Origin: an uncultured Chloroflexia bacterium
GTDB taxonomy: Bacteria > Chloroflexota > Limnocylindria > QHBO01
Direction: 5' to 3'
Assembly: GCA_963814375.1 (NCBI GenBank)
Contig: CAWFCQ010000008.1
Coordinates: forward strand, 192,001 to 256,000
Length of the DNA: 64,000 nucleotides
The notes under the pieces were generated by a model. It saw nothing but the letters and a program-made list of their open reading frames with translations, ran no database searches and was not told the origin of the DNA. The number at the start of each line of letters is the position of its first letter. The stretch's first letter is position 1. Made by a program: the position numbers and the translations under genes. This document shows positions 1 through 64,000 of this stretch, piece by piece.

Positions 1-527
1 AGCTCGTGTTCGAGGACGCCCGCGTGCCGGTCGACAACCGCCTCGGCGAGGAGGGCGATGGCCTGCGTGTCGCGCTCTCGGCGCTCGGCGCCGGGCGCAT
101 CGGCATCGCCGCAGCCTGCACCGGGCTGGCCCGCAGCGCGCTCGAGCTGTCTGCCCGCTACGCGCTCGAGCGCCGCCAGTTCGGCCGCGCCATCGCCGAC
201 ACCGAGATGATCCAGGCCATGCTGGCCGAGATGGCAGTCCAGGTCGACGCGGCTCGCCTCCTCACCTGGCGGGCGGCGCGCATGCGGGACGCGGGTCAGC
301 CGATCAACAGCGCCTCGAGCATGGCCAAGTGGTACGCCTCCGACGTCGCCATGAAGGTCTCGACCGATGCGGTCCAGATCTACGGCGGCGCCGGCTACTC
401 GCGCGACAACCCGGTCGAGCGCCTCATGCGCGACGCGAAGGGCGCGCAGATCTACGAGGGAACGAACCAGATCCACCGTCTCATCGTGGCGCAGGGGTTG
501 CTCGACTCCGTGCGCCGCGACGGATGA
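1..527 (+). CDS. Acyl-CoA dehydrogenase, C-terminal part (5' end outside window)
   Basis: GRIGIAA, RRQFG, AVQIYGGAGY and IYEGTNQI motifs typical of acyl-CoA dehydrogenases. Confidence 0.93.
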   Translation, partial: LVFEDARVPVDNRLGEEGDGLRVALSALGAGRIGIAAACTGLARSALELSARYALERRQFGRAIADTEMIQAMLAEMAVQVDAARLLTWRAARMRDAGQPINSASSMAKWYASDVAMKVSTDAVQIYGGAGYSRDNPVERLMRDAKGAQIYEGTNQIHRLIVAQGLLDSVRRDG

Positions 528-558
528 GCACGCCCACCACCCGCAGGAGACGAGACCG

Positions 559-2514
559 ATGACGACGACGATCGCTCCACGCGACCCGGCGACGGAGCCC
601 GAAGCGGCCACAGCGCCGCAGCGGCTGATGCAGACGCCCGAGATCGAGCCGCTCACGGTCGCGCCTGAGGACCGGGCGCGCAATGTCGTCGACCTCATCG
701 CGCGTTCCGTCGAGCGCAACGCCGGTCGCGAGGCGCTGCGATGGAAGCTGCCGAAGGCACAGCGCACCGAGGGTGCCGAGAGCGTCTGGACGAGCCGCAC
801 GTATCGCGAGATGTGGGACTGGGTCACCAAGCTGTCGCTCGGCCTGCGCGACCTCGGCATCCGCGACGGCGACAGCGTTGCGATCATCGCGCGCACGCGC
901 CCCGAGTGGGCGATCAGCGACATCGCCTCCCTGGCTCTCGGCGCCGTGACCTGCCCGATCTATCCGCAGTCGGAGCCCGGCCAGGCAGCATTCGTCCTCA
1001 ACAACACCGGCGCCAGGGCGGTCTTCGTCGAGAACGTTCAGCAGGCAGCGAAGATCGCATCGGTCCGGTCGGAGTGCCCGAAGCTCGAGCACGTGATCAG
1101 CTTCGAGGCGAGCGGCAAGCTGCCGGAAGGCACCCTGACGCTTGACGACGTCATGGCGCGCGCCGACATGGAGGCCGCCAACCGCGTTGCCTGGCGCGAC
1201 GGGTGGTTGGCGGTCGACCGCGATCATCTCGCGACCGTCATCCACACCTCGGGCACGACCGCCAACCCGAAGGGGGCCATGCTCAGCCACGGCAACCTGC
1301 TGTTCAACTACGAGGCGGCCAACCAGGTCGTCGACTTCTACGAGACCGATGTCTTCCTCAGCTTCCTGCCGCTCAGCCACATCTACGGGCGGATCATGGA
1401 CGAGATCGTGGCCCTCGGACGGGGAGCCGCGGTTGTCTACGCCGAAGCGCTGATCGAGCGCCTGCCGGCGAACATGGTCGAGGTCCAGCCCACGGTCATG
1501 GGCTCCGTGCCGCGCCTCTACGAGCGCGTCTATGCCCGGGTTCAATCGGCCGTCGAGGCCGGCTCGCCGATGCGCCAGCGCATCTTCCACTGGGCCTCCG
1601 GGCTCGGCGCGCAGAAGTACGCGAACCACGTGGCCGGCAGGGGCGACTCGCCCTGGCTGGCCCTCCAGCTCAAGCTCGCCGATGCACTCGTCTTCGGCAA
1701 GATCCGCGACCGCACCGGCGGACGGGTGCGCTACTTCGTTTCGGGCTCGGCGCCGCTGGCGGGCGAGATCGGCGAGTTCTTCTACGCCATGGGCATGCTC
1801 GTGCTCGAGGGCTACGGCCTGACCGAGACCTCGCCCTTCGTGAGCCTCAACCGTCCCGACGACTTCGTCTTCGGCACCGTTGGTCGCCCGGCGCCCGGGT
1901 CGGAGGTGAAGATCGATCCGGAGACCGGCGAGATCCTCGTGCGCGGCCCGCAGATCATGCAGGGCTACCTCAACGCGCCGGAGGAGACGGCCAAGGCGAT
2001 CGATCCCGACGGCTGGTTCCACACCGGCGACATCGGTGAGCTCGATGAGATCGGCCGCATCCGGATCACCGATCGGCTCAAGAACATCATCGTCCTCGGC
2101 AACGGCAAGAACGTGTCACCTGCGCCGATGGAGGCCGCGCTGTCCACCTCGCGCTACGTGGCCCAGGCGGTGATCCTCGGCGACCGCCAGGCCTACACCG
2201 GCGTGCTGATAGCCCCCGACTTCGACGAGCTCGGGGCGTGGGCCGCCACGAACGGCATCGCGGCCGAGATGCCACCGGAGCAGCTCATCGAGGAGCGGGC
2301 GGTCGAGAAGCTGTTCGATGCGGAGGTAAAGCGCACCCTCGACGGTTTCGCGATCTACGAGCGACCGCGGCGCGTCGCTCTCCTGCCCCGCCTCCTTACC
2401 GAGGAGGCCGGTGAGCTGACGCCGTCGCTCAAGACGAAGAACCGCGTCGTCCTGAAGAACTGGGCCGACAAGATCGCCTACCTCTTCGACGAGAAGAAGG
2501 CCGAGGCCCGGTAG
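559..2514 (+). CDS. Long-chain fatty acid-CoA ligase (AMP-binding family)
   Basis: IHTSGTTANPKG P-loop, EGYGLTE, WFHTGDIG and GELTPSLK motifs; AGGAGA RBS at 545-550 before ATG 559. Confidence 0.92.
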   Translation: MTTTIAPRDPATEPEAATAPQRLMQTPEIEPLTVAPEDRARNVVDLIARSVERNAGREALRWKLPKAQRTEGAESVWTSRTYREMWDWVTKLSLGLRDLGIRDGDSVAIIARTRPEWAISDIASLALGAVTCPIYPQSEPGQAAFVLNNTGARAVFVENVQQAAKIASVRSECPKLEHVISFEASGKLPEGTLTLDDVMARADMEAANRVAWRDGWLAVDRDHLATVIHTSGTTANPKGAMLSHGNLLFNYEAANQVVDFYETDVFLSFLPLSHIYGRIMDEIVALGRGAAVVYAEALIERLPANMVEVQPTVMGSVPRLYERVYARVQSAVEAGSPMRQRIFHWASGLGAQKYANHVAGRGDSPWLALQLKLADALVFGKIRDRTGGRVRYFVSGSAPLAGEIGEFFYAMGMLVLEGYGLTETSPFVSLNRPDDFVFGTVGRPAPGSEVKIDPETGEILVRGPQIMQGYLNAPEETAKAIDPDGWFHTGDIGELDEIGRIRITDRLKNIIVLGNGKNVSPAPMEAALSTSRYVAQAVILGDRQAYTGVLIAPDFDELGAWAATNGIAAEMPPEQLIEERAVEKLFDAEVKRTLDGFAIYERPRRVALLPRLLTEEAGELTPSLKTKNRVVLKNWADKIAYLFDEKKAEAR

Positions 2515-2559
2515 CCCCGCGATTCGAGGCCATCCGCCGCGGCGAGTACCATCAGCTCC

Positions 2560-3735
2560 ATGCGTGACGTGTACATCCTCTCCGCCGCCCGCACGCCGAT
2601 CGGGAAGTTCGGCGGGGCGCTCTCGACGACTCCGGCCACCGACTTGGGGTCGACGGCGATCCGCGCCGCGGTCGAGCGTTCCTCGGTGGCGCCGGAGAAG
2701 GTCGACGAGGTGATCATGGGCCAGGTGCTCCAGGCGGGCGCCGGCCAGGCCCCGGCGCGCCAGGCTGCCCTGAAGGCGGGGCTGCCGGAGAGCGTCAGCG
2801 CCACGACCATCAACAAGGTGTGCGGCTCCGGGCTCAAGGCCGTGATGCTCGGTGCATCGGGCATTCGAGCCGGCGATGCCGAGCTCATCGTGGCCGGCGG
2901 CATGGAGAGCATGAACATGGCGCCCTACCTGCTGCCGCAGGCGCGGACCGGGTACCGGCTGGGCGATGGCAAGGTGGTGGACTCGACCGTCCACGACGGC
3001 CTGTGGTGCTCGACCTGTGACGTCCACATGGGCATGCATGCCGAGCGGGTCGCGGCCAAGCACGAAGTCACCCGCGAGGCCCAGGACGAGTTCGCGCTGC
3101 GCTCGCACGAGCGCGCGGTCGCCGCCCAGGAAGCTGGCCGATTCGACGAGGAGATCGTCCCCGTGACGGTGCCCGGCAGGAAGGGCGACACCGTGGTGAA
3201 GGCCGATGAGGGCCCGCGCGCCGATACCAGCCCGGAGGCACTCGCGAAGCTGAAGCCCGCCTTCCAGCCTGACGGCGGGACCGTCACCGCCGGCAATGCA
3301 CCGGGCATCACCGATGGTGCCGCGGCGCTCGTCATCGGCTCGGAGGATGCGCTGAACGGCGCCCAGCCGATGGCGCGCATCACCGGCTATGCCCAGGCCG
3401 ATGTCGCCCCCGAGTGGCTGTTCGAAGCGCCGATTCACGGCGTGCGGCGGCTGATCGAGCGCGTCGGCGGCTCGCTCGACGACTACGACCTGATCGAGAT
3501 CAACGAGGCATTCGCCGCACAGGTCCTGGCCGATGGCAACGAGCTCGGCTTCGACTGGGATCGCGTCAACGTCAACGGCGGCGCCATTGCGCTCGGCCAC
3601 CCGATCGGCGCATCCGGCGCCCGCGTCCTGACCACGCTCCTGTACGAGCTCCGACGCCGCGGCGGTGGCAAGGGCCTCGCCACGCTGTGCCTCGGCGGCG
3701 GGGGAGCGGTGGCGATGGCGGTCGAAACAGTCTGA
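2560..3735 (+). CDS. Acetyl-CoA C-acetyltransferase (thiolase)
   Basis: [19 protein letters not shown] and CLGGG motifs; TACCAT -10 lies 7 nt before the ATG, suggesting a leaderless mRNA. Confidence 0.95.
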
Positions 3736-3749
3736 CGACCGATCCCGCG

Positions 3750-4493
3750 GTGCCCGACGCGGTCTTCGACAATCCGAAGCTCGCCGCGATCTACGACGCG
3801 CTCGATCCGGACCGCTCCGATCTGGACGCCTATCTCGCGATGGTCGACGAGTTCGGCGCGCGCTCGGTGGTCGACCTCGGGTGCGGGACCGGCGTCTTCG
3901 CCCTGCTCCTGGCCGAGCGTGGCGTCGAGGTCATCGGAGTCGACCCCGCCGGCGCGTCGCTCGACGTCGCCCGCGCCAAGCCGGGCGCAGAGCGCGTGAT
4001 GTGGATCCACGGGGATGCATCGGCGATTCCGGCGTCCGTGCAGGTGGACGCGGTGACGATGACGGCCAACGTCGCCCAGGTCTTCCTGACCGATGCGGAC
4101 TGGCTCGCGACGCTTGCCGCCGCTCATGCCGCCCTCCGTCCCGGCGGGCGCCTGATCTTCGAGTCGCGCGACCCAGGCCGACGCGCGTGGGAGGGGTGGA
4201 CCGAGGAGCGGACTCGCTCGACGATCGACATTCCCGGCGTCGGCAGGGTGACCGATTGGGTCCAGGTGATCGAGGTCGACGGTGAGCTCGTGACCTTCGA
4301 ATCGCCGAATGTCTTCGAGGCGGATGGCACCGTCATCACGTCGCGATCGACGCTTCGATTTCGCTCGCGCCAGGCCATCGAGGAGTCGCTGGCGGCTTGT
4401 GGGTTCGCGCTCGAAGACGTCCGTGACGCGCCGGACCGCCCGGGCCGTGAGTTCGTGTTCGTCGCGAGGAGGGATACCGATCCGGGACGTTGA
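3750..4493 (+). CDS. Class I SAM-dependent methyltransferase
   Basis: VVDLGCGTG motif I, GVD, LRPGGRL; start inferred at GTG 3750. Confidence 0.85.
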   Translation: MPDAVFDNPKLAAIYDALDPDRSDLDAYLAMVDEFGARSVVDLGCGTGVFALLLAERGVEVIGVDPAGASLDVARAKPGAERVMWIHGDASAIPASVQVDAVTMTANVAQVFLTDADWLATLAAAHAALRPGGRLIFESRDPGRRAWEGWTEERTRSTIDIPGVGRVTDWVQVIEVDGELVTFESPNVFEADGTVITSRSTLRFRSRQAIEESLAACGFALEDVRDAPDRPGREFVFVARRDTDPGR

Positions 4494-4506
4494 CCAGACC
4501 AGCTGA

Positions 4507-6828
4507 CTAGGTGAGCGCGGCGAGGACCTGGTCCAGGGTCGCGACGATGACCGCCGCCTCGTCCCGGGTGATGCACAGCGGTGGCCGGATCTTGATGGTG
4601 TTGCCGAGGCGGCCGGTGCTGCCTATGAGGACGCCGGCCTCGGCCATCTCGTCCTTGACCCGCGCGGCGAGATCGGTCGCCGGTTCGCGGGTGGCCCGAT
4701 CGCGGACCAGCTCGACGCCGGTCATCAGCCCACGGCCGCGCACGTCGCCGATGACGGGATGGCGCGCAGCGAGATCAGCGAGCGACGCGCGGAGCTCATC
4801 GCCCACGGAGGCGGCGTGCGCAACCAGTCCCTCCTCCTGGATGACGTTGAGGACGGTGAGAGCTGCAGCACAGGCGACGGGATTGCCCCCAAATGTGCTG
4901 AAGAAGGTCGTCCGCGAACCGAGCCGATCGGCGATCTCGGCGCGCGTGATGACCGCGGCGACCGGGTGACCATTCCCCATAGGCTTGCCGAGGGTGACGA
5001 TGTCGGGAACCACGCCCCAGCGGCTGAAGCCCCACAGCTCTCCGGTCCGCCCGTGGCCGGACTGCACCTCGTCCGCGACGAAGAGCGCACCCGCATCGCG
5101 CGCCGCCCCGACGATCCCCGCCACCACGTCCGGCTCCGGCACGAAGATGCCGTCCGCGGTGAAGGTCGAGTCGATGAACAGCGCCGCGGGCCGCCGTCCA
5201 CGGTCGGCTAGGCGTTCGACGGCGCCCGCGACCTCGGCGCGCCCGACCGACGCCGGATCGGCCGCATCGGCGTAGCGGCCGCGGTAGGTGTCGGGAGCCG
5301 CGAAGGTCTCCACGCCGGCGGGCTGCTCGCCGCGCGGCCACTCCGAGGGCGAGAAGTCGGCGATCGCGGCGGTGACGCCGTGGTACGCCCACTCGGTGAC
5401 GAGGCCCGCATCGGCTCCGGTGTAGGTCGTCGCCAGGCGCCAGGCGAGGTCGTTCGCCTCCGAGCCGGAGTTGACGAACATCACCGTGTCGAGGCCGTCG
5501 GGCATCGTCGCCACCAGGCGCTCGGCCAGCTCGACGACGCGCTCGTGCAGATAGCGCGTGTTCGTGTTGAGCGCCGCGGCCTGGCGGGCGATGGCCTCGA
5601 CCACCCGCGGGTGAGCGTGCCCGACCACCGGCACGTTGTTGTAGGCGTCGAGGTAGCGCCGCCCGTCGGCGGCCTCCATCCATGCGCCCGAGGCGCGGAC
5701 CAGGTGAAGCGGACGCCGATAGCTGAGGCCCTCGAGCGCAGAGCCCAGCACGGCGTGCCGTCGGCGGCAGGAGCGAGTCGTCGGGCTCGCGATGCCGGAT
5801 CGGCGCTCGGGCGATCGCCGCCAGCCGGTCTCCCGCCTCGTCAAAGCCGATTGCATCGAGCTGCTCGAGCAGCGCCCACGCCGGCTCGGACCAGGCGTGG
5901 ATGTAGGCGTTGTCGGGGTACTGGCGCGTCCGGAAGGCGCTGATCAGGATCGTCTGCGCCATTCGCCCCGCAAGCAGGTCTCCCAACAGCGCCGCCTCGC
6001 GCTCTTCGAGCGGGATGACCGATGCGTAACCGGCGAGGAACGCATCGGCGACTTCAAAGATGTCGGTGCGGTCGCGGACCAGCGACTGGAGGGTGGCGGG
6101 AACGTCGAGCACGAGCGCGGTGTGGGCCATGTCGCCGAAGTCGATGATCCCGGTCACCCGATGCTCCTCGTCGAGCAGCAGGTTGTCGAGCGTGACGTCG
6201 TTGTGGATCACCTGCGCCCGGAGGCTCGGAAGCACGGGCAGGACCGTCGCCTGAAAGCGCTCGATGACTCGATCGAGCAGTGCGCGCCGCTCGCCGTCCT
6301 CGATCAGCGCGGCGTGCCGGAACAGCAACGGTAGGCGCTGCTGATCCCACAGGATGGTCCGACCGGCCGCGGGATGGAAGAAGCCGCGAAGGGCATGGCC
6401 GAGGCGGCCGACGACCTCACCGATGCCCGCGATGGCGTCGAGGTCGAGCTCCCCGGGCACGGCGTTGCGGCCGGGCATGAGCGGCAGAAGGCGGACGAGG
6501 TGGATCGCCGTTGCCGATCTCCACCGATGAGACTGTCGAGCCATCGAGCGCCGGGACGGCCACCGGCACGGGCAGCCCGGGGTCGACCGCGGCGATGTGC
6601 TCGACCGCGGCCACCTCCATCTCGACCACGCCGCGGTCCTCGACGGCGTTCGAGACCTTCAGGACCCATGCGGCGCCCTCCGCTTCGGTGAGGCGGAAGT
6701 TCTGGTCGCGCTCGCTGACCAGCGCTTCGGCACTCGCGGTCAGGCCGAAGGTGCCGCGGGCAATCTCCTCGGCGTCGCTCTGGCGTGAGCTCAGGCGGCG
6801 CGGCGTCGAGAACGTCGGCGGTCGTCAT
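4507..6828 (-). CDS. APH-like phosphotransferase fused to class III aminotransferase (hydroxylysine kinase/phospho-lyase-like); about 3 frameshifts
   Basis: Consecutive fragments in different frames: MTTADVL, SERDQNF, VIHNDVTLDNLL...IIDFGD (kinase), then YLDAYNNVPVVGH, DEVQSGHGR, TLGKPMGNG (PLP Lys). Confidence 0.8.
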
Positions 6829-6991
6829 CGGCTCGATCGTAGCGCTCCGCTCGTACCGCGTGACGCGCGCGGGCCGTGCGCTAGAATCGGCACCCGTTAC
6901 CCGCGAACCCGGCCTGCTTCCGCTGACGGAATACGGCGCGTAGAGGCGCCGGCGCATCGCGACGCATCACAGGAGGCACGCAGCGCACCTG

Positions 6992-8260
<1,269 letters not shown>

Positions 8261-8263
8261 CCC

Positions 8264-8869
8264 ATGCTCGATCACGAAGAGCGCTTCCTGTTCCGCGAGG
8301 AGATCCACAACCTCGCCAACGCCCTCGCCGATCCCGGACAGCTCGACAACGTCGAGGATCTCCTGGCCGAGGTCACCACCAGCCCGCGCTTCGACGCCGA
8401 CGTCTTCACGCTCGAGCGCTCGCTCCAGGTGATGCTCGGGGGTCGTGCCGGCTCGACGCTGGTCGGCCTGCTGACTGTGGACCGCGGCGTCTTCGAGGAG
8501 CTCGGCGAGATGGGACTGCCGACGGACGTGCAGGAGCGTCTCGTCTCGTGGCGGGCGCGCTTCGGCCTCGTGATCGACAACGCGCTCAACTTCCTCAACA
8601 ACCCCGACGGCATCCAGGGGCACAACTTCGGCACACAGCTTTCGCACACCGAGGCCGGCCTCACGCTCCAGGGCCGCCTCACCCTGGTCCGCTACAACAA
8701 CGAGCCCCAGTTCTTCATCGCCGATGCCGACGTGCTTTTCTCGGTCGCTGCCGACATGCTCGAGCGCCTCGGCGAGCACCTCGAGCCGGAGATGATCGAC
8801 GCCGACCTCGTCACCCGCCTGCGCGAGGGGGTCGACCTGGTCGAGCGCCGCACGAAGCCCCGCTCCTAG
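8264..8869 (+). CDS. Hypothetical protein (acidic), co-operonic with gdhA
   Basis: 201-aa ORF with protein-like composition, 3 nt after the gdhA stop. Confidence 0.75.
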   Translation: MLDHEERFLFREEIHNLANALADPGQLDNVEDLLAEVTTSPRFDADVFTLERSLQVMLGGRAGSTLVGLLTVDRGVFEELGEMGLPTDVQERLVSWRARFGLVIDNALNFLNNPDGIQGHNFGTQLSHTEAGLTLQGRLTLVRYNNEPQFFIADADVLFSVAADMLERLGEHLEPEMIDADLVTRLREGVDLVERRTKPRS

Positions 8870-8882
8870 TCCCTCGCCCCCC

Positions 8883-9974
8883 ATGCCAGCCAAGCGCGTC
8901 TTCCTTGCGGCCACCGGGCAGAACCGCGGCAAGACGACGATGAGCCTCGGCCTGCTGGCCGCCATCCGTGAGCGCGGCCTGCGTCTCGGATTCGTGAAGC
9001 CGGTCGGCCAGCGCTACCTGGTGGTGGACGGCACCCGCGCCGATGAGGACGCCGTGCTGATGAGCGAGGTCTTCGGCCTGCCCGATGCGCTCAACGACAT
9101 GTCGCCGGTGACGCTGCCGCGCCACTTCACCACCGAGTTCGTCATGGGACGTGTCCACGACGATCTCGAGGCGCAGATCCGCGACGCGGACGCCAGGGTC
9201 GCGGCGGACAAGGACCTCGTCGTCATCGAAGGCACCGGGCATGCCGGCGTCGGGGCCGTGGTCGGCGTGTCGAACGCCCGGGTCGCCGCGCTGCTCGACG
9301 CGCCGGTGATCATCGTCAGCGAGGGGGGCATCGGCCGGCCGATCGACGAGATCGTGCTCAACTGCGCTCTGTTCGCCGCCCACGACGTACGCGTCATCGG
9401 CGCCGTCGTCAACAAGGTCGACGTCGAGTCGCATCCGCACCTGCCGGAGGTGCTCGAGCGCGGGCTGGCTCAGCACGAAATCGACCTGCTCGGCTGCATC
9501 CCGTACTCGGAGTTCCTCGCCAACCCGTCCCTGGAGCTGATCGCGACCCACCTCGAGGGCGAGCTGCTCAGCGGCGAGGCGACGCCCGGCGCCACGATCG
9601 GCTGGGTCGCCATCGGCGCGATGCAGGCGGTCCACGCCGTGGAGCTCCTCCGCGACCGGACGCTCCTCATCACGCCCGGCGACCGCGAGGACCTCCTTCG
9701 CGCCGCGATCGAGGTCAACCGCATCTCGGGCGAACGCCCGCGGGTCATCGGAATCATCCTCACCGGCGGCTTTCGACCACCGGAGCCGGTGCTGGACGCT
9801 CTGCGCCAGGCGGGGATCTTCAGCTTCCTGGTGGCGAGCGATACCTACCGCGCCGCCCAGGCCGTCGACGAGATCCTCGTCAAGACGCATGCCGCCGACA
9901 CCGAGAAGATCTCGACCATCATCGAGCTGGTGGATGGGGCGCTCGACGTCGATGGGCTCCTGGCGCGCCTCTAG
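8883..9974 (+). CDS. BioD-like P-loop + DRTGG domain protein (standalone Pta N-terminal-like)
   Basis: ATGQNRGKTT, FVKPVG, IEGTGH, ITPGDRED and ILTGG motifs. Confidence 0.85.
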   Translation: MPAKRVFLAATGQNRGKTTMSLGLLAAIRERGLRLGFVKPVGQRYLVVDGTRADEDAVLMSEVFGLPDALNDMSPVTLPRHFTTEFVMGRVHDDLEAQIRDADARVAADKDLVVIEGTGHAGVGAVVGVSNARVAALLDAPVIIVSEGGIGRPIDEIVLNCALFAAHDVRVIGAVVNKVDVESHPHLPEVLERGLAQHEIDLLGCIPYSEFLANPSLELIATHLEGELLSGEATPGATIGWVAIGAMQAVHAVELLRDRTLLITPGDREDLLRAAIEVNRISGERPRVIGIILTGGFRPPEPVLDALRQAGIFSFLVASDTYRAAQAVDEILVKTHAADTEKISTIIELVDGALDVDGLLARL

Positions 9975-10015
9975 CGGCGGCTGTCGGCGGCGGGGCTTGG
10001 GCCCGAGAGGCAGAC

Positions 10016-10057
10016 AAAGCGAAGGGAGGCCGGACGTGGGCACCCGCCGGCCTCCCA
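10016..10057 (-). terminator. Hairpin/intrinsic terminator between convergent genes
   Basis: GGGAGGCCGG...CCGGCCTCCC stem followed on the minus strand by TTCGCTTT. Confidence 0.55.
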
Positions 10058-10165
10058 GCACCTCTGGCGCTCACGGCCGGTGACGGCCGGCGCCTCGGTG
10101 ACGGCCGCATCATACGGTGGCGCCCTCCGCGGGCACTAGTACTTTCGAAGCCGAGGATCCGACGC

Positions 10166-11020
10166 TCAGGCCACCGGTGCGTCGAGCGCCATGTTGTCGG
10201 TCAGTCGCGCCCGGCCGATCCACACTGCCAGGAGCGCCAACGACGGCCCGGAGACACGCTGGAGCTCGGCCAGCGAGACCGCGTCACACACGCTGACATA
10301 GTCGATGCGGGCCTTGGGCTCGCCGGCCAGCACATCGGTCATGCGCCAGCGCAGCACCTCCGCCGATCGCTCGCCCGCGTCGAAGGATGCCTTGGCCGCG
10401 TTGAGCGCGTTGTAGAGGCAGGTGGCCGCGTGGCGCTCCTCGATCCCGAGCAGCGCATTCGCGCTCGAAAGGGCAAGCCCGTCGTCATCCCGAACCGTTG
10501 GACAGATGACGAGCTCGAGGTTGATGAACAGGTCGCGCAGCATGCGGCGCACGAGCACGACCTGCTGCGCGTGGCGCTGGCCGAAGTACATCCGCGCCGG
10601 CCCGACGAGGTGGATCAGCTTGAGCATCACCGTGGTCAGGCCATCGAGGTGCCCGGGCCGCGACGCCCCCTCGAGCTGGCGCGTGAGGCCCTCGACCGAG
10701 ACGCGCGTCGTGTCGTCGGGCGGATAGAGGGTGCCGACCTCGGGCAGGAAGGCGATGTCGACCTCGGCATGCTCGAGGAGGGCCAGGTCGCGAAGGTGGT
10801 CGCGCTCGCCGATGTCCGCCTCGTCGAGCGTGCTGAAGGCGTGGGGGTTGACGAACGAGCTGACGACGACGCACCCGTTCTCCTCCCGTGCGCGCCGCAC
10901 GAGCGAGAGCTGGCCGTCGTGGAGCATCCCCATGGTCGGCACGAAGCCGACGCTGTCGCCGGCGATCCGGCGCTCGCGGATCGCGTCTCGCAGCTCGTCC
11001 GCGAAGTGGACGACGATCAC
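10166..11020 (-). CDS. panC: Pantoate-beta-alanine ligase homologue with degenerate active-site motifs
   Basis: GFVPTMG, FVNP, LEGASRPGH, DGLALSS and RLTDN motifs; GTG start overlaps the coaBC stop (GTGA). Confidence 0.85.
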   Translation of the reverse strand: MIVVHFADELRDAIRERRIAGDSVGFVPTMGMLHDGQLSLVRRAREENGCVVVSSFVNPHAFSTLDEADIGERDHLRDLALLEHAEVDIAFLPEVGTLYPPDDTTRVSVEGLTRQLEGASRPGHLDGLTTVMLKLIHLVGPARMYFGQRHAQQVVLVRRMLRDLFINLELVICPTVRDDDGLALSSANALLGIEERHAATCLYNALNAAKASFDAGERSAEVLRWRMTDVLAGEPKARIDYVSVCDAVSLAELQRVSGPSLALLAVWIGRARLTDNMALDAPVA

Positions 11021-12288
11021 GAACGGCGGCGGCGACGGCCGGGCGAGGCGGCCTCCGTCGCGGGACGGGCGCGACGGTATCGGTCTCCGATGAGGTCCCA
11101 GAGGCGCTCCGCCACCTGGCGCTTGGGGAGCATCGGCCAGTCGGTCAGCGATCCCTCGCCGCCGAAGACGGTCACCTTGTTCTCGTCCGAGCCGATGGCG
11201 TCGAACGGCCCGCCGACGACGTTGCCGACGATGAGGTCGAGCCCCTTGTCGCGCAGCTTGCCAACCGCGTTGGCCTCGAGGTCGTCGGACTCTGCGGCGA
11301 AGCCGATGAGGAAGGGGCGCACGTCCTCGGGCATCTCGCCCACCTCGGCGACGATGTCTGGATTTGGGACGAGCTCGATCTGGATGTTCTCGCCCGAGCG
11401 CTTGATCTTGCGCTGGCTGGCCCGCGCCGGCGCGAAGTCGGCGACCGCCGCGGCCATGACGAGGATGTCGGCCTGGGGAGCGGCCCGCAGCACCGCCTCC
11501 CGCATCGCCTGGGCGGTGGTCGCGTCGACGACCGTGACGCCACGCGGCGGGGTGACGCTCATGGCGCCGGCGACGAGCGTGACGGCGGCACCCCGGTCGC
11601 GCGCCGCCTCGGCGATCGCGGCGCCCATCTTGCCCGACGAGCGATTGCCGATGAAACGCACCGGATCGAGCGGCTCGCGGGTTCCACCGGCGCTGACGAC
11701 GACGTGGAGTCCCTCGAGGTCGCCGGCACGCGCGAAGAGGCGCTCGACCGCCTCGACGATCGTCGGCGGCTCCGCCAGGCGGCCGATCCCGGTCAGGCCG
11801 GAGGCCAGCTCGCCGACCTCGGGCTCGATGACGAGGTAGCCGAACTCCCGCAGCGTGGCGACGTTGCGCTGGGTGGCGGGATGCGTCCACATCCCGGCAT
11901 CCATCGCCGGCGCGACGATGACCGGGGCGCGGCTGGCGCAGGCGATGGCGGTCACGGCGTCGGCCACCAGGCCGGCGGCGAGCTCGCCCAGGAGGTTCGC
12001 AGTGGCCGGGGCGAGGACGATCGCATCGGCCGCCTCCGCCAGCTCGATATGCGCGATCTGCTGGTCGGAGTCGAGCTCGAAGACGTCGTCGAGGACGGGG
12101 CGGTGCGTGAGGCTGGCGAAGGTGAGCGGCCCGACGAAACGCGTGGCGGCGGCGGTCATGGCGACGTCGACGACTGCGCCGCGCTCGGTGAGCAGCCGTA
12201 CCAGGGTGACGGCCTTGTAGGCGGCGATGCTGCCGGAGACGCCGACGACGATGCGCCGCCCGGCGAGCGGCCCGAGGGTCTCGTTCAT
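11017..12288 (-). CDS. coaBC: Bifunctional phosphopantothenoylcysteine decarboxylase/synthase
   Basis: GVSGSIAAYK, APATAN, GGTREPLDPVRFIGNRSSGKMG, AAVADF and GFAAE motifs. Confidence 0.95.
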   Translation of the reverse strand: MNETLGPLAGRRIVVGVSGSIAAYKAVTLVRLLTERGAVVDVAMTAAATRFVGPLTFASLTHRPVLDDVFELDSDQQIAHIELAEAADAIVLAPATANLLGELAAGLVADAVTAIACASRAPVIVAPAMDAGMWTHPATQRNVATLREFGYLVIEPEVGELASGLTGIGRLAEPPTIVEAVERLFARAGDLEGLHVVVSAGGTREPLDPVRFIGNRSSGKMGAAIAEAARDRGAAVTLVAGAMSVTPPRGVTVVDATTAQAMREAVLRAAPQADILVMAAAVADFAPARASQRKIKRSGENIQIELVPNPDIVAEVGEMPEDVRPFLIGFAAESDDLEANAVGKLRDKGLDLIVGNVVGGPFDAIGSDENKVTVFGGEGSLTDWPMLPKRQVAERLWDLIGDRYRRARPATEAASPGRRRRRS

Positions 12289-13112
12289 CGATCGCCCGCC
12301 GCGGCGCGCTCGCGCTCCCGCTCGCGGATCCTCGCCCAGCCGTACTGGATTCCACGCAACGTGAGGTCCTTCTCGACGGCGTCGATCCCCGGCACCTCGG
12401 CCAGCCACGGCTGATGGGTGTAGCCGCCGGTCGCGATCACGGTCACGCGGGCGGTCGCCGGGGAGCGCTCGAGGAGCTCGCCGCGCAGCGCGGTGAGCAG
12501 GCCGCTGACGAGGCCGATGTAGCCGAGCACGGCACCCGACTGCATGGCGTGAACGGTGTTGGCGCCGATGGCGCTCGGTGGCCGCCGAAGCTCGATCCGG
12601 GGCAGCTTGCTGGCCCGTCCCACGAGGGCTTCCAGGCTCAGGCCCATGCCCGGAGCGATGGCCCCGCCGATATACGCCCCGTCGGCGTCGACGAGGTCGA
12701 AGTTCGTGCTCGTGCCCAGGTCGATGACGATCGCCGGCCCCCCGAACTCGGTGCGCGCCGCGAGTGCGTTGGCCAGCCGGTCGGCGCCTGCCTCTGTGGG
12801 CCGATCGATCCGGATCTCGAGGATGCCCTCGAGCGAGGTCGCATCGATGATCGCCGGCTCCAGGCCCACGCGCTCGGTCGCGAGCCTCTCCCAGGTCTCG
12901 GTCAGCGGCGGCACGACGCTGGCGAGGGCGATGGCATCGAGCTCGTCGAGGCGATGGCCGTCGAGCGCGAGGAGGGCGGAGAGCGCGGCGGCCACCTCAT
13001 CGGTGGTGGCATTGGCCCGAGTGATGGCGCGCCAGGAGCGCGCCAGGCGGTCGTCCTCGAAGAGGCCGATGGTGACGTTCGTGTTCCCGATGTCGGCCGC
13101 CAGCAGCTTCAC
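12285..13112 (-). CDS. coaX: Type III pantothenate kinase
   Basis: DIGNTN, GADR, IDLGTS, GGAIAPG and ATGG motifs; TACGAT -10 lies 7 nt before the GTG. Confidence 0.93.
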   Translation of the reverse strand: MKLLAADIGNTNVTIGLFEDDRLARSWRAITRANATTDEVAAALSALLALDGHRLDELDAIALASVVPPLTETWERLATERVGLEPAIIDATSLEGILEIRIDRPTEAGADRLANALAARTEFGGPAIVIDLGTSTNFDLVDADGAYIGGAIAPGMGLSLEALVGRASKLPRIELRRPPSAIGANTVHAMQSGAVLGYIGLVSGLLTALRGELLERSPATARVTVIATGGYTHQPWLAEVPGIDAVEKDLTLRGIQYGWARIRERERERAAAGDR

Positions 13113-13202
13113 GGCCGGTATCGTAGCAGCCGCTCTGCGGCGAACCGCCGCACGGAGGACCGGTGCTAGACTCGCCGACGACCCCAGCACAGAGCGAGCC
13201 CG

Positions 13203-13710
13203 ATGTCCGAGGCGCGTGCCAAGCTCTACATCAACACGGGCGTCGTCACCGCCAAGAGTGACATCTACAACATCCTGCGCCCGCTGCTGAAGCAGACCGT
13301 CAGCTATCGGTACTACCGTGGCCAGAAGGTCGAGTCGACCGGGACCGGCTGGGTGGAGCGGATCGTGGTCGATCACCCCGACATCGCCTCCTACTTCACG
13401 CCCCTGGCGATCTGCCTCAACCTCGACTCGTTCGACTATCTCCAGTTCGACACGACCAGCGAGCAGCTGCTGGTCTACACGCTCACGGTCGGCAGCGAGC
13501 GGGTCGTGCTCGAGTTCGCGGCAGGCGGCCAGCCACGGCTCGGGATGGACGACGAGGACGGCGCGCCACAGGACGGGCCGCCGGCCATTGCCACGAAATG
13601 CCGACGAGCTGGCTCGGGACCTGCGCTTCATCCAGATGGAGCTGCTCATGGCAGCCGACCCTGACACGGCCGAGGGAGAGCGTTCGGACGAGGACGAGGA
13701 CGGCGCGTGA
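13203..13710 (+). CDS. Hypothetical protein (probable frameshift near 13590)
   Basis: Protein-like ORF from 13203; C-terminus (ADELARDLRFIQMELL...) continues in another frame to a stop overlapping the next GTG. Confidence 0.65.
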
Positions 13711-15032
13711 CCGCTTCCCCGGCCCGGGCCCGACCGCGTTCGGTTCCCACGCATCGGCGCACCGTGCTGCCGAGCGGGCTCCGAGTGGTGACCCAGGCGA
13801 TGCCGGGCGCACGCTCGGCCAGCGTCGCGATCTTCGTGCCGGTCGGCTCGCGCCACGAGGACGCGGCGCACGCGGGGCTCTCGCACCTGCTGGAGCACCT
13901 CGTCTTCAAGGGGACCCGAGCGCACCCCGAGCCTGGCGCGCTGTCGCAGGTCGTCGAGGGCGTCGGCGGCAGCGTCAACGCCAGCACCGATCGCGAGCTC
14001 ACGGTCTTCAGCTCGAAGGTCCCGGCCGAGCGGCTCGACGTGGCCCTCCACGCGGTGAGCGAGCTCGCCCTTCATCCGATGCTGCGCCGCGCGGACCTGT
14101 CGGCCGAGAAGCCGGTCATCGTCGACGAGATCCGGATGTACGTCGACTCGCCTTCCGATCACGTGTTCACACTCTTCGACGAGCTCATGTACGGCAGCCA
14201 TCCGCTCGGGCGCGAGATCGCCGGAACGATCGGATCCGTGCGGCGGGCGACCCACCGCAACGTGCTCGACCACTGGCGGGCCTCCTATCGTCCGTCGGCC
14301 ATGGTGCTCGCCGTGGCCGGTGCGATCGATCACGAGGCCGTGGTCACCGCGGCGACGCCGTGGCAACCGGAAGGCCCGACACTGAACGGCGGCCCGTCGC
14401 GCCGACCGCCCGTTGCCGCGCCGGCGCCGCAACCCGGTGAGCCGGGCGCCATGCGCGTCTCCTATCGCAGGCTCAGCCAGGGCAACCTGTGCCTCGGCAT
14501 GCCGGGCGTGGCTCGCGACGATGCCGACCGCTGGGCGCTTGACCTGCTCGGCGCCGTCCTCGGCGACGGGATGGGCAGCCGCCTCTTCCTGGAGCTTCGA
14601 GAGCGCCGCTCGCTCGTGTACGACATCTCGACCTTCAGCTCGACCTACTCCGACGCGGGCACCTTCGGCATCCACGCCGGCTTCGCCCCGGAGGACGCGG
14701 AGCCCGTCGTGCGCGCGATCGTCGAGCAGCTCGACCGGATCACCACCGTGGAGGTGTCGCAGGCAGAGCTCGACCGGGCACGGGCCTACACGCGCGGCCG
14801 GCTCGAGCTGCGAATGGAGGACTCGGGCGCCGTGGCAGGCTGGATCGGCACCGGCGAGACGCTGCTCCCGCGCATCCTGCTCGTCGAGGAGGTGATCGAG
14901 CGACTCGATGCCGTCACCACCGCCGACATCCTTCGCGTGGCTCAGCGGCTCATCGCGCCGCCCCAGGCTCGCCTCGCGGTCCTCGGGCCGTTCCGCGCCC
15001 GGCGCCCGTTCGAGCGGGCGCTGAAGTCGTGA
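13707..15032 (+). CDS. M16 family (pitrilysin-like) zinc peptidase
   Basis: GLSHLLEH inverted HXXEH motif, NASTD, and SRLFLELRE. Confidence 0.92.
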   Translation: MTASPARARPRSVPTHRRTVLPSGLRVVTQAMPGARSASVAIFVPVGSRHEDAAHAGLSHLLEHLVFKGTRAHPEPGALSQVVEGVGGSVNASTDRELTVFSSKVPAERLDVALHAVSELALHPMLRRADLSAEKPVIVDEIRMYVDSPSDHVFTLFDELMYGSHPLGREIAGTIGSVRRATHRNVLDHWRASYRPSAMVLAVAGAIDHEAVVTAATPWQPEGPTLNGGPSRRPPVAAPAPQPGEPGAMRVSYRRLSQGNLCLGMPGVARDDADRWALDLLGAVLGDGMGSRLFLELRERRSLVYDISTFSSTYSDAGTFGIHAGFAPEDAEPVVRAIVEQLDRITTVEVSQAELDRARAYTRGRLELRMEDSGAVAGWIGTGETLLPRILLVEEVIERLDAVTTADILRVAQRLIAPPQARLAVLGPFRARRPFERALKS

Positions 15033-15823
15033 GTGACGCGGACGAGGTCGAAGAGCCGCGCTCGATCGACCTGATCGCCGACGAGCTCGCGCTGGCGCGG
15101 GCCCAGCTCGACGCCGGGCAGCCCGCGCTTGCCGAGGGAACGGTCCGGCGCCGCATGGCGCACCTCGAGGCCGACGGGGCCGACGCGAACGAGGAGACCG
15201 ACGCGCTGCGCGTCCAGCTGGCCGAGTCACTGTGGCGGCAGGGACGGCCTCTTGCGGCCCGCACGGCGCTCGAGTCCACACGCCCCGGCAGCTCGCAGCG
15301 GCGTCTGCCGATCGCGATCCTCATCGATGCCGAGACGCTCGCGGCCGTCGGTGAGATGGACCGCGCGGCCGGCGCACAGGAGCGGCTGCTGGCCGCGATC
15401 GGGCCGGACGAGGCGTTCGAGCTGCGCGGCGGCGTGCCCGGACGCCTGGCATGGCCGCTGCCGGCCGCCCTGCGTCCCGAGCCCGCGGTGGCGCAGCGAG
15501 CACCGTGGGTCGATGCGCAGGACGACGCCGAGCCGGAGCCGGCCGTCGGCGAGGACGCGCGCGTCACGGCGGGCCGAGAGCGGATGGAGAGCGCGCGGGT
15601 CGCGTACGTGGCCGGCGATCTCGAGCGTGGCGACACCGACATGTCGCTCGCCGTTCGCCTCGACGCCAGCCTCGCCGGCGACGGCGTGGCGATCCTCGAG
15701 CCCACCCTCGGCGGCCAGCCCACTCCGGAGCGTCTGCTACTCTACGGCGACCTGCTGCGAGCCGCCGGGCGCGAGGTCGAGGCCGACCGAGCCGTCGACC
15801 GCGCCGCGCAGCGGCAGGACTGA
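15029..15823 (+). CDS. Hypothetical helical (TPR-like) protein
   Basis: Ala/Leu-rich helical repeats; GTGA overlap with the upstream gene. Confidence 0.65.
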   Translation: MSDADEVEEPRSIDLIADELALARAQLDAGQPALAEGTVRRRMAHLEADGADANEETDALRVQLAESLWRQGRPLAARTALESTRPGSSQRRLPIAILIDAETLAAVGEMDRAAGAQERLLAAIGPDEAFELRGGVPGRLAWPLPAALRPEPAVAQRAPWVDAQDDAEPEPAVGEDARVTAGRERMESARVAYVAGDLERGDTDMSLAVRLDASLAGDGVAILEPTLGGQPTPERLLLYGDLLRAAGREVEADRAVDRAAQRQD

Positions 15824-15851
15824 TCCCACCGAACCAGGAGACGGCCTCGTC

Positions 15852-16322
15852 ATGCAGCGCACCCTCGTCCTCGCCAAGCCCGACGCCGTGCAGCGTGGCC
15901 TCATCGGCGAGATCCTCGGCCGCTTCGAGCGCAAGGGACTCAAGGTCGTCGGCCTGCGATTTCTCGACGTCAGCGGCGAGATGGCCGAGGAGCATTACGC
16001 CGTCCACGCCGGCAAGCACTTCTACGCCGGGCTGGTCGAGTTCATCACCTCCGGCCCGGTGGCCGCCATCGCGTTGGAGGGCCCGGACGCGATCGCCGTC
16101 GTGCGGCGCATGGTCGGCAAGACGATGCCGAACGAGGCCGAGCCTGGGACCATTCGTGGCGACCTCGGCGTGAGCGGGCTGCGCAACCTGATCCATGCCT
16201 CGGACGCGCCGGAAACCGCGGAGGCCGAGCTCGGGCTCTGGTTCGGCGCCGATGCGCTCGTCGACTATGGGCGCGAGGTCGATGCCTGGATCGTGGCCGA
16301 GGAGCCGGCGCCGGCCGGCTAG
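15852..16322 (+). CDS. ndk: Nucleoside-diphosphate kinase
   Basis: KPDAVQRGL, PGTIRGD and NLIHASD motifs; AGGAG RBS. Confidence 0.96.
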   Translation: MQRTLVLAKPDAVQRGLIGEILGRFERKGLKVVGLRFLDVSGEMAEEHYAVHAGKHFYAGLVEFITSGPVAAIALEGPDAIAVVRRMVGKTMPNEAEPGTIRGDLGVSGLRNLIHASDAPETAEAELGLWFGADALVDYGREVDAWIVAEEPAPAG

Positions 16323-16996
16323 CTCTCCGTCGCGGTCAGCGTCGGGTACTCCGGGCGCTCGATCAGGCCAACCCGCTCGAGCGGGAAGTAGCGCAGCCAG
16401 GCCCGCCCGATGATGAGGTCCTCGTCGACAGGCCCGAAGACGCGCGAGTCCTGGCTGTGGGGACGGTTGTCTCCCATCACGAAGTACTCGTTCTCGCCCA
16501 CGATCCAGCTGAGCGGGCAGTCGGCGCGCGGGCACTGCGTCGGCGCCGTGGAGCCGTCCTCCTCCGTCACGACGTAGGGCTCCTCGATGCGCACCGGGCT
16601 CTCGCCTGGGCGCGTGACGAAGACGCGTCCGTTCTCGAGGCTCACGGTGTCGCCCGGCATGCCGATGATGCGCTTGATAAAGGGAATGCCATCGGTCTCG
16701 AGCCCGGAGCCGGTGGGCGGGTCGAAGACGACGACGTCGCCGTAGTGGTAGCCATCGAATCGCGTCGTGAGCTTGTCGATGAGGATGTACTCGCCGTCCA
16801 CGATGGTCGGGAACATCGAGCTCTGCTGCACCTCGAACGGCTGCGCCACGAAGTTGTGGATCACGAGGTAGATGAGGAGCGTCAGAACCAGCGTCTCGAC
16901 GATCTCGAACGCGCAGCCGAGGGCACGGCGCGAACCGGCGCGCTCGCCATCGGCGGGCGCGCCGGAAGGATCGGCGTCGTCGGAGAGGTAGGTCAT
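16319..16996 (-). CDS. lepB: Signal peptidase I
   Basis: N-terminal TM helix, SSMFPT (Ser), FIKRIIG (Lys), GDNRPHSQDSR. Confidence 0.94.
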   Translation of the reverse strand: MTYLSDDADPSGAPADGERAGSRRALGCAFEIVETLVLTLLIYLVIHNFVAQPFEVQQSSMFPTIVDGEYILIDKLTTRFDGYHYGDVVVFDPPTGSGLETDGIPFIKRIIGMPGDTVSLENGRVFVTRPGESPVRIEEPYVVTEEDGSTAPTQCPRADCPLSWIVGENEYFVMGDNRPHSQDSRVFGPVDEDLIIGRAWLRYFPLERVGLIERPEYPTLTATES

Positions 16997-17063
16997 CGGC
17001 CCTGGGCTGCGGGGACGGGAGGGCACAGAATAGCGCACCGGCTCGTTTAGACTCGCTCGACCG

Positions 17064-17717
17064 ATGGGCACCCTCGTCCTCGTTCGCCACTCGATCACCG
17101 CGGCCTCCGCAGCGGGGCGCAACCTCGGCCAGCGCAGCGACCCGCCGCTCGCCGCCGAAGGGGTGGAGCTGGCCGGCAGGCTGGCCGCGACCCTGGCCCT
17201 CGAGCTCACCGAGCTGCCGCACGACGAGGTCCGTCTCCTCAGCAGCCCTGCGCTGCGCTGCCGTCAGACCGCCGAGATCCTCGCGACCGCCGTGGCAGCG
17301 GGAGCCGGCGCGGATGGCAGCGAGATCGAGATCCATCCTGGCCTGATCGAGATCGACTACGGCGCGTGGGACGGTCTCACCGCCGACGAATGCCGCGCGC
17401 GCGACCCGGAGGTCCGAGCGGCCTGGGAGGCGGACCCGTTCACCACCCGCTGCCCGGAGGGCGAGAGCGGCGCCGACGTGGCCGAGCGCGCGTTTGCCGC
17501 TTTCGATCCACTGGAAGACTGGCTTGCGGCCGATCGGGCGAGGTGCGCGATCGTCGTGGCGCACAACCACGTCAACCGTCTCCGGCTGTGCGCCGTCTTC
17601 GGCTGGCCGATGCGCGAGTATCGCGATCGGCTTTCGCAGGATCCGGCCGGCTACAGCATCATCGGCTTCGGAGGCGAGACGCCGGTCATCCGGCGCGTGA
17701 ACGCCGCCCCGGCCTGA
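17064..17717 (+). CDS. Histidine phosphatase family protein
   Basis: LVRHS, SSPALRCRQTA, EIDYGAWDG, GES and VVAH motifs. Confidence 0.85.
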   Translation: MGTLVLVRHSITAASAAGRNLGQRSDPPLAAEGVELAGRLAATLALELTELPHDEVRLLSSPALRCRQTAEILATAVAAGAGADGSEIEIHPGLIEIDYGAWDGLTADECRARDPEVRAAWEADPFTTRCPEGESGADVAERAFAAFDPLEDWLAADRARCAIVVAHNHVNRLRLCAVFGWPMREYRDRLSQDPAGYSIIGFGGETPVIRRVNAAPA

Positions 17718-17778
17718 GCGATCGCACGGCGGTCGCGGCAGGCATCCCTATAATCCGGGTCCCGTACTGCGAGGCTCC

Positions 17779-19197
17779 ATGTCGGTCGAGGTCAGTCAGC
17801 AGCTCCAGCCGGTGATGCAGGTCAAGGTCACGCCGAAGCAGATCGCGGCGAACTACATCCTGCAGATGAGCTCGGTTCAGCTGCAGGACGCCATCTCCCA
17901 GGAGCTGGACGAGAACCCCGCGCTCGAGATGCAGGAGCTGCCGACCTGCCCGATCTGCGGAAGCCCGGTCGTCGGCAACTACTGCACCGACTGCATGCCG
18001 CGCAAGGCCGAGGGCGACGGCGACGACCCGGCGCGGGTGAGCGCCGATGACCTGCCCGGAGACGGCGCCACTCGCCTTCGCGACGAGGCGGACGAGTTCG
18101 ACCCGATCGCGCGCGCCGAGGCCGACTTCACGCTCGAGGACCATCTGACCTGGAACCTCCATGCGCTCCTGCCGTCAGCCCTCCATCCGGTCGCCGACCA
18201 CGTCATCGGCGCGCTCGACTCGAGCGGCTTTCTCACCGAGTCCGATGCCGAGGTCGCAGCGGCGACCGGCGTCACGACCGCCGACGTCGAGCAGGTGCTC
18301 GACGCCATGAAGGGGCTCGAGCCGATCGGGATCGGCTCTCGCTCGATCACCGAGTCACTGCTGGCGCAGATCGACTACCTCATCGAGCTGGGCGAGCCGG
18401 AGATCCCACCGTTCGCGGTCGAAGTGGTTCGCGACCACCTGGCGGACCTCGGCGAGCGCCGGTTCCGCGAGGTCGCGGCTGCGCTCGGGGCGACGCAGCG
18501 CGAGGTGATCGCGGTCTGGGAGTTCGTCAAGAGCAATCTCAATCCGTACCCGACCGCGGCCTTCACGGCGGCGGTCAGCGGCGAGGGTGGGCGCGCCATC
18601 GTTCGCCCCGATGTCCTGGTCCGGAGCGTCGACGGCGAGCTGATCGTCGAGGTGGTCGAGTCGCGCCGGTTCAGCCTGCGCGTGGCGCCGATCTACGCCT
18701 CGTTGAGCTCGACCCTGCGTGGCGCCCAGACGACCGAGGACGAGAAGCAGCACGTCCGCCAGTACGTCGGCCGCGCGAAGTTCTTCATCGACAACATCAA
18801 CCGGCGGCGCGCCACCATTCAGCGCATCGCCGAGGCGCTTGTCGATCGCCAGCGCGACTACCTGCTCCACGGCGTCCAGCACCTCGTCCCGCTGACCCGC
18901 GCCGAGGTGGGTGAGCTGATCGGCATGCACGAGTCGACCGTCAGCCGCGCGACGGCCGAGAAGTACGTGATGCTCCCGTCGGGCGAGGTGGTGCCGTTCA
19001 GCCACTTCTTCACCGCCTCGCTGGGCGTCAAGGACCAGATCAGGCGCATGATCGACGACGAGGACACCGCGCACCCGCTGTCGGACCAGGAGATCGCAGA
19101 TGCCCTCGGCGCCGAAGGCATCGTGCTCGCCCGCCGGACCGTCGCGAAGTATCGCGACGAGCTCCAGATCCTGCCCGCGCGCCTCCGGCATCGCTGA
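17779..19197 (+). CDS. rpoN: RNA polymerase sigma-54 factor
   Basis: Gln-rich region I, ELDENPALE, MHESTVSRA HTH, RpoN box ARRTVAKYR; TATAAT at about 17748. Confidence 0.93.
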   Translation: MSVEVSQQLQPVMQVKVTPKQIAANYILQMSSVQLQDAISQELDENPALEMQELPTCPICGSPVVGNYCTDCMPRKAEGDGDDPARVSADDLPGDGATRLRDEADEFDPIARAEADFTLEDHLTWNLHALLPSALHPVADHVIGALDSSGFLTESDAEVAAATGVTTADVEQVLDAMKGLEPIGIGSRSITESLLAQIDYLIELGEPEIPPFAVEVVRDHLADLGERRFREVAAALGATQREVIAVWEFVKSNLNPYPTAAFTAAVSGEGGRAIVRPDVLVRSVDGELIVEVVESRRFSLRVAPIYASLSSTLRGAQTTEDEKQHVRQYVGRAKFFIDNINRRRATIQRIAEALVDRQRDYLLHGVQHLVPLTRAEVGELIGMHESTVSRATAEKYVMLPSGEVVPFSHFFTASLGVKDQIRRMIDDEDTAHPLSDQEIADALGAEGIVLARRTVAKYRDELQILPARLRHR

Positions 19198-19218
19198 CCC
19201 GCACCGGTCGCTGCGCCG

Positions 19219-21251
19219 ATGCGGTCAGTCCTTCTCCGCACCCTCGCCGTGGTCGGCGCGGGCGGGCTCGTGCTGGCCGGCGTCCTCTACGTGGCGAGCA
19301 CCGTCGATGCGCGTGCCCCGCAGGTCGTCGGGATTCGCCTGACCCAGACTGCCGGCGACGACGCCCGGGTCGGCCTCATAACCACGAGCCTGGAGATCGC
19401 GTTCAGCGAGCCGGTCGAGGCCGAGGATGCCGCCGACTCGGTTTCGCTGCGGCCGTCGGTCGACGGGGCGGTCAGCTGGAGCGGCAGCACCATGATCCTG
19501 ACGCCCGCCGACCCGCTCCAGCTCGAGAGCGCCTACACGCTTCACATCGAGCCCGGGATCCATGACGTCGCCGGCAACGCCATGACGGAGGTTCCGCCGC
19601 CGTGGGAGTTCACGACGAGTGGGAGGCCGACCCTGGTGCAGTCGGTGCCGGAGGACGGCGGCGAGGACGTCCCGCTGGAGGAGCCGATTGCACTGACCTT
19701 CTCGAGCCTGATGGACACCGCGTCGGTCGAGGCCGCGCTGCGCCTGCGTCCGAGCTTCGGCCACGAGCTGCGCTGGAGCGGGAGCCTGCTCGAGATCGTG
19801 CCGACGCAGCCGCTCCGAGCGGGCCAGCGCTACGAGGTCTCGATCCAGGACGATGCCGCCGACGCCGCCGGGGTGGCGCTCGCGGAGGCGCTGCTCATCA
19901 GCTTCGAGACGGTGTCGCCGGGGCTGGCGGTCGAGACCCTCGTGCCCGCCGACGGTGTGGACGGCATCGCGGCCACCTCGCCGATCGCCGTCATCTTCGA
20001 TCGGCCGATTGATCCCGCCTCGGCCGACGAGGGGCTGCTGGTCATCACGCCGGAGCTGGCCGGCACGCTCGAGGTCGTTGCGCTTCCCGATGACCCGGCA
20101 TCGCCGGACGGCGCCGGATCGCTCCTTCGCTTCACGCCGTCCGGCCCGCTCCCGCCGAACACGACGTTCGAGGTCGAGCTGGCGGTCGGCGTCACCGCCC
20201 CGGAGGACGGTGGTGGCATGGGCGGGCCGGTGAGCTGGAGCTTCACCACCGGCGCGCCGCTGGACGCGATCTCGAACCGCATCACCTTCATCACCGATCG
20301 GGCCGGCGTCGCGAACGTGTGGGCCATGAACGCCGACGGGAGCGGCCAGCGCCAGGTCAGCGCCGAGCTCCTCCCCATCGTCGACTACGCCGTCGCGCCG
20401 GACGGCAGCTCCCTCGTGCTGGCGGATGGGTATCGGCTCGTCCATCAGCGTGCCGATGGGTCAGATCGCCAGGTGCTGACGGGCGAGGGCCTCGTCGAGT
20501 TCGACCCGACGTACTCTCCGAACGGACGGCGCATCGCCTTTGGCCGCTCCGATGCCGAGACGGGCGAAGGTCTCGGCCTGTGGGAGTGGGTGATCGGCGG
20601 AGGCGACCCGACGCCGATCGTCCTGCCCGACGACCCGGAAGCCGGACCGACGCCGTCCGGCCTGGTGGCGGCCGCGGCGCTGCGCGCGCCCCGCTACGCG
20701 CCGGACGGAGAGGCGCTGGCCTTCGCCGACCTCGACGGCCGCATCGGCATCCTCGACCTGCCGGCCGGACTCCTGTCCCGGCTCCATACGCGCCGGAGGC
20801 CGCCCCGACATGGCTGCCCGATGGATCTGGCGTGCTGCTGGGCGGCTCGCTGGACGCGTCGGTCGAGGCGGAACCGCTGATCGGCCCGGTGGAGCCGCTT
20901 GTGCCGGGCCGCGACGACGGCGTCCACCGCTTCGCGCGCTCCGGGCTCTCGGTCCAGGAGACCGCGCTCGGGGAGGGGGCGGTCGTCCTGGCCATTGCTG
21001 GCGACGGCACGATCGCGTACCTCGACGACGACGGAGATCTGCGGCTCACCGACGACCCGGACGAGGCCGGAGGCGACCCGATCGTCGCGGACGCGCGGGT
21101 CGTGGCGGCGTCCTTCGCGCCGGGGGAGGGGATGGCGGTCATCGTCGTCGCATCCGAGGGTGAGGTCGGGAGCGTCGAGCTGCTCGACCTGGCGACCGGC
21201 GAGCGCACGCCGCTGGCACCGGAGGGCTCGCGACCACGCTGGCTGCCCTGA
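19219..21251 (+). CDS. Secreted/anchored protein with three Big_5 Ig-like domains and TolB/PD40-like propeller (frameshift near 20790)
   Basis: N-terminal hydrophobic anchor; repeated 'I.FS/D.P...L...P...L.....Y' Ig units; PTYSPNGRRIAF and PRYAPDG repeats; PRWLP end lies in another frame. Confidence 0.78.
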
Positions 21252-21394
21252 AGGTCCCGGTGGTCCGTGCTAGAATCCGCCCGCCGTCGCTGGCGGGCAT
21301 GTGACGTAAGTCCTCCGCCGGCGATTCCTGTGCGTCAAACCCGGTCGAGTTCGAGCCCGCTTTCTCGTGGCCGCCGACCGCACTCGGAGGTCTC

Positions 21395-23614
21395 ATGGAG
21401 CTCTTGACCTGGGTGATCCCCGTGGCGGGGATCGTGGCCGTCCTCTTCGCGCTCTACCTCGCTCGTGACGTGATGTCGCGCGACACGGGGACGCCGGAGA
21501 TGGTGGCCGTCGGCGACACGATCCGCGAGGGTGCAGACGCCTTCGTGCGACGCCAGTACACGACGATCGCCGTCCTGGCGCTCGTCGGCGCGGTGATCAT
21601 CGGCATCGTCATCGCCCTCGTCGAGACGCCCGAGGTGGCCGACGTGCCGAGCCTGGCCGGCATTCCGATCGGGATCATGACGGCGATCGCCTTCCTCGTC
21701 GGCGCCGCCTGCTCGATGGCGTCCGGGATCATCGGCATGTTCGTCAGCGTTCGCTCCAACGTCCGGACCGCCGCGGCGGCGCGAACCAGCCTCGTCGGCG
21801 CGGTGCAGGTCGCGATGCGCGGCGGCGCGGTCTCCGGCTTCCTGGTCGTGGCCCTGTCGCTGCTGGGCGTGTGGGGCATCTTCACCGTCTACCAGGCCTT
21901 CTTCGACGTCACGGTGGCCGAGGCGCCGTTCCTCATCGTCGGCTTCGGGTTCGGGGCGAGCTTCGTCGCGCTCTTCGCCCAGCTCGGCGGCGGGATCTAC
22001 ACCAAGGCCGCCGACGTCGGCTCCGACCTCGTCGGCAAGGTCGAGGCGGGAATACCCGAGGACGATCCCCGCAACGCGGGCGTCATTGCCGACCTCGTGG
22101 GTGACAACGTCGGCGACTGCGCCGGCCGCGGCGCCGACCTCTTCGAGTCGACGGCCGCCGAGAACATCGGCGCCATGATCCTCGGCGTGGCCGCCTTCGC
22201 CATCGCGGAGAGCGCTGGCTGGCCGAACCCCGAGGCGTGGATCTTCTTCCCGCTCGTCGTGCGTGCCTTCGGCCTGCTTGCCACTATCGTCGCGATGTTC
22301 TTCATCCGGGGCTCGGAAACCGAGAACCCGATGAACATCCTCAACCGCGGCTACTGGGTCACCACCGTCCTCTCGGTTGGTGGGCTCGCCCTGACGACCT
22401 TCCTCATGATGAACACGAACGGCACGATCTCGAACGGCCTGCCGGTGTGGGTGTGGTTCTTCTTCGCCGGCCTGATCGGGCTCGCCACCAGCGTCGCCTT
22501 CGTCTACATCACCCAGTACTACACCGCCGGCTCCTTCCGCCCCGTGCGCGAGATCGCGGAGGCTTCGAGGACGGGCCCGGCGACGAACATCATCAGCGGC
22601 ACTGCGGTTGGCTTCGAGACGACGTTCGTGACCGCGATCTCGATCGGCATCGCGCTGATCGCGTCGCACTGGCTCGGCTCGCAGGCCGGACTCGTCAATG
22701 CCGCGGGTCACGACGTGGGCGGCATCTTCGGCACCGCGGTGGCGACGATGGCCATGCTGATGACCACCGCCTACATCCTGGCCATGGACACCTTCGGGCC
22801 GATCACCGACAACGCCGGCGGCGTCGCCGAGTTCAGCCGCTCGGAGGCCCATACGCGCGAGATCACCGATCGGCTCGACGCCGTGGGCAACACCACCAAG
22901 GCGCTGACCAAGGGCTACGCCATCGCGTCGGCGTCGCTCGCCGCCTTCCTGCTCTTCAGCGCCTATATCGACAAGGTCAACCTCATCATCGGCAACCAGA
23001 TCGCCGCCGGCCGCACCGATATCGAGCTCCTCACTGCGGTCAACCTGGCCGACGTCGGGGTCTTCGTGGCGGCGCTCATCGGGGCGATGATCGCGTACTT
23101 CTTCAGCAGCCTCGCGATCCGCGCGGTCGGCGTCACAGCGCAGTCGATCATCGTCGAGGTGCGACGGCAGTTCCGCGAGATGCCCGGGATCATGGACTAC
23201 TCGCAGCGCCCGGACTACGCCCGCGTGGTCGACATCACCACGCGCGCCGCGCTGCGCCAGATGGTGGCTCCCGGCCTCGTGGCCGTGGCCGCCCCGATCG
23301 CGGTCGGGCTGCTGCTCGGCTACCAGGCCGTCGCCGGCTTCCTGATGGTCGGCACCATCTCCGGCGTCCTTCTCGCCACCGTCCTGAACAACGGTGGTGG
23401 GGCGTGGGACAACGCCAAGAAGTACATCGAGTCGGGCAACCTGAAGGACGAGGACGGGAACGTCCTCGGCAAGAAGACGGAGGCCCACGCCGCAGCCGTG
23501 GTGGGCGACACGGTCGGTGATCCGTTCAAGGACACCGCCGGCCCTTCGCTCCACGTGCTCGTCAAGCTGTTCGCCACCATCACGCTGGTGCTGGCGCCGC
23601 TCTTCATCCGATAA
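21395..23614 (+). CDS. hppA: Membrane-bound proton-translocating pyrophosphatase, K+-independent type
   Basis: GGGIYTKAADVGSDLVGKVE, EDDPRN, DNVGD and GDTVGDPFKD motifs; GNTTK signature (Lys) marks K+-independent enzymes. Confidence 0.95.
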   Translation: MELLTWVIPVAGIVAVLFALYLARDVMSRDTGTPEMVAVGDTIREGADAFVRRQYTTIAVLALVGAVIIGIVIALVETPEVADVPSLAGIPIGIMTAIAFLVGAACSMASGIIGMFVSVRSNVRTAAAARTSLVGAVQVAMRGGAVSGFLVVALSLLGVWGIFTVYQAFFDVTVAEAPFLIVGFGFGASFVALFAQLGGGIYTKAADVGSDLVGKVEAGIPEDDPRNAGVIADLVGDNVGDCAGRGADLFESTAAENIGAMILGVAAFAIAESAGWPNPEAWIFFPLVVRAFGLLATIVAMFFIRGSETENPMNILNRGYWVTTVLSVGGLALTTFLMMNTNGTISNGLPVWVWFFFAGLIGLATSVAFVYITQYYTAGSFRPVREIAEASRTGPATNIISGTAVGFETTFVTAISIGIALIASHWLGSQAGLVNAAGHDVGGIFGTAVATMAMLMTTAYILAMDTFGPITDNAGGVAEFSRSEAHTREITDRLDAVGNTTKALTKGYAIASASLAAFLLFSAYIDKVNLIIGNQIAAGRTDIELLTAVNLADVGVFVAALIGAMIAYFFSSLAIRAVGVTAQSIIVEVRRQFREMPGIMDYSQRPDYARVVDITTRAALRQMVAPGLVAVAAPIAVGLLLGYQAVAGFLMVGTISGVLLATVLNNGGGAWDNAKKYIESGNLKDEDGNVLGKKTEAHAAAVVGDTVGDPFKDTAGPSLHVLVKLFATITLVLAPLFIR

Positions 23615-23635
23615 GGAGCGGGCACAGGGCCGATC

Positions 23636-23652
23636 GTATATACGTATATACT
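23636..23652. promoter_or_regulatory. Perfect palindrome GTATATACGTATATAC overlapping a TATACT -10 upstream of uppP
   Basis: 16-bp AT-rich self-complementary sequence in a GC-rich genome, ending 20 nt before the uppP ATG. Confidence 0.55.
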
Positions 23653-23671
23653 TTCGGCCGCGCCCACAACC

Positions 23672-24517
23672 ATGGACGTCGTCTTCCAGGCCGCGGTCGT
23701 CGGGATCATCCAGGGGCTGACAGAGTTCATCCCCGTCAGCTCCTCCGCGCATCTCGAGCTCGTGCCATGGATCTTCGGATGGGAGTCGGACGCCCTGATC
23801 GGGTCGCTCGCCTTCGATGTCTTCCTCCACCTCGGAACGCTCGTCGCGCTGCTCGTCGTCTTCGGCGGCGACTGGCTGCGCTACATCCGGGCGGCACTGG
23901 CCAGCATCCGCGAGCGCCGCATCGGCGACGATCCGGAGCGACGGCTGGCATGGCTCCTCGTCCTCGCCACTATCCCGGCGGCGCTCATCGGCTTCGCCTT
24001 CGAGGACCTGATCGAGACGACGTTCCACGGCGACAGCGATGCCGCGCGGCTCGCGATCGCCGCGTTCCTGGTGGTGGGCGCCGTGATCCTGTGGCTGGCG
24101 GACCGGCTCGGCAGCCGGCGCCGTGAGATGAACGACCTCCGCGCCCCGAGCGCGCTGGCGGTCGGCTTGTCGCAGGCGGCCGCGCTGCTGCCGGGCATCA
24201 GCCGATCCGGAGCAACGATCAGCGCCGGGCTGGCGATCGGACTGACGCGCGAGGCCGCCGCGCGCTTCAGCTTCCTGCTCGCCACGCCGATCACGCTCGG
24301 CGCCGGCCTGTATGGATCGCGCCGGCTCCTGACCGAGCCGCACAGCGGCACGGAGTGGGTGGCGATCGTCGTCGGCTTCGTCGCGGCGGCGGTGGCCGGG
24401 ATGATCGCGATCCGCTTCCTTCTCGCCTGGCTGCGCGAGCGATCGGTCGCGGTCTTCAGCCTCTACCGAATCGGCCTGGCGGCCCTCGTGGTCGCGCTCG
24501 TCGCCGCCGGCCGTTGA
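23672..24517 (+). CDS. uppP: Undecaprenyl-diphosphate phosphatase (BacA)
   Basis: QGLTEFIPVSSSAH and PGISRSGAT motifs; multiple TM helices. Confidence 0.95.
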   Translation: MDVVFQAAVVGIIQGLTEFIPVSSSAHLELVPWIFGWESDALIGSLAFDVFLHLGTLVALLVVFGGDWLRYIRAALASIRERRIGDDPERRLAWLLVLATIPAALIGFAFEDLIETTFHGDSDAARLAIAAFLVVGAVILWLADRLGSRRREMNDLRAPSALAVGLSQAAALLPGISRSGATISAGLAIGLTREAAARFSFLLATPITLGAGLYGSRRLLTEPHSGTEWVAIVVGFVAAAVAGMIAIRFLLAWLRERSVAVFSLYRIGLAALVVALVAAGR

Positions 24518-24530
24518 GCGTCCGGAGGCT

Positions 24531-24559
24531 TTGACGCGGGAGGCTTGCACGCCTACAAT
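24531..24559 (+). promoter_or_regulatory. Sigma70-type promoter of greA
   Basis: TTGACG-N17-TACAAT. Confidence 0.75.
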
Positions 24560-24610
24560 CTGGCGACCGTCGCCGAAGCGGCGGACTGCCTGGCCCATCG
24601 GGTACGGCCA

Positions 24611-24658
24611 GCTTCAGGAGACGCCGCGGATGGCGCGGGGCCTGAAGCGTTTTTTGTT
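24611..24658 (+). terminator. Intrinsic terminator in the greA 5' leader (attenuator)
   Basis: GCTTCAGG...CCTGAAGC stem followed by GTTTTTTGTT, located between the promoter and the greA start. Confidence 0.7.
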
Positions 24659-24745
24659 ATCGGAGCGCGGACAAGCCGACCCGTTGCGACCCCATGACGG
24701 GCCGATGCCTCTCCCGGAGGCGCCGCAGGAGGAAGAGGGGGCACA

Positions 24746-25213
24746 GTGACCATGAACACCAAGCCCGTCTATCTCACCGCCGAGGGCCTCGCCAAGCTCA
24801 AGGCCGAGCTCAACGAGCTCATCACCGTCGACCGGCCGCGCGTTGCTGCGCGGATCCACGAGGCGAAGCTGGACGGTGACCTGTCTGAGAACGCCGAGTA
24901 CGAGGATGCCAAGCAGGAGCAGTCGTTCCTGGAAGGCCGCATCGCGACGCTCGAGCTCCAGCTCCGGAACGCCGAGGTCATCGAGAAGACCAATGGCGAC
25001 AAGGTCGGGATCGGCTCGAAGGTCGTGATCAAGGGCGGCGACGGCGAGGAGACATTCACCATCGTCGGTTCCGCCGAGGCAGCCCCCCGCGAGGGCCGCA
25101 TCAGCAACGAGTCGCCGGTCGGCGCCGCGCTGATGGGACTCAAGAAGGGCGACAGTTTCACGGTCCAGGCGCCCGCCGGGCCGATCGAGTACACGCTCGT
25201 CCGCATCGGCTGA
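24746..25213 (+). CDS. greA: Transcription elongation factor GreA
   Basis: GDLSENAEY, IVGSAEA and ISNESPVG motifs; start may be ATG 24752. Confidence 0.96.
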   Translation: MTMNTKPVYLTAEGLAKLKAELNELITVDRPRVAARIHEAKLDGDLSENAEYEDAKQEQSFLEGRIATLELQLRNAEVIEKTNGDKVGIGSKVVIKGGDGEETFTIVGSAEAAPREGRISNESPVGAALMGLKKGDSFTVQAPAGPIEYTLVRIG

Positions 25214-25219
25214 GCAGCC

Positions 25220-26818
25220 GTGTTCTGGGCTGACGAGCTCGCGACGTCGGCCACCGGTCCCCAGGTCGTCAACGACTCGAAGACGCCCTCGGGGACCGTC
25301 CATGTCGGCAGCCTGCGCGGTCCGGTGGTGGTCGACACCATCGCACGCGCGCTCCGCGACGCCGGAGTTCCGGTCGAGCTGCGCTACGGCGTCGACGATC
25401 TCGACCCGATGGACGCCCAGGCGCTCCTCACCCCCGATGCCATCGAGCGGTCGATGGGGGTGCCGCTGTCCCGCGTGCAGGATCCAGCCGGCGACTGCCA
25501 CGCGTCGTACGCCCGGCACTTCGCGCAGGTCTTCATCGACACCTTCGACGGGCTCGGCATCCGCCCGGACACCTATTACTGGATGAGCGAGGTCTACGGC
25601 TCGGGCGCCATGGACCGATACATCCGCACCGCGCTCGACGCCGCCCCGGTGATCCGCGACATCTACCGCCGGGTGGCGAACGTCAACCACCCCGACGAGT
25701 GGCACCCGCTGTTCGTCATCTGCGAGAGCTGCGGCCGCATCGGCACGACGATCGTCACCGGCTGGGACGGCGAGCGCGTCCGCTACGAGTGTCGCGCCGA
25801 TCTCGTGCAGTGGGCGACCGGCTGCGGGCACGCCGGCGAGGTCTCGCCGTTCGGCGGGCGCGCCAAGCTTCCCTACAACGTCGACTGGGCCGCCAAGTGG
25901 GACCTCTTCGGCGTCACGATCGAGCCCGCCGGCAAGGACCTCTCGACCAAGGGTGGCTCCCGGGACCGATCCGACGCAATTGCACGCGAGGTGTTCGGCA
26001 ACGAGCCGCCGCGCAACGTGCCGTACGAGTTCCTCAACATCGGCGGCAAGAAGATGTCGACCTCGAAGGGCCTCGGGGCGTCGGCGGCGCGCGTCGCCGA
26101 GGTGATTCCGCCCGAGCAGCTGCGTCTGCTCTTCCTGCGTCCGAAGCCCAACACGGCGATCGAGTTCGACCCCGACGGCACCGATGCCATCCCGCGCCTC
26201 TTTGACGAGTCGGACCGGCTCGCCGGCGCGACCGCGGGACGGGAGGTGCGCGGCGAGCTGCCGGCCGACCACGAGCGGCTCTTCGCACTCAGCCTGGTGG
26301 AGCCCGATGCCGATGTCGCCTCGGAGGCCGGCGCCTACCGGCCCGCGTTCAGCCACCTGGCCCTGCTCGACCAGATTCCGGGGATCGACGTCGGCGAGCG
26401 CGTGGCAGCCGAGAAGGGCTCGGCACTGACGGAGCGGGAGACCGAGATTCTCGGCGAGCGCCGCGCGGCGGCACGCTCCTGGCTCGAGACGTACGCGCCG
26501 GAGCGGGCGCGGCTCGCCGTGCAACGTGATGCCCTGCCCGCCGAGGCGGCGGACGCCGACGGTGCCCAGCGGAGCTATCTCGGCGCGCTGGCCGAGGCGC
26601 TCCAGGACGTCGAGTGGAACGGGGAGTCGCTCCAGGCCGCGATCTTCGCCACGGCGACCGAGCGCGACCTGCCGGCCGGCCGAGCCTTCGCGGCGATCTA
26701 CCTTGCGTTCCTCGGCCGCCCGTCTGGGCCGCGCGCCGGCTGGCTGCTTGCGGCGCTCGACCGCGACTTCGTCATCGGCCGCCTCCACGAGGCCGGCGGG
26801 GTCGGGGTGCGGCCATGA
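25220..26818 (+). CDS. lysS: Class I lysyl-tRNA synthetase (LysK type)
   Basis: WADE N-terminus, TPSGTVHVGS (HIGH), DDLD, CxxCG, EPAGKD, KMSTSKG, GPRAG. Confidence 0.93.
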   Translation: MFWADELATSATGPQVVNDSKTPSGTVHVGSLRGPVVVDTIARALRDAGVPVELRYGVDDLDPMDAQALLTPDAIERSMGVPLSRVQDPAGDCHASYARHFAQVFIDTFDGLGIRPDTYYWMSEVYGSGAMDRYIRTALDAAPVIRDIYRRVANVNHPDEWHPLFVICESCGRIGTTIVTGWDGERVRYECRADLVQWATGCGHAGEVSPFGGRAKLPYNVDWAAKWDLFGVTIEPAGKDLSTKGGSRDRSDAIAREVFGNEPPRNVPYEFLNIGGKKMSTSKGLGASAARVAEVIPPEQLRLLFLRPKPNTAIEFDPDGTDAIPRLFDESDRLAGATAGREVRGELPADHERLFALSLVEPDADVASEAGAYRPAFSHLALLDQIPGIDVGERVAAEKGSALTERETEILGERRAAARSWLETYAPERARLAVQRDALPAEAADADGAQRSYLGALAEALQDVEWNGESLQAAIFATATERDLPAGRAFAAIYLAFLGRPSGPRAGWLLAALDRDFVIGRLHEAGGVGVRP

Positions 26819-28110
26819 GCGTCGGGCTGCAGCGGCTGCGTGACGACAACGATCGGTTGAGGCTGGCCGCCGGCGACAAGGGCGAGGACCCGACGATCGT
26901 CGACCGTGCGCTCGAGCTCGACGAGCGGCGTCGCGCGCTCGTGGCCGAGGGAGACTCGCTCAAGGCCGAACGCAACGAGGCGAGCCGGCGCATCGGCGAG
27001 GCGGTCCGCGGCGGCGCCGATGCCAGCGGGCCGGAGGTGGCGGAGCTCAAGCAGGCATCGGCCGCCGTGGCTGATCGAATCGCGGCGATCGACGCGGAGC
27101 TCGAGCGGGTCCAGGCCGATCTCGATGACGCGATGCTGCGGATCCCGAACCCGGCTGACCCGGATGTGCCGGTCGGCGGCGAGGAGGCGAACCAGGTCGT
27201 GCGGACCTGGGGCGAGCCACTGCCGCGCGGGGATCTGCGCCCGCACTGGGAGATCGGCGAGTCGCTCGGGATCATCGACAACGCCCGCGGCGCGAAGGTC
27301 ACCGGCTCCGGCTGGCCGGTATACGTCGGCGACGGCGCCACTCTCCAGCGGGCCCTCATCGGCTGGTTCCTGGACACCCATTCGCGCGAGAACGGGATGA
27401 CCGAGGTGTGGCCGCCGGTGCTCGTCAACGCCGACAGCGCCCGCGGAACGGGGCAGATCCCGGACAAGGAGGACCAGATGTACGTCGCCACGCGCGACGA
27501 CCTCTACCTGGTTCCGACCGCGGAGGTGCCCGTCACGAACCTCCACCGCGACGAGATCTTCGAGGCCGATGCGCTGCCGCGACGCTACGCGGCCTACTCG
27601 GCATCGTTCCGCCGCGAGGCCGGCGCCGCCGGCCGCGACACGCGCGGGATCCTGCGGGTCCACCAGTTCGACAAGGTCGAGATGGTCAGCTTCACGCGCC
27701 CGGAGCACTCGGCCGATGAGCTGGAGTGGCTGACCGGCTGCGCCGAGAGGCTCCTTCAGCGGCTCGGGCTCGCCTACCGGGTCGTGCTGATGAGCACGCG
27801 AGAGATGGGCTTCGTGCAGGCCAAGAAGTACGACCTCGAGGTCTGGGCGCCGGGGGCCGAGCGCTGGCTCGAGGTGAGCAGCGTCAGCAACTTCCGTGAC
27901 TACCAGGCGCGCCGCATGGCGATTCGCTACCGATCCGGGGCGGGCGCCCGGGCTGACCTGGTCCACACCCTCAACGGCTCGGGTCTCGCCCTGCCGCGCA
28001 CGGTTGCCGCGCTGCTCGAGACCTACCAGCAGCCGGACGGCAGCGTGACCCTGCCCGAGGTGCTGCGCCCGGCGTTTGGCGGCCGCGATCGGATCGCTGC
28101 CACCGCCTGA
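26815..28110 (+). CDS. serS: Seryl-tRNA synthetase
   Basis: N-terminal coiled coil; PTAEVP, FRREAG, RVHQFDKVE, EVSSVSN and TLNGSGLA motifs. Confidence 0.96.
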   Translation: MSVGLQRLRDDNDRLRLAAGDKGEDPTIVDRALELDERRRALVAEGDSLKAERNEASRRIGEAVRGGADASGPEVAELKQASAAVADRIAAIDAELERVQADLDDAMLRIPNPADPDVPVGGEEANQVVRTWGEPLPRGDLRPHWEIGESLGIIDNARGAKVTGSGWPVYVGDGATLQRALIGWFLDTHSRENGMTEVWPPVLVNADSARGTGQIPDKEDQMYVATRDDLYLVPTAEVPVTNLHRDEIFEADALPRRYAAYSASFRREAGAAGRDTRGILRVHQFDKVEMVSFTRPEHSADELEWLTGCAERLLQRLGLAYRVVLMSTREMGFVQAKKYDLEVWAPGAERWLEVSSVSNFRDYQARRMAIRYRSGAGARADLVHTLNGSGLALPRTVAALLETYQQPDGSVTLPEVLRPAFGGRDRIAATA

Positions 28111-28870
28111 TCAGGGTTGCGCTTCCGGCGGCTCGCAGGTGAACTCGATCGTCCCCGCTACGTCGATGGGGTCTGCCTGGCCGAAGCCGGTCTCGTAGGC
28201 CTCGTTGCGCACGAGGCCAGCGAACTCGACGCTGCCCGTCAGGCCATCGGTGCTCGCCGTGACCGTGCTCGACGGGTCGCTGACCATGACGACCTCGGTC
28301 GGGCTCCCGTCCTCGGCGATCGGGCCGGTGTTGCCCAGCAGGACCCACACCTCGTGGTCATCGTCACGCGGGTACGTCGCGTCCCACAGGTCACCCGTCG
28401 CGAATGAGATGTGGGCGATGACCCAGTCTCCCAGGTCGATGCCCCGGCCGGAGTCGATCGACACCTGGAGGTTTTCTCCGCCGCTCGTCGATGAGCAGGT
28501 CACGTCATGCGTCGACTCTGACGCCTGCGGGCTGGTGAGCACCACGGTCATGGAGCCCGCGCTCGGAACTGGAAGCTCACGCGCCGGGCCCGAGCACCTG
28601 GCCGACGATCAGCCCGATGGCGATCGCCCCTACGACCGCACCGATCGACCGGGACAGCGGGCGCGGAATCAGCAGGGCAACCACCGCGATGATGCCGAGG
28701 CCGATGGCGGCGATCGTGATGACGATGGCGTTGTACGGCTGCCACAGCTCCCAGTCGAGCCAGGCGCCGACGACGGCTGCGATCGCCGCGACAACGAGCA
28801 GGCCGCCGATCCACCACCAGCGCAGCCGGCGGCTCGGAGCCATCTCGGGCGTGATCTCTGGTGCGGTCAT
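28111..28870 (-). CDS. Hypothetical membrane protein (3 TM + extracellular domain; frameshift near 28575)
   Basis: ORFs 28577-28870 (TM helices) and 28111-28551 (soluble domain) join with one frame change; AGGAGG RBS upstream. Confidence 0.6.
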
Positions 28871-28966
28871 GGTTGACGGTGTGCCTCCTGCTCGGTGGAG
28901 CCCGTCCATTGGCGCCGCGGATCATACGGGGTCCGGCGCTCGCCTGGGGCTTCCCTTCCGCGGAGG

Positions 28967-29425
28967 TCAGTGGTGCCCGTGGATGACGGCGTGGCCCCGG
29001 CCGCGCGAGATGAGCCAGCGGTTGACCGGGAAGGCAACGACCCAGGCGATGGCGAGCGCGACCGCCAGGCTGCCCCAGAAGAGGAGGCTGTCGAGGTGGG
29101 CATCCATGGCGCCCGGGATGACGAGCATGATCGCGTTGTCGACGAGCTCCATGATCGCGATCGAGATCGTGTCGGCCACGAGCGCGAGTCCCATGGCCCG
29201 GCCCAGCGCCATCCCGGAGGCGATCAGCGGCCAGACGGTGAGGCTGTACCCGAAGACGAAGGCGAGACCGATGGCGAGGACGATCGTCGCCGCCGTGCTC
29301 CAGCCCAACGCCGTGCCGATCACCATTCCGGCCACCTCGCCGATGGCGCATCCCGTCAGGCAGTGCGTGGTGGCCCTGGCCGCAAGCCGGTTGAGCGACT
29401 CGCCCGCTCGCCCCGCGTGGTCCAC
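28967..29425 (-). CDS. DUF4396-like membrane protein
   Basis: ATTHCLTGCAIGEVAG, DTISIAIME and PVNRWLI motifs; His-rich C-terminus. Confidence 0.85.
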   Translation of the reverse strand: MDHAGRAGESLNRLAARATTHCLTGCAIGEVAGMVIGTALGWSTAATIVLAIGLAFVFGYSLTVWPLIASGMALGRAMGLALVADTISIAIMELVDNAIMLVIPGAMDAHLDSLLFWGSLAVALAIAWVVAFPVNRWLISRGRGHAVIHGHH

Positions 29426-29427
29426 GA

Positions 29428-30633
29428 TCAGGCGGTCGTGGCGGGAGCCTCCGCGACCTCGGGCGGAAGTTCCTCGATCGCCGGCGGGGTAGCCGGACGG
29501 AGCCCGAACAGCGTCCGCATCGGTCCTACCCGTCGGACCGCGTACTCGTACAGCAACCAGGTGGCGCCGAACGACCCGGCGACGATGGCGATGTGCTTGA
29601 CCCACATCCCGACCGGCCACGTCACCGCCACGACGGCGATCGCCACCACGATCGGGTGGTGCAGCACGTAGAAGGGCAGCACCGCGTCGCTCGCATAGTC
29701 CAGCGCGGCGGTCCGCCGCGTCAGGTAGCGAATCGCGAAGCCGAGGACGGCCATCACCCACAACGTCGTTGCGGCGGATCGAACGACGAGGTACGCGACG
29801 CCCTCGGGCGTGATGGCCAGCACCCGCTCGAACTCCCACAACCGATCCATGGCGACGAACGGCACGAGGCCGATCGATGCCGCGATGGCACCGGCCATCA
29901 GCAACCAGCGCCGCCTGGTCAGCGCCTCGCCGAATCGATCGTCTGCAACCAGCATCGCACCGGCGATCACGAATCCGAGACCCAGGATGAAGTCCGCCCA
30001 GTCATACAGCTGCGGGAAGAACGGCCGCAGCGCGAGCTGTGCGACGACCAACGCAGCCAGCAGGCCGACCGTCCCAAGCACCCGCCCGCCCGGCGTAGCC
30101 ATGCGTCCAATCAGGCGGCGGCCCGGCTCGGATCGGAGCCACACCAGCGCCGGGAGGGAGAGGATCCCGTACAGGAAGAGGAAGCCGATGAACCAGAGGT
30201 GATAGCCGTAGACCCCGAGCCAGCTCGGGCCGGTCGGGATCGGCAGTGCGGCGAACCACCCGGGGACGAAGCCCGCCAGCGACTCCTGCGAGCCGCCATT
30301 GACGGCGGCCAGCCAGGCCTGGAGCGGGCTGATGAGGAGGAAGCCGAGGACGATCGGGGGGAGCAGGCGCTGGACGCGCTGCATCGCGAACGCGCGGGCA
30401 GGGCGCGTCTCGAGCGCGAACCATGCCGCTGCACCGGAGAGCATGAACAGCAGCGGGAGACCGAAGAGATAGCCGAAGCCGGCGAACGCGCTCAGCGCCA
30501 GGCTGCGCTCGTCATCCTGGATCAGCCAGCCGGCGATGGTGAAGACCTGGGCGGTGTGGTAGTAGCACACGCCGATGACGAGGATCACCTTCAGCCAGTC
30601 GATCCAGGGCAGATGCTCGCTCGGGCGTGCCAT
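29428..30633 (-). CDS. Acyltransferase family 3 (OafA/MdoC-like) membrane protein
   Basis: WIDWLK, LFMLSG, RVQRLL, HLWFI and PFYVLH motifs. Confidence 0.87.
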   Translation of the reverse strand: MARPSEHLPWIDWLKVILVIGVCYYHTAQVFTIAGWLIQDDERSLALSAFAGFGYLFGLPLLFMLSGAAAWFALETRPARAFAMQRVQRLLPPIVLGFLLISPLQAWLAAVNGGSQESLAGFVPGWFAALPIPTGPSWLGVYGYHLWFIGFLFLYGILSLPALVWLRSEPGRRLIGRMATPGGRVLGTVGLLAALVVAQLALRPFFPQLYDWADFILGLGFVIAGAMLVADDRFGEALTRRRWLLMAGAIAASIGLVPFVAMDRLWEFERVLAITPEGVAYLVVRSAATTLWVMAVLGFAIRYLTRRTAALDYASDAVLPFYVLHHPIVVAIAVVAVTWPVGMWVKHIAIVAGSFGATWLLYEYAVRRVGPMRTLFGLRPATPPAIEELPPEVAEAPATTA

Positions 30634-30723
30634 CGGCGCGGATCATGCTCCGCTCCACCGCTTGCCCGCAAGGTTTCTTTGCACCGGGCTGCCGGACGAC
30701 CTTGCTACTCTGGAGACCGCCGC

Positions 30724-30813
30724 GGAGGGGTGGCAGAGCGGACGAATGCGCCGGTCTTGAAAACCGGAGTGGGTGCAAGCCCACCGTGGGTTCGAATCCC
30801 ACCCCCTCCGCCA
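30724..30813 (+). tRNA. tRNA-Ser(TGA)
   Basis: Cloverleaf with CCGGT-CTTGAAA-ACCGG anticodon arm, long variable arm, TTCGAAT and CCA. Confidence 0.96.
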
Positions 30814-31137
30814 CGGCCGATGAGGGTCAGAAGCGGTCGCAGGTGCAGGCGGCCGTGCGTCGGGCAGTTGGCTTCCACCAGTGATCGGGGCAGCCGCCGA
30901 CGATCGATCGCATCATGGCGCGCCGCTCCCACCAGCCCGCGGCGGTGCGGCGCGCACCGCCCTCGATCACTCTCAGGGTCACCGTCGTGGCTGGCATGGC
31001 CATCGCGTTCATGGTCATCGGTCTTCTCCCATCCATCGGTCGATTGGTCAATGGAGCCGATGGTGGCGGCGGGGCGCGCCCTGGTCGTCCGACGCAGGAC
31101 GGTCGGCGCACCGGACATCCGCACGCGAAGCGCTACG

Positions 31138-31719
31138 TCATTCGACGAGCCCGGGCACCTCGTGGTGGAGCCGGCACCGCGCCTCGTAGGTCTCGTCGCC
31201 CATCCCGCCGATCACGATCAGCGGTGAGTCCGCGCCCGCGGGCACGCCGTCGATCAGCCGCTGCGTCCGCGTCGCCGGCTCGCCGCACACCACGCAGATG
31301 GCGGTCAGCTTGGTCACCTGGTCGGCCAGCGCCAGCAGACGGGGCATGGCGCCGAACGGGATGCCGCGGAAGTCGCGATCGAGCCCGGTGACGACGACCT
31401 GCTTTCCGAGCTCGGCCAGCCGCTCGACGACGTCGGGAAGGCCGTCGTCGAAGAACTGGCCCTCCTCGATCGCCACGATGTCGGCCTCGGACACCGATGC
31501 CTCGATCTCCGAGGAGTGGTCCACGGTGACCGCCTGGTGCTGGGCGCCCGAGCGGGAGACGACGGTGGCCGCATCGGTGCGTGTGTCGAGGCGCGGCTTG
31601 ACGAGGATGACCCGCCGGCCGGCGATCGAGAAGCGGCGCAGCAGCCGCAGCATCTCGTCCGTCTTCCCGCAGAACATGCAGCCCGCGATGACGTGGACCC
31701 AGCCGTGCGTATAGAACAT
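31138..31719 (-). CDS. tdk: Thymidine kinase
   Basis: GCMFCGKT, KPRLDTR, EEGQFF, GLDRDFRG, CVVCG and YEARC motifs. Confidence 0.94.
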   Translation of the reverse strand: MFYTHGWVHVIAGCMFCGKTDEMLRLLRRFSIAGRRVILVKPRLDTRTDAATVVSRSGAQHQAVTVDHSSEIEASVSEADIVAIEEGQFFDDGLPDVVERLAELGKQVVVTGLDRDFRGIPFGAMPRLLALADQVTKLTAICVVCGEPATRTQRLIDGVPAGADSPLIVIGGMGDETYEARCRLHHEVPGLVE

Positions 31720-32467
31720 CAGGCGTCGAGCGGCGCGACGACGACCGGATCGCTGGTTGGTGCTGCCACGCGCTCCGACTCGACCGTCACCGCGAAGGTG
31801 GTCGAGTCACCGAGGGACTGCTCGAGCGTCACGAGAGCCACGCCATCGGTGTCGGTGATCGTGCCGACCGCGGTCGGCGTGCCGTCCGGCCCGATGAGCC
31901 ACAGCTCATAGAGCTGCCCGCCGGAGAGCTCGGCAAGGTCCTCGGCCATGAACATGGCGTCGTCGCCGCTCTCGATGACCCAGCCGGAGCCGGCGGTGCC
32001 GGTGGCGGGGTGGATGGCATCCGCCGATGCCACGGCGCGGATCGCCGCCTCCCGCTCCGCCAGCTGCGAGTTGAGCGAGACGGCCCAGGCGCCGAGCCCG
32101 ACGGCGGCAGCGAGCCCGACGGCGGCAACCGCGGCGGGCAGCGGCCCGATCTGCCACCACGCGCGACGAGCTCCGGCTCGGGCTCGGGACCGGCGACCAC
32201 GGGCGCGGCGGCCGGTCGATGCTCCTGCGGTGTGGCCGCGACGGTCGCCATCAACCGCCCGCGCAGCGCCGGCGTCGGTGCCACCGGCGCCAGGGTCGTC
32301 GGGATCGCCGATGCGGCCTCGAGGAGCGCCCGCAGCTCGGTGTGCGGTCGAACGCACGAAGCCAGGTGCAGGCTGATGGCGCGCTCGTCCTCGGGCGGCA
32401 GCGCGCCGACGGCGTAGGCCGCGCCGAGCTCGTCGACCTGGTCGCAGTCCGGCAGGCGAGTCATATC
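31719..32467 (-). CDS. RskA-type anti-sigma factor (frameshift near 32160)
   Basis: ZAS-like HLASC N-terminus, TM helix, YELWLI and FAVTVE..P motifs of the RskA C-terminal domain; split over two frames. Confidence 0.8.
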
Positions 32468-32475
32468 TCCGCCCA

Positions 32476-33081
32476 TCAGCGCGTCTCCTCGCTCATCGTC
32501 GGCTCGCCGATGGGCAGCGGCGCGGCCGTCGATCCGGTGAGCCCCTCGCGCAGCTTGGCAAGCGCCAGGCGAAGCCGTCCGTTGGCCGTCCCGGGCGCAA
32601 CGCCAGTGAGCTCGGCGACCTCGCGGTAGGTGTAGCCCTCGAAGTAGGCGAGCTCGATGGCGCGTCGCTGCTCCTCGGGCAGGCGGTCGATCGCGGCGCG
32701 CATCTCCGTCGCCGTGGCGCGTCCGAGGGCCGCTTCCCAGGTCGGATTGGGACCGGTGCGGAGCATGGATCGCTCGTCGGCGTCATCGACGTCCACCGTG
32801 ATGCGTCGTGCTCGGATGCGATCGATCGCCCGGTTGCGCACGACCGTCATGACCCATGCTCGCAGCGCGCCGCGCTCCGCGTCGAAGCGGTCGATCTTGC
32901 GCCACACGGCCACGAACGCATCGTGCACGACATCCTCCGCTTCTTGCCGATCACCCACGACCCGCAGCGCGACCGCCAGCGCCGTGGCGGCGTGCATGTC
33001 GTACAGCTCACCCAGCGCCTCGGTCTGACCGGACCGGATCCGATCGGCCAGGCGAGCATCCGCGCGATCGGCGTCGATCAC
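32476..33081 (-). CDS. ECF RNA polymerase sigma factor (SigK-like)
   Basis: AEDVVHDAF, RNRAID and LPEEQRRAIELAYFEGYT motifs; adjacent to the anti-sigma gene. Confidence 0.92.
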   Translation of the reverse strand: MIDADRADARLADRIRSGQTEALGELYDMHAATALAVALRVVGDRQEAEDVVHDAFVAVWRKIDRFDAERGALRAWVMTVVRNRAIDRIRARRITVDVDDADERSMLRTGPNPTWEAALGRATATEMRAAIDRLPEEQRRAIELAYFEGYTYREVAELTGVAPGTANGRLRLALAKLREGLTGSTAAPLPIGEPTMSEETR

Positions 33082-33134
33082 GCCACGTTCACCAGCAGAA
33101 CGGCCCGAGCGGCCCGCCGCATCATCGGCGTCGC

Positions 33135-34017
33135 TCAGTCGCCGACCACGGCGAGCGCTTCCTCCGGCACGCCGAGCTCGGCGGCAAGCGCGGCCTTCAG
33201 CTCATCGGCTCCGGGTGAGGCGCCGGTCAGCAGGCTCACCGTGGCCGCCGTCGACGCCAGGAAGGCGCCCTGCCCGTTGGCAACCGTCCCGCCCTTCTCG
33301 CGTCGCCGCCTCCATGAGCGGCGTGGACGCTCGGGTCAGCACCAGGTCGAGCACGAAGCGCTCCTCAGGCAGAAGGTCGGCCGGGATCGGCGACTCGCCC
33401 TCGTCTGCGCCGATGCCGCTGGCGTTCACGAGGAGCTCGGCGCGCGCGAGCTCGGCCTCGATGATGGCGTCGTGCCATGGCCGCGCGCGCAGCTCCATGT
33501 GGCGGGCGGTCCGCGCAAAGTGGGCGACGAGCGCCTCAGCCCGATGCAGGTGCCGGTTCAGCACCGCCACCCGCTGGAATCCGGAGCCGATGAGCACCGC
33601 CACGACGGCTCGGGCCCCGCCGCCCGCGCCCAGCACGACCGCGTTGCGCGGCCATTTGCCCTTGACCCGTGGCAGGAGCGCCGCCAGCCCGGTGCGGATG
33701 CCGTCGGCATCGGTGTTGTGGCCTCGCAGCTTCCCCTCGGCGGTGACCATCACGTTCACCGCGCCACTGATGCGCGCGTCGTCGCTGAGCCCGTCGGAGA
33801 GTGGGGGAGCCTTCTCCTTGTGGGGCGACGCGATCAGCGCCCCGGCGAAGTCGGCGCCTCGGGCCTCGATCAGCGCATCGGCAAGCTGGTGGGGCCGGCG
33901 CTCCCAGCGCTCGATCGCGACCTCGCTGCCGGCCTGCTCCAGCGCGGCGCGCAGCACGCCCTCGAGGGCGGTCCGGGCGAGCGGATGACCGATGATCGGG
34001 AGTCGCGAGGCAGGCAT
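33135..34017 (-). CDS. aroE: Shikimate dehydrogenase-like protein (frameshift near 33290)
   Basis: PHKE, GAVN, GHNTD, LGAGGGARA and VNAS motifs; C-terminus lies in another frame; substrate motifs diverged. Confidence 0.8.
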
Positions 34018-34109
34018 TCTGGGCACACTTCGGTCGTTCTGGAGGGTATGGTCGGCCAAGGTCGGCGAGGCGTCCGAGGCGAGGCTCCATGCTATCATCG
34101 GCCGCGATC

Positions 34110-34202
34110 GGAGAGGTCGCATAGTGGCCTAGTGCGGCGGTTTGCTAAACCGTTGAAGGGGGTAAACCTCTTCCGAGGGTTCGAATCCCTCCCTCTCCGC
34201 CA
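34110..34202 (+). tRNA. tRNA-Ser(GCT)
   Basis: Anticodon loop TTGCTAA, long variable arm, CCA; TGCTATCAT promoter upstream. Confidence 0.96.
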
Positions 34203-34227
34203 GCGCCGCAGATCAGCGGTCTCGCGG

Positions 34228-34303
34228 GTGCCCGTAGCTCAGTGGATAGAGCGTCAGGTTGCGGACCTGAAGGTCGGAGGTTCGAGTCCTCTCGGGCACG
34301 CCA
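34228..34303 (+). tRNA. tRNA-Arg(GCG)
   Basis: GTGCCCG/CGGGCAC acceptor, TCAGG-TTGCGGA-CCTGA anticodon arm (GCG at 34261-34263), A20 in D loop, CCA. Confidence 0.94.
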
Positions 34304-34325
34304 TCGCATCGTGACCAACGGATCG

Positions 34326-35156
34326 CTAACCGGGCGTCCCGTCGCGCTCCCTTTTCTTAGCGAAATGCTCTGCTTGCCATTCATACACGCCGGGCAGCCA
34401 TTCCCTGCCGAACGCGGCCGATGGGCCGATGCGCGGGTCATCGGGAGCGCGGCCGTCACGCAGGGCATGCACGTACGCGCGATCCAGGTCGATCCGTGCG
34501 CGCACCTGATCAGCTCCGCCGACTGACCCGTGACCTGGGATGACAATCTCAACGTCGTCCGCCACATCCTCGAGCAGCCGCAGTCCAACGAGGTAGTCCT
34601 CGATCGGATTCGCGGCGTCCAGGTCGGGGAACGGAATCAGGATGTCGGACAGCATGTCGCCGGCGACGAGAACGCCGCGCTCCTCGATCAATAGCGCCGC
34701 GTGGCCCTGGGCATGTGCCGGATGTTCGATGATCCGGACGTGAGGCCCATCCCAGGGAACCTGCGCTGTCTCGGCAGGCAGACCGGTGATGAGGCCGAAC
34801 AGGTCCATCGGTATCTCATCGGCGATTTCCGGCGGTAACCCCTCGGCGACGCGGGCCTTCCAGTCCGCGTCCGACAGCAGATCTCCCATGAAAGCCGCGC
34901 AGCGGGCTGTGCCGTATCGGGGCGCTTCGCCGAGTTCGGCGTGCCAGAGCACGTGGTCCCAATCAGGATGCGTTGAGAAACCCGCCACGACGGGCTGGCC
35001 CAAGTCGGACAGGTCGTTCGCGAGGCAGGCCATTTCGTCGCCCGTAATCCCCGGGTCGATGAGCAGCACGCCGGCCCGGCCTTGCACGACAACGGCGTTG
35101 TTCTGGAGTAACTCGCTCTGGTGGGTCAGCACACCTTCCGCGACCTGCGTCAGCAC
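34326..35156 (-). CDS. MBL-fold metallo-hydrolase
   Basis: LIDPG, THPDWDH, HAQGH, AGD and IPGHG motifs; GGAAGGAG RBS before the GTG. Confidence 0.87.
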   Translation of the reverse strand: MLTQVAEGVLTHQSELLQNNAVVVQGRAGVLLIDPGITGDEMACLANDLSDLGQPVVAGFSTHPDWDHVLWHAELGEAPRYGTARCAAFMGDLLSDADWKARVAEGLPPEIADEIPMDLFGLITGLPAETAQVPWDGPHVRIIEHPAHAQGHAALLIEERGVLVAGDMLSDILIPFPDLDAANPIEDYLVGLRLLEDVADDVEIVIPGHGSVGGADQVRARIDLDRAYVHALRDGRAPDDPRIGPSAAFGREWLPGVYEWQAEHFAKKRERDGTPG

Positions 35157-35253
35157 GGGGCTCCTTCCGCTTGTGATTTGCAACTACTTGTCTAGCAGTA
35201 TCTCAATCGGGGCTCCAAACCCGGCACGACAAGCCACCTAACTCCCCAACTTT

Positions 35254-36768
35254 CTAGATCCAGCACCAACCTCGCGGCGGCGCGCCGCTGCTGGTCGTGT
35301 CGTCCGGCAGCGTCTGCTCGCCGCAATCGGTGAAGAGGATCCGCGCACGCCAGCCGTCGGGGTCCAAGCGGAAGCGCCACCAGGAAGGGCAGGTAGACCA
35401 CGAAGCTGCCGACCACGAGGAGCGCGTAAACCGCCACCGCAACCCGTCCGGCAAGCCGCTCCCACGCCCATGCCGCGAATGTGCCGAGCGCCAGGCACAG
35501 GAAAGGGATCGTCGGCAGCAGGTACCAGATGAACGTCTGGCTGCGCCCGCCCGAGAGAACGAGCCACGGCAGGTAGGTGGAGGCTGCCGCGGCCAGGATC
35601 ACCGGCTCGGGACGGGCCCACGCCCATCCTGACCGCCACCACGTGACGGCCAAACCCACGAGCGCCACCAGCCCGGGCCACCACACGAGCGGGTTTCCCA
35701 TGGCCAGGATCTCGCGATATGCGCCGTCCTCGTCGCTGAACCAGTACGCGACCGGGCGTTTCAGGAACGGCCACGACCACGGCGGCGACTGGTACGGGTG
35801 GTCGCCCGCGAGCTCGGTGTGGAAGTCGAGCATCGCGCGCTGGTGCTGCCAGATCCCGTTCCAGACCGATGCCGGATCCCACGGGGCGGCGATCAGTTCG
35901 CCCGGCATCCGTCCGGTATAGCTGGCGACGTACACCACCAGCGGCACGAGCCCCAGCAGCACGATCGACGGCAGCGCCTCCCGCCGGGAGGCGCCGGCCA
36001 CCCAGCGGCCCCAACCACCTTCGGGATCGATCTTCCGCTGCGCCGATATCTCCCACGCCACCACCAGGCCGATGACCGCCGGCGCCACGTACGCTCCCGA
36101 CCACTTCGTCGCCACCGCCGCTCCCAGGAACACGCCGGCGACAAGCCGCCAGGGACGTCCGAGGGCGAGGCGCGACCACCACGGCTGATCGTCGGAACGA
36201 TCCCGGTCGCGGTCGAGCACGATCGCCAGGACCGCCCCGACCACGAAGAGCGCGATGAACGCATCGAGCATCCCGACCCGAGAGTGAACGAGATGGAGGA
36301 AGTCGACCGCCAGGAGGATGGCCGCCGCGGCGGCGCCGACCGTGACCGCGATGCCCGACGCGAAGCTCCGAAGCAGGCGCCAGCCGAGGAGGTAGACGAG
36401 CGGCACGGTGATCGTGCCGGCCAACGATGCGGCGATCCGCCAGCCGAACGGCTCGTAGCCGAAGGCCGCGATGCCGGCGCCGATCAGCCACTTTCCGAGA
36501 GGCGGATGCGAGCGGCTGGCGAGATCGGTGATGCCGCACACGGCTTCGTTGCCGAAGACGTACCAGCACGCGTCGCGGGCATAGAAGATCTCGTCGAAGA
36601 CGAGCTCGACCGGGCGCCCCAGGCTGGCGAGGCGAAGCGCGCCAGCGGCAAGCGTGATGAGAACGAGAACGGCCGTATCAAGCCGGGACCAGCCGCGGCG
36701 GTCGCTCGAGGGCGGCGCGTCGTTGACGATGATGCGACTCCCTCTCTGCCCGTGTCAGCGGCGAGCAT
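35254..36768 (-). CDS. Protein O-mannosyltransferase (PMT/GT39)-like glycosyltransferase (frameshifted)
   Basis: VFDEIFY, HPPLGKWL, FGWR, ATKWSG, HPYQS.PWSWP and GNPLVWW motifs; frame changes near 35370 and 36650-36700. Confidence 0.82.
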
Positions 36769-36826
36769 GCGAACGGCGCCTGCCGCGGCAATGCTACCCA
36801 CTGGCGCATCCCGCGACGAGCGGGCG

Positions 36827-37267
36827 TCAGTGACGCGATGGCTGCCCGAGGGTGAGGTCGATCGCGCGCGCCACCAACTCCCAGCACGAGAGGGAGTCGC
36901 GTTTCGCCGGCTCGGCGCGCCACACCAGGTTGCGGTAGTGATCGGAGACCGTGGAGAGCCGCTCGCGGGCGAAGCCATTCGTCGGGCGCAGCCACGCGTC
37001 GTCGGCCGGGAGGCCGTGGCCCGGGACGAACTGGAACGAGATGTTATAGCCGGCGCAGCTGGTCACGACCGTGTAGGCGCTCTCCCACGACGGGGCGAGG
37101 CGATGGATCGTCCAGCCCGGGAGCCGCGCGCGTACCTCGGCACGCACCGCCGCGCGACCGACGTCCGGCGTCGACGGAATCGGGATGAGCAGCGCGATGG
37201 CGAATGCGGCGACGAGGGCCGCCATCACTATGCCCGAGCGGCGCACCCTGGCCGAGATGGTTTGCAT
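36827..37267 (-). CDS. Hypothetical protein with N-terminal TM/signal
   Basis: 146-aa ORF, GGGAGG RBS, hydrophobic N-terminal helix. Confidence 0.7.
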   Translation of the reverse strand: MQTISARVRRSGIVMAALVAAFAIALLIPIPSTPDVGRAAVRAEVRARLPGWTIHRLAPSWESAYTVVTSCAGYNISFQFVPGHGLPADDAWLRPTNGFARERLSTVSDHYRNLVWRAEPAKRDSLSCWELVARAIDLTLGQPSRH

Positions 37268-37358
37268 GGAGCCTCCCGTGTGTGCAGGAAGCGTACCGGG
37301 CCTCTGCTAGACTCGCCCGACTGCCGCCACCGAATCCGTGGGGCCAAGAGGCGGACCG

Positions 37359-37799
37359 ATGAACTACGAACTCTTCATGGCTGAGGCGATTGCCGAAGCC
37401 AGGCGGGGGGCCGGAGAGGGCGAGGAGCCGATTGGCTCGGTCGCAGTCATCGACGATGCCATGATCGCGCGCGACCACGACCGGTCGGCCCTCAGCGAGG
37501 ATCCCACCGCCCATGCCGTGCTGCTGACCCTCCAGGCGGCCGCCCGCAAGCTCGGTCCCCGGCGGCTCTCGGAGGCAACGATCTTCGCCACGCACGAGCC
37601 GTGCGCGATGTGCGTGGGGGCGCTCGTCGAAGCGCAGGTGCGCGCGCTCGTGTTCGCCATCCCGGATCTGGAGCGCGGCGCGGCCGGAAGCGTCGTGCAG
37701 CTGGCCCGCCATCCCGCTCTCGCCCATCAGCTGTCCGTCGTGTCCGGCGTCCGCGAGTCGGAGGCGCGCCGGTTGGCCACCGAGTCCGCATCGGTCTAG
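37359..37799 (+). CDS. tadA: TadA-like nucleoside deaminase with HAE->HAV substitution
   Basis: E.PIG, DPTAHA, EPCAMC and GAAGS motifs; position before tRNA-Ser-ffs-dnaX-ybaB-recR matches tadA synteny. Confidence 0.85.
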   Translation: MNYELFMAEAIAEARRGAGEGEEPIGSVAVIDDAMIARDHDRSALSEDPTAHAVLLTLQAAARKLGPRRLSEATIFATHEPCAMCVGALVEAQVRALVFAIPDLERGAAGSVVQLARHPALAHQLSVVSGVRESEARRLATESASV

Positions 37800-37814
37800 A
37801 CTCCCATCGGCCGC

Positions 37815-37904
<90 letters not shown>

Positions 37905-37931
37905 CGTCATCGGCCAATGCGCGGTTCGGCT

Positions 37932-38019
37932 GGAGAGGTCGCCTAGAGGCCTAGGGCGCGGCACTGGAAATGCCGTTCGGGGCAACCCGTCGTGGGTTCG
38001 AATCCCACCCTCTCCGCCA
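37932..38019 (+). tRNA. tRNA-Ser(GGA)
   Basis: CGGCA-CTGGAAA-TGCCG anticodon arm, long variable arm, CCA. Confidence 0.96.
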
Positions 38020-38071
38020 GCTTCGATCACCGAGATTGACCGATGCTCCCTACCGCCCTACCATCGCGGCC

Positions 38072-38340
38072 GGTCGTGCTAGGCGGGGAACTAGCGGTGC
38101 CCTGTATCCGCAATCCGCTACAGCGGAGCTGAATTCCCGGTCGAGGCCCGCACCGTTCGCCCACCGTCACCGTGCCCGACGTCGAGAGTCGGGTCCCGCG
38201 CAGCGTTGGTCCGCGAACCCCGTCAGATCCGGAAGGAAGCAGCGGTAAGCGATCGCCATCGGGTGCCGCGGGAGAACCTGGCTGGAGCCGGGCGCGTTGG
38301 CGAGTGCGAGCTGGTGCGGTTCGACACCGGGTGCACGACC
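38072..38340 (+). ncRNA. ffs: Signal recognition particle RNA, large (Alu-containing, Bacillus-type)
   Basis: 5' GTGCTAGGCGGGGAACTAGCGGTGCCCTGTA...GCAATCCGC Alu-like domain; helix-8 TCAGATCCGGAAGGAAGCAGC; terminal GGTCGTGC/GCACGACC pairing; precedes dnaX. Confidence 0.93.
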
Positions 38341-38405
38341 TACTCCAATCCCCATCCGCCGCCGGCGGATGGTGGCGTGCGAATCGGTGTACGGTAGCCC
38401 TCCTC

Positions 38406-40041
38406 ATGCCCGCAGCCCAGCCCGTTCCCGTTGTCGAGCCCACGGCGCCGGCCGCACCGCATCGCGCACTGTACCGGCGCTTCCGCGCGCAGCGATTCGC
38501 CGAGCTGGTCGGCCAGGACCCGATCGTCGCCACGCTCCAGCGGGCTGTCAGCGGCGACCGGCTGGCGCACGCCTACCTGTTCGTCGGCCCTCGGGGGACG
38601 GGCAAGACGTCGACGGCTCGAATCCTCGCCAAGGCGATCAACTGCACCAACCTCGGCGCCGACGGCGACCCGTGTGACGCCTGCCCAGCATGCGTCTCGA
38701 TCCGGGACGGACGCGCGCTCGACGTTATCGAGATCGACGCCGCCAGCCATGGCGCGGTCGAGGACGCCCGCGAGCTCGTGATGCGGGCGCTGACCTCGCC
38801 AGCCGAGCTCCGCCGCAGGGTCTACATCATCGACGAGGTTCACATGCTCAGCGCGCACGCTTTCAACGCGTTGCTGAAGCTGATCGAGGAGCCGCCCGAC
38901 CACGTCGTCTTCATCCTGGCCACGACCGATACCCACAAGGTGCCGGCCACGATCATCAGCCGCACCCAGCGCCACGACTTTCGCCGGCTGGCCGATGCGA
39001 CCATCGTCGCCAAGCTGAGCCGCATCGTCGCCGCGGAGGGAGCCGAGGCCGATGACGACGCCCTGGCCCTCGTCGCGCGACTGGCCGACGGCGGCATGCG
39101 AGACGCCGAGTCGATCCTCGACCAGGTGCTCGCCTTCGCCGACGGGCGTCTCACCGCCAACGACGTGCGCGAGGCCGCCGGGCTCGCCGATGACGCCGAC
39201 ATCTCGGCGCTGGTCGACGCCTATCGTCGAGGGCGACGCGCCCGCAGCGCTCGACCGGGTCGCCGGACTGGCGGACGCCGGTCGCGACATGGCCCAGGTA
39301 GCCGCGCAGGCGGAGGGGGAGGCTCGACGACGCCTGCTCGCATCGGCTGGCGATCCGCCGGCGGCGCGACGCCTCGCGACCGTGCTGCGCGCCGTGGCCG
39401 AAGCCGCGGGGGAGGGCGCCCGCGAAGGACGCGCACGCCTGCTGCTCGAGCTGCTGGCCGTCGAGCCGGCCGGTGGCCTGACCGCATCCCCAGCGCCGTC
39501 ACGTCCCGCGGCCGCACCCGCCACCGCAACGGCGGCCGCGCCGGTGGCGGCCAAGCCAGCCGCGCCGGACGTGCCTGCACACCCGGCTGAACCGGAACGC
39601 GCTCCGGCGGAGGAGCCTCTGCCAGAGCCGATCGCATCGGCCATCGACGCGGCGGTGGCAGTCGGCGCCGGTGATATCGAATCGCTGCGGGCGCACTGGG
39701 CCGAGGTGGTCGATCGCGCCAGCCCGGTCATCAAGCCGCTGCTCAAGGAGTGCCGCCCGGTCGCCCGGGACGGCGTTCGGCTGACCCTCGCCTTCCCCGA
39801 AGGTCGCGAGTTCATGCGCTCACGAATCGCACAGCGATCCGGCGCGATCGAGGCGCTGCTGACCGACATGTTCGGCGGCACCTTCGCGATAGAGTGCGTC
39901 GCCACCAACCTCGAGCTCGAGCCTCTGACGGTCGAGCAGGCGGTGGGCACATCACCAGACGACCCGGAGGCACGCGCCCTTCTCGAGGGCGTGCTCAAGA
40001 TCACCGGCGGCGAGCTCGTCGACGCTCCCGAGGTGCGCTGA
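38406..40041 (+). CDS. dnaX: DNA polymerase III subunit gamma/tau (frameshift near 39225)
   Basis: ALYRRFR, GPRGTGKT, Zn Cys cluster, IIDEVHML, SRTQ and GGMRDA motifs; C-terminal part lies in ORF 39052-40041. Confidence 0.92.
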
Positions 40042-40076
40042 CGTCGCGCCCGCCACCCAAACCCAGAGGAGACTCC

Positions 40077-40403
40077 GTGAACATCGGTCAGATCACCAAG
40101 ATGGCGCAGCAGATGCAGACGCAGATGGTGCAGGCCCAGGAGGAGCTCAAGCAGACGACGCTCGAGGCCAGTGCCGGCGGAGGCGCCGTCCGTGTGGTCA
40201 TCACCGGTGCCCAGGAGGTCCGCAGCGTCGAGATCGATCCTTCGGCGGTGGACCCGTCCGAGGTCGAGATGCTCCAGGACCTGGTGATGACCGCCATCAA
40301 CGAGGCGATCGCGCGCAGCAAGGAGCTGGAGCGCGAGCGGATGGCCGGGATCGCCGGAGGGATGGGCCTGCCCGGCATGCCCGGCCTGCCGGGGCTCGGC
40401 TAG
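40077..40403 (+). CDS. ybaB: YbaB/EbfC nucleoid-associated protein
   Basis: AQQMQ, ASAGGGAV and EMLQDL motifs; lies between dnaX and recR. Confidence 0.93.
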   Translation: MNIGQITKMAQQMQTQMVQAQEELKQTTLEASAGGGAVRVVITGAQEVRSVEIDPSAVDPSEVEMLQDLVMTAINEAIARSKELERERMAGIAGGMGLPGMPGLPGLG

Positions 40404-40408
40404 GCGAC

Positions 40409-41020
40409 GTGGCCGGGCTCATCGCGCCGGTCGCGCGCCTCATCGACGAGTTCAGCAAGCTGCCCGGAGTCGGCACGAAGACGGCCCAGCGCCTCACGTA
40501 CCACGTCCTCCGTTCGTCGACCGATGACGCCCGCGCGCTCGCGGCCGCGCTCGTCGCGATCAAGGAGGACGTCGCCTACTGCAGCGTGTGCTGCAACATC
40601 ACCGAGGCCGGTGTCGATCCCTGCGATCTATGCGCCGATCCGCGCCGGGATGCCCGTCGCATCTGCGTCGTCGAGGAGCCCCTCGACGTGCTCGCCATCG
40701 AGCGAACGAATGAGTTCCGTGGCCGCTACCACGTGCTCCATGGGGCGATCAGCCCGATCGATGGGATCGGGCCGGAGCGCCTCCGCACCCGCGAGCTGAT
40801 CGGCCGCGTGGCCGAGGGCGGGGTGGACGAGGTCATCCTCGCGACCAACCCGAATCTCGAGGGAGAGGCGACCGCGATGTATCTCGCCGATCTCCTCGCG
40901 GCGCACGTACCGTCGGTGACCCGCATCGCGCGCGGGCTTCCGGTCGGCGGCGACCTCGAGTACGCCGACGATGTGACCCTCATCCGCTCGCTCCAGGGCC
41001 GCCGCGCCGTCGAGCGCTGA
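40409..41020 (+). CDS. recR: Recombination mediator RecR
   Basis: LPGVGTKTAQR HhH, Cys4 Zn finger, YHVLHG and EVILATNP TOPRIM motifs. Confidence 0.96.
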   Translation: MAGLIAPVARLIDEFSKLPGVGTKTAQRLTYHVLRSSTDDARALAAALVAIKEDVAYCSVCCNITEAGVDPCDLCADPRRDARRICVVEEPLDVLAIERTNEFRGRYHVLHGAISPIDGIGPERLRTRELIGRVAEGGVDEVILATNPNLEGEATAMYLADLLAAHVPSVTRIARGLPVGGDLEYADDVTLIRSLQGRRAVER

Positions 41021-41031
41021 CGCCTGAACGG

Positions 41032-41484
41032 TCAGCCCCTGGCGCGCAGGGCTGCCTCGATCTCGTCCAGGTGCTCGCCCCGATGCTCGCCGCGGTCCGG
41101 GCTGATGGGGCTGTCAGGATCGCCGGGCCAGAGCCGGTCGAGAGGAAGCTCGGCCGCCTGAGCGTCGGTCTCCTCCGCGGTGCGCATCGCCAGCTCGGCT
41201 GCGGCCCTCGGCGCGATCGCATGAATCAGCGGACGCGTCGAGTCGTTCAGCCAGTCACCATCGGGCTCCTGGTCACCGGCGACCCAGGGCTCGCCGCGTT
41301 CGATCTTCCCGGCGAGGGTCTGGAAGCGAAGGTCCCAGTAAGCCATGTGTCCGAGCACGCCGGCCACCGTCCAGTACTCGTTCACCGGAGCCATGAGTGC
41401 CTCGTCGTCCAGGCCGTCCACCAGCGCCCGCAGCCGTTCTCGCTGGCGCGCGTTTGCCTCGATGTAGGGTCGTTCATCGGTCAT
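41032..41484 (-). CDS. DinB/maleylpyruvate isomerase N-terminal-like protein
   Basis: WTVAGVLGHMAYWD and HRGEH metal-binding motifs. Confidence 0.75.
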   Translation of the reverse strand: MTDERPYIEANARQRERLRALVDGLDDEALMAPVNEYWTVAGVLGHMAYWDLRFQTLAGKIERGEPWVAGDQEPDGDWLNDSTRPLIHAIAPRAAAELAMRTAEETDAQAAELPLDRLWPGDPDSPISPDRGEHRGEHLDEIEAALRARG

Positions 41485-41538
41485 GCGCTCACCATACCGT
41501 CAGAGACGTCCTCGGCGGGGGACTGCCGTATGCCCCGA

Positions 41539-41568
41539 TTGACGCTTCACCATGCCAGCGTGTAGGAT
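41539..41568 (+). promoter_or_regulatory. 16S rRNA promoter
   Basis: TTGACG-N18-TAGGAT, about 250 nt upstream of 16S. Confidence 0.65.
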
Positions 41569-41820
41569 TCGTCTTCGCGTCGGCGTAAGCCGGCCGATTC
41601 ATCACGAACGGCGGCCACGGGCCGCGCCGCGTGGAGAGTCCGAGTAGGCCTCAAGAGGAGTGCTCGAATCGAACGAAGCCGAACCCGCGTCCGCGGATGA
41701 GGCAGAGTGGCTTACCAGCTGAAGAGTGACAGGAATCCACACGAGTCAGCGGGACAACGTCGAACTCTAAACCGGTGGAGCAGCACCAGAACGTCTGGGG
41801 CAAGACCACTGGTTTCGTTT

Positions 41821-43329
<1,509 letters not shown>

Positions 43330-43505
43330 GGGAGATATGTGGAGCCGGTTCGCCGGATCCACCGATCCCAGGTCGATCGGCCAGCTCACCGCAAGGACCG
43401 GTGCTCGAGGGAGCATCGGTGAATGAGCTGGACGCCCTCGAAGTCAGACGACCTGATTCCCGCTGATAACGCGGATTCCTGTCACTCTTCAGCCGCCAAG
43501 CCGAA

Positions 43506-43540
43506 GGCCGCCCTTTCGTTGGGGCGGCCTTTTCGTTTCT
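43506..43540 (+). terminator. Intrinsic terminator closing the 16S transcript
   Basis: GGCCGCCC...GGGCGGCC stem followed by TTTTCGTTT. Confidence 0.75.
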
Positions 43541-43592
43541 CAGAGCGGCTCGGCCCAGGGAACGTCCGTGGTCGACCGTCGGTGGCGGCGGG

Positions 43593-43778
43593 TCAGAGCA
43601 CCCCGATCCAGCGCACCACCGCGTAGACAACCACGGCGACGAGAATCGCGCCGACGATCCAGGTGCCACTACGGCGGGCGTTCTCGCTCACGGGCTGCCC
43701 GTAGGGATTGTCGACCCGCTGCCGGCTTTCCTCCCGCCGGGCATCGTTCTCGTGCCAGTCCTGCGGCGTCATCGTCAT
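43593..43778 (-). CDS. Small single-pass membrane hypothetical protein
   Basis: 61-aa ORF with a C-terminal TM helix. Confidence 0.6.
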   Translation of the reverse strand: MTMTPQDWHENDARREESRQRVDNPYGQPVSENARRSGTWIVGAILVAVVVYAVVRWIGVL

Positions 43779-43867
43779 GTCCCGAGCATACGACTCCGGT
43801 TCCGTCCCCATCGGCCGATCGGCTTGCGCGCCCGGTGATTCCCCGTGCTACGATGCCGCCTCCCGAG

Positions 43868-43944
43868 GGGCGTTTAGCTCAGCTGGTTAGAGCACTGCCC
43901 TGATAAGGCAGAGGTCTCTGGTTCGAGTCCAGAAACGCCCACCA
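43868..43944 (+). tRNA. tRNA-Ile(GAT)
   Basis: CTGCC-CTGATAA-GGCAG anticodon arm, CCA; own TGCTACGAT extended -10 at 43846-43854. Confidence 0.96.
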
Positions 43945-43973
43945 CCTCACCTCCCTCGACCGATGGAGCGCCC

Positions 43974-44774
43974 GTGTCCTCAGACCCGGCCGGCACCGAG
44001 CCGATGACCGACGCGCGCCCGATGGGAGTCCTGGACGCACCGAACGACGGCCGCGCGCTGCACGCGACCATCAACGGCGTCGTCTATGCGCGGCATCCGG
44101 TTCGGACCCATCTCGTCACCGCCGCCGACGACGCCGCGCAGGTGGTCGGTCGCTACGCAGGCGCGCTCGGGGACGACGTGCGCCTTGTCGCGGTCAGCGA
44201 GCGCATGGTCGCGATCACGCAGGGCCGTTCCTATCCGATCGATGAGATCCAGCCGGGGCGGCTGGCGAGGTTCCTCGAGCGGTATGTGACGCGGCCCGGC
44301 TACGGCATCGGCCTGGGATCGGCGCAGACGATGCAGCTGGCGATCGACGAGGTCGGCGCGCCGAGGATCCTTCTGGCCGCCGCGGCATCGGCGGTGACGA
44401 AGCCCTTCGGCGTCCACGGCGTCTTCTACCGCGTGGCAGGACCGCAGGCGAAGGCGATCGACGGCCCGACGTCGTACACCATCCCGCCGTACAACAAGGC
44501 CGCCACGCTCGGGCCGAGCAGGCCCGACGACGCGGCGCGCGGCCTGGCTGCCGCGGTCGGCATTCCGGTTGCGATCATCGACGCCAACGACGCCGGCTGC
44601 GCGGTGCTCGGCGCCAGCCCGGGCGTCGATCGTCGCTTCGTCGCCCGTCTCTTCGCCGACAACCCGCTCGGACAGGCGCGGGAGCAGACCCCCATGTGCG
44701 TCGTGCGCGAGGTCGCCTGGCCGCCAGACCAGGATCTTCCCCCCGAGCCTCGTCGTCGGCTGACCCCACCCTAG
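43974..44774 (+). CDS. Coenzyme F420-0:L-glutamate ligase (CofE)-like domain protein
   Basis: VRTHLV, VSERMVAITQGR, AIDG, IIDAND and DNPLGQ..EQTP pattern of short F420_ligase-family proteins (recognised from memory). Confidence 0.6.
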   Translation: MSSDPAGTEPMTDARPMGVLDAPNDGRALHATINGVVYARHPVRTHLVTAADDAAQVVGRYAGALGDDVRLVAVSERMVAITQGRSYPIDEIQPGRLARFLERYVTRPGYGIGLGSAQTMQLAIDEVGAPRILLAAAASAVTKPFGVHGVFYRVAGPQAKAIDGPTSYTIPPYNKAATLGPSRPDDAARGLAAAVGIPVAIIDANDAGCAVLGASPGVDRRFVARLFADNPLGQAREQTPMCVVREVAWPPDQDLPPEPRRRLTPP

Positions 44775-44785
44775 GCGGTGCATCC

Positions 44786-45646
44786 GTGGCCAGCCCGACT
44801 GCTCGCCAGCTCATCCTGACGCTCTCGTGCCCCGATGGGCGAGGGATCGTGGCGCGAGTCGCGGGCCTCATTGCGGCCGGCGATGGAAACATCATCGACA
44901 GCCACCAGTTCGGCGATCCTGACGCGGGCCGGTTCTTCATGCGAATCCACTTCGACGCCGCCGGGCGGCCGCTGGAGGAGTGGCGCGCCACACTCGCGCC
45001 GCTGGCCGTCGAGCTCGAGATGACGTGGGAGCTCCATGACGTCGCCGTTCGCCCCCGCGTCCTGGTGCTGGTCTCGCGCGAGGGCCACTGCCTTAACGAC
45101 CTCCTCTACCGCTGGCGGACCGGGTCCATCGCCGGCGACGTCGTCGGGGTCGCGTCGCCGTACGCCGACTTCGCTGAGCTGGCGGCTGCCTACGGTGTGC
45201 CCTGGCACACGCTCCCCGGAACTGGCGCCGCGCGGGGCGAGCTCGACCGTGCGCTCCTCGACCTCGTGGACCAGGATGCCGTGGATCTCGTCGTCCTCGC
45301 CCGCTTCATGCAGGTGCTCGGCGACGAGGCGTGTGCCGCACTCGCCGGGAGAGCGATCAACATCCACCACTCGTTCCTGCCGTCGTTCAAGGGGGCCAGG
45401 CCGTATCGCCAGGCGCACGACCGCGGCGTGAAGCTCATCGGTGCCACCGCGCATTACGTGACCGAGGAGCTCGACGAAGGCCCGATCATCGAGCAGGAGG
45501 TGGCGCGGGTCGATCACGCGCACAGCGTCGCCGAGATGGCGCACAACGGCCGTGATGTCGAATGCGTCGCGTTAGCACGCGCGGTTCGCTGGCACGTCGA
45601 GCACCGCGTCCTGCTCCATGGGCGGCGCACCGTCGTCTTTCGCTGA
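44786..45646 (+). CDS. purU: Formyltetrahydrofolate deformylase
   Basis: ACT domain CPD..GIVA; HCLNDLL, INIHHSFLPSFKGARPY and GATAHYVT motifs. Confidence 0.96.
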   Translation: MASPTARQLILTLSCPDGRGIVARVAGLIAAGDGNIIDSHQFGDPDAGRFFMRIHFDAAGRPLEEWRATLAPLAVELEMTWELHDVAVRPRVLVLVSREGHCLNDLLYRWRTGSIAGDVVGVASPYADFAELAAAYGVPWHTLPGTGAARGELDRALLDLVDQDAVDLVVLARFMQVLGDEACAALAGRAINIHHSFLPSFKGARPYRQAHDRGVKLIGATAHYVTEELDEGPIIEQEVARVDHAHSVAEMAHNGRDVECVALARAVRWHVEHRVLLHGRRTVVFR

Positions 45647-45654
45647 CCAGCCGC

Positions 45655-46983
45655 TCAGGCCGGGTCGATAACCGAGAACAGCTGCCACGATCCGTCGAAG
45701 CCCTTCAGGGTCCTCCGGCCCACATCGGCGAAGGTGATGCCCGATCCGGCCACGAGGTCGCGCACCGTGCTCGAGACCAGGATCTCGCCCGCAGCCGCCT
45801 CGCCGGCAACTCGCGCGCCGATGTTGACGGCGATGCCGGCGACCTTGTCGCCGAGGACCTCGACCTCGCCGGTGTGCAGGCCGGCCCGCAGCCCGAGGCC
45901 GAGGTCCGCGACACCGGCCATGATGGCCCGCGCGCAGCGGATGGCTCGGGCCGGGCCGTCGAAGGTGGCGAAGAACCCGTCCCCCGCGGTATCCACCTCG
46001 CGACCGTCGAACCGGGTCAGCTCTCGTCGAATCGCTGTGTGATGCTGCTCGAGGAGGTCGCGCCAGCGGCGATCGCCCAGCGACGCCGCCATCTCGCTCG
46101 ACGTCACCAGGTCGGTGAACAGGATCGTCACGAGCACGCGATCGGGGCTGGCGGTCTCGCGCGTGCCGGTGAGGAACTCGCGGATCTCGGCGACGGTCGG
46201 CTCCGGGTCGAACCACGGAACGTGATCGGACCCGGGCAGCTCGACGTAGCGCGCGCCCGGGATGTGGCGTGCCAGGTACCGGCCGTTCTCGACGTGGCAG
46301 ACGCGGTCATCGGCGGCATGGATGACGAGGGTCGGGACGTTGACGGTGGGCACGACATCACGCACGTCGATCTCGAATGCCATGCGCATGAACGCCTCGG
46401 CCGCGCTGGGGGTCGCCGCGTTGAGCTGCACTTTGGCCCGCCAGGCGCGGGCCCACTCGAGGCCATTCACGCTCGGCGCGATCTGCCAGATCCCGGTCCC
46501 GCCACCCCAGCGGCCGGCAAGGCCGGCCATGTTCGCCTCGTGCTCCTCGACGGTGGCCTCGCCCCAGGGCCACTCCTCGTCGGTGCGCTCGCGCACCTCC
46601 CCGCCCTGAAGGATCAGCGCCGACGTGCGCTCCGGATGCGCGGCCGCGAAGAGAAGCGCCAGCGGCCCGCCCTCGGACTCCCCGATGATGGCGGCGCGCT
46701 CGCTGCCGACCGCATCCATGATCGCGCGGATGTCGTCCATCCGATCCTCGAGCGTTGTGGCGCCCGGTACCCGATCCGACATGCCGTACCCGCGTTTGTC
46801 GAAGAGGATGAGCCGGGTGAACTCGGCCAGGCGCTCGCAGTAGTGACGGAAGGCGGGCAGCTCCCAGTACACGTCGAGGTGTGTATACGAGCCCTGCGCG
46901 TAGACGAGATCGATCGGTCCATCCCCCACGACGCGGTACGCCACGTTGACGTCGCCGCTGCGGGCGAAGCGAACCTCGGTCAC
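45655..46983 (-). CDS. Alpha/beta hydrolase-class III nucleotidyl cyclase fusion (LipJ-like)
   Basis: FDKRGYG and GESEGG hydrolase motifs; LFTDLV, AGDGFF, GLHTGE and AVNIGAR cyclase motifs. Confidence 0.9.
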   Translation of the reverse strand: MTEVRFARSGDVNVAYRVVGDGPIDLVYAQGSYTHLDVYWELPAFRHYCERLAEFTRLILFDKRGYGMSDRVPGATTLEDRMDDIRAIMDAVGSERAAIIGESEGGPLALLFAAAHPERTSALILQGGEVRERTDEEWPWGEATVEEHEANMAGLAGRWGGGTGIWQIAPSVNGLEWARAWRAKVQLNAATPSAAEAFMRMAFEIDVRDVVPTVNVPTLVIHAADDRVCHVENGRYLARHIPGARYVELPGSDHVPWFDPEPTVAEIREFLTGTRETASPDRVLVTILFTDLVTSSEMAASLGDRRWRDLLEQHHTAIRRELTRFDGREVDTAGDGFFATFDGPARAIRCARAIMAGVADLGLGLRAGLHTGEVEVLGDKVAGIAVNIGARVAGEAAAGEILVSSTVRDLVAGSGITFADVGRRTLKGFDGSWQLFSVIDPA

Positions 46984-47070
46984 GCGACGAGGGTCACGGT
47001 CGCATCGGAGGCTGTCAAGGCGCAGACGCGCTGGGCCGGATGCCCCGTTTGCTACGATGGGCGTTCCGGT

Positions 47071-47146
47071 GGGGATGTAGCTCAGCTGGGAGAGCACCTC
47101 CTTTGCAAGGAGGGGGTCAGGGGTTCGAGTCCCCTCATCTCCACCA
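47071..47146 (+). tRNA. tRNA-Ala(TGC)
   Basis: GGGGATG acceptor with G3:U70, TTTGCAA loop, CCA; own TGCTACGAT extended -10 at 47050-47058. Confidence 0.96.
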
Positions 47147-47398
47147 TCTCGATCCGCTCGCTTTCGCTGCGCGTCGGCGACCCAGCGTCGCGGCTGACCG
47201 CGGTTGCGTTCTCTGTGGACCCCGAACTGGGAAGGATTGCGACGCCGAACGGGGCTTGATATTCCTGACCGTCGTGGGTATCTCAGAAGACGTGCGCCAG
47301 ATGCAGGAGTCGACAACCGCGGCCGTATGGTCGGCTCGCCGAGAATAATCCCGCGATGGTTACCGATCCTGCGCGCTAGCTACCCGCCCGTGGTTCGG

Positions 47399-47427
47399 TT
47401 GACCGTGTTCGGGGCGGCTGGTAAAGT
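47399..47427 (+). promoter_or_regulatory. 23S-5S promoter
   Basis: TTGACC-N17-TAAAGT, about 215 nt upstream of 23S. Confidence 0.65.
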
Positions 47428-47643
47428 AGGCGGGCTCTCGCGGGGAGACCGCCGAAGGTCATCCTCGCGATCGTTGCGCACAAGCCCCAGAGACGACCTC
47501 GGTCTTTCCGACCGCGCGTCTCGGCGCCTGCGCGACGGGCCTTATCAATCGAAGAGTGGAAGCATCGATTTCGTCGAGGATTTTCCGACGCGACCGCAGA
47601 CGTTTGTCGCCGCCAGCACCGTGCTAGCCGCGTGAACGCTGTA

Positions 47644-50716
<3,073 letters not shown>

Positions 50717-50847
50717 TAGTTCACGCGACTAGCACGCTGCTGGATCGCGCTCGGAAGGTGGCCGCCGCGCCACCGTCCACGATGATTCGACGCTTCCACC
50801 CTTCGACGCGCCCGCTCAGCGGGCGTCGGTCGGCAATTGAAGATCTG

Positions 50848-50965
<118 letters not shown>

Positions 50966-51015
50966 TATTTCACGTAAATGCAAGCCCTGCCGGTTTCACC
51001 GGTGGGGCGCTTGCT

Positions 51016-51750
51016 ATGCTCCGGGCCGTGGATCGCGTCTGCCCACTGCTCGGCCTGGCCGGCGATCGTCGCACGGCCGTGGATGGGGTCGACGGGGCGC
51101 ACCGTTGCCACGCCGATGAACCGCCGACGCCGCTCGATCGGAACCTCCAGGCGCAGCTCTGCCTGACGCCCGCGCACGAGCGCTGCGAGCGCTACCTCCA
51201 GTACCTCACGCGGACTGGAACGATGACGCCGGGCCGATCGACGCTGGCCGACGGACTCATCTCGACGCGCATGCTGCTTGCCCCGCAACCGCCATGGCGC
51301 GGCCTGGCCGGCACGGCGCGACGGCCTCGGCCCGCACCGCTGGTCGCGACCGGCGGCGCCGTGGTCCTGCTCGGTGTCGCGGGCGTGGCGCTCGCCAGCG
51401 GGCTGCTGGGGCGCGAGCCAGGCGCAGTCGCGATGAGCGCGAGTCCCAACCCAACCGATGGACCCACGCCGCTCCAGACACCTTCGATCGCCCCCACGCC
51501 GTCGCCAACCGCGACCCCGTTACCCACGCCGAGTCCGACCCCGCTTGCGACACCCGCGCCGACGCCAACGCCTGTCCCAGCCACGCCGGTACCGACGCCC
51601 GTCCCGGCTCAGACCTATGTCGTCGTCGCCGGCGACAACCTCGCCCTGATCGCCGACCGATTCGGGACGACGGTGCAGGCGCTCATGGCGGCCAACGGGC
51701 TCGAGAATCCGAACGTCATCACCATCGGGCAGGTCCTGATCATCCCCTGA
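51016..51750 (+). CDS. LysM-domain membrane protein with N-terminal Cys/His motif and Pro/Thr linker
   Basis: CPLLG..HRC..C...H..C, TM helix, PTP repeats, C-terminal [14 protein letters not shown] LysM. Confidence 0.88.
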
Positions 51751-51756
51751 GCGCCG

Positions 51757-52575
51757 TCAGAACGGCGGCTGGCAGGTCCGGCAGAACGTCGTCGCCTCGC
51801 GCCCTCCGATCTGGCGCAGCTCGCGACCGCAGCGCGGGCACGGCTCACCGCCGCGCAGATGGACCTTGAGGAACTCGCGATGCTGGGTCTGGATCTCGGG
51901 CGGCACGAGGCCGCGCAGCCGCTGCTGAGCATCGCCGAGGACCTCGCGCATCGCCACGTACAGCCGGCCGACATCGGCGTCGGAGATGGTGCTTCGCTTG
52001 CGAAAAGGCGCCAGCTGCGCCGTCCACAGGATCTCGTCGCTGTACGCATTGCCGATGCCCGCGACGAAGCGCGGGTTGCGCAGGAGCGGCTTCAGCTCAC
52101 CGGGGTGGCGGCGAATGCGCTGGCGGAAGAGGTCCAGCGTGAGCTCCGGATCGTCGGCGTCCGGCCCCATCTCGGGCCAGCCGGGGATGTCATCCATCCC
52201 ATCGGGGGCGACGAGGTACAGCTTGCCGAGCATCTCGCGGTCCACGTAGCGGAGGTCCTCTTCCCCGTCGAGGCCGATCTGGAGCCCGGTCCGCGCGCGG
52301 ACGCGCTCTCGGCTGGCGGTGATCCAGAATCGGCCGGCGAGCATCGGGTTGGCAGCCAGGATGCGATCGGGACGACCATCGCGCTCGAACGGCAGCATGA
52401 GGAACTTGCCGCGACGTCCAGCGGCGCCGATGACGCTGCCGACCAGCCCTTCCAGCTCCTCCGGCGTGGCCCGCACCAGAATCGGTGCCGGCGCGGCCAC
52501 GCGTAGGACGCGGCGGCCGACGATGCGTCGGCCCAGCTCCTCGGCCACGACCGTCAGATCAGGCAGCTCAGGCAC
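51757..52575 (-). CDS. Fpg/Nei family DNA glycosylase
   Basis: N-terminal PELP, RRGKF, AGIGNAYSDEIL H2TH and CPRC...CRTC Zn finger. Confidence 0.92.
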   Translation of the reverse strand: MPELPDLTVVAEELGRRIVGRRVLRVAAPAPILVRATPEELEGLVGSVIGAAGRRGKFLMLPFERDGRPDRILAANPMLAGRFWITASRERVRARTGLQIGLDGEEDLRYVDREMLGKLYLVAPDGMDDIPGWPEMGPDADDPELTLDLFRQRIRRHPGELKPLLRNPRFVAGIGNAYSDEILWTAQLAPFRKRSTISDADVGRLYVAMREVLGDAQQRLRGLVPPEIQTQHREFLKVHLRGGEPCPRCGRELRQIGGREATTFCRTCQPPF

Positions 52576-52802
52576 GGCGCGGGGACCCCATTGGAGCGTA
52601 TGGTATGCTCTCGCGGCCGTGTGGCAGACAACCCCATAAGTCCGCGCGTGAGCGCGTCGTTCCCTTCGGCATGCGTAAAGGAGCACCGAGTCGTCCTAAG
52701 AGACAGCAGGCAGCACCTGACAGCGACGAACGGTGATGAACGCCCTCCACGCGGAGGGCGTTGTTGCTGTCGCGGACTTCATCGACAGGAGCGTATGTTC
52801 AT

Positions 52803-54948
52803 TTGACCGAAGAGACGAAGCAGCCGACCACGCGCGGTGACGACGACACAGCCGTGACCGTCGCGGAGCAGCCGGAGGCGCCGATCGCCGAGGAGACCGA
52901 TACGGCAGAGACGCCGACGGCAGAGGCGATCGTTGACCAGGCCGTCGAGGCCCCACCCGCCGACGCAAGCGAGCCCAGTGCGCCGGAGCCAGCCGAGGCA
53001 CCGGAGGCCGCAGAGGCACCGCAGGCGGCAGAGGCACCGCTGGCGGCAGAGGCACCACAGGCCGCCGACGACGTGCAGGCCGAGGCACCGGCCACAGAAC
53101 CGGCTCAGCTCGAGGTCGGCGAGGCCGTCCCGACATCCACCGACGAATCCAGCGCCGATGCCGCGGCGGATCCCGTGACCCCGCCGGCTGACGTGGATGA
53201 GACGGTTGCGGTGCCCGTCGAGGCACCGGACGCCGAGGCTCCGGCTGCGACGTCCGAGTCCTCCGAGTCCTCCGAGGCAGACGCTTCGGAACCGGTCGCT
53301 GAGCCACTTCCCGAGCCCACGACGATGGCCGAGTTCCTCGACCACCCCGACCACGAAGTGAAGAGCCTGAAGCATGGCGACGTGGTCGAGGGCACCGTGG
53401 TTCGCATCGACCCGGACGAGATCCTCGTCGACTTCGGCGGCAAGAGCGAGGGCGTCGTCAGCAACCGCGAGCTCATGAACCGACGGGGCCCGCGCGACGG
53501 CGAAGAGAGCCGCCCGGAGATCCAGGTCGGCAGCGAGGTGCTCGTCTACGTCCTCCAGCCCGAGTCGCCTGAAGGCCACGCAGTCCTGTCGCTCCGTCGC
53601 GCCGGTCTCGAGCGCAAGTGGCGCTCGATGCAGGAGCGCTTCGACGCCGGCGAGATCGTCGAGGCCCGCGTCATCGACCACAACAAGGGCGGCCTCATCG
53701 TCGACCTCGGGGTGCGCGGCTTCGTGCCGATCAGCCAGATCGTCGACTTCCCACGCCGCCCGCGCGATGAGCAGCCACGGGACGCCGCGCAGGAGATCGC
53801 GGAGAAGCTCCAGCCGTTCGTCAACCGCACCCTTCGCCTCAAGATCCTCGAAGTCAATCGCAAGGCGAACCGGCTCATCCTCTCGGAGAAGGTCGCCCTC
53901 TACGAGGAGCGCCGCGAGAAGCGCGACGAGCTGTTCAGCAGCCTCGAGACCGGCCAGAAGGTCACGGGCGTCGTCCGCTCGATCGCGCCGTTCGGCGTCT
54001 TCGTCGACCTCGGCGGGATCGACGGTCTCGTGCACAAGAGCGAGCTCTCCTGGAACAAGGTCAACAATCCGGAGACCGCGTACCAGATCGGCGACGAGGT
54101 AGAGGCCGAGGTCATCGACATCAACCACGAGCGTGGCCGCATCAGCCTCTCCATCCGCCGCCTCCAGCCCGATCCGTGGCAGGAGTCGGTCGCGAAGTAC
54201 AAGATCGGCGACGTCATCGATGGAACGGTCACGAAGCTCGTGAACTTCGGCGCGTTCGTCCGCGTCGAGGAGGGGCTCGAGGGCCTGATCCACATCAGCG
54301 AGCTCTCCCACCAGCGCGTGGCTCACCCGGGCGACGTCGTCCAGGAGGGGCAGGAGGTGAAGCTGCGCATCATCAGCCTGGACTCGGAGCGCCATCGGCT
54401 CGGCCTCAGCCTCAAGCAGGCCGAGGACCGCCCGGCGCCGGCGCCGCGCGAGGAGCGTCCGCGACGCGACCGTGCGCCACGGCGCGATCGCTTCGAGTAT
54501 CGGCCGGAGGATGCGACAGCCGAGCCGGAGGGCGGCATCGACAACACGATGGCCGCTGCCTTTGCCAGCTCCGGGCTCCTCGACCAGTTCCGCTCTTCCG
54601 ACGAGGAGCCGGCCGCTCCCGCCGAGCCCTCCACCGCCGAGGCATCGACCGCCGTGGCCGATGAGACCGAGCAGGTGACCGACGAGGACGCGCCAGCCGC
54701 CGAGCCCGAGGCGACCGCGGAGGTAGCCGCCGAGCCGGAGGCGACCGCCGAGGCAGCCGCTGAGCCAGCGGCCGAGGCCGAGGCGACCGCCGAGGCAGCC
54801 GACGAGCCCGCCGACCGCCGAGGCAGCCGCCGAGCCCGAGCCCGCGCCAGCGGCTGAGGAGGCGACCGCAGAGGCAGCCGCCGAGCCAGCCGCCGCCGAG
54901 GCCGAGACGACCGCCGAGGCAGCGACCGAGGACGAGCCGAAGGCCTGA
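52803..54948 (+). CDS. rpsA: 30S ribosomal protein S1 (4 S1 domains) with long acidic N- and C-terminal extensions (frameshift near 54812)
   Basis: GDVVEGTV..KSEG, NKGGL..GFVP, FGVFVDLGGIDGLVH and FGAFV..EGLIHISE motifs; TTG start 11 nt after AGGAG. Confidence 0.92.
52992..53090 (+). repeat. Degenerate 18-nt tandem repeat (AEAPxA) in the S1 N-terminal tail
   Basis: GCAGAGGCACC core recurs at 18-nt spacing. Confidence 0.7.
54697..54925 (+). repeat. Degenerate ~30-nt tandem repeat (AEPEATAEAA) in the S1 C-terminal tail
   Basis: GAGGCGACCGCCGAGGCAGCC-like units repeated. Confidence 0.7.
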
Positions 54949-54984
54949 CCCGCGGCCATGTGGCCGCGCAACTGGCTGTCACGG

Positions 54985-55020
54985 ACAAGGGGAGCTGCCC
55001 TCGGGCGAGCTCCCCTCGTC
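54985..55020 (+). terminator. Hairpin after rpsA
   Basis: GGGGAGCT...AGCTCCCC stem without a strong U tail. Confidence 0.45.
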
Positions 55021-55159
55021 GCGTCTCCGGGCGGAACGATGATCGAAATCGTGCCGTCAACCGTATGAAAGGCACGGTACGAAAGGCGTGCCCGGCCGCA
55101 GCGGCCGGCCGCACAGGTGCCGTAAACTGCGAAGCAGACCACCACAGGGCCTGGCGACC

Positions 55160-57646
55160 ATGGATCGATTCGACAAGTTCACCGATCGAGCGCGGAAGGT
55201 GCTGACGCTCGCCCAGGACGAGGCGCAGCGCTTCAACCACAACTACATCGGTACCGAGCACCTCCTCCTCGGCCTCGTGCGCGAGGGTGAGGGCGTCGCG
55301 GCGCGCGTGCTCGAGAACATGAACGTCGAGCTGTCCAAGGTCCGCACCGCCGTCGAGTTCATCATCGGGCGCGGCGACCGGCCGGTGGTCGGCGAGGTGG
55401 GGCTCACGCCGCGCGCCAAGCGCGTCATCGAGCTCGCCATCGACGAGGCCCGACGGCTCGGGCACAACTACATCGGCACCGAGCACCTGCTGCTCGGCCT
55501 CGTGCGCGAGGGAGAGGGGATCGCGGCCGGCGTGCTCGAGAGCCTCGGAGTCAACCTCGACAAGGTCCGGCACCAGGTCATCCACGTCCTGAGCCAGTCG
55601 AGCAGCACCGCGCCCGCCCAGGAGACGAAGCGGCCGTCGAAGACACCGACCCTCGACCAGCTCGGCATCAACCTGACCGATGCGGCACGCGCCGGCACCC
55701 TCGACCCGGTCATCGGGCGCGAGAAGGAGATCGAGCGGGTCATCCAGATCCTCGGCCGCAAGACGAAGAACAACCCGGCCCTCATCGGCGAGCCCGGGGT
55801 GGGCAAGACGGCGATCGCCGAGGCGCTGGCCCAGCGGATCGTGGCCGGCGACGTGCCGGAGACCCTGACCGACAAGCGGGTCCTGACCCTCGACATCGGC
55901 TCGCTGGTGGCGGGCACGAAGTACCGCGGCGAGTTCGAGGAGCGGCTCAAGAAGATCATCGAGGAGCTGCGCAGCAGCCACGACAGCGTTCTCTTCATCG
56001 ACGAGCTGCACACGCTCGTGGGCGCGGGCGCGGCCGAGGGAGCGATCGATGCGGCGAACATCCTCAAGCCGCCGCTGTCGCGCGGCGAGCTCCAGTGCAT
56101 CGGCGCCACGACGCTCGACGAGTACCGCAAGTACATCGAGAAGGACGCGGCGCTCGAGCGCCGGTTCCAGCCCGTCATGGTCGACGAGCCGACGGTCGAC
56201 GAGGCCATCGACATTCTCTTCGGGATCCGCGAGCGCTACGAGGAGCACCACCACGTCAAGATCAGCGACGAGGCGCTGCGCTCCGCGGTCGACCTGAGCG
56301 TCCGCTACGTCGCGGATCGCGCCCTGCCCGACAAGGCGATCGACCTGGTCGACGAGGCGGGATCGCGGGTTCGCCTGCGCAACGCATCGGCGCCGGCGGA
56401 GATCAAGACGGCCCAGCTCGCGCTGGAGGAGGTCACGCAGCGCAAGGACGAGGCGATCGCCGGCCAGGACTACGAGGCGGCCGCCCGGCTGCGCGACGAG
56501 GAGGGGCAGGCCAAGGAGGCGATCGAGCAGCTGCGCGAGAAGTGGCACGCCGACCAGTCGAAGGAGACGCCGGTCGTCACCGACGAGGACATCGCCCAGG
56601 TCGTCAGCATGTGGACCGGCATCCCGGTCATCCGGATCAGCGCCGAGGAGTCGGAGCGCCTCCTGCACATGGAGGACGCCATCCATGGCCGCGTCATCGG
56701 CCAGCAGGAGGCGATCGCGACGATCAGCAAGGCGGTGCGAAGGGCGCGCGCCGGACTCAAGGATCCGAAGCGGCCGATCGGCTCCTTCATCTTCATGGGC
56801 CCGACGGGCACCGGTAAGACGCTGCTGGCGCGGGCGCTCGCCGAGTTCCTGTTCGGCTCGGAGGACGCGCTCATCAAGATCGACATGAGCGAGTTCATGG
56901 AGCGCCACAACGTGTCGCGCCTGGTCGGCGCCCCGCCCGGCTACGTCGGCTACGACGAGGGCGGCCAGCTGACCGAGGCGGTGCGGCGCAAGAGCTACTC
57001 GGTCGTCGTCCTCGACGAGATCGAGAAGGCGCACCCCGAGGTCTTCAACATCCTCCTCCAGATCCTGGAGGACGGGCACCTGACCGATGCCAAGGGGCGC
57101 CGCGTCGACTTCCGCAACACGGTCATCATCATGACCAGCAACATCGGCGCGCAGCAGATGCAGCGCGACTCGTCGATCGGGTTCCGCGCCGGCGCGGCCG
57201 GGGAGGCCGCCCAGGCTGCCGCGGACTACGACCGCATGAAGGAGAAGGTGCTCGGCGAGCTGAAGAACACCTTCCGGCCGGAGTTCCTGAACCGCATCGA
57301 CGCCACCGTGGTCTTCCGATCGCTCACCCGGGAGGAGATCCGCGAGATCGTCGACCTGCTCCTGAAGCGGGTGAAGGACCAGCTCGCCGGCCAGGAGATG
57401 GAGCTCCAGGTCACCGATGCGGCCAAGGACGCCATCATCGTCAAGGGCTACGACCAGGCCTACGGCGCCCGTCCGCTGCGGCGCGAGATCCAGAACCAGA
57501 TCGAGGATCCGCTGGCCGAGCGGATGCTGCAGGCGAGCTTCGAGCCGGGCGACACGATCATCGTCGACGCCGGCCCGGAGGGCGAGCTCACGATCGAGCG
57601 TGCCGCGCCGCCGGCGAAGCGCCAGGCCGCCAAGGCCGGGCGATAA
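55160..57646 (+). CDS. clpC: ATP-dependent Clp protease ATP-binding subunit ClpC
   Basis: Duplicated [14 protein letters not shown]-domains, GEPGVGKT and GPTGTGKT Walker A motifs, UVR motif, IGF loop. Confidence 0.96.
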
Positions 57647-57738
57647 GCGCCGCGTAAGGGCGCGGTAACCGGTCCGATGTCACGATAGACGCGGACCGCG
57701 TCCGAGTCGTCATCAACCAGCCCCGCCTGAGGCTCCGA

Positions 57739-59112
57739 GTGCCCGCCGTCAAGACCGCCTACCTGTGCCAGCAGTGCGGCGCAGCGTCGCCCAAATGGGC
57801 CGGTCAGTGCCCCGGCTGCGGAGCGTGGAACACCCTCGTCGAGACGGTCGCTGCCCCGAGCGCCTCCCGCAGCCGGCCATCGTCGGCGGCGCGTGCCATG
57901 GCGGGGCTCGCTGCGGTGACTCCCATCGGCGCCGTCACCAGCGCAGAGGCTGACCGGCTTCGCTCCGGGATCGGCGAGGTGGACCGCGTGCTCGGCGGAG
58001 GCTTCGTCCCCGGCTCGATCGCCCTCTTCGGCGGCGATCCGGGCATCGGCAAGTCGACGCTGCTGCTTCAGCTGGCGGGGCGGCTGGCGGAAGGCGGTGG
58101 CTCGGTGCTGTACGTCACCGGCGAGGAGTCCGCCGCACAGGTCCGTGGGCGTGCCGAGCGCATCGGCGCCGTGGTCGACGGGCTCCAGCTGGCGGCGACC
58201 ACAGATCTCGAGACCGCGCTCGCGGCGATCGACGCCAGCAAGCCGGCGCTGGCGGTGGTGGACAGCGTTCAAACGCTCACCAGCGCCGAGCTCAGCGGGC
58301 CGGCCGGCAGCGTGGGTCAGGTTCGCGAGGTGGCCGCACGCCTGGCGGAAGCGGCGAAGACGAGCGGCACCTGCGTCGCGCTCGTCGGCCATGTCACAAA
58401 GGAGGGAACGGTCGCCGGTCCTCGCACCCTCGAGCATCTCGTCGATGCCGTCATCTACCTCGAGGGGGAGCGGCTCGGCGCGACGCGCCTGCTCCGTGCG
58501 GCGAAGAACCGGTATGGCTCGACCGACGAGGTCGGGGTGCTCGAGATGCGTGGCGACGGCCTGGCCGAGGTGGACGACGCGAGCCGGTTCTTCCTCGAGT
58601 CGGACGAGTCGCCGACCGCGGGTGCGGCGATCACGATCGCCCTGGAGGGGACCCGGCCCCTGGCGGTCGAGATCCAGGCGCTCTGCGCGCCCGCTGGCTA
58701 CGGCTCCCCTCGTCGTGCGACCACCGGAATCGACGTCAATCGCGTCCTCATGCTGATCGCGGTGCTGGCCCGCCACGCCGGCCTGAACCTCACCGGCCAC
58801 GACGTGTACGTCAATGTGGCCGGCGGCCTGCGGATCGACGAGCCCGCCGCGGACCTCGCCGTGGCCACGGCCCTCGCCTCGAGCCTGCGTGAGCGACCGG
58901 TCGTCGCCGCCACGGTGCTGGCGGGGGAGGTTGCCCTCTCCGGACGCCTTCGCGCGGCCGCGCGCGCCGAGCGTCGCCTGCTCGAGGCCACGCGCCTCGG
59001 GTTCGATCGGCTCATCACGGGCCCGACCCGTGGCGGGGAGAACGACGGGCGGCGCGGGCTGGCGGTGGCCCGCGACATTCGCGAGGCGCTCGGCGTGGCG
59101 CTGGAGACCTGA
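57739..59112 (+). CDS. radA: DNA repair protein RadA/Sms
   Basis: C4 Zn finger, GDPGIGKST, KNRYG, Lon-like C-terminal domain. Confidence 0.96.
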   Translation: MPAVKTAYLCQQCGAASPKWAGQCPGCGAWNTLVETVAAPSASRSRPSSAARAMAGLAAVTPIGAVTSAEADRLRSGIGEVDRVLGGGFVPGSIALFGGDPGIGKSTLLLQLAGRLAEGGGSVLYVTGEESAAQVRGRAERIGAVVDGLQLAATTDLETALAAIDASKPALAVVDSVQTLTSAELSGPAGSVGQVREVAARLAEAAKTSGTCVALVGHVTKEGTVAGPRTLEHLVDAVIYLEGERLGATRLLRAAKNRYGSTDEVGVLEMRGDGLAEVDDASRFFLESDESPTAGAAITIALEGTRPLAVEIQALCAPAGYGSPRRATTGIDVNRVLMLIAVLARHAGLNLTGHDVYVNVAGGLRIDEPAADLAVATALASSLRERPVVAATVLAGEVALSGRLRAAARAERRLLEATRLGFDRLITGPTRGGENDGRRGLAVARDIREALGVALET

Positions 59113-59241
59113 CCCACCCCGTACGATCGTGGACGTCGTGAGGGGCGCGTGCTAAGGTGCACGCCGTCCGGGGCCCGGCCGCTTCATCTCACTTCATTCG
59201 GGCGGATCCCAGGCTGATCATCCACCGCACTCATCGGGAAC

Positions 59242-60294
59242 ATGAACCGCATCGTTCAGCTCACGGGTGCCCTCCTGGGCACCCTGTTCGGCTTCGCGCT
59301 GGGGCTGGCCCTCCTTCAGCGTGCCGGCGACCTCATCGAACCGGCCAATCGTCCGGCGTTTCTCACCGCGTTCGTGGTGGCGACGCTGCTGTTCGGCTAC
59401 CTCGCGATCCCGTACGTGACCATCTATCCGGTCCGGCGTGCGGTCGAGAAGCTGTCGGAGGCCGGCGCCGGCGAGTTCGCCCTCGGCGTTGGCGCGATCG
59501 TCGTCGGGCTCCTCATGGGCGTCCTCATCGGTGTGCCCCTCGCTCAGGTCGGAGGCACGCTGGGGTCGCTTGGCCCGCCGGTGGTCGCCATCTTCCTGGC
59601 GGCGATGATGCTCATCATCACGATGTCGAAGCGGGACGTCCTGCTTCCTGCCATCACCGGCATCGTGCCCGGCGTGCGACCGCGTGGGATGACGAACCGC
59701 GTCGTGATCGACACGAGCGCGATCATCGATGGCCGCATCGCCGATATCTCCGCCACCGGCTTCATCCTCGGGACGTTGATCGTGCCGCGGTTCGTGCTCG
59801 ACGAGCTCCAGCGCATCGCCGACTCACCTGACGCGATGCGCCGCAACCGCGGACGCCGCGGCCTCGAGATGCTCTCGGCACTTCAGAAGGACGCCGTCTC
59901 GCCGGTCGAGATCAGCGAGGCCACCTACCCCGAGGTCGCGGAGGTGGATGCAAAGCTGATGGCCTACGCGCGCGACAACGGCGCGGCAATCCTCACCAAC
60001 GACTACAACCTCAACAAGGTCGCGGATCTCCAGGGGATTCGCGTCCTGAACATCAACGAGCTTGCCAACGCCGTGAAGTCGGTGGTGCATCCTGGCGAGG
60101 AGATGAGGGTGCGCATCATCCAGGAGGGCAAGGAGACGGGGCAGGGCGTCGGCTATCTCGACGACGGCACGATGATCGTGGTCGAGGGAGGCGTCCGCTT
60201 CATGGACAAGGAGGTCCCGATCAACGTCACGCGCGTCCTTCAGACGGTCGCGGGGCGGATGATCTTCGCGCAGCCTCGCGGCGAGGCGGAGTGA
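59242..60294 (+). CDS. Membrane PIN/TRAM domain protein (YacL-like)
   Basis: 4 TM helices; IDTSAIIDGRI, TNDYNL, GVGYLDDGTMIVVE and LQTVAGRMIFA motifs. Confidence 0.93.
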   Translation: MNRIVQLTGALLGTLFGFALGLALLQRAGDLIEPANRPAFLTAFVVATLLFGYLAIPYVTIYPVRRAVEKLSEAGAGEFALGVGAIVVGLLMGVLIGVPLAQVGGTLGSLGPPVVAIFLAAMMLIITMSKRDVLLPAITGIVPGVRPRGMTNRVVIDTSAIIDGRIADISATGFILGTLIVPRFVLDELQRIADSPDAMRRNRGRRGLEMLSALQKDAVSPVEISEATYPEVAEVDAKLMAYARDNGAAILTNDYNLNKVADLQGIRVLNINELANAVKSVVHPGEEMRVRIIQEGKETGQGVGYLDDGTMIVVEGGVRFMDKEVPINVTRVLQTVAGRMIFAQPRGEAE

Positions 60295-60310
60295 CGCGGC
60301 GCCCGGTCCG

Positions 60311-61510
60311 ATGAGCGGCTCATACGCGGCGATTCTTGTTGCGGCCGGGCGGAGCACGCGGATGGGCAGCGACAAGCTGTGGGCGGACCTGTGGGGACGC
60401 CCGACCTGGCGCTGGAGCCTCGACACGCTGCTCGCAGCGGCCGAGCTCGAGCGACTCGCGATCGCGGTTCCACCTGAACAGCTTCAACGGTTCACCGACG
60501 CGCTCCCGCCCTCGGCCGATCGATGCCTCGTCGTGGCTGGCGGCGAGGGGCGAGCCGACTCGGTGATCGCGGGCCTATCCGCGTTGAGCGCGGCCGGCCT
60601 GGCGGACGACACCCTCGTGCTCGTCCACGACGCTGCGCGTCCCGCCCTTACGCCAGAGCTCGTCGCGAGCGTCGCCGATGCGGCTGCGGCGTTCGACGGA
60701 GCGGTCGTCCCCGTCATCCCGGTCGTCGACTCCCTCAAGCGGGTACGGAACGAGCGCGTCGTTGCCCCGGTCGAGCGCGACGAGGTCGCGGCCGCGCAGA
60801 CGCCCCAGGCCGCGCGCCTCGGTGCCCTGCGGGCGGCGATCGAGGAGGCGCATGCGTGGGGCCGGCCGATCACCGACGATGGCGGAGCCCTTGCCGCTGC
60901 CGGGGTGCCGGTGCGGGTGGTCGCCGGCGACCCGGCCAACCGCAAGCTGACCGACCCGGCCGATCTCGTGACGATGCGTGCCGCGCTCGCGATGCGCGCT
61001 ACCGGCCTCGTGGCGGGGGCGCAGGCCGAAGCGGGCCACCGCGTCGGGATCGGCTTCGACGCTCACCGCCTGGTCGCTGGTCGGCCGATGGTCATCGGCG
61101 GCGTTGCCTTCACCGATGAGGCGCGGGGCCCCGAGGGCCACTCGGACGGCGACGCCGCGCTGCACGCCCTGATCGACGCGCTGCTCGGCGCGGTCGCGCT
61201 CGGTGACGTCGGAACGCTCTTCCCGGCCGGCGAGGCCTGGGCCGGAGCCGACTCGGCGGACCTCACCTCGCACGCGGTGCGGCGCCTGGCCGAGGGGGGA
61301 TGGCGCCCGTTCAGCGCGGCGCTCAGCGTCGTGATTCGCCGACCGGCGATCGCTCCGCGCCGCGACGACATCGCGGAGCGCATGGCCGCTCTGCTCGGGA
61401 TCGAGGCCGGCGCGGTCTCCGTCACGGGCACCACGTCCGACGGCCTCGGTTTCGCCGGTGAGGAGGGTCTTGCAGCCTGGGCCGTGACAACGGTCGAGCC
61501 GATCGCGTGA
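60311..61510 (+). CDS. ispDF: Bifunctional IspD/IspF
   Basis: AAGRSTRMG..K, VHDAARP and QTPQ (IspD); GIGFDAH and GHSDGD..LHA (IspF). Confidence 0.92.
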   Translation: MSGSYAAILVAAGRSTRMGSDKLWADLWGRPTWRWSLDTLLAAAELERLAIAVPPEQLQRFTDALPPSADRCLVVAGGEGRADSVIAGLSALSAAGLADDTLVLVHDAARPALTPELVASVADAAAAFDGAVVPVIPVVDSLKRVRNERVVAPVERDEVAAAQTPQAARLGALRAAIEEAHAWGRPITDDGGALAAAGVPVRVVAGDPANRKLTDPADLVTMRAALAMRATGLVAGAQAEAGHRVGIGFDAHRLVAGRPMVIGGVAFTDEARGPEGHSDGDAALHALIDALLGAVALGDVGTLFPAGEAWAGADSADLTSHAVRRLAEGGWRPFSAALSVVIRRPAIAPRRDDIAERMAALLGIEAGAVSVTGTTSDGLGFAGEEGLAAWAVTTVEPIA

Positions 61511-62241
61511 GCGAGTGGATCGGCGGGAGGCGCCCGGTGGCGGAGGCGCTGGCCGCCGGCCGCGAGGCACATCGGCTGCTGATCTCGGCATCGGCCAGGC
61601 CGTCGCCGGAGCTGCGAGCGATCACCGATGCCGCCCGCCGCCTCGGCCTGCCGACGGACCGCGTGCCGGCCGATCAGCTGACCAGGATCGGCGCGTTTGA
61701 CGGCCACCAGGGCGTGCTGCTGGAGGTGGGGGAGCGTCGGTTTGCCGACCTGCCCGAGATGCTGGCCACGTCGCGCGCGGCGGGACACGACCCCTTCGTC
61801 CTCGTCCTCGAGCATCTCCAGGACCCGACGAATTTCGGCACCCTCTTGCGCTCGGCCGAGGCCGCCGGGGTGGACGGCGTCGTCTTCCCGGAGCGGGGAG
61901 CGGCCCCGCTCAGCGCGGCCGCGGTCAAGGCCAGCGCCGGGGCCAGCGAGCACTTGCTGCTCGCGCGCCTGCCGACGATCGGCGACGCAATCCATGACCT
62001 GAAGACCGCGGGGCTGCGGCTCGTGGCCGCCGACCAGGAGGCGCCTGCATCGGCCTGGGAGAGCGACCTCACCGGCCCGATGGCGCTCGTCGTCGGTAGC
62101 GAGGGGAGCGGCCTCTCTGGCGCAACGAAGCGCCGATGCGACCTGCTCGTCAGCTTCCCGATGGCCGGGCGCGTGGCCAGCCTCAACGCATCGACGGCCG
62201 GCGCGCTGCTGCTGTTCGAGGTGGTCCGCCAGCGTCGCTGA
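61507..62241 (+). CDS. rlmB: 23S rRNA Gm2251 2'-O-methyltransferase
   Basis: HQGV, DPTNFG..LRS, KASAGA, GSEGSG and SLNAS SPOUT motifs. Confidence 0.92.
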   Translation: MSEWIGGRRPVAEALAAGREAHRLLISASARPSPELRAITDAARRLGLPTDRVPADQLTRIGAFDGHQGVLLEVGERRFADLPEMLATSRAAGHDPFVLVLEHLQDPTNFGTLLRSAEAAGVDGVVFPERGAAPLSAAAVKASAGASEHLLLARLPTIGDAIHDLKTAGLRLVAADQEAPASAWESDLTGPMALVVGSEGSGLSGATKRRCDLLVSFPMAGRVASLNASTAGALLLFEVVRQRR

Positions 62242-62275
62242 GTCCGACCAACGGCGGGATACAATCGCCCGGCGC

Positions 62276-62350
62276 GCCGAGGTAGCTCAATGGCAGAGCA
62301 TCGGTTTTGTAAACCGACGGTTGTGGGTTCGACTCCCACCCTCGGCTCCA
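62276..62350 (+). tRNA. tRNA-Thr(TGT)
   Basis: TCGGT-TTTGTAA-ACCGA anticodon arm, CCA; TACAAT -10 upstream. Confidence 0.96.
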
Positions 62351-62426
62351 TCGGTTGAGGGCCTTCGGAGCCTTCGATATACTCCGGCACTGGGCGGCGA
62401 CACACCACGCGCCGGCCGGACCGCAT

Positions 62427-62512
62427 GGGTAGGTTGAGCAGGTGGTGAGCTCCGCTGACTGTAGATCAGCCGTCTTTCGACTGTGGGGGTTCGATTCCCT
62501 CCCTGCCCACCA
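62427..62512 (+). tRNA. tRNA-Tyr(GTA)
   Basis: GCTGA-CTGTAGA-TCAGC anticodon arm, long variable arm, ACCA end. Confidence 0.93.
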
Positions 62513-62658
62513 CGCTTCCCATCCGAAGAGCCATCGAGCCGGTCTCATGAACCTCGGCCTGCGACCGAGATTTGCCAAGATTGACCGATGGTTGCCCAGG
62601 ATCCGCTGATCCTGCGACACTGCGCGCATCCGCCGACCGCGGTGGCGCGCCGAGGCGG

Positions 62659-62734
62659 GCCCACGTAGCTCAGCAGGCAGAGCACTTCCTTGGTAAGGAA
62701 GAGGTCTCCGGTTCGAACCCGGACGTGGGCTCCA
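62659..62734 (+). tRNA. tRNA-Thr(GGT)
   Basis: CTTCC-TTGGTAA-GGAAG anticodon arm, CCA. Confidence 0.96.
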
Positions 62735-62768
62735 GCACCCGTCGCGCCCGGTGTCATGGCCTTCGGAG

Positions 62769-63830
62769 ATGACCGCGACCTTGGATCTCAACGTCGTCCT
62801 GCCGTTCCTGAGCTCGGCGCTCTCGTTCGTGTTCGCGGCCATGGTCGCCGACCAGTGGATCCAACGCCGCCAGCCGTATCAGCTGGTGTGGGCGGTCGGC
62901 CTCCTCTGGTACGGGATCAGCGCCGGCACCGAGTTCCTCGGCAGCGCCTACGGCTGGAACGAGTCGCTGTACCGCGCGTGGTACCTGTTCGGCGCCTTCG
63001 GCGTGGCCTCCTACCTCGGCCTCGGCACGGTCTACCTGCTCAACCGCACGCGCTTCGGTTACTTCGTCGCCGTCTCGTTCGCCCTAGCCGCGCTCTTCAG
63101 CTTCCTGACCTCGGTCAAGTACGCGCGTGAAGGGACGCCGGCGTCGGATGCGACGATCGTCGCCGTGGTCGCCGTCTCGCTGCTCTCGGCGGTCGCCCTC
63201 GCCGTGGTGACCCGCTTCGCGCGCCGATGGGTGGGCCACACCACGGCCGGGATCCTCGTGGCCGCATCGGTCTTCGTTGCGTGGGCCACGCTGACCGTCC
63301 CGTTGGCGCCACCCGGATACGCCATCGATGGGATCGGCATCCCCGTCGGCTCAGCCATGCCGGCCGACCTGCGGATCCTGACGCCACCCTTCAACATCGT
63401 CGGCGCCTTCGCCCTCGTCTTCGGCGCCGTCTACTCCGCCTACATCTTCATGCCGAAGGCGCGGGTCATGCGGGTGACCACCGACGTCCCGGTGATCGGC
63501 GCCCTCGGCCGTGCGGTCGCCGTGGTCGTGAACTTCGTGGCCTCCATCCCCGGCGCCTGGCGCGCCTTCCGCGCCGGCACCCTCAACTCGCGGGTGCCGG
63601 CGACGCTGCTCATCGCGCTCGGCGGCTTCATTCCCGGATGGACGAGCGGCCTGAGCCGGTTCGGGGTGACCTGGTCGTTCTTCATCGGCGAGCTGATCGG
63701 GGTGGTGCTGATCTTCCTGGGGTTCCTCGTCAGCATCGAGGTCTTCAGCGACGTGCGGCTGCCGTTCACCCACATCGTGCTGCGCCGGCGTGACCGGGGC
63801 GCCTCGAGCGCTGCGACCGAGGGCGGCTGA
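62769..63830 (+). CDS. Hypothetical multi-pass membrane protein
   Basis: About 9 hydrophobic helices; GGAG before ATG 62769. Confidence 0.75.
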   Translation: MTATLDLNVVLPFLSSALSFVFAAMVADQWIQRRQPYQLVWAVGLLWYGISAGTEFLGSAYGWNESLYRAWYLFGAFGVASYLGLGTVYLLNRTRFGYFVAVSFALAALFSFLTSVKYAREGTPASDATIVAVVAVSLLSAVALAVVTRFARRWVGHTTAGILVAASVFVAWATLTVPLAPPGYAIDGIGIPVGSAMPADLRILTPPFNIVGAFALVFGAVYSAYIFMPKARVMRVTTDVPVIGALGRAVAVVVNFVASIPGAWRAFRAGTLNSRVPATLLIALGGFIPGWTSGLSRFGVTWSFFIGELIGVVLIFLGFLVSIEVFSDVRLPFTHIVLRRRDRGASSAATEGG

Positions 63831-64000
63831 CGGACCGACCGCGCCAAGCGCGCCGATAAATCGGACAGAATTTCACGCGGAGGACCGCTCTCGCGGCGCT
63901 TCGACCGATACATCGGACACGGGTTCACCGGAGCCGAGGCTCGTGTGAAGAAGTGACTCATCTATCGGTCAACGGGCTCACCCATCCGTCCGCGCCAAAG

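What the first reader, a model, noticed from the sequence alone, without database searches (positions are those of the whole stretch)
34228..37799. tRNA-Arg(GCG) paired with a catalytically disabled TadA: loss of I34 editing with retained deaminase fold
Seen: the tRNA at 34228-34303 has anticodon GCG (loop TTGCGGA), not ACG. The TadA homologue 3 kb away sits in the tadA-ffs-dnaX-ybaB-recR synteny but reads DPTAHAV (codon GTG) where TadA has HAE, so the catalytic Glu is Val, while the Zn ligands (H, PCxxC) remain. It also has DHDR for the GWN Asn, DLERG for DxKxG, and LAHQ for the NH motif, and it ends at ATESASV with no C-terminal FFxxRR tRNA-binding helix. Established: most bacteria read CGU/CGC/CGA with tRNA-Arg(ICG) made by TadA; G34 makes editing unnecessary, and lineages using GCG usually lack tadA. 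Inference: decoding was rewired, yet the gene keeps an intact frame and Zn site, so it may be a pseudo-enzyme or neofunctionalised Zn-fold protein (RNA/nucleotide binder). Several independent substitutions argue against a single read error.
Basis: partly seen in the sequence, partly recalled or inferred. Interest (0 to 1): 0.82.

Follow-up and report, generated by a model that had tools for sequence, protein, structure and literature searches.

The report
Dead TadA kept beside tRNA-Arg(GCG)
A whole group of soil Chloroflexota (Limnocylindria) changed their arginine tRNA so that it no longer needs editing, yet kept the editing enzyme's gene in a catalytically dead but still selected form, much like the inactive ADAT3 subunit of eukaryotes.

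Summary
The tRNA at 34228-34303 is tRNA-Arg(GCG). The syntenic tadA orthologue (37359-37799) reads DPTAHAV, with GTG at 37518-37520 and the Zn ligands H and PCxxC intact.

It is a lineage trait, not an error. In a 300-genome draw of the class, the DPTAHAV codon pattern occurs in 90/103 genomes of family f1 and 77/91 of f3. It has no true occurrence in f2, f4 or f5. tRNA-Arg(GCG) occurs in f1, f3 and f4. tRNA-Arg(ACG) occurs only in f2 and f5, which keep HAE TadA.

The dead copy is under purifying selection: median dN/dS is 0.24, against 0.17 for neighbouring recR. It folds as TadA (pLDDT 92) and is predicted to dimerise. It has lost the pocket Asn, the loop Lys and the aromatic/basic C-terminal RNA-binding motif, and it is more acidic.

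GCG lineages elsewhere in the class (f4; two f2 species) lack tadA altogether. Retention in f1 and f3 therefore implies a non-catalytic role, which remains unknown.

tRNA-Arg(UCG) is absent from this 89%-complete assembly but present in relatives. Databases label these proteins as active tRNA(adenine34) deaminase.

Verdict: a real, stand-alone bacterial ADAT3-like pseudo-deaminase, a new variant of a known kind.

The parts
34110..34202 (+). tRNA-Ser(GCT), conserved 5' neighbour of the tRNA-Arg
   Evidence: ARAGORN, Rfam 55.4 bits. The Ser(gct)-Arg pair recurs in related loci and, with Arg(ACG), in 13 Myxococcota-type loci.
34228..34303 (+). tRNA-Arg(GCG), positional orthologue of the usual tRNA-Arg(ACG); loop TTGCGGA
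   Evidence: GCG is found in 26 of 30 loci fetched with it. All 47 tRNA-Arg genes found within 80 related loci are GCG. Class tally.
37359..37799 (+). TadA-derived pseudo-deaminase (146 aa; alternative GTG start at 37338). Reads DPTAHAV with Val codon GTG at 37518-37520; Zn ligands His and PCAMC are kept.
37815..37904 (+). tRNA-Ser(CGA), starting 15 nt after the stop codon of the TadA-like gene
   Evidence: Ser(cga) follows the gene in 77 of 80 related loci.
37932..38019 (+). tRNA-Ser(GGA)
38074..38338 (+). SRP RNA (ffs)
   Evidence: Rfam RF01854, 177 bits.
38430..40041 (+). dnaX, split here over two reading frames
   Evidence: Pfam DNA_pol3_delta2 2.9e-40 in 38430-39590 and DnaX_C in 39052-40041. 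It is a single frame in most relatives.
40077..40403 (+). ybaB
   Evidence: Pfam YbaB_DNA_bd 1.9e-32.
40409..41020 (+). recR
   Evidence: Pfam Toprim_4, RecR_HhH and RecR_C. Used as the dN/dS comparison gene.

Best explanation
In the ancestor of two Limnocylindria families (f1, f3), the tRNA-Arg gene at the conserved Ser(GCT)-Arg ... tadA-Ser(CGA)-Ser(GGA)-ffs locus changed A34 to G34. CGU and CGC are therefore read without inosine, CGA is left to tRNA-Arg(UCG) and CGG to tRNA-Arg(CCG).

The tadA orthologue lost its proton-shuttle Glu (E to V), the same change as in eukaryotic ADAT3/Tad3. It also lost the pocket Asn, the loop Lys and the aromatic/basic end of the C-terminal helix.

The gene did not decay. 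It still encodes a Zn-site-bearing, TadA-folded, probably homodimeric protein that has been kept by purifying selection. It is therefore a stand-alone pseudo-deaminase with a selected, non-catalytic role.

Shown: the substitutions, their clade-wide distribution, their co-distribution with G34, the selection, and the predicted fold.

Inferred: loss of deaminase activity, loss of TadA-type anticodon-loop binding, and a binding or scaffold role whose partner is unknown.
For: **Distribution**
- HAV is present in 24 of 29 relatives' loci (18 f1, 6 f3). HAE is present in the 5 loci from f2 and f5.
- 79 of 80 further loci read DPTAHAV, and the 80th reads DPIAHAV.
- Class draw of 300 genomes, DPTAHAV codon pattern: f1 90/103, f3 77/91, f4 0/12, f5 0/2, f2 2/92. 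Both f2 hits are chance frames outside any deaminase. The reversed-pattern control gives 0 everywhere.

**Co-distribution with the tRNA**
- ACG pattern: f1 0/103, f3 0/91, f4 0/12, f2 55/92, f5 1/2.
- GCG pattern: f1 89/103, f3 83/91, f4 10/12, f2 3/92, f5 0/2.
- All 47 tRNA-Arg genes lying within the 80 loci are GCG.
- 13 Myxococcota-type loci have Ser(gct)-Arg(acg)-tadA(HAE)-Ser(cga)-Ser(gga). The GCG gene is therefore the positional orthologue of ACG.

**No substrate, no partner in this genome**
- No A34 tRNA is present.
- This is the only CDA-fold hit.

**Selection**
- Median pairwise dN/dS is 0.239 over 3947 of 4005 pairs among 90 distinct HAV sequences.
- The Val codon varies synonymously: GTC 46, GTG 41, GTT 2, GTA 1.
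- Neighbouring recR has a median of 0.173 over 1430 pairs.
- The 46 Limnocylindria-type HAV rows (44 from loci plus representative P0019) form one clade, SH-aLRT 98, stem length 0.67, in a quick tree.

**Fold**
- AF2 gives pLDDT 92.3 and pTM 0.89.
- Foldseek gives TM 0.90 to B. subtilis TadA 7cph and 0.89 to 2b3j. Mouse ADAT3 7nz7_B aligns at 30% identity.

**Homodimer model**
- Score 0.78, best of 3 controls 0.00.
- The mark was reached by 20 of 30 proteins solved as pairs of one chain and by 1 of 23 solved as single chains. My own alignment was used, so these counts hold only roughly.
- The runs agree in at least 100% of their contacts, and the partner's pLDDT is at least 93.
- TadA homodimers are solved, so the pass may come from likeness to them.

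**Degraded RNA-binding features**
- The Asn position varies (D/Q/R/G/C/E) and the loop Lys is lost.
- Median core net charge is -6 (n=86), against -1 for HAE (n=5 in-class, n=65 representatives).
- The C-terminal segment has 0 aromatic residues, against 2 in HAE proteins.

**Contrast within the class**
- f4 genomes (1.0-1.4 Mb, GCG) have only a Cdd-type deaminase, and G032 has no remnant at the locus.
- f2 species G027 and G074 (GCG+TCG) have only a 41-47-bit paralogue. Their ACG congeners G039 and G029 have TadA at 141 and 129 bits.

**Literature**
- Passages of PMC7713142 and PMC8216470 state that ADAT3 has Val for the Glu, keeps Zn, has a shortened C-terminal helix and a negative surface, and is inactive.
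Against: - No activity or binding was measured; loss of catalysis is inferred from the motif.
- PMC8216470 (passage) reports some tRNA-Ala deamination from an ADAT2-E73A/ADAT3-deltaC complex. A Val-bearing site is therefore not proven to be absolutely dead.
- No HAV-specific new motif, conserved partner gene or fusion was found that points to a role. The upstream 146-aa and PMT-like genes are syntenic in only 39 and 46 of 80 loci.
- The gene is dispensable in f4 and in two f2 species, so its role cannot be essential in general.
- The dN/dS pairs are not independent, and dS in a 70% GC genome is imprecise.
- RNA-library contigs holding pieces of the gene do not prove transcription.
- tRNA-Arg(UCG) is missing from this assembly, so the decoding scheme for this very genome is completed from relatives.
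Confidence: 0.78

Rival explanations
1. It is a neutral relic. After the A34-to-G34 change tadA became useless and is simply decaying slowly, with no function.
For: - The catalytic Glu, the pocket Asn, the loop Lys and the C-terminal motif are all gone.
- Other GCG lineages of the class have lost the gene entirely.
Against: - The frame is intact and carries the same Val in 24/24 f1/f3 loci and in 80/80 further loci.
- Median dN/dS is 0.24, close to the 0.17 of recR.
- Synonymous turnover occurs at the Val codon.
- Identity falls to about 50-60% between families while the fold is predicted with confidence.
Confidence: 0.05
2. It is still an enzyme: a Zn hydrolase/deaminase on another substrate, or a weak A-to-I editor that uses another general base.
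For: - The Zn ligands and EPCxMC are invariant.
- PMC8216470 (passage) reports residual activity from a Val-bearing ADAT3 site once it is uncapped.
Against: - No alternative acidic residue is conserved near the site, and the Asn position varies among D/Q/R/G/C/E.
- No A34 tRNA is present in the genome.
- The conserved motif residues lie in the predicted dimer interface, which explains their conservation without catalysis.
Confidence: 0.1
3. It became a non-catalytic reader of the anticodon loop of tRNA-Arg(GCG), with G34 acting as an inosine-like product mimic. It would act as a tRNA chaperone, protector or regulator.
For: - It co-occurs with the GCG tRNA in two families.
- The TadA fold and the dimer that forms the RNA site are predicted to be kept.
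- The GCG anticodon arm is very uniform.
Against: - The aromatic/basic C-terminal motif is lost, the net charge is more negative and the pocket Asn is unconstrained.
- f4 has the same GCG arm without the protein.
Confidence: 0.15
4. It is an artefact: a base-calling or assembly error (GAG read as GTG), or a mis-called tRNA.
For: The assembly has at least one likely indel, since dnaX lies in two frames.
Against: - The Val is present in more than 100 independent genomes.
- Independent run contigs agree at 37518-37520.
- The tRNA is confirmed by two programs.
Confidence: 0.01

Closest known systems
ADAT3/Tad3, the inactive subunit of eukaryotic tRNA A34 deaminase ADAT2/3
   Same: - It is TadA-derived.
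- The catalytic Glu is replaced by Val, while the His/Cys/Cys Zn site is kept.
- The C-terminal helix is shortened and the surface is less basic (PMC7713142 and PMC8216470, passages).
   Different: - ADAT3 works only as the partner of a catalytic ADAT2, has an extra N-terminal tRNA-binding domain, and caps its Zn with a C-terminal residue.
- Here there is no catalytic paralogue in the genome, no extra domain (146 aa), no A34 substrate, and a predicted homodimer.
Bacterial TadA (tRNA adenosine(34) deaminase)
   Same: - It is an orthologue by synteny (tadA-tRNA-Ser-tRNA-Ser-ffs-dnaX-ybaB-recR).
- It shares the fold (TM 0.9) and best sequence matches with TadA.
   Different: - It lacks the HAE Glu, the Asn, the loop Lys and the C-terminal F/basic motif.
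- It scores below the NCBIfam cut-off.
- Its tRNA substrate no longer exists in the genome.
Arginine decoding without inosine in Mollicutes (Yokobori et al. 2013, PMC3711424); tRNA-Arg(GCG) in Thermotogae and Spirochaetes (PMC8007984)
   Same: ACG is replaced by GCG, with a UCG tRNA reading CGA (passages read). This matches f1/f3/f4 and two f2 species here.
   Different: - In the Mollicutes model tadA is lost. Here it is kept as a selected dead copy.
- The setting is a free-living, 70% GC lineage and not a reduced AT-rich genome.

Membership tests
TadA (tRNA adenosine(34) deaminase; TadA/Tad2 clade of Iyer et al. 2011, PMC3239186 table passage) | H-x-E motif with the proton-shuttle Glu | tested here: not met
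   The motif reads HAV (GTG at 37518-37520). Val is present throughout f1 and f3.
TadA (tRNA adenosine(34) deaminase; TadA/Tad2 clade of Iyer et al. 2011, PMC3239186 table passage) | Zn ligands His and PCxxC within the EPCxMC motif | tested here: met
   H52, E80, P81, C82, M84 and C85 are invariant in 49 sequences.
TadA (tRNA adenosine(34) deaminase; TadA/Tad2 clade of Iyer et al. 2011, PMC3239186 table passage) | Asn in strand 2 (pocket residue) | tested here: not met
   Asp stands here, and the position varies among D/Q/R/G/C/E across the HAV clade. It is Asn in the HAE relatives.
TadA (tRNA adenosine(34) deaminase; TadA/Tad2 clade of Iyer et al. 2011, PMC3239186 table passage) | Basic residue after strand 4 (D-x-K-x-G loop) | tested here: not met
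   The loop reads DLERG here and the position is not conserved in the HAV clade. HAE relatives have PDpKaG.
TadA (tRNA adenosine(34) deaminase; TadA/Tad2 clade of Iyer et al. 2011, PMC3239186 table passage) | C-terminal helix with conserved E and F (aromatic/basic RNA-binding end) | tested here: not met
   The helix at 133-145 is predicted and the E is kept, but there are 0 aromatic residues against a median of 2 in HAE proteins, and the protein ends early.
TadA (tRNA adenosine(34) deaminase; TadA/Tad2 clade of Iyer et al. 2011, PMC3239186 table passage) | Score above the curated NCBIfam equivalog cut-off | tested here: not met
   NF008113 scores 116.8 bits against a cut-off of 150.
TadA (tRNA adenosine(34) deaminase; TadA/Tad2 clade of Iyer et al. 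2011, PMC3239186 table passage) | Orthologous genomic position (tadA next to ffs-dnaX-ybaB-recR) and TadA fold | tested here: met
   The same tRNA/tadA arrangement, with HAE and Arg(ACG), occurs in 13 Myxococcota-type loci.
TadA (tRNA adenosine(34) deaminase; TadA/Tad2 clade of Iyer et al. 2011, PMC3239186 table passage) | A34-bearing tRNA-Arg(ACG) substrate in the same genome | tested here: not met
   No A34 tRNA is found among the 54 Rfam or 61 ARAGORN calls in the 89%-complete assembly. The ACG pattern is found in 0/103 f1 and 0/91 f3 genomes.
TadA (tRNA adenosine(34) deaminase; TadA/Tad2 clade of Iyer et al. 2011, PMC3239186 table passage) | A-to-I deaminase activity | not testable with these tools
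   This needs an enzyme assay.
ADAT3/Tad3-type pseudo-deaminase | Glu of HxE replaced by a hydrophobic residue (Val/Cys) with the Zn site kept | tested here: met
   The ADAT3 motif is given in passages of PMC7713142.
ADAT3/Tad3-type pseudo-deaminase | Obligate heterodimer with a catalytic ADAT2/Tad2 paralogue | tested here: not met
   This is the only CDA-fold gene in the genome. Second CDA-fold genes in some relatives are Fcy1-like, HPE-type or DPTAHAE paralogues, and they are not universal.
ADAT3/Tad3-type pseudo-deaminase | N-terminal tRNA-binding domain | tested here: not met
   The protein is 146 aa, a deaminase domain only.
ADAT3/Tad3-type pseudo-deaminase | C-terminal residue capping the Zn site | tested here: inconclusive
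   The C-terminal tail is variable, no conserved Cys/Asp/His stands at the end, and the model's last block has pLDDT 70.

The most novel reading that the evidence does not exclude
The dead TadA is a bacterial, stand-alone counterpart of ADAT3. It would be a Zn-stabilised homodimeric module recruited to a new non-catalytic job in translation, for example binding tRNA-Arg(GCG) (G34 as an inosine mimic) or partnering another RNA enzyme. If so, TadA-type pseudo-deaminases arose at least twice in evolution by the same Glu-to-Val route. It would also follow that TadA has a catalysis-independent activity worth looking for in ordinary bacteria.
Probability: 0.2. Interest if true: 0.8.

Novelty: new variant of a known kind. 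Interest (0 to 1): 0.62.

Why it matters
TadA is near-universal in bacteria and is the parent of the adenine base editors. A natural lineage that kept it for a long time after abolishing both its chemistry and its substrate is a clean evolutionary experiment, for three reasons.

- It shows the same Glu-to-Val route to a pseudo-enzyme that eukaryotes took with ADAT3, but without a catalytic partner.
- The same class holds three outcomes side by side: active TadA with ACG, dead TadA with GCG, and no TadA with GCG. The order of tRNA change and enzyme loss can therefore be reconstructed.
- It exposes a systematic annotation error. JGI/IMG names these proteins 'tRNA(adenine34) deaminase'. Surveys that score inosine capacity by tadA presence would miscount this abundant soil group.

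My three literature searches found no paper describing a bacterial TadA that lacks the catalytic Glu.

Tried and rejected
**Main question**

- Second tRNA-Arg(gcg) on contig C3 (ARAGORN). It is not among the 54 Rfam tRNA matches and its sequence is not tRNA-like. Rejected as a false positive.
- HAV in another phylum. Representative P0037 (HAV, 44% identity, full C-terminal motif) looked like an independent case. Of 80 genome loci related to it, 79 read HAE and 1 had no motif. It is an isolated sequence, not a clade.
- HAV in family f2. The two pattern hits (G077, G250) lie in unrelated frames without any deaminase context. Rejected.
- GCG in G125. One of its two pattern hits lies on a 3.3-kb contig with an f1-type sequence and a Ser(gct) neighbour, and G125 also holds ACG. 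I read this as a mixed bin. That reading was not proven, and the second hit (contig C198) was not examined.
- A catalytic partner. The second CDA-fold hits in relatives are HGE...SPCDMC (Fcy1-like, a recalled resemblance), RHPE...HCPMC, or DPTAHAE paralogues. None is present in G000.
- A partner by gene neighbourhood. The upstream 146-aa ORF (39 of 80 loci) and the PMT-like gene (46 of 80) are family-level synteny only. The MBL-fold gene is found in 0 of 80 loci.
- ybaB as a second dN/dS control. I gave it wrong coordinates and it is discarded.
- The careful tree did not finish. Only the quick tree is reported.
- Read laying. No contig of the four runs covers 36800-37178. I draw nothing from that gap, nor from run labels or small word shares about habitat.

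**Side quest: tRNA-Arg(TCG) in G000**

- No Rfam family is found in C5:26000-35000.
- No 3' half of the tRNA is found anywhere in the assembly at up to 6 mismatches in 36 nt.
- The two roughly 400-aa ORFs behind the units have no Pfam hit, are not homologous to each other, and have weak coding signal.

Full report
**1. The observation**

ARAGORN finds tRNA-Arg with anticodon GCG at 34228-34303. Rfam's tRNA model scores 70.6 bits there. The sequence shows the loop TTGCGGA.

The ORF 37338-37799 reads DPTAHAV, with GTG at 37518-37520, and PCAMC follows. Public gene calls use the ATG at 37359, giving 146 aa that start MNYEL.

Pfam assigns the ORF to the CDA-type deaminases: MafB19-deam 1.4e-25 and dCMP_cyt_deam_1 4.8e-19. 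NCBIfam's TadA equivalog scores 116.8 bits, under its cut-off of 150.

- D-H-D-R stands for G-W-N-R.
- DLERG stands at the loop where the E. coli-derived chains read N-A-K-T-G (the wild-type D-x-K-x-G is recalled; the Lys position is Glu here).
- A-H stands for N-H.
- The C-terminus stops short of the aromatic/basic end.

The gene is followed 15 nt later by tRNA-Ser(CGA). Then come tRNA-Ser(GGA), SRP RNA, dnaX, ybaB and recR. By position it is therefore the tadA orthologue.

**2. The genome**

The window lies in a 2.52-Mb, 70% GC assembly of 8 contigs. It is 89% complete with 4.5% contamination. Titles of related public records place it in Candidatus Limnocylindria, Chloroflexota.

Rfam confirms 54 tRNA genes. 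None has A34. The arginine set is GCG, CCG, UCU and CCU. ARAGORN's second 'gcg' on C3 is not confirmed.

The TadA-like gene is the only CDA-fold hit in the genome.

CGA is not avoided. It makes up 4548 of 45052 Arg codons in 1398 long ORFs with coding-type GC pattern, so a CGA reader must exist.
- tRNA-Arg(UCG) is not in this assembly. Only three 5' halves are found (see section 8).
- ARAGORN finds it intact in five genomes of the same genus: G008, G014, G023, G010 and G016.
- BLAST hits of the same kind occur in several more.
- tRNA-Pro(UGG) is missing too, so incompleteness is the simplest reading.

**3. Distribution**

Forty relatives were searched, making 41 genomes with G000. The protein matched in 35 of the 41.
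- HAV is present in all 24 fetched loci of families f1 (18) and f3 (6).
- HAE is present in the 5 loci of f2 and f5.

Eighty further public loci were examined. Of these, 79 read DPTAHAV and one reads DPIAHAV. One of the search keys contained the HAV motif, so this set is biased towards it.

An unbiased class-level draw of 300 genomes gave the following pattern counts.

| Pattern | f1 | f3 | f2 | f4 | f5 |
|---|---|---|---|---|---|
| DPTAHAV codons | 90/103 | 77/91 | 2/92 | 0/12 | 0/2 |
| tRNA-Arg(ACG) | 0/103 | 0/91 | 55/92 | 0/12 | 1/2 |
| tRNA-Arg(GCG) | 89/103 | 83/91 | 3/92 | 10/12 | 0/2 |

- Each genome with a DPTAHAV hit has one hit, and reversed-pattern controls were 0 throughout.
- The two f2 DPTAHAV hits are chance frames with no deaminase context.
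- Every tRNA-Arg lying within the 80 loci (47 of them) is GCG.
- Misses in f1 and f3 fall in incomplete genomes or reflect pattern variants such as DPIAHAV.

In 13 Myxococcota-type loci the order Ser(gct)-Arg(acg)-tadA(HAE)-Ser(cga)-Ser(gga) is the same. The GCG gene therefore sits where ACG normally sits, and a point change in place is the simplest history.

**4. Three outcomes within one class**

- f2 and f5: ACG with HAE TadA. Examples are G039 at 141 bits and G029 at 129 bits.
- f1 and f3: GCG with HAV.
- GCG with no TadA:
  - f4, whose genomes are 1.0-1.4 Mb. Its only CDA-fold protein is Cdd-like (SPCGVCRQ), found in 12 of 16 genomes. The G032 locus has no remnant.
  - f2 species G027 and G074. 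They carry a GCG-TCG tandem and only a 41-47-bit paralogue, which their ACG congeners also have.

Loss is thus the usual fate once G34 appears, as in the Mollicutes model of Yokobori et al. (PMC3711424, passages). This makes retention in f1 and f3 meaningful.

**5. Selection**

Among 90 distinct HAV sequences, NG86 pairwise dN/dS has a median of 0.239 (deciles 0.12-0.49). This covers 3947 of 4005 pairs with 0.1<dS<1.5.

The Val codon itself turns over synonymously: GTC 46, GTG 41, GTT 2, GTA 1.

recR from the same loci gives a median of 0.173 (54 orthologues, 1430 pairs).

The pairs are not independent and no codon model was fitted. Even so, the gene is plainly not evolving neutrally.

In a quick ML tree the 46 Limnocylindria-type HAV rows (44 from loci plus representative P0019) form one clade. 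SH-aLRT is 98 and the stem is long (0.67). The careful search did not finish.

**6. What the protein still is, and is not**

Still present:
- The AF2 model is confident (pLDDT 92.3, pTM 0.89).
- It superposes on TadA structures with TM 0.89-0.90 (7cph, 2b3j). Mouse ADAT3's deaminase domain aligns at 30% identity.
- A homodimer model passes: score 0.78, best of 3 controls 0.00.
  - The mark was reached by 20 of 30 proteins solved as pairs of one chain and by 1 of 23 solved as single chains.
  - The runs agree in at least 100% of contacts and the partner's pLDDT is at least 93.
  - My own alignment was used, so the counts hold only roughly.
  - TadA dimers are solved, so the pass may reflect likeness.
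- The interface includes DPTA-H and PCAMCVG. This can explain why these motifs stay invariant without catalysis.

Lost or relaxed:
- The Glu, which is Val everywhere.
- The strand-2 Asn, now D/Q/R/G/C/E.
- The loop Lys.
- The C-terminal aromatic/basic motif: 0 aromatic residues against 2, and a shorter tail.
- The core is more acidic: median net charge is -6 (n=86) against -1.

Passages of the ADAT2/3 structure papers list the same features as the basis of ADAT3's inactivity and its inability to hold an anticodon loop. These are Val for Glu, Zn kept, a short C-terminal helix and a negative surface (PMC7713142, PMC8216470).

I therefore file the protein as working like ADAT3's pseudo-catalytic domain. 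It is not a member of the ADAT3 family, because it has no catalytic partner, no N-terminal domain, and is predicted to pair with itself.

**7. Independent sequence evidence and annotation**

- A DNA-run contig covers 37383-37650.
- Contigs from three metatranscriptome libraries cover 37315-37497, 37385-37522 and 37606-37807.
- The DNA-run contig differs at three letters and the three RNA-library contigs at two each. None of the differences is at 37518-37520. RNA-library contigs can contain DNA, so this is only a hint of transcription.
- JGI/IMG names 13 of 40 read members of the protein's 90% cluster, and other HAV clusters, 'tRNA(adenine34) deaminase'.
- Among the best 150 of 10955 representative hits, 26 are HAV (all DPTAHAV), 116 are HAE, and the rest are fragments or frameshifted calls.

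**8. Noticed on the way**

- Contig C5 of the own genome holds three same-strand copies of a unit, with no 3' half anywhere in the assembly.
  - The unit is about 50 nt of upstream flank, positions 1-38 of tRNA-Arg(UCG), and a conserved tail of about 70-100 nt.
  - Relatives carry arrays of up to six or seven such units beside the intact gene.
- The 16S-23S spacer carries 3.1 kb of protein-coding DNA between tRNA-Ile and tRNA-Ala.
- dnaX is in two frames here but in one frame in relatives.

**9. Verdict**

Arginine decoding was rewired to G34, and tadA survives as a selected pseudo-deaminase.

The rewiring is a known kind of event (Mollicutes, Thermotogae, Spirochaetes). The conserved stand-alone dead TadA is, as far as my three searches show, undescribed. 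Its function is unknown.

My best guess is a non-catalytic binding or scaffold role, and TadA-style anticodon-loop binding looks unlikely.

Noticed in passing
Own genome contig C5:27897-27986, 29371-29436, 33227-33315 (minus strand; locus L193 1898-1987, 3372-3437, 7228-7316): Three copies of a unit of about 160 nt lie on this contig. The unit is about 50 nt of upstream flank, positions 1-38 of tRNA-Arg(UCG) ending right after the anticodon loop, and a conserved tail of about 70-100 nt. No 3' half of the tRNA exists anywhere in the assembly and Rfam finds nothing there. Genus relatives have arrays of such units (for example six or seven in G008:C2, five in G009:C10) on the same strand beside the intact tRNA-Arg(UCG). 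The units could be remnants of repeated integration into the tRNA gene, or a tRNA-derived repeat. No integrase was seen in G000.
   Followed up: partly
window 43944-47071: The 16S-23S spacer holds 3.1 kb between tRNA-Ile(GAT) and tRNA-Ala(TGC). It encodes a PurU-like ACT+formyl-transferase protein (44696-45646, +) and an alpha/beta-hydrolase-adenylate-cyclase protein (45655-47316, -). In two related loci the two tRNAs lie about 20-30 nt apart. This is either a real insertion in the rRNA operon or an assembly chimera.
   Followed up: partly
window 38430-40041: dnaX is split over two overlapping frames, with the N-terminal ATPase in 38430-39590 and DnaX_C in 39052-40041. In 57 of 59 relatives with a complete 3' end, the frame runs 403-553 residues from the P-loop to the stop. 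Here it runs 334. This is a likely indel in the assembly, or a real frameshift.
   Followed up: partly
Own genome contigs C4:430194-438316 versus C8:548447-556222, and C2:225206-238142 versus C5:241509-253561: The same tRNA clusters appear twice in inverted order near contig ends, with identical Rfam scores. One is Leu-Cys-Gln-Gly-Phe-Val-Leu-Leu and the other is Ala(ggc)/Ala(cgc). This suggests duplicated contig ends or a large repeat in the assembly.
   Followed up: no
G010:C9:5806-6069 (locus L181 510-749, minus strand): In relative G010 a second CDA-fold gene with an intact H-P-E...HCPMC motif lies about 100 nt downstream of tRNA-Ser(GGA), next to the dead TadA. A similar gene is on another contig in G015. 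It is seen in only these 2 of 24 genus genomes, so it is not a general partner.
   Followed up: partly
Loci L260, L262-L273 (Myxococcota-type records): The tRNA/tadA arrangement Ser(tga)-Ser(gct)-Arg(acg)-tadA-Ser(cga)-Ser(gga) is shared between Myxococcota-type genomes and Limnocylindria. It is an unusually deep conservation of a tRNA-tadA neighbourhood across phyla.
   Followed up: no
Protein clusters of window 37359-37796 and of P0004, P0009: JGI/IMG labels these Val-bearing proteins 'tRNA(adenine34) deaminase', a propagated annotation that the sequence does not support.
   Followed up: yes
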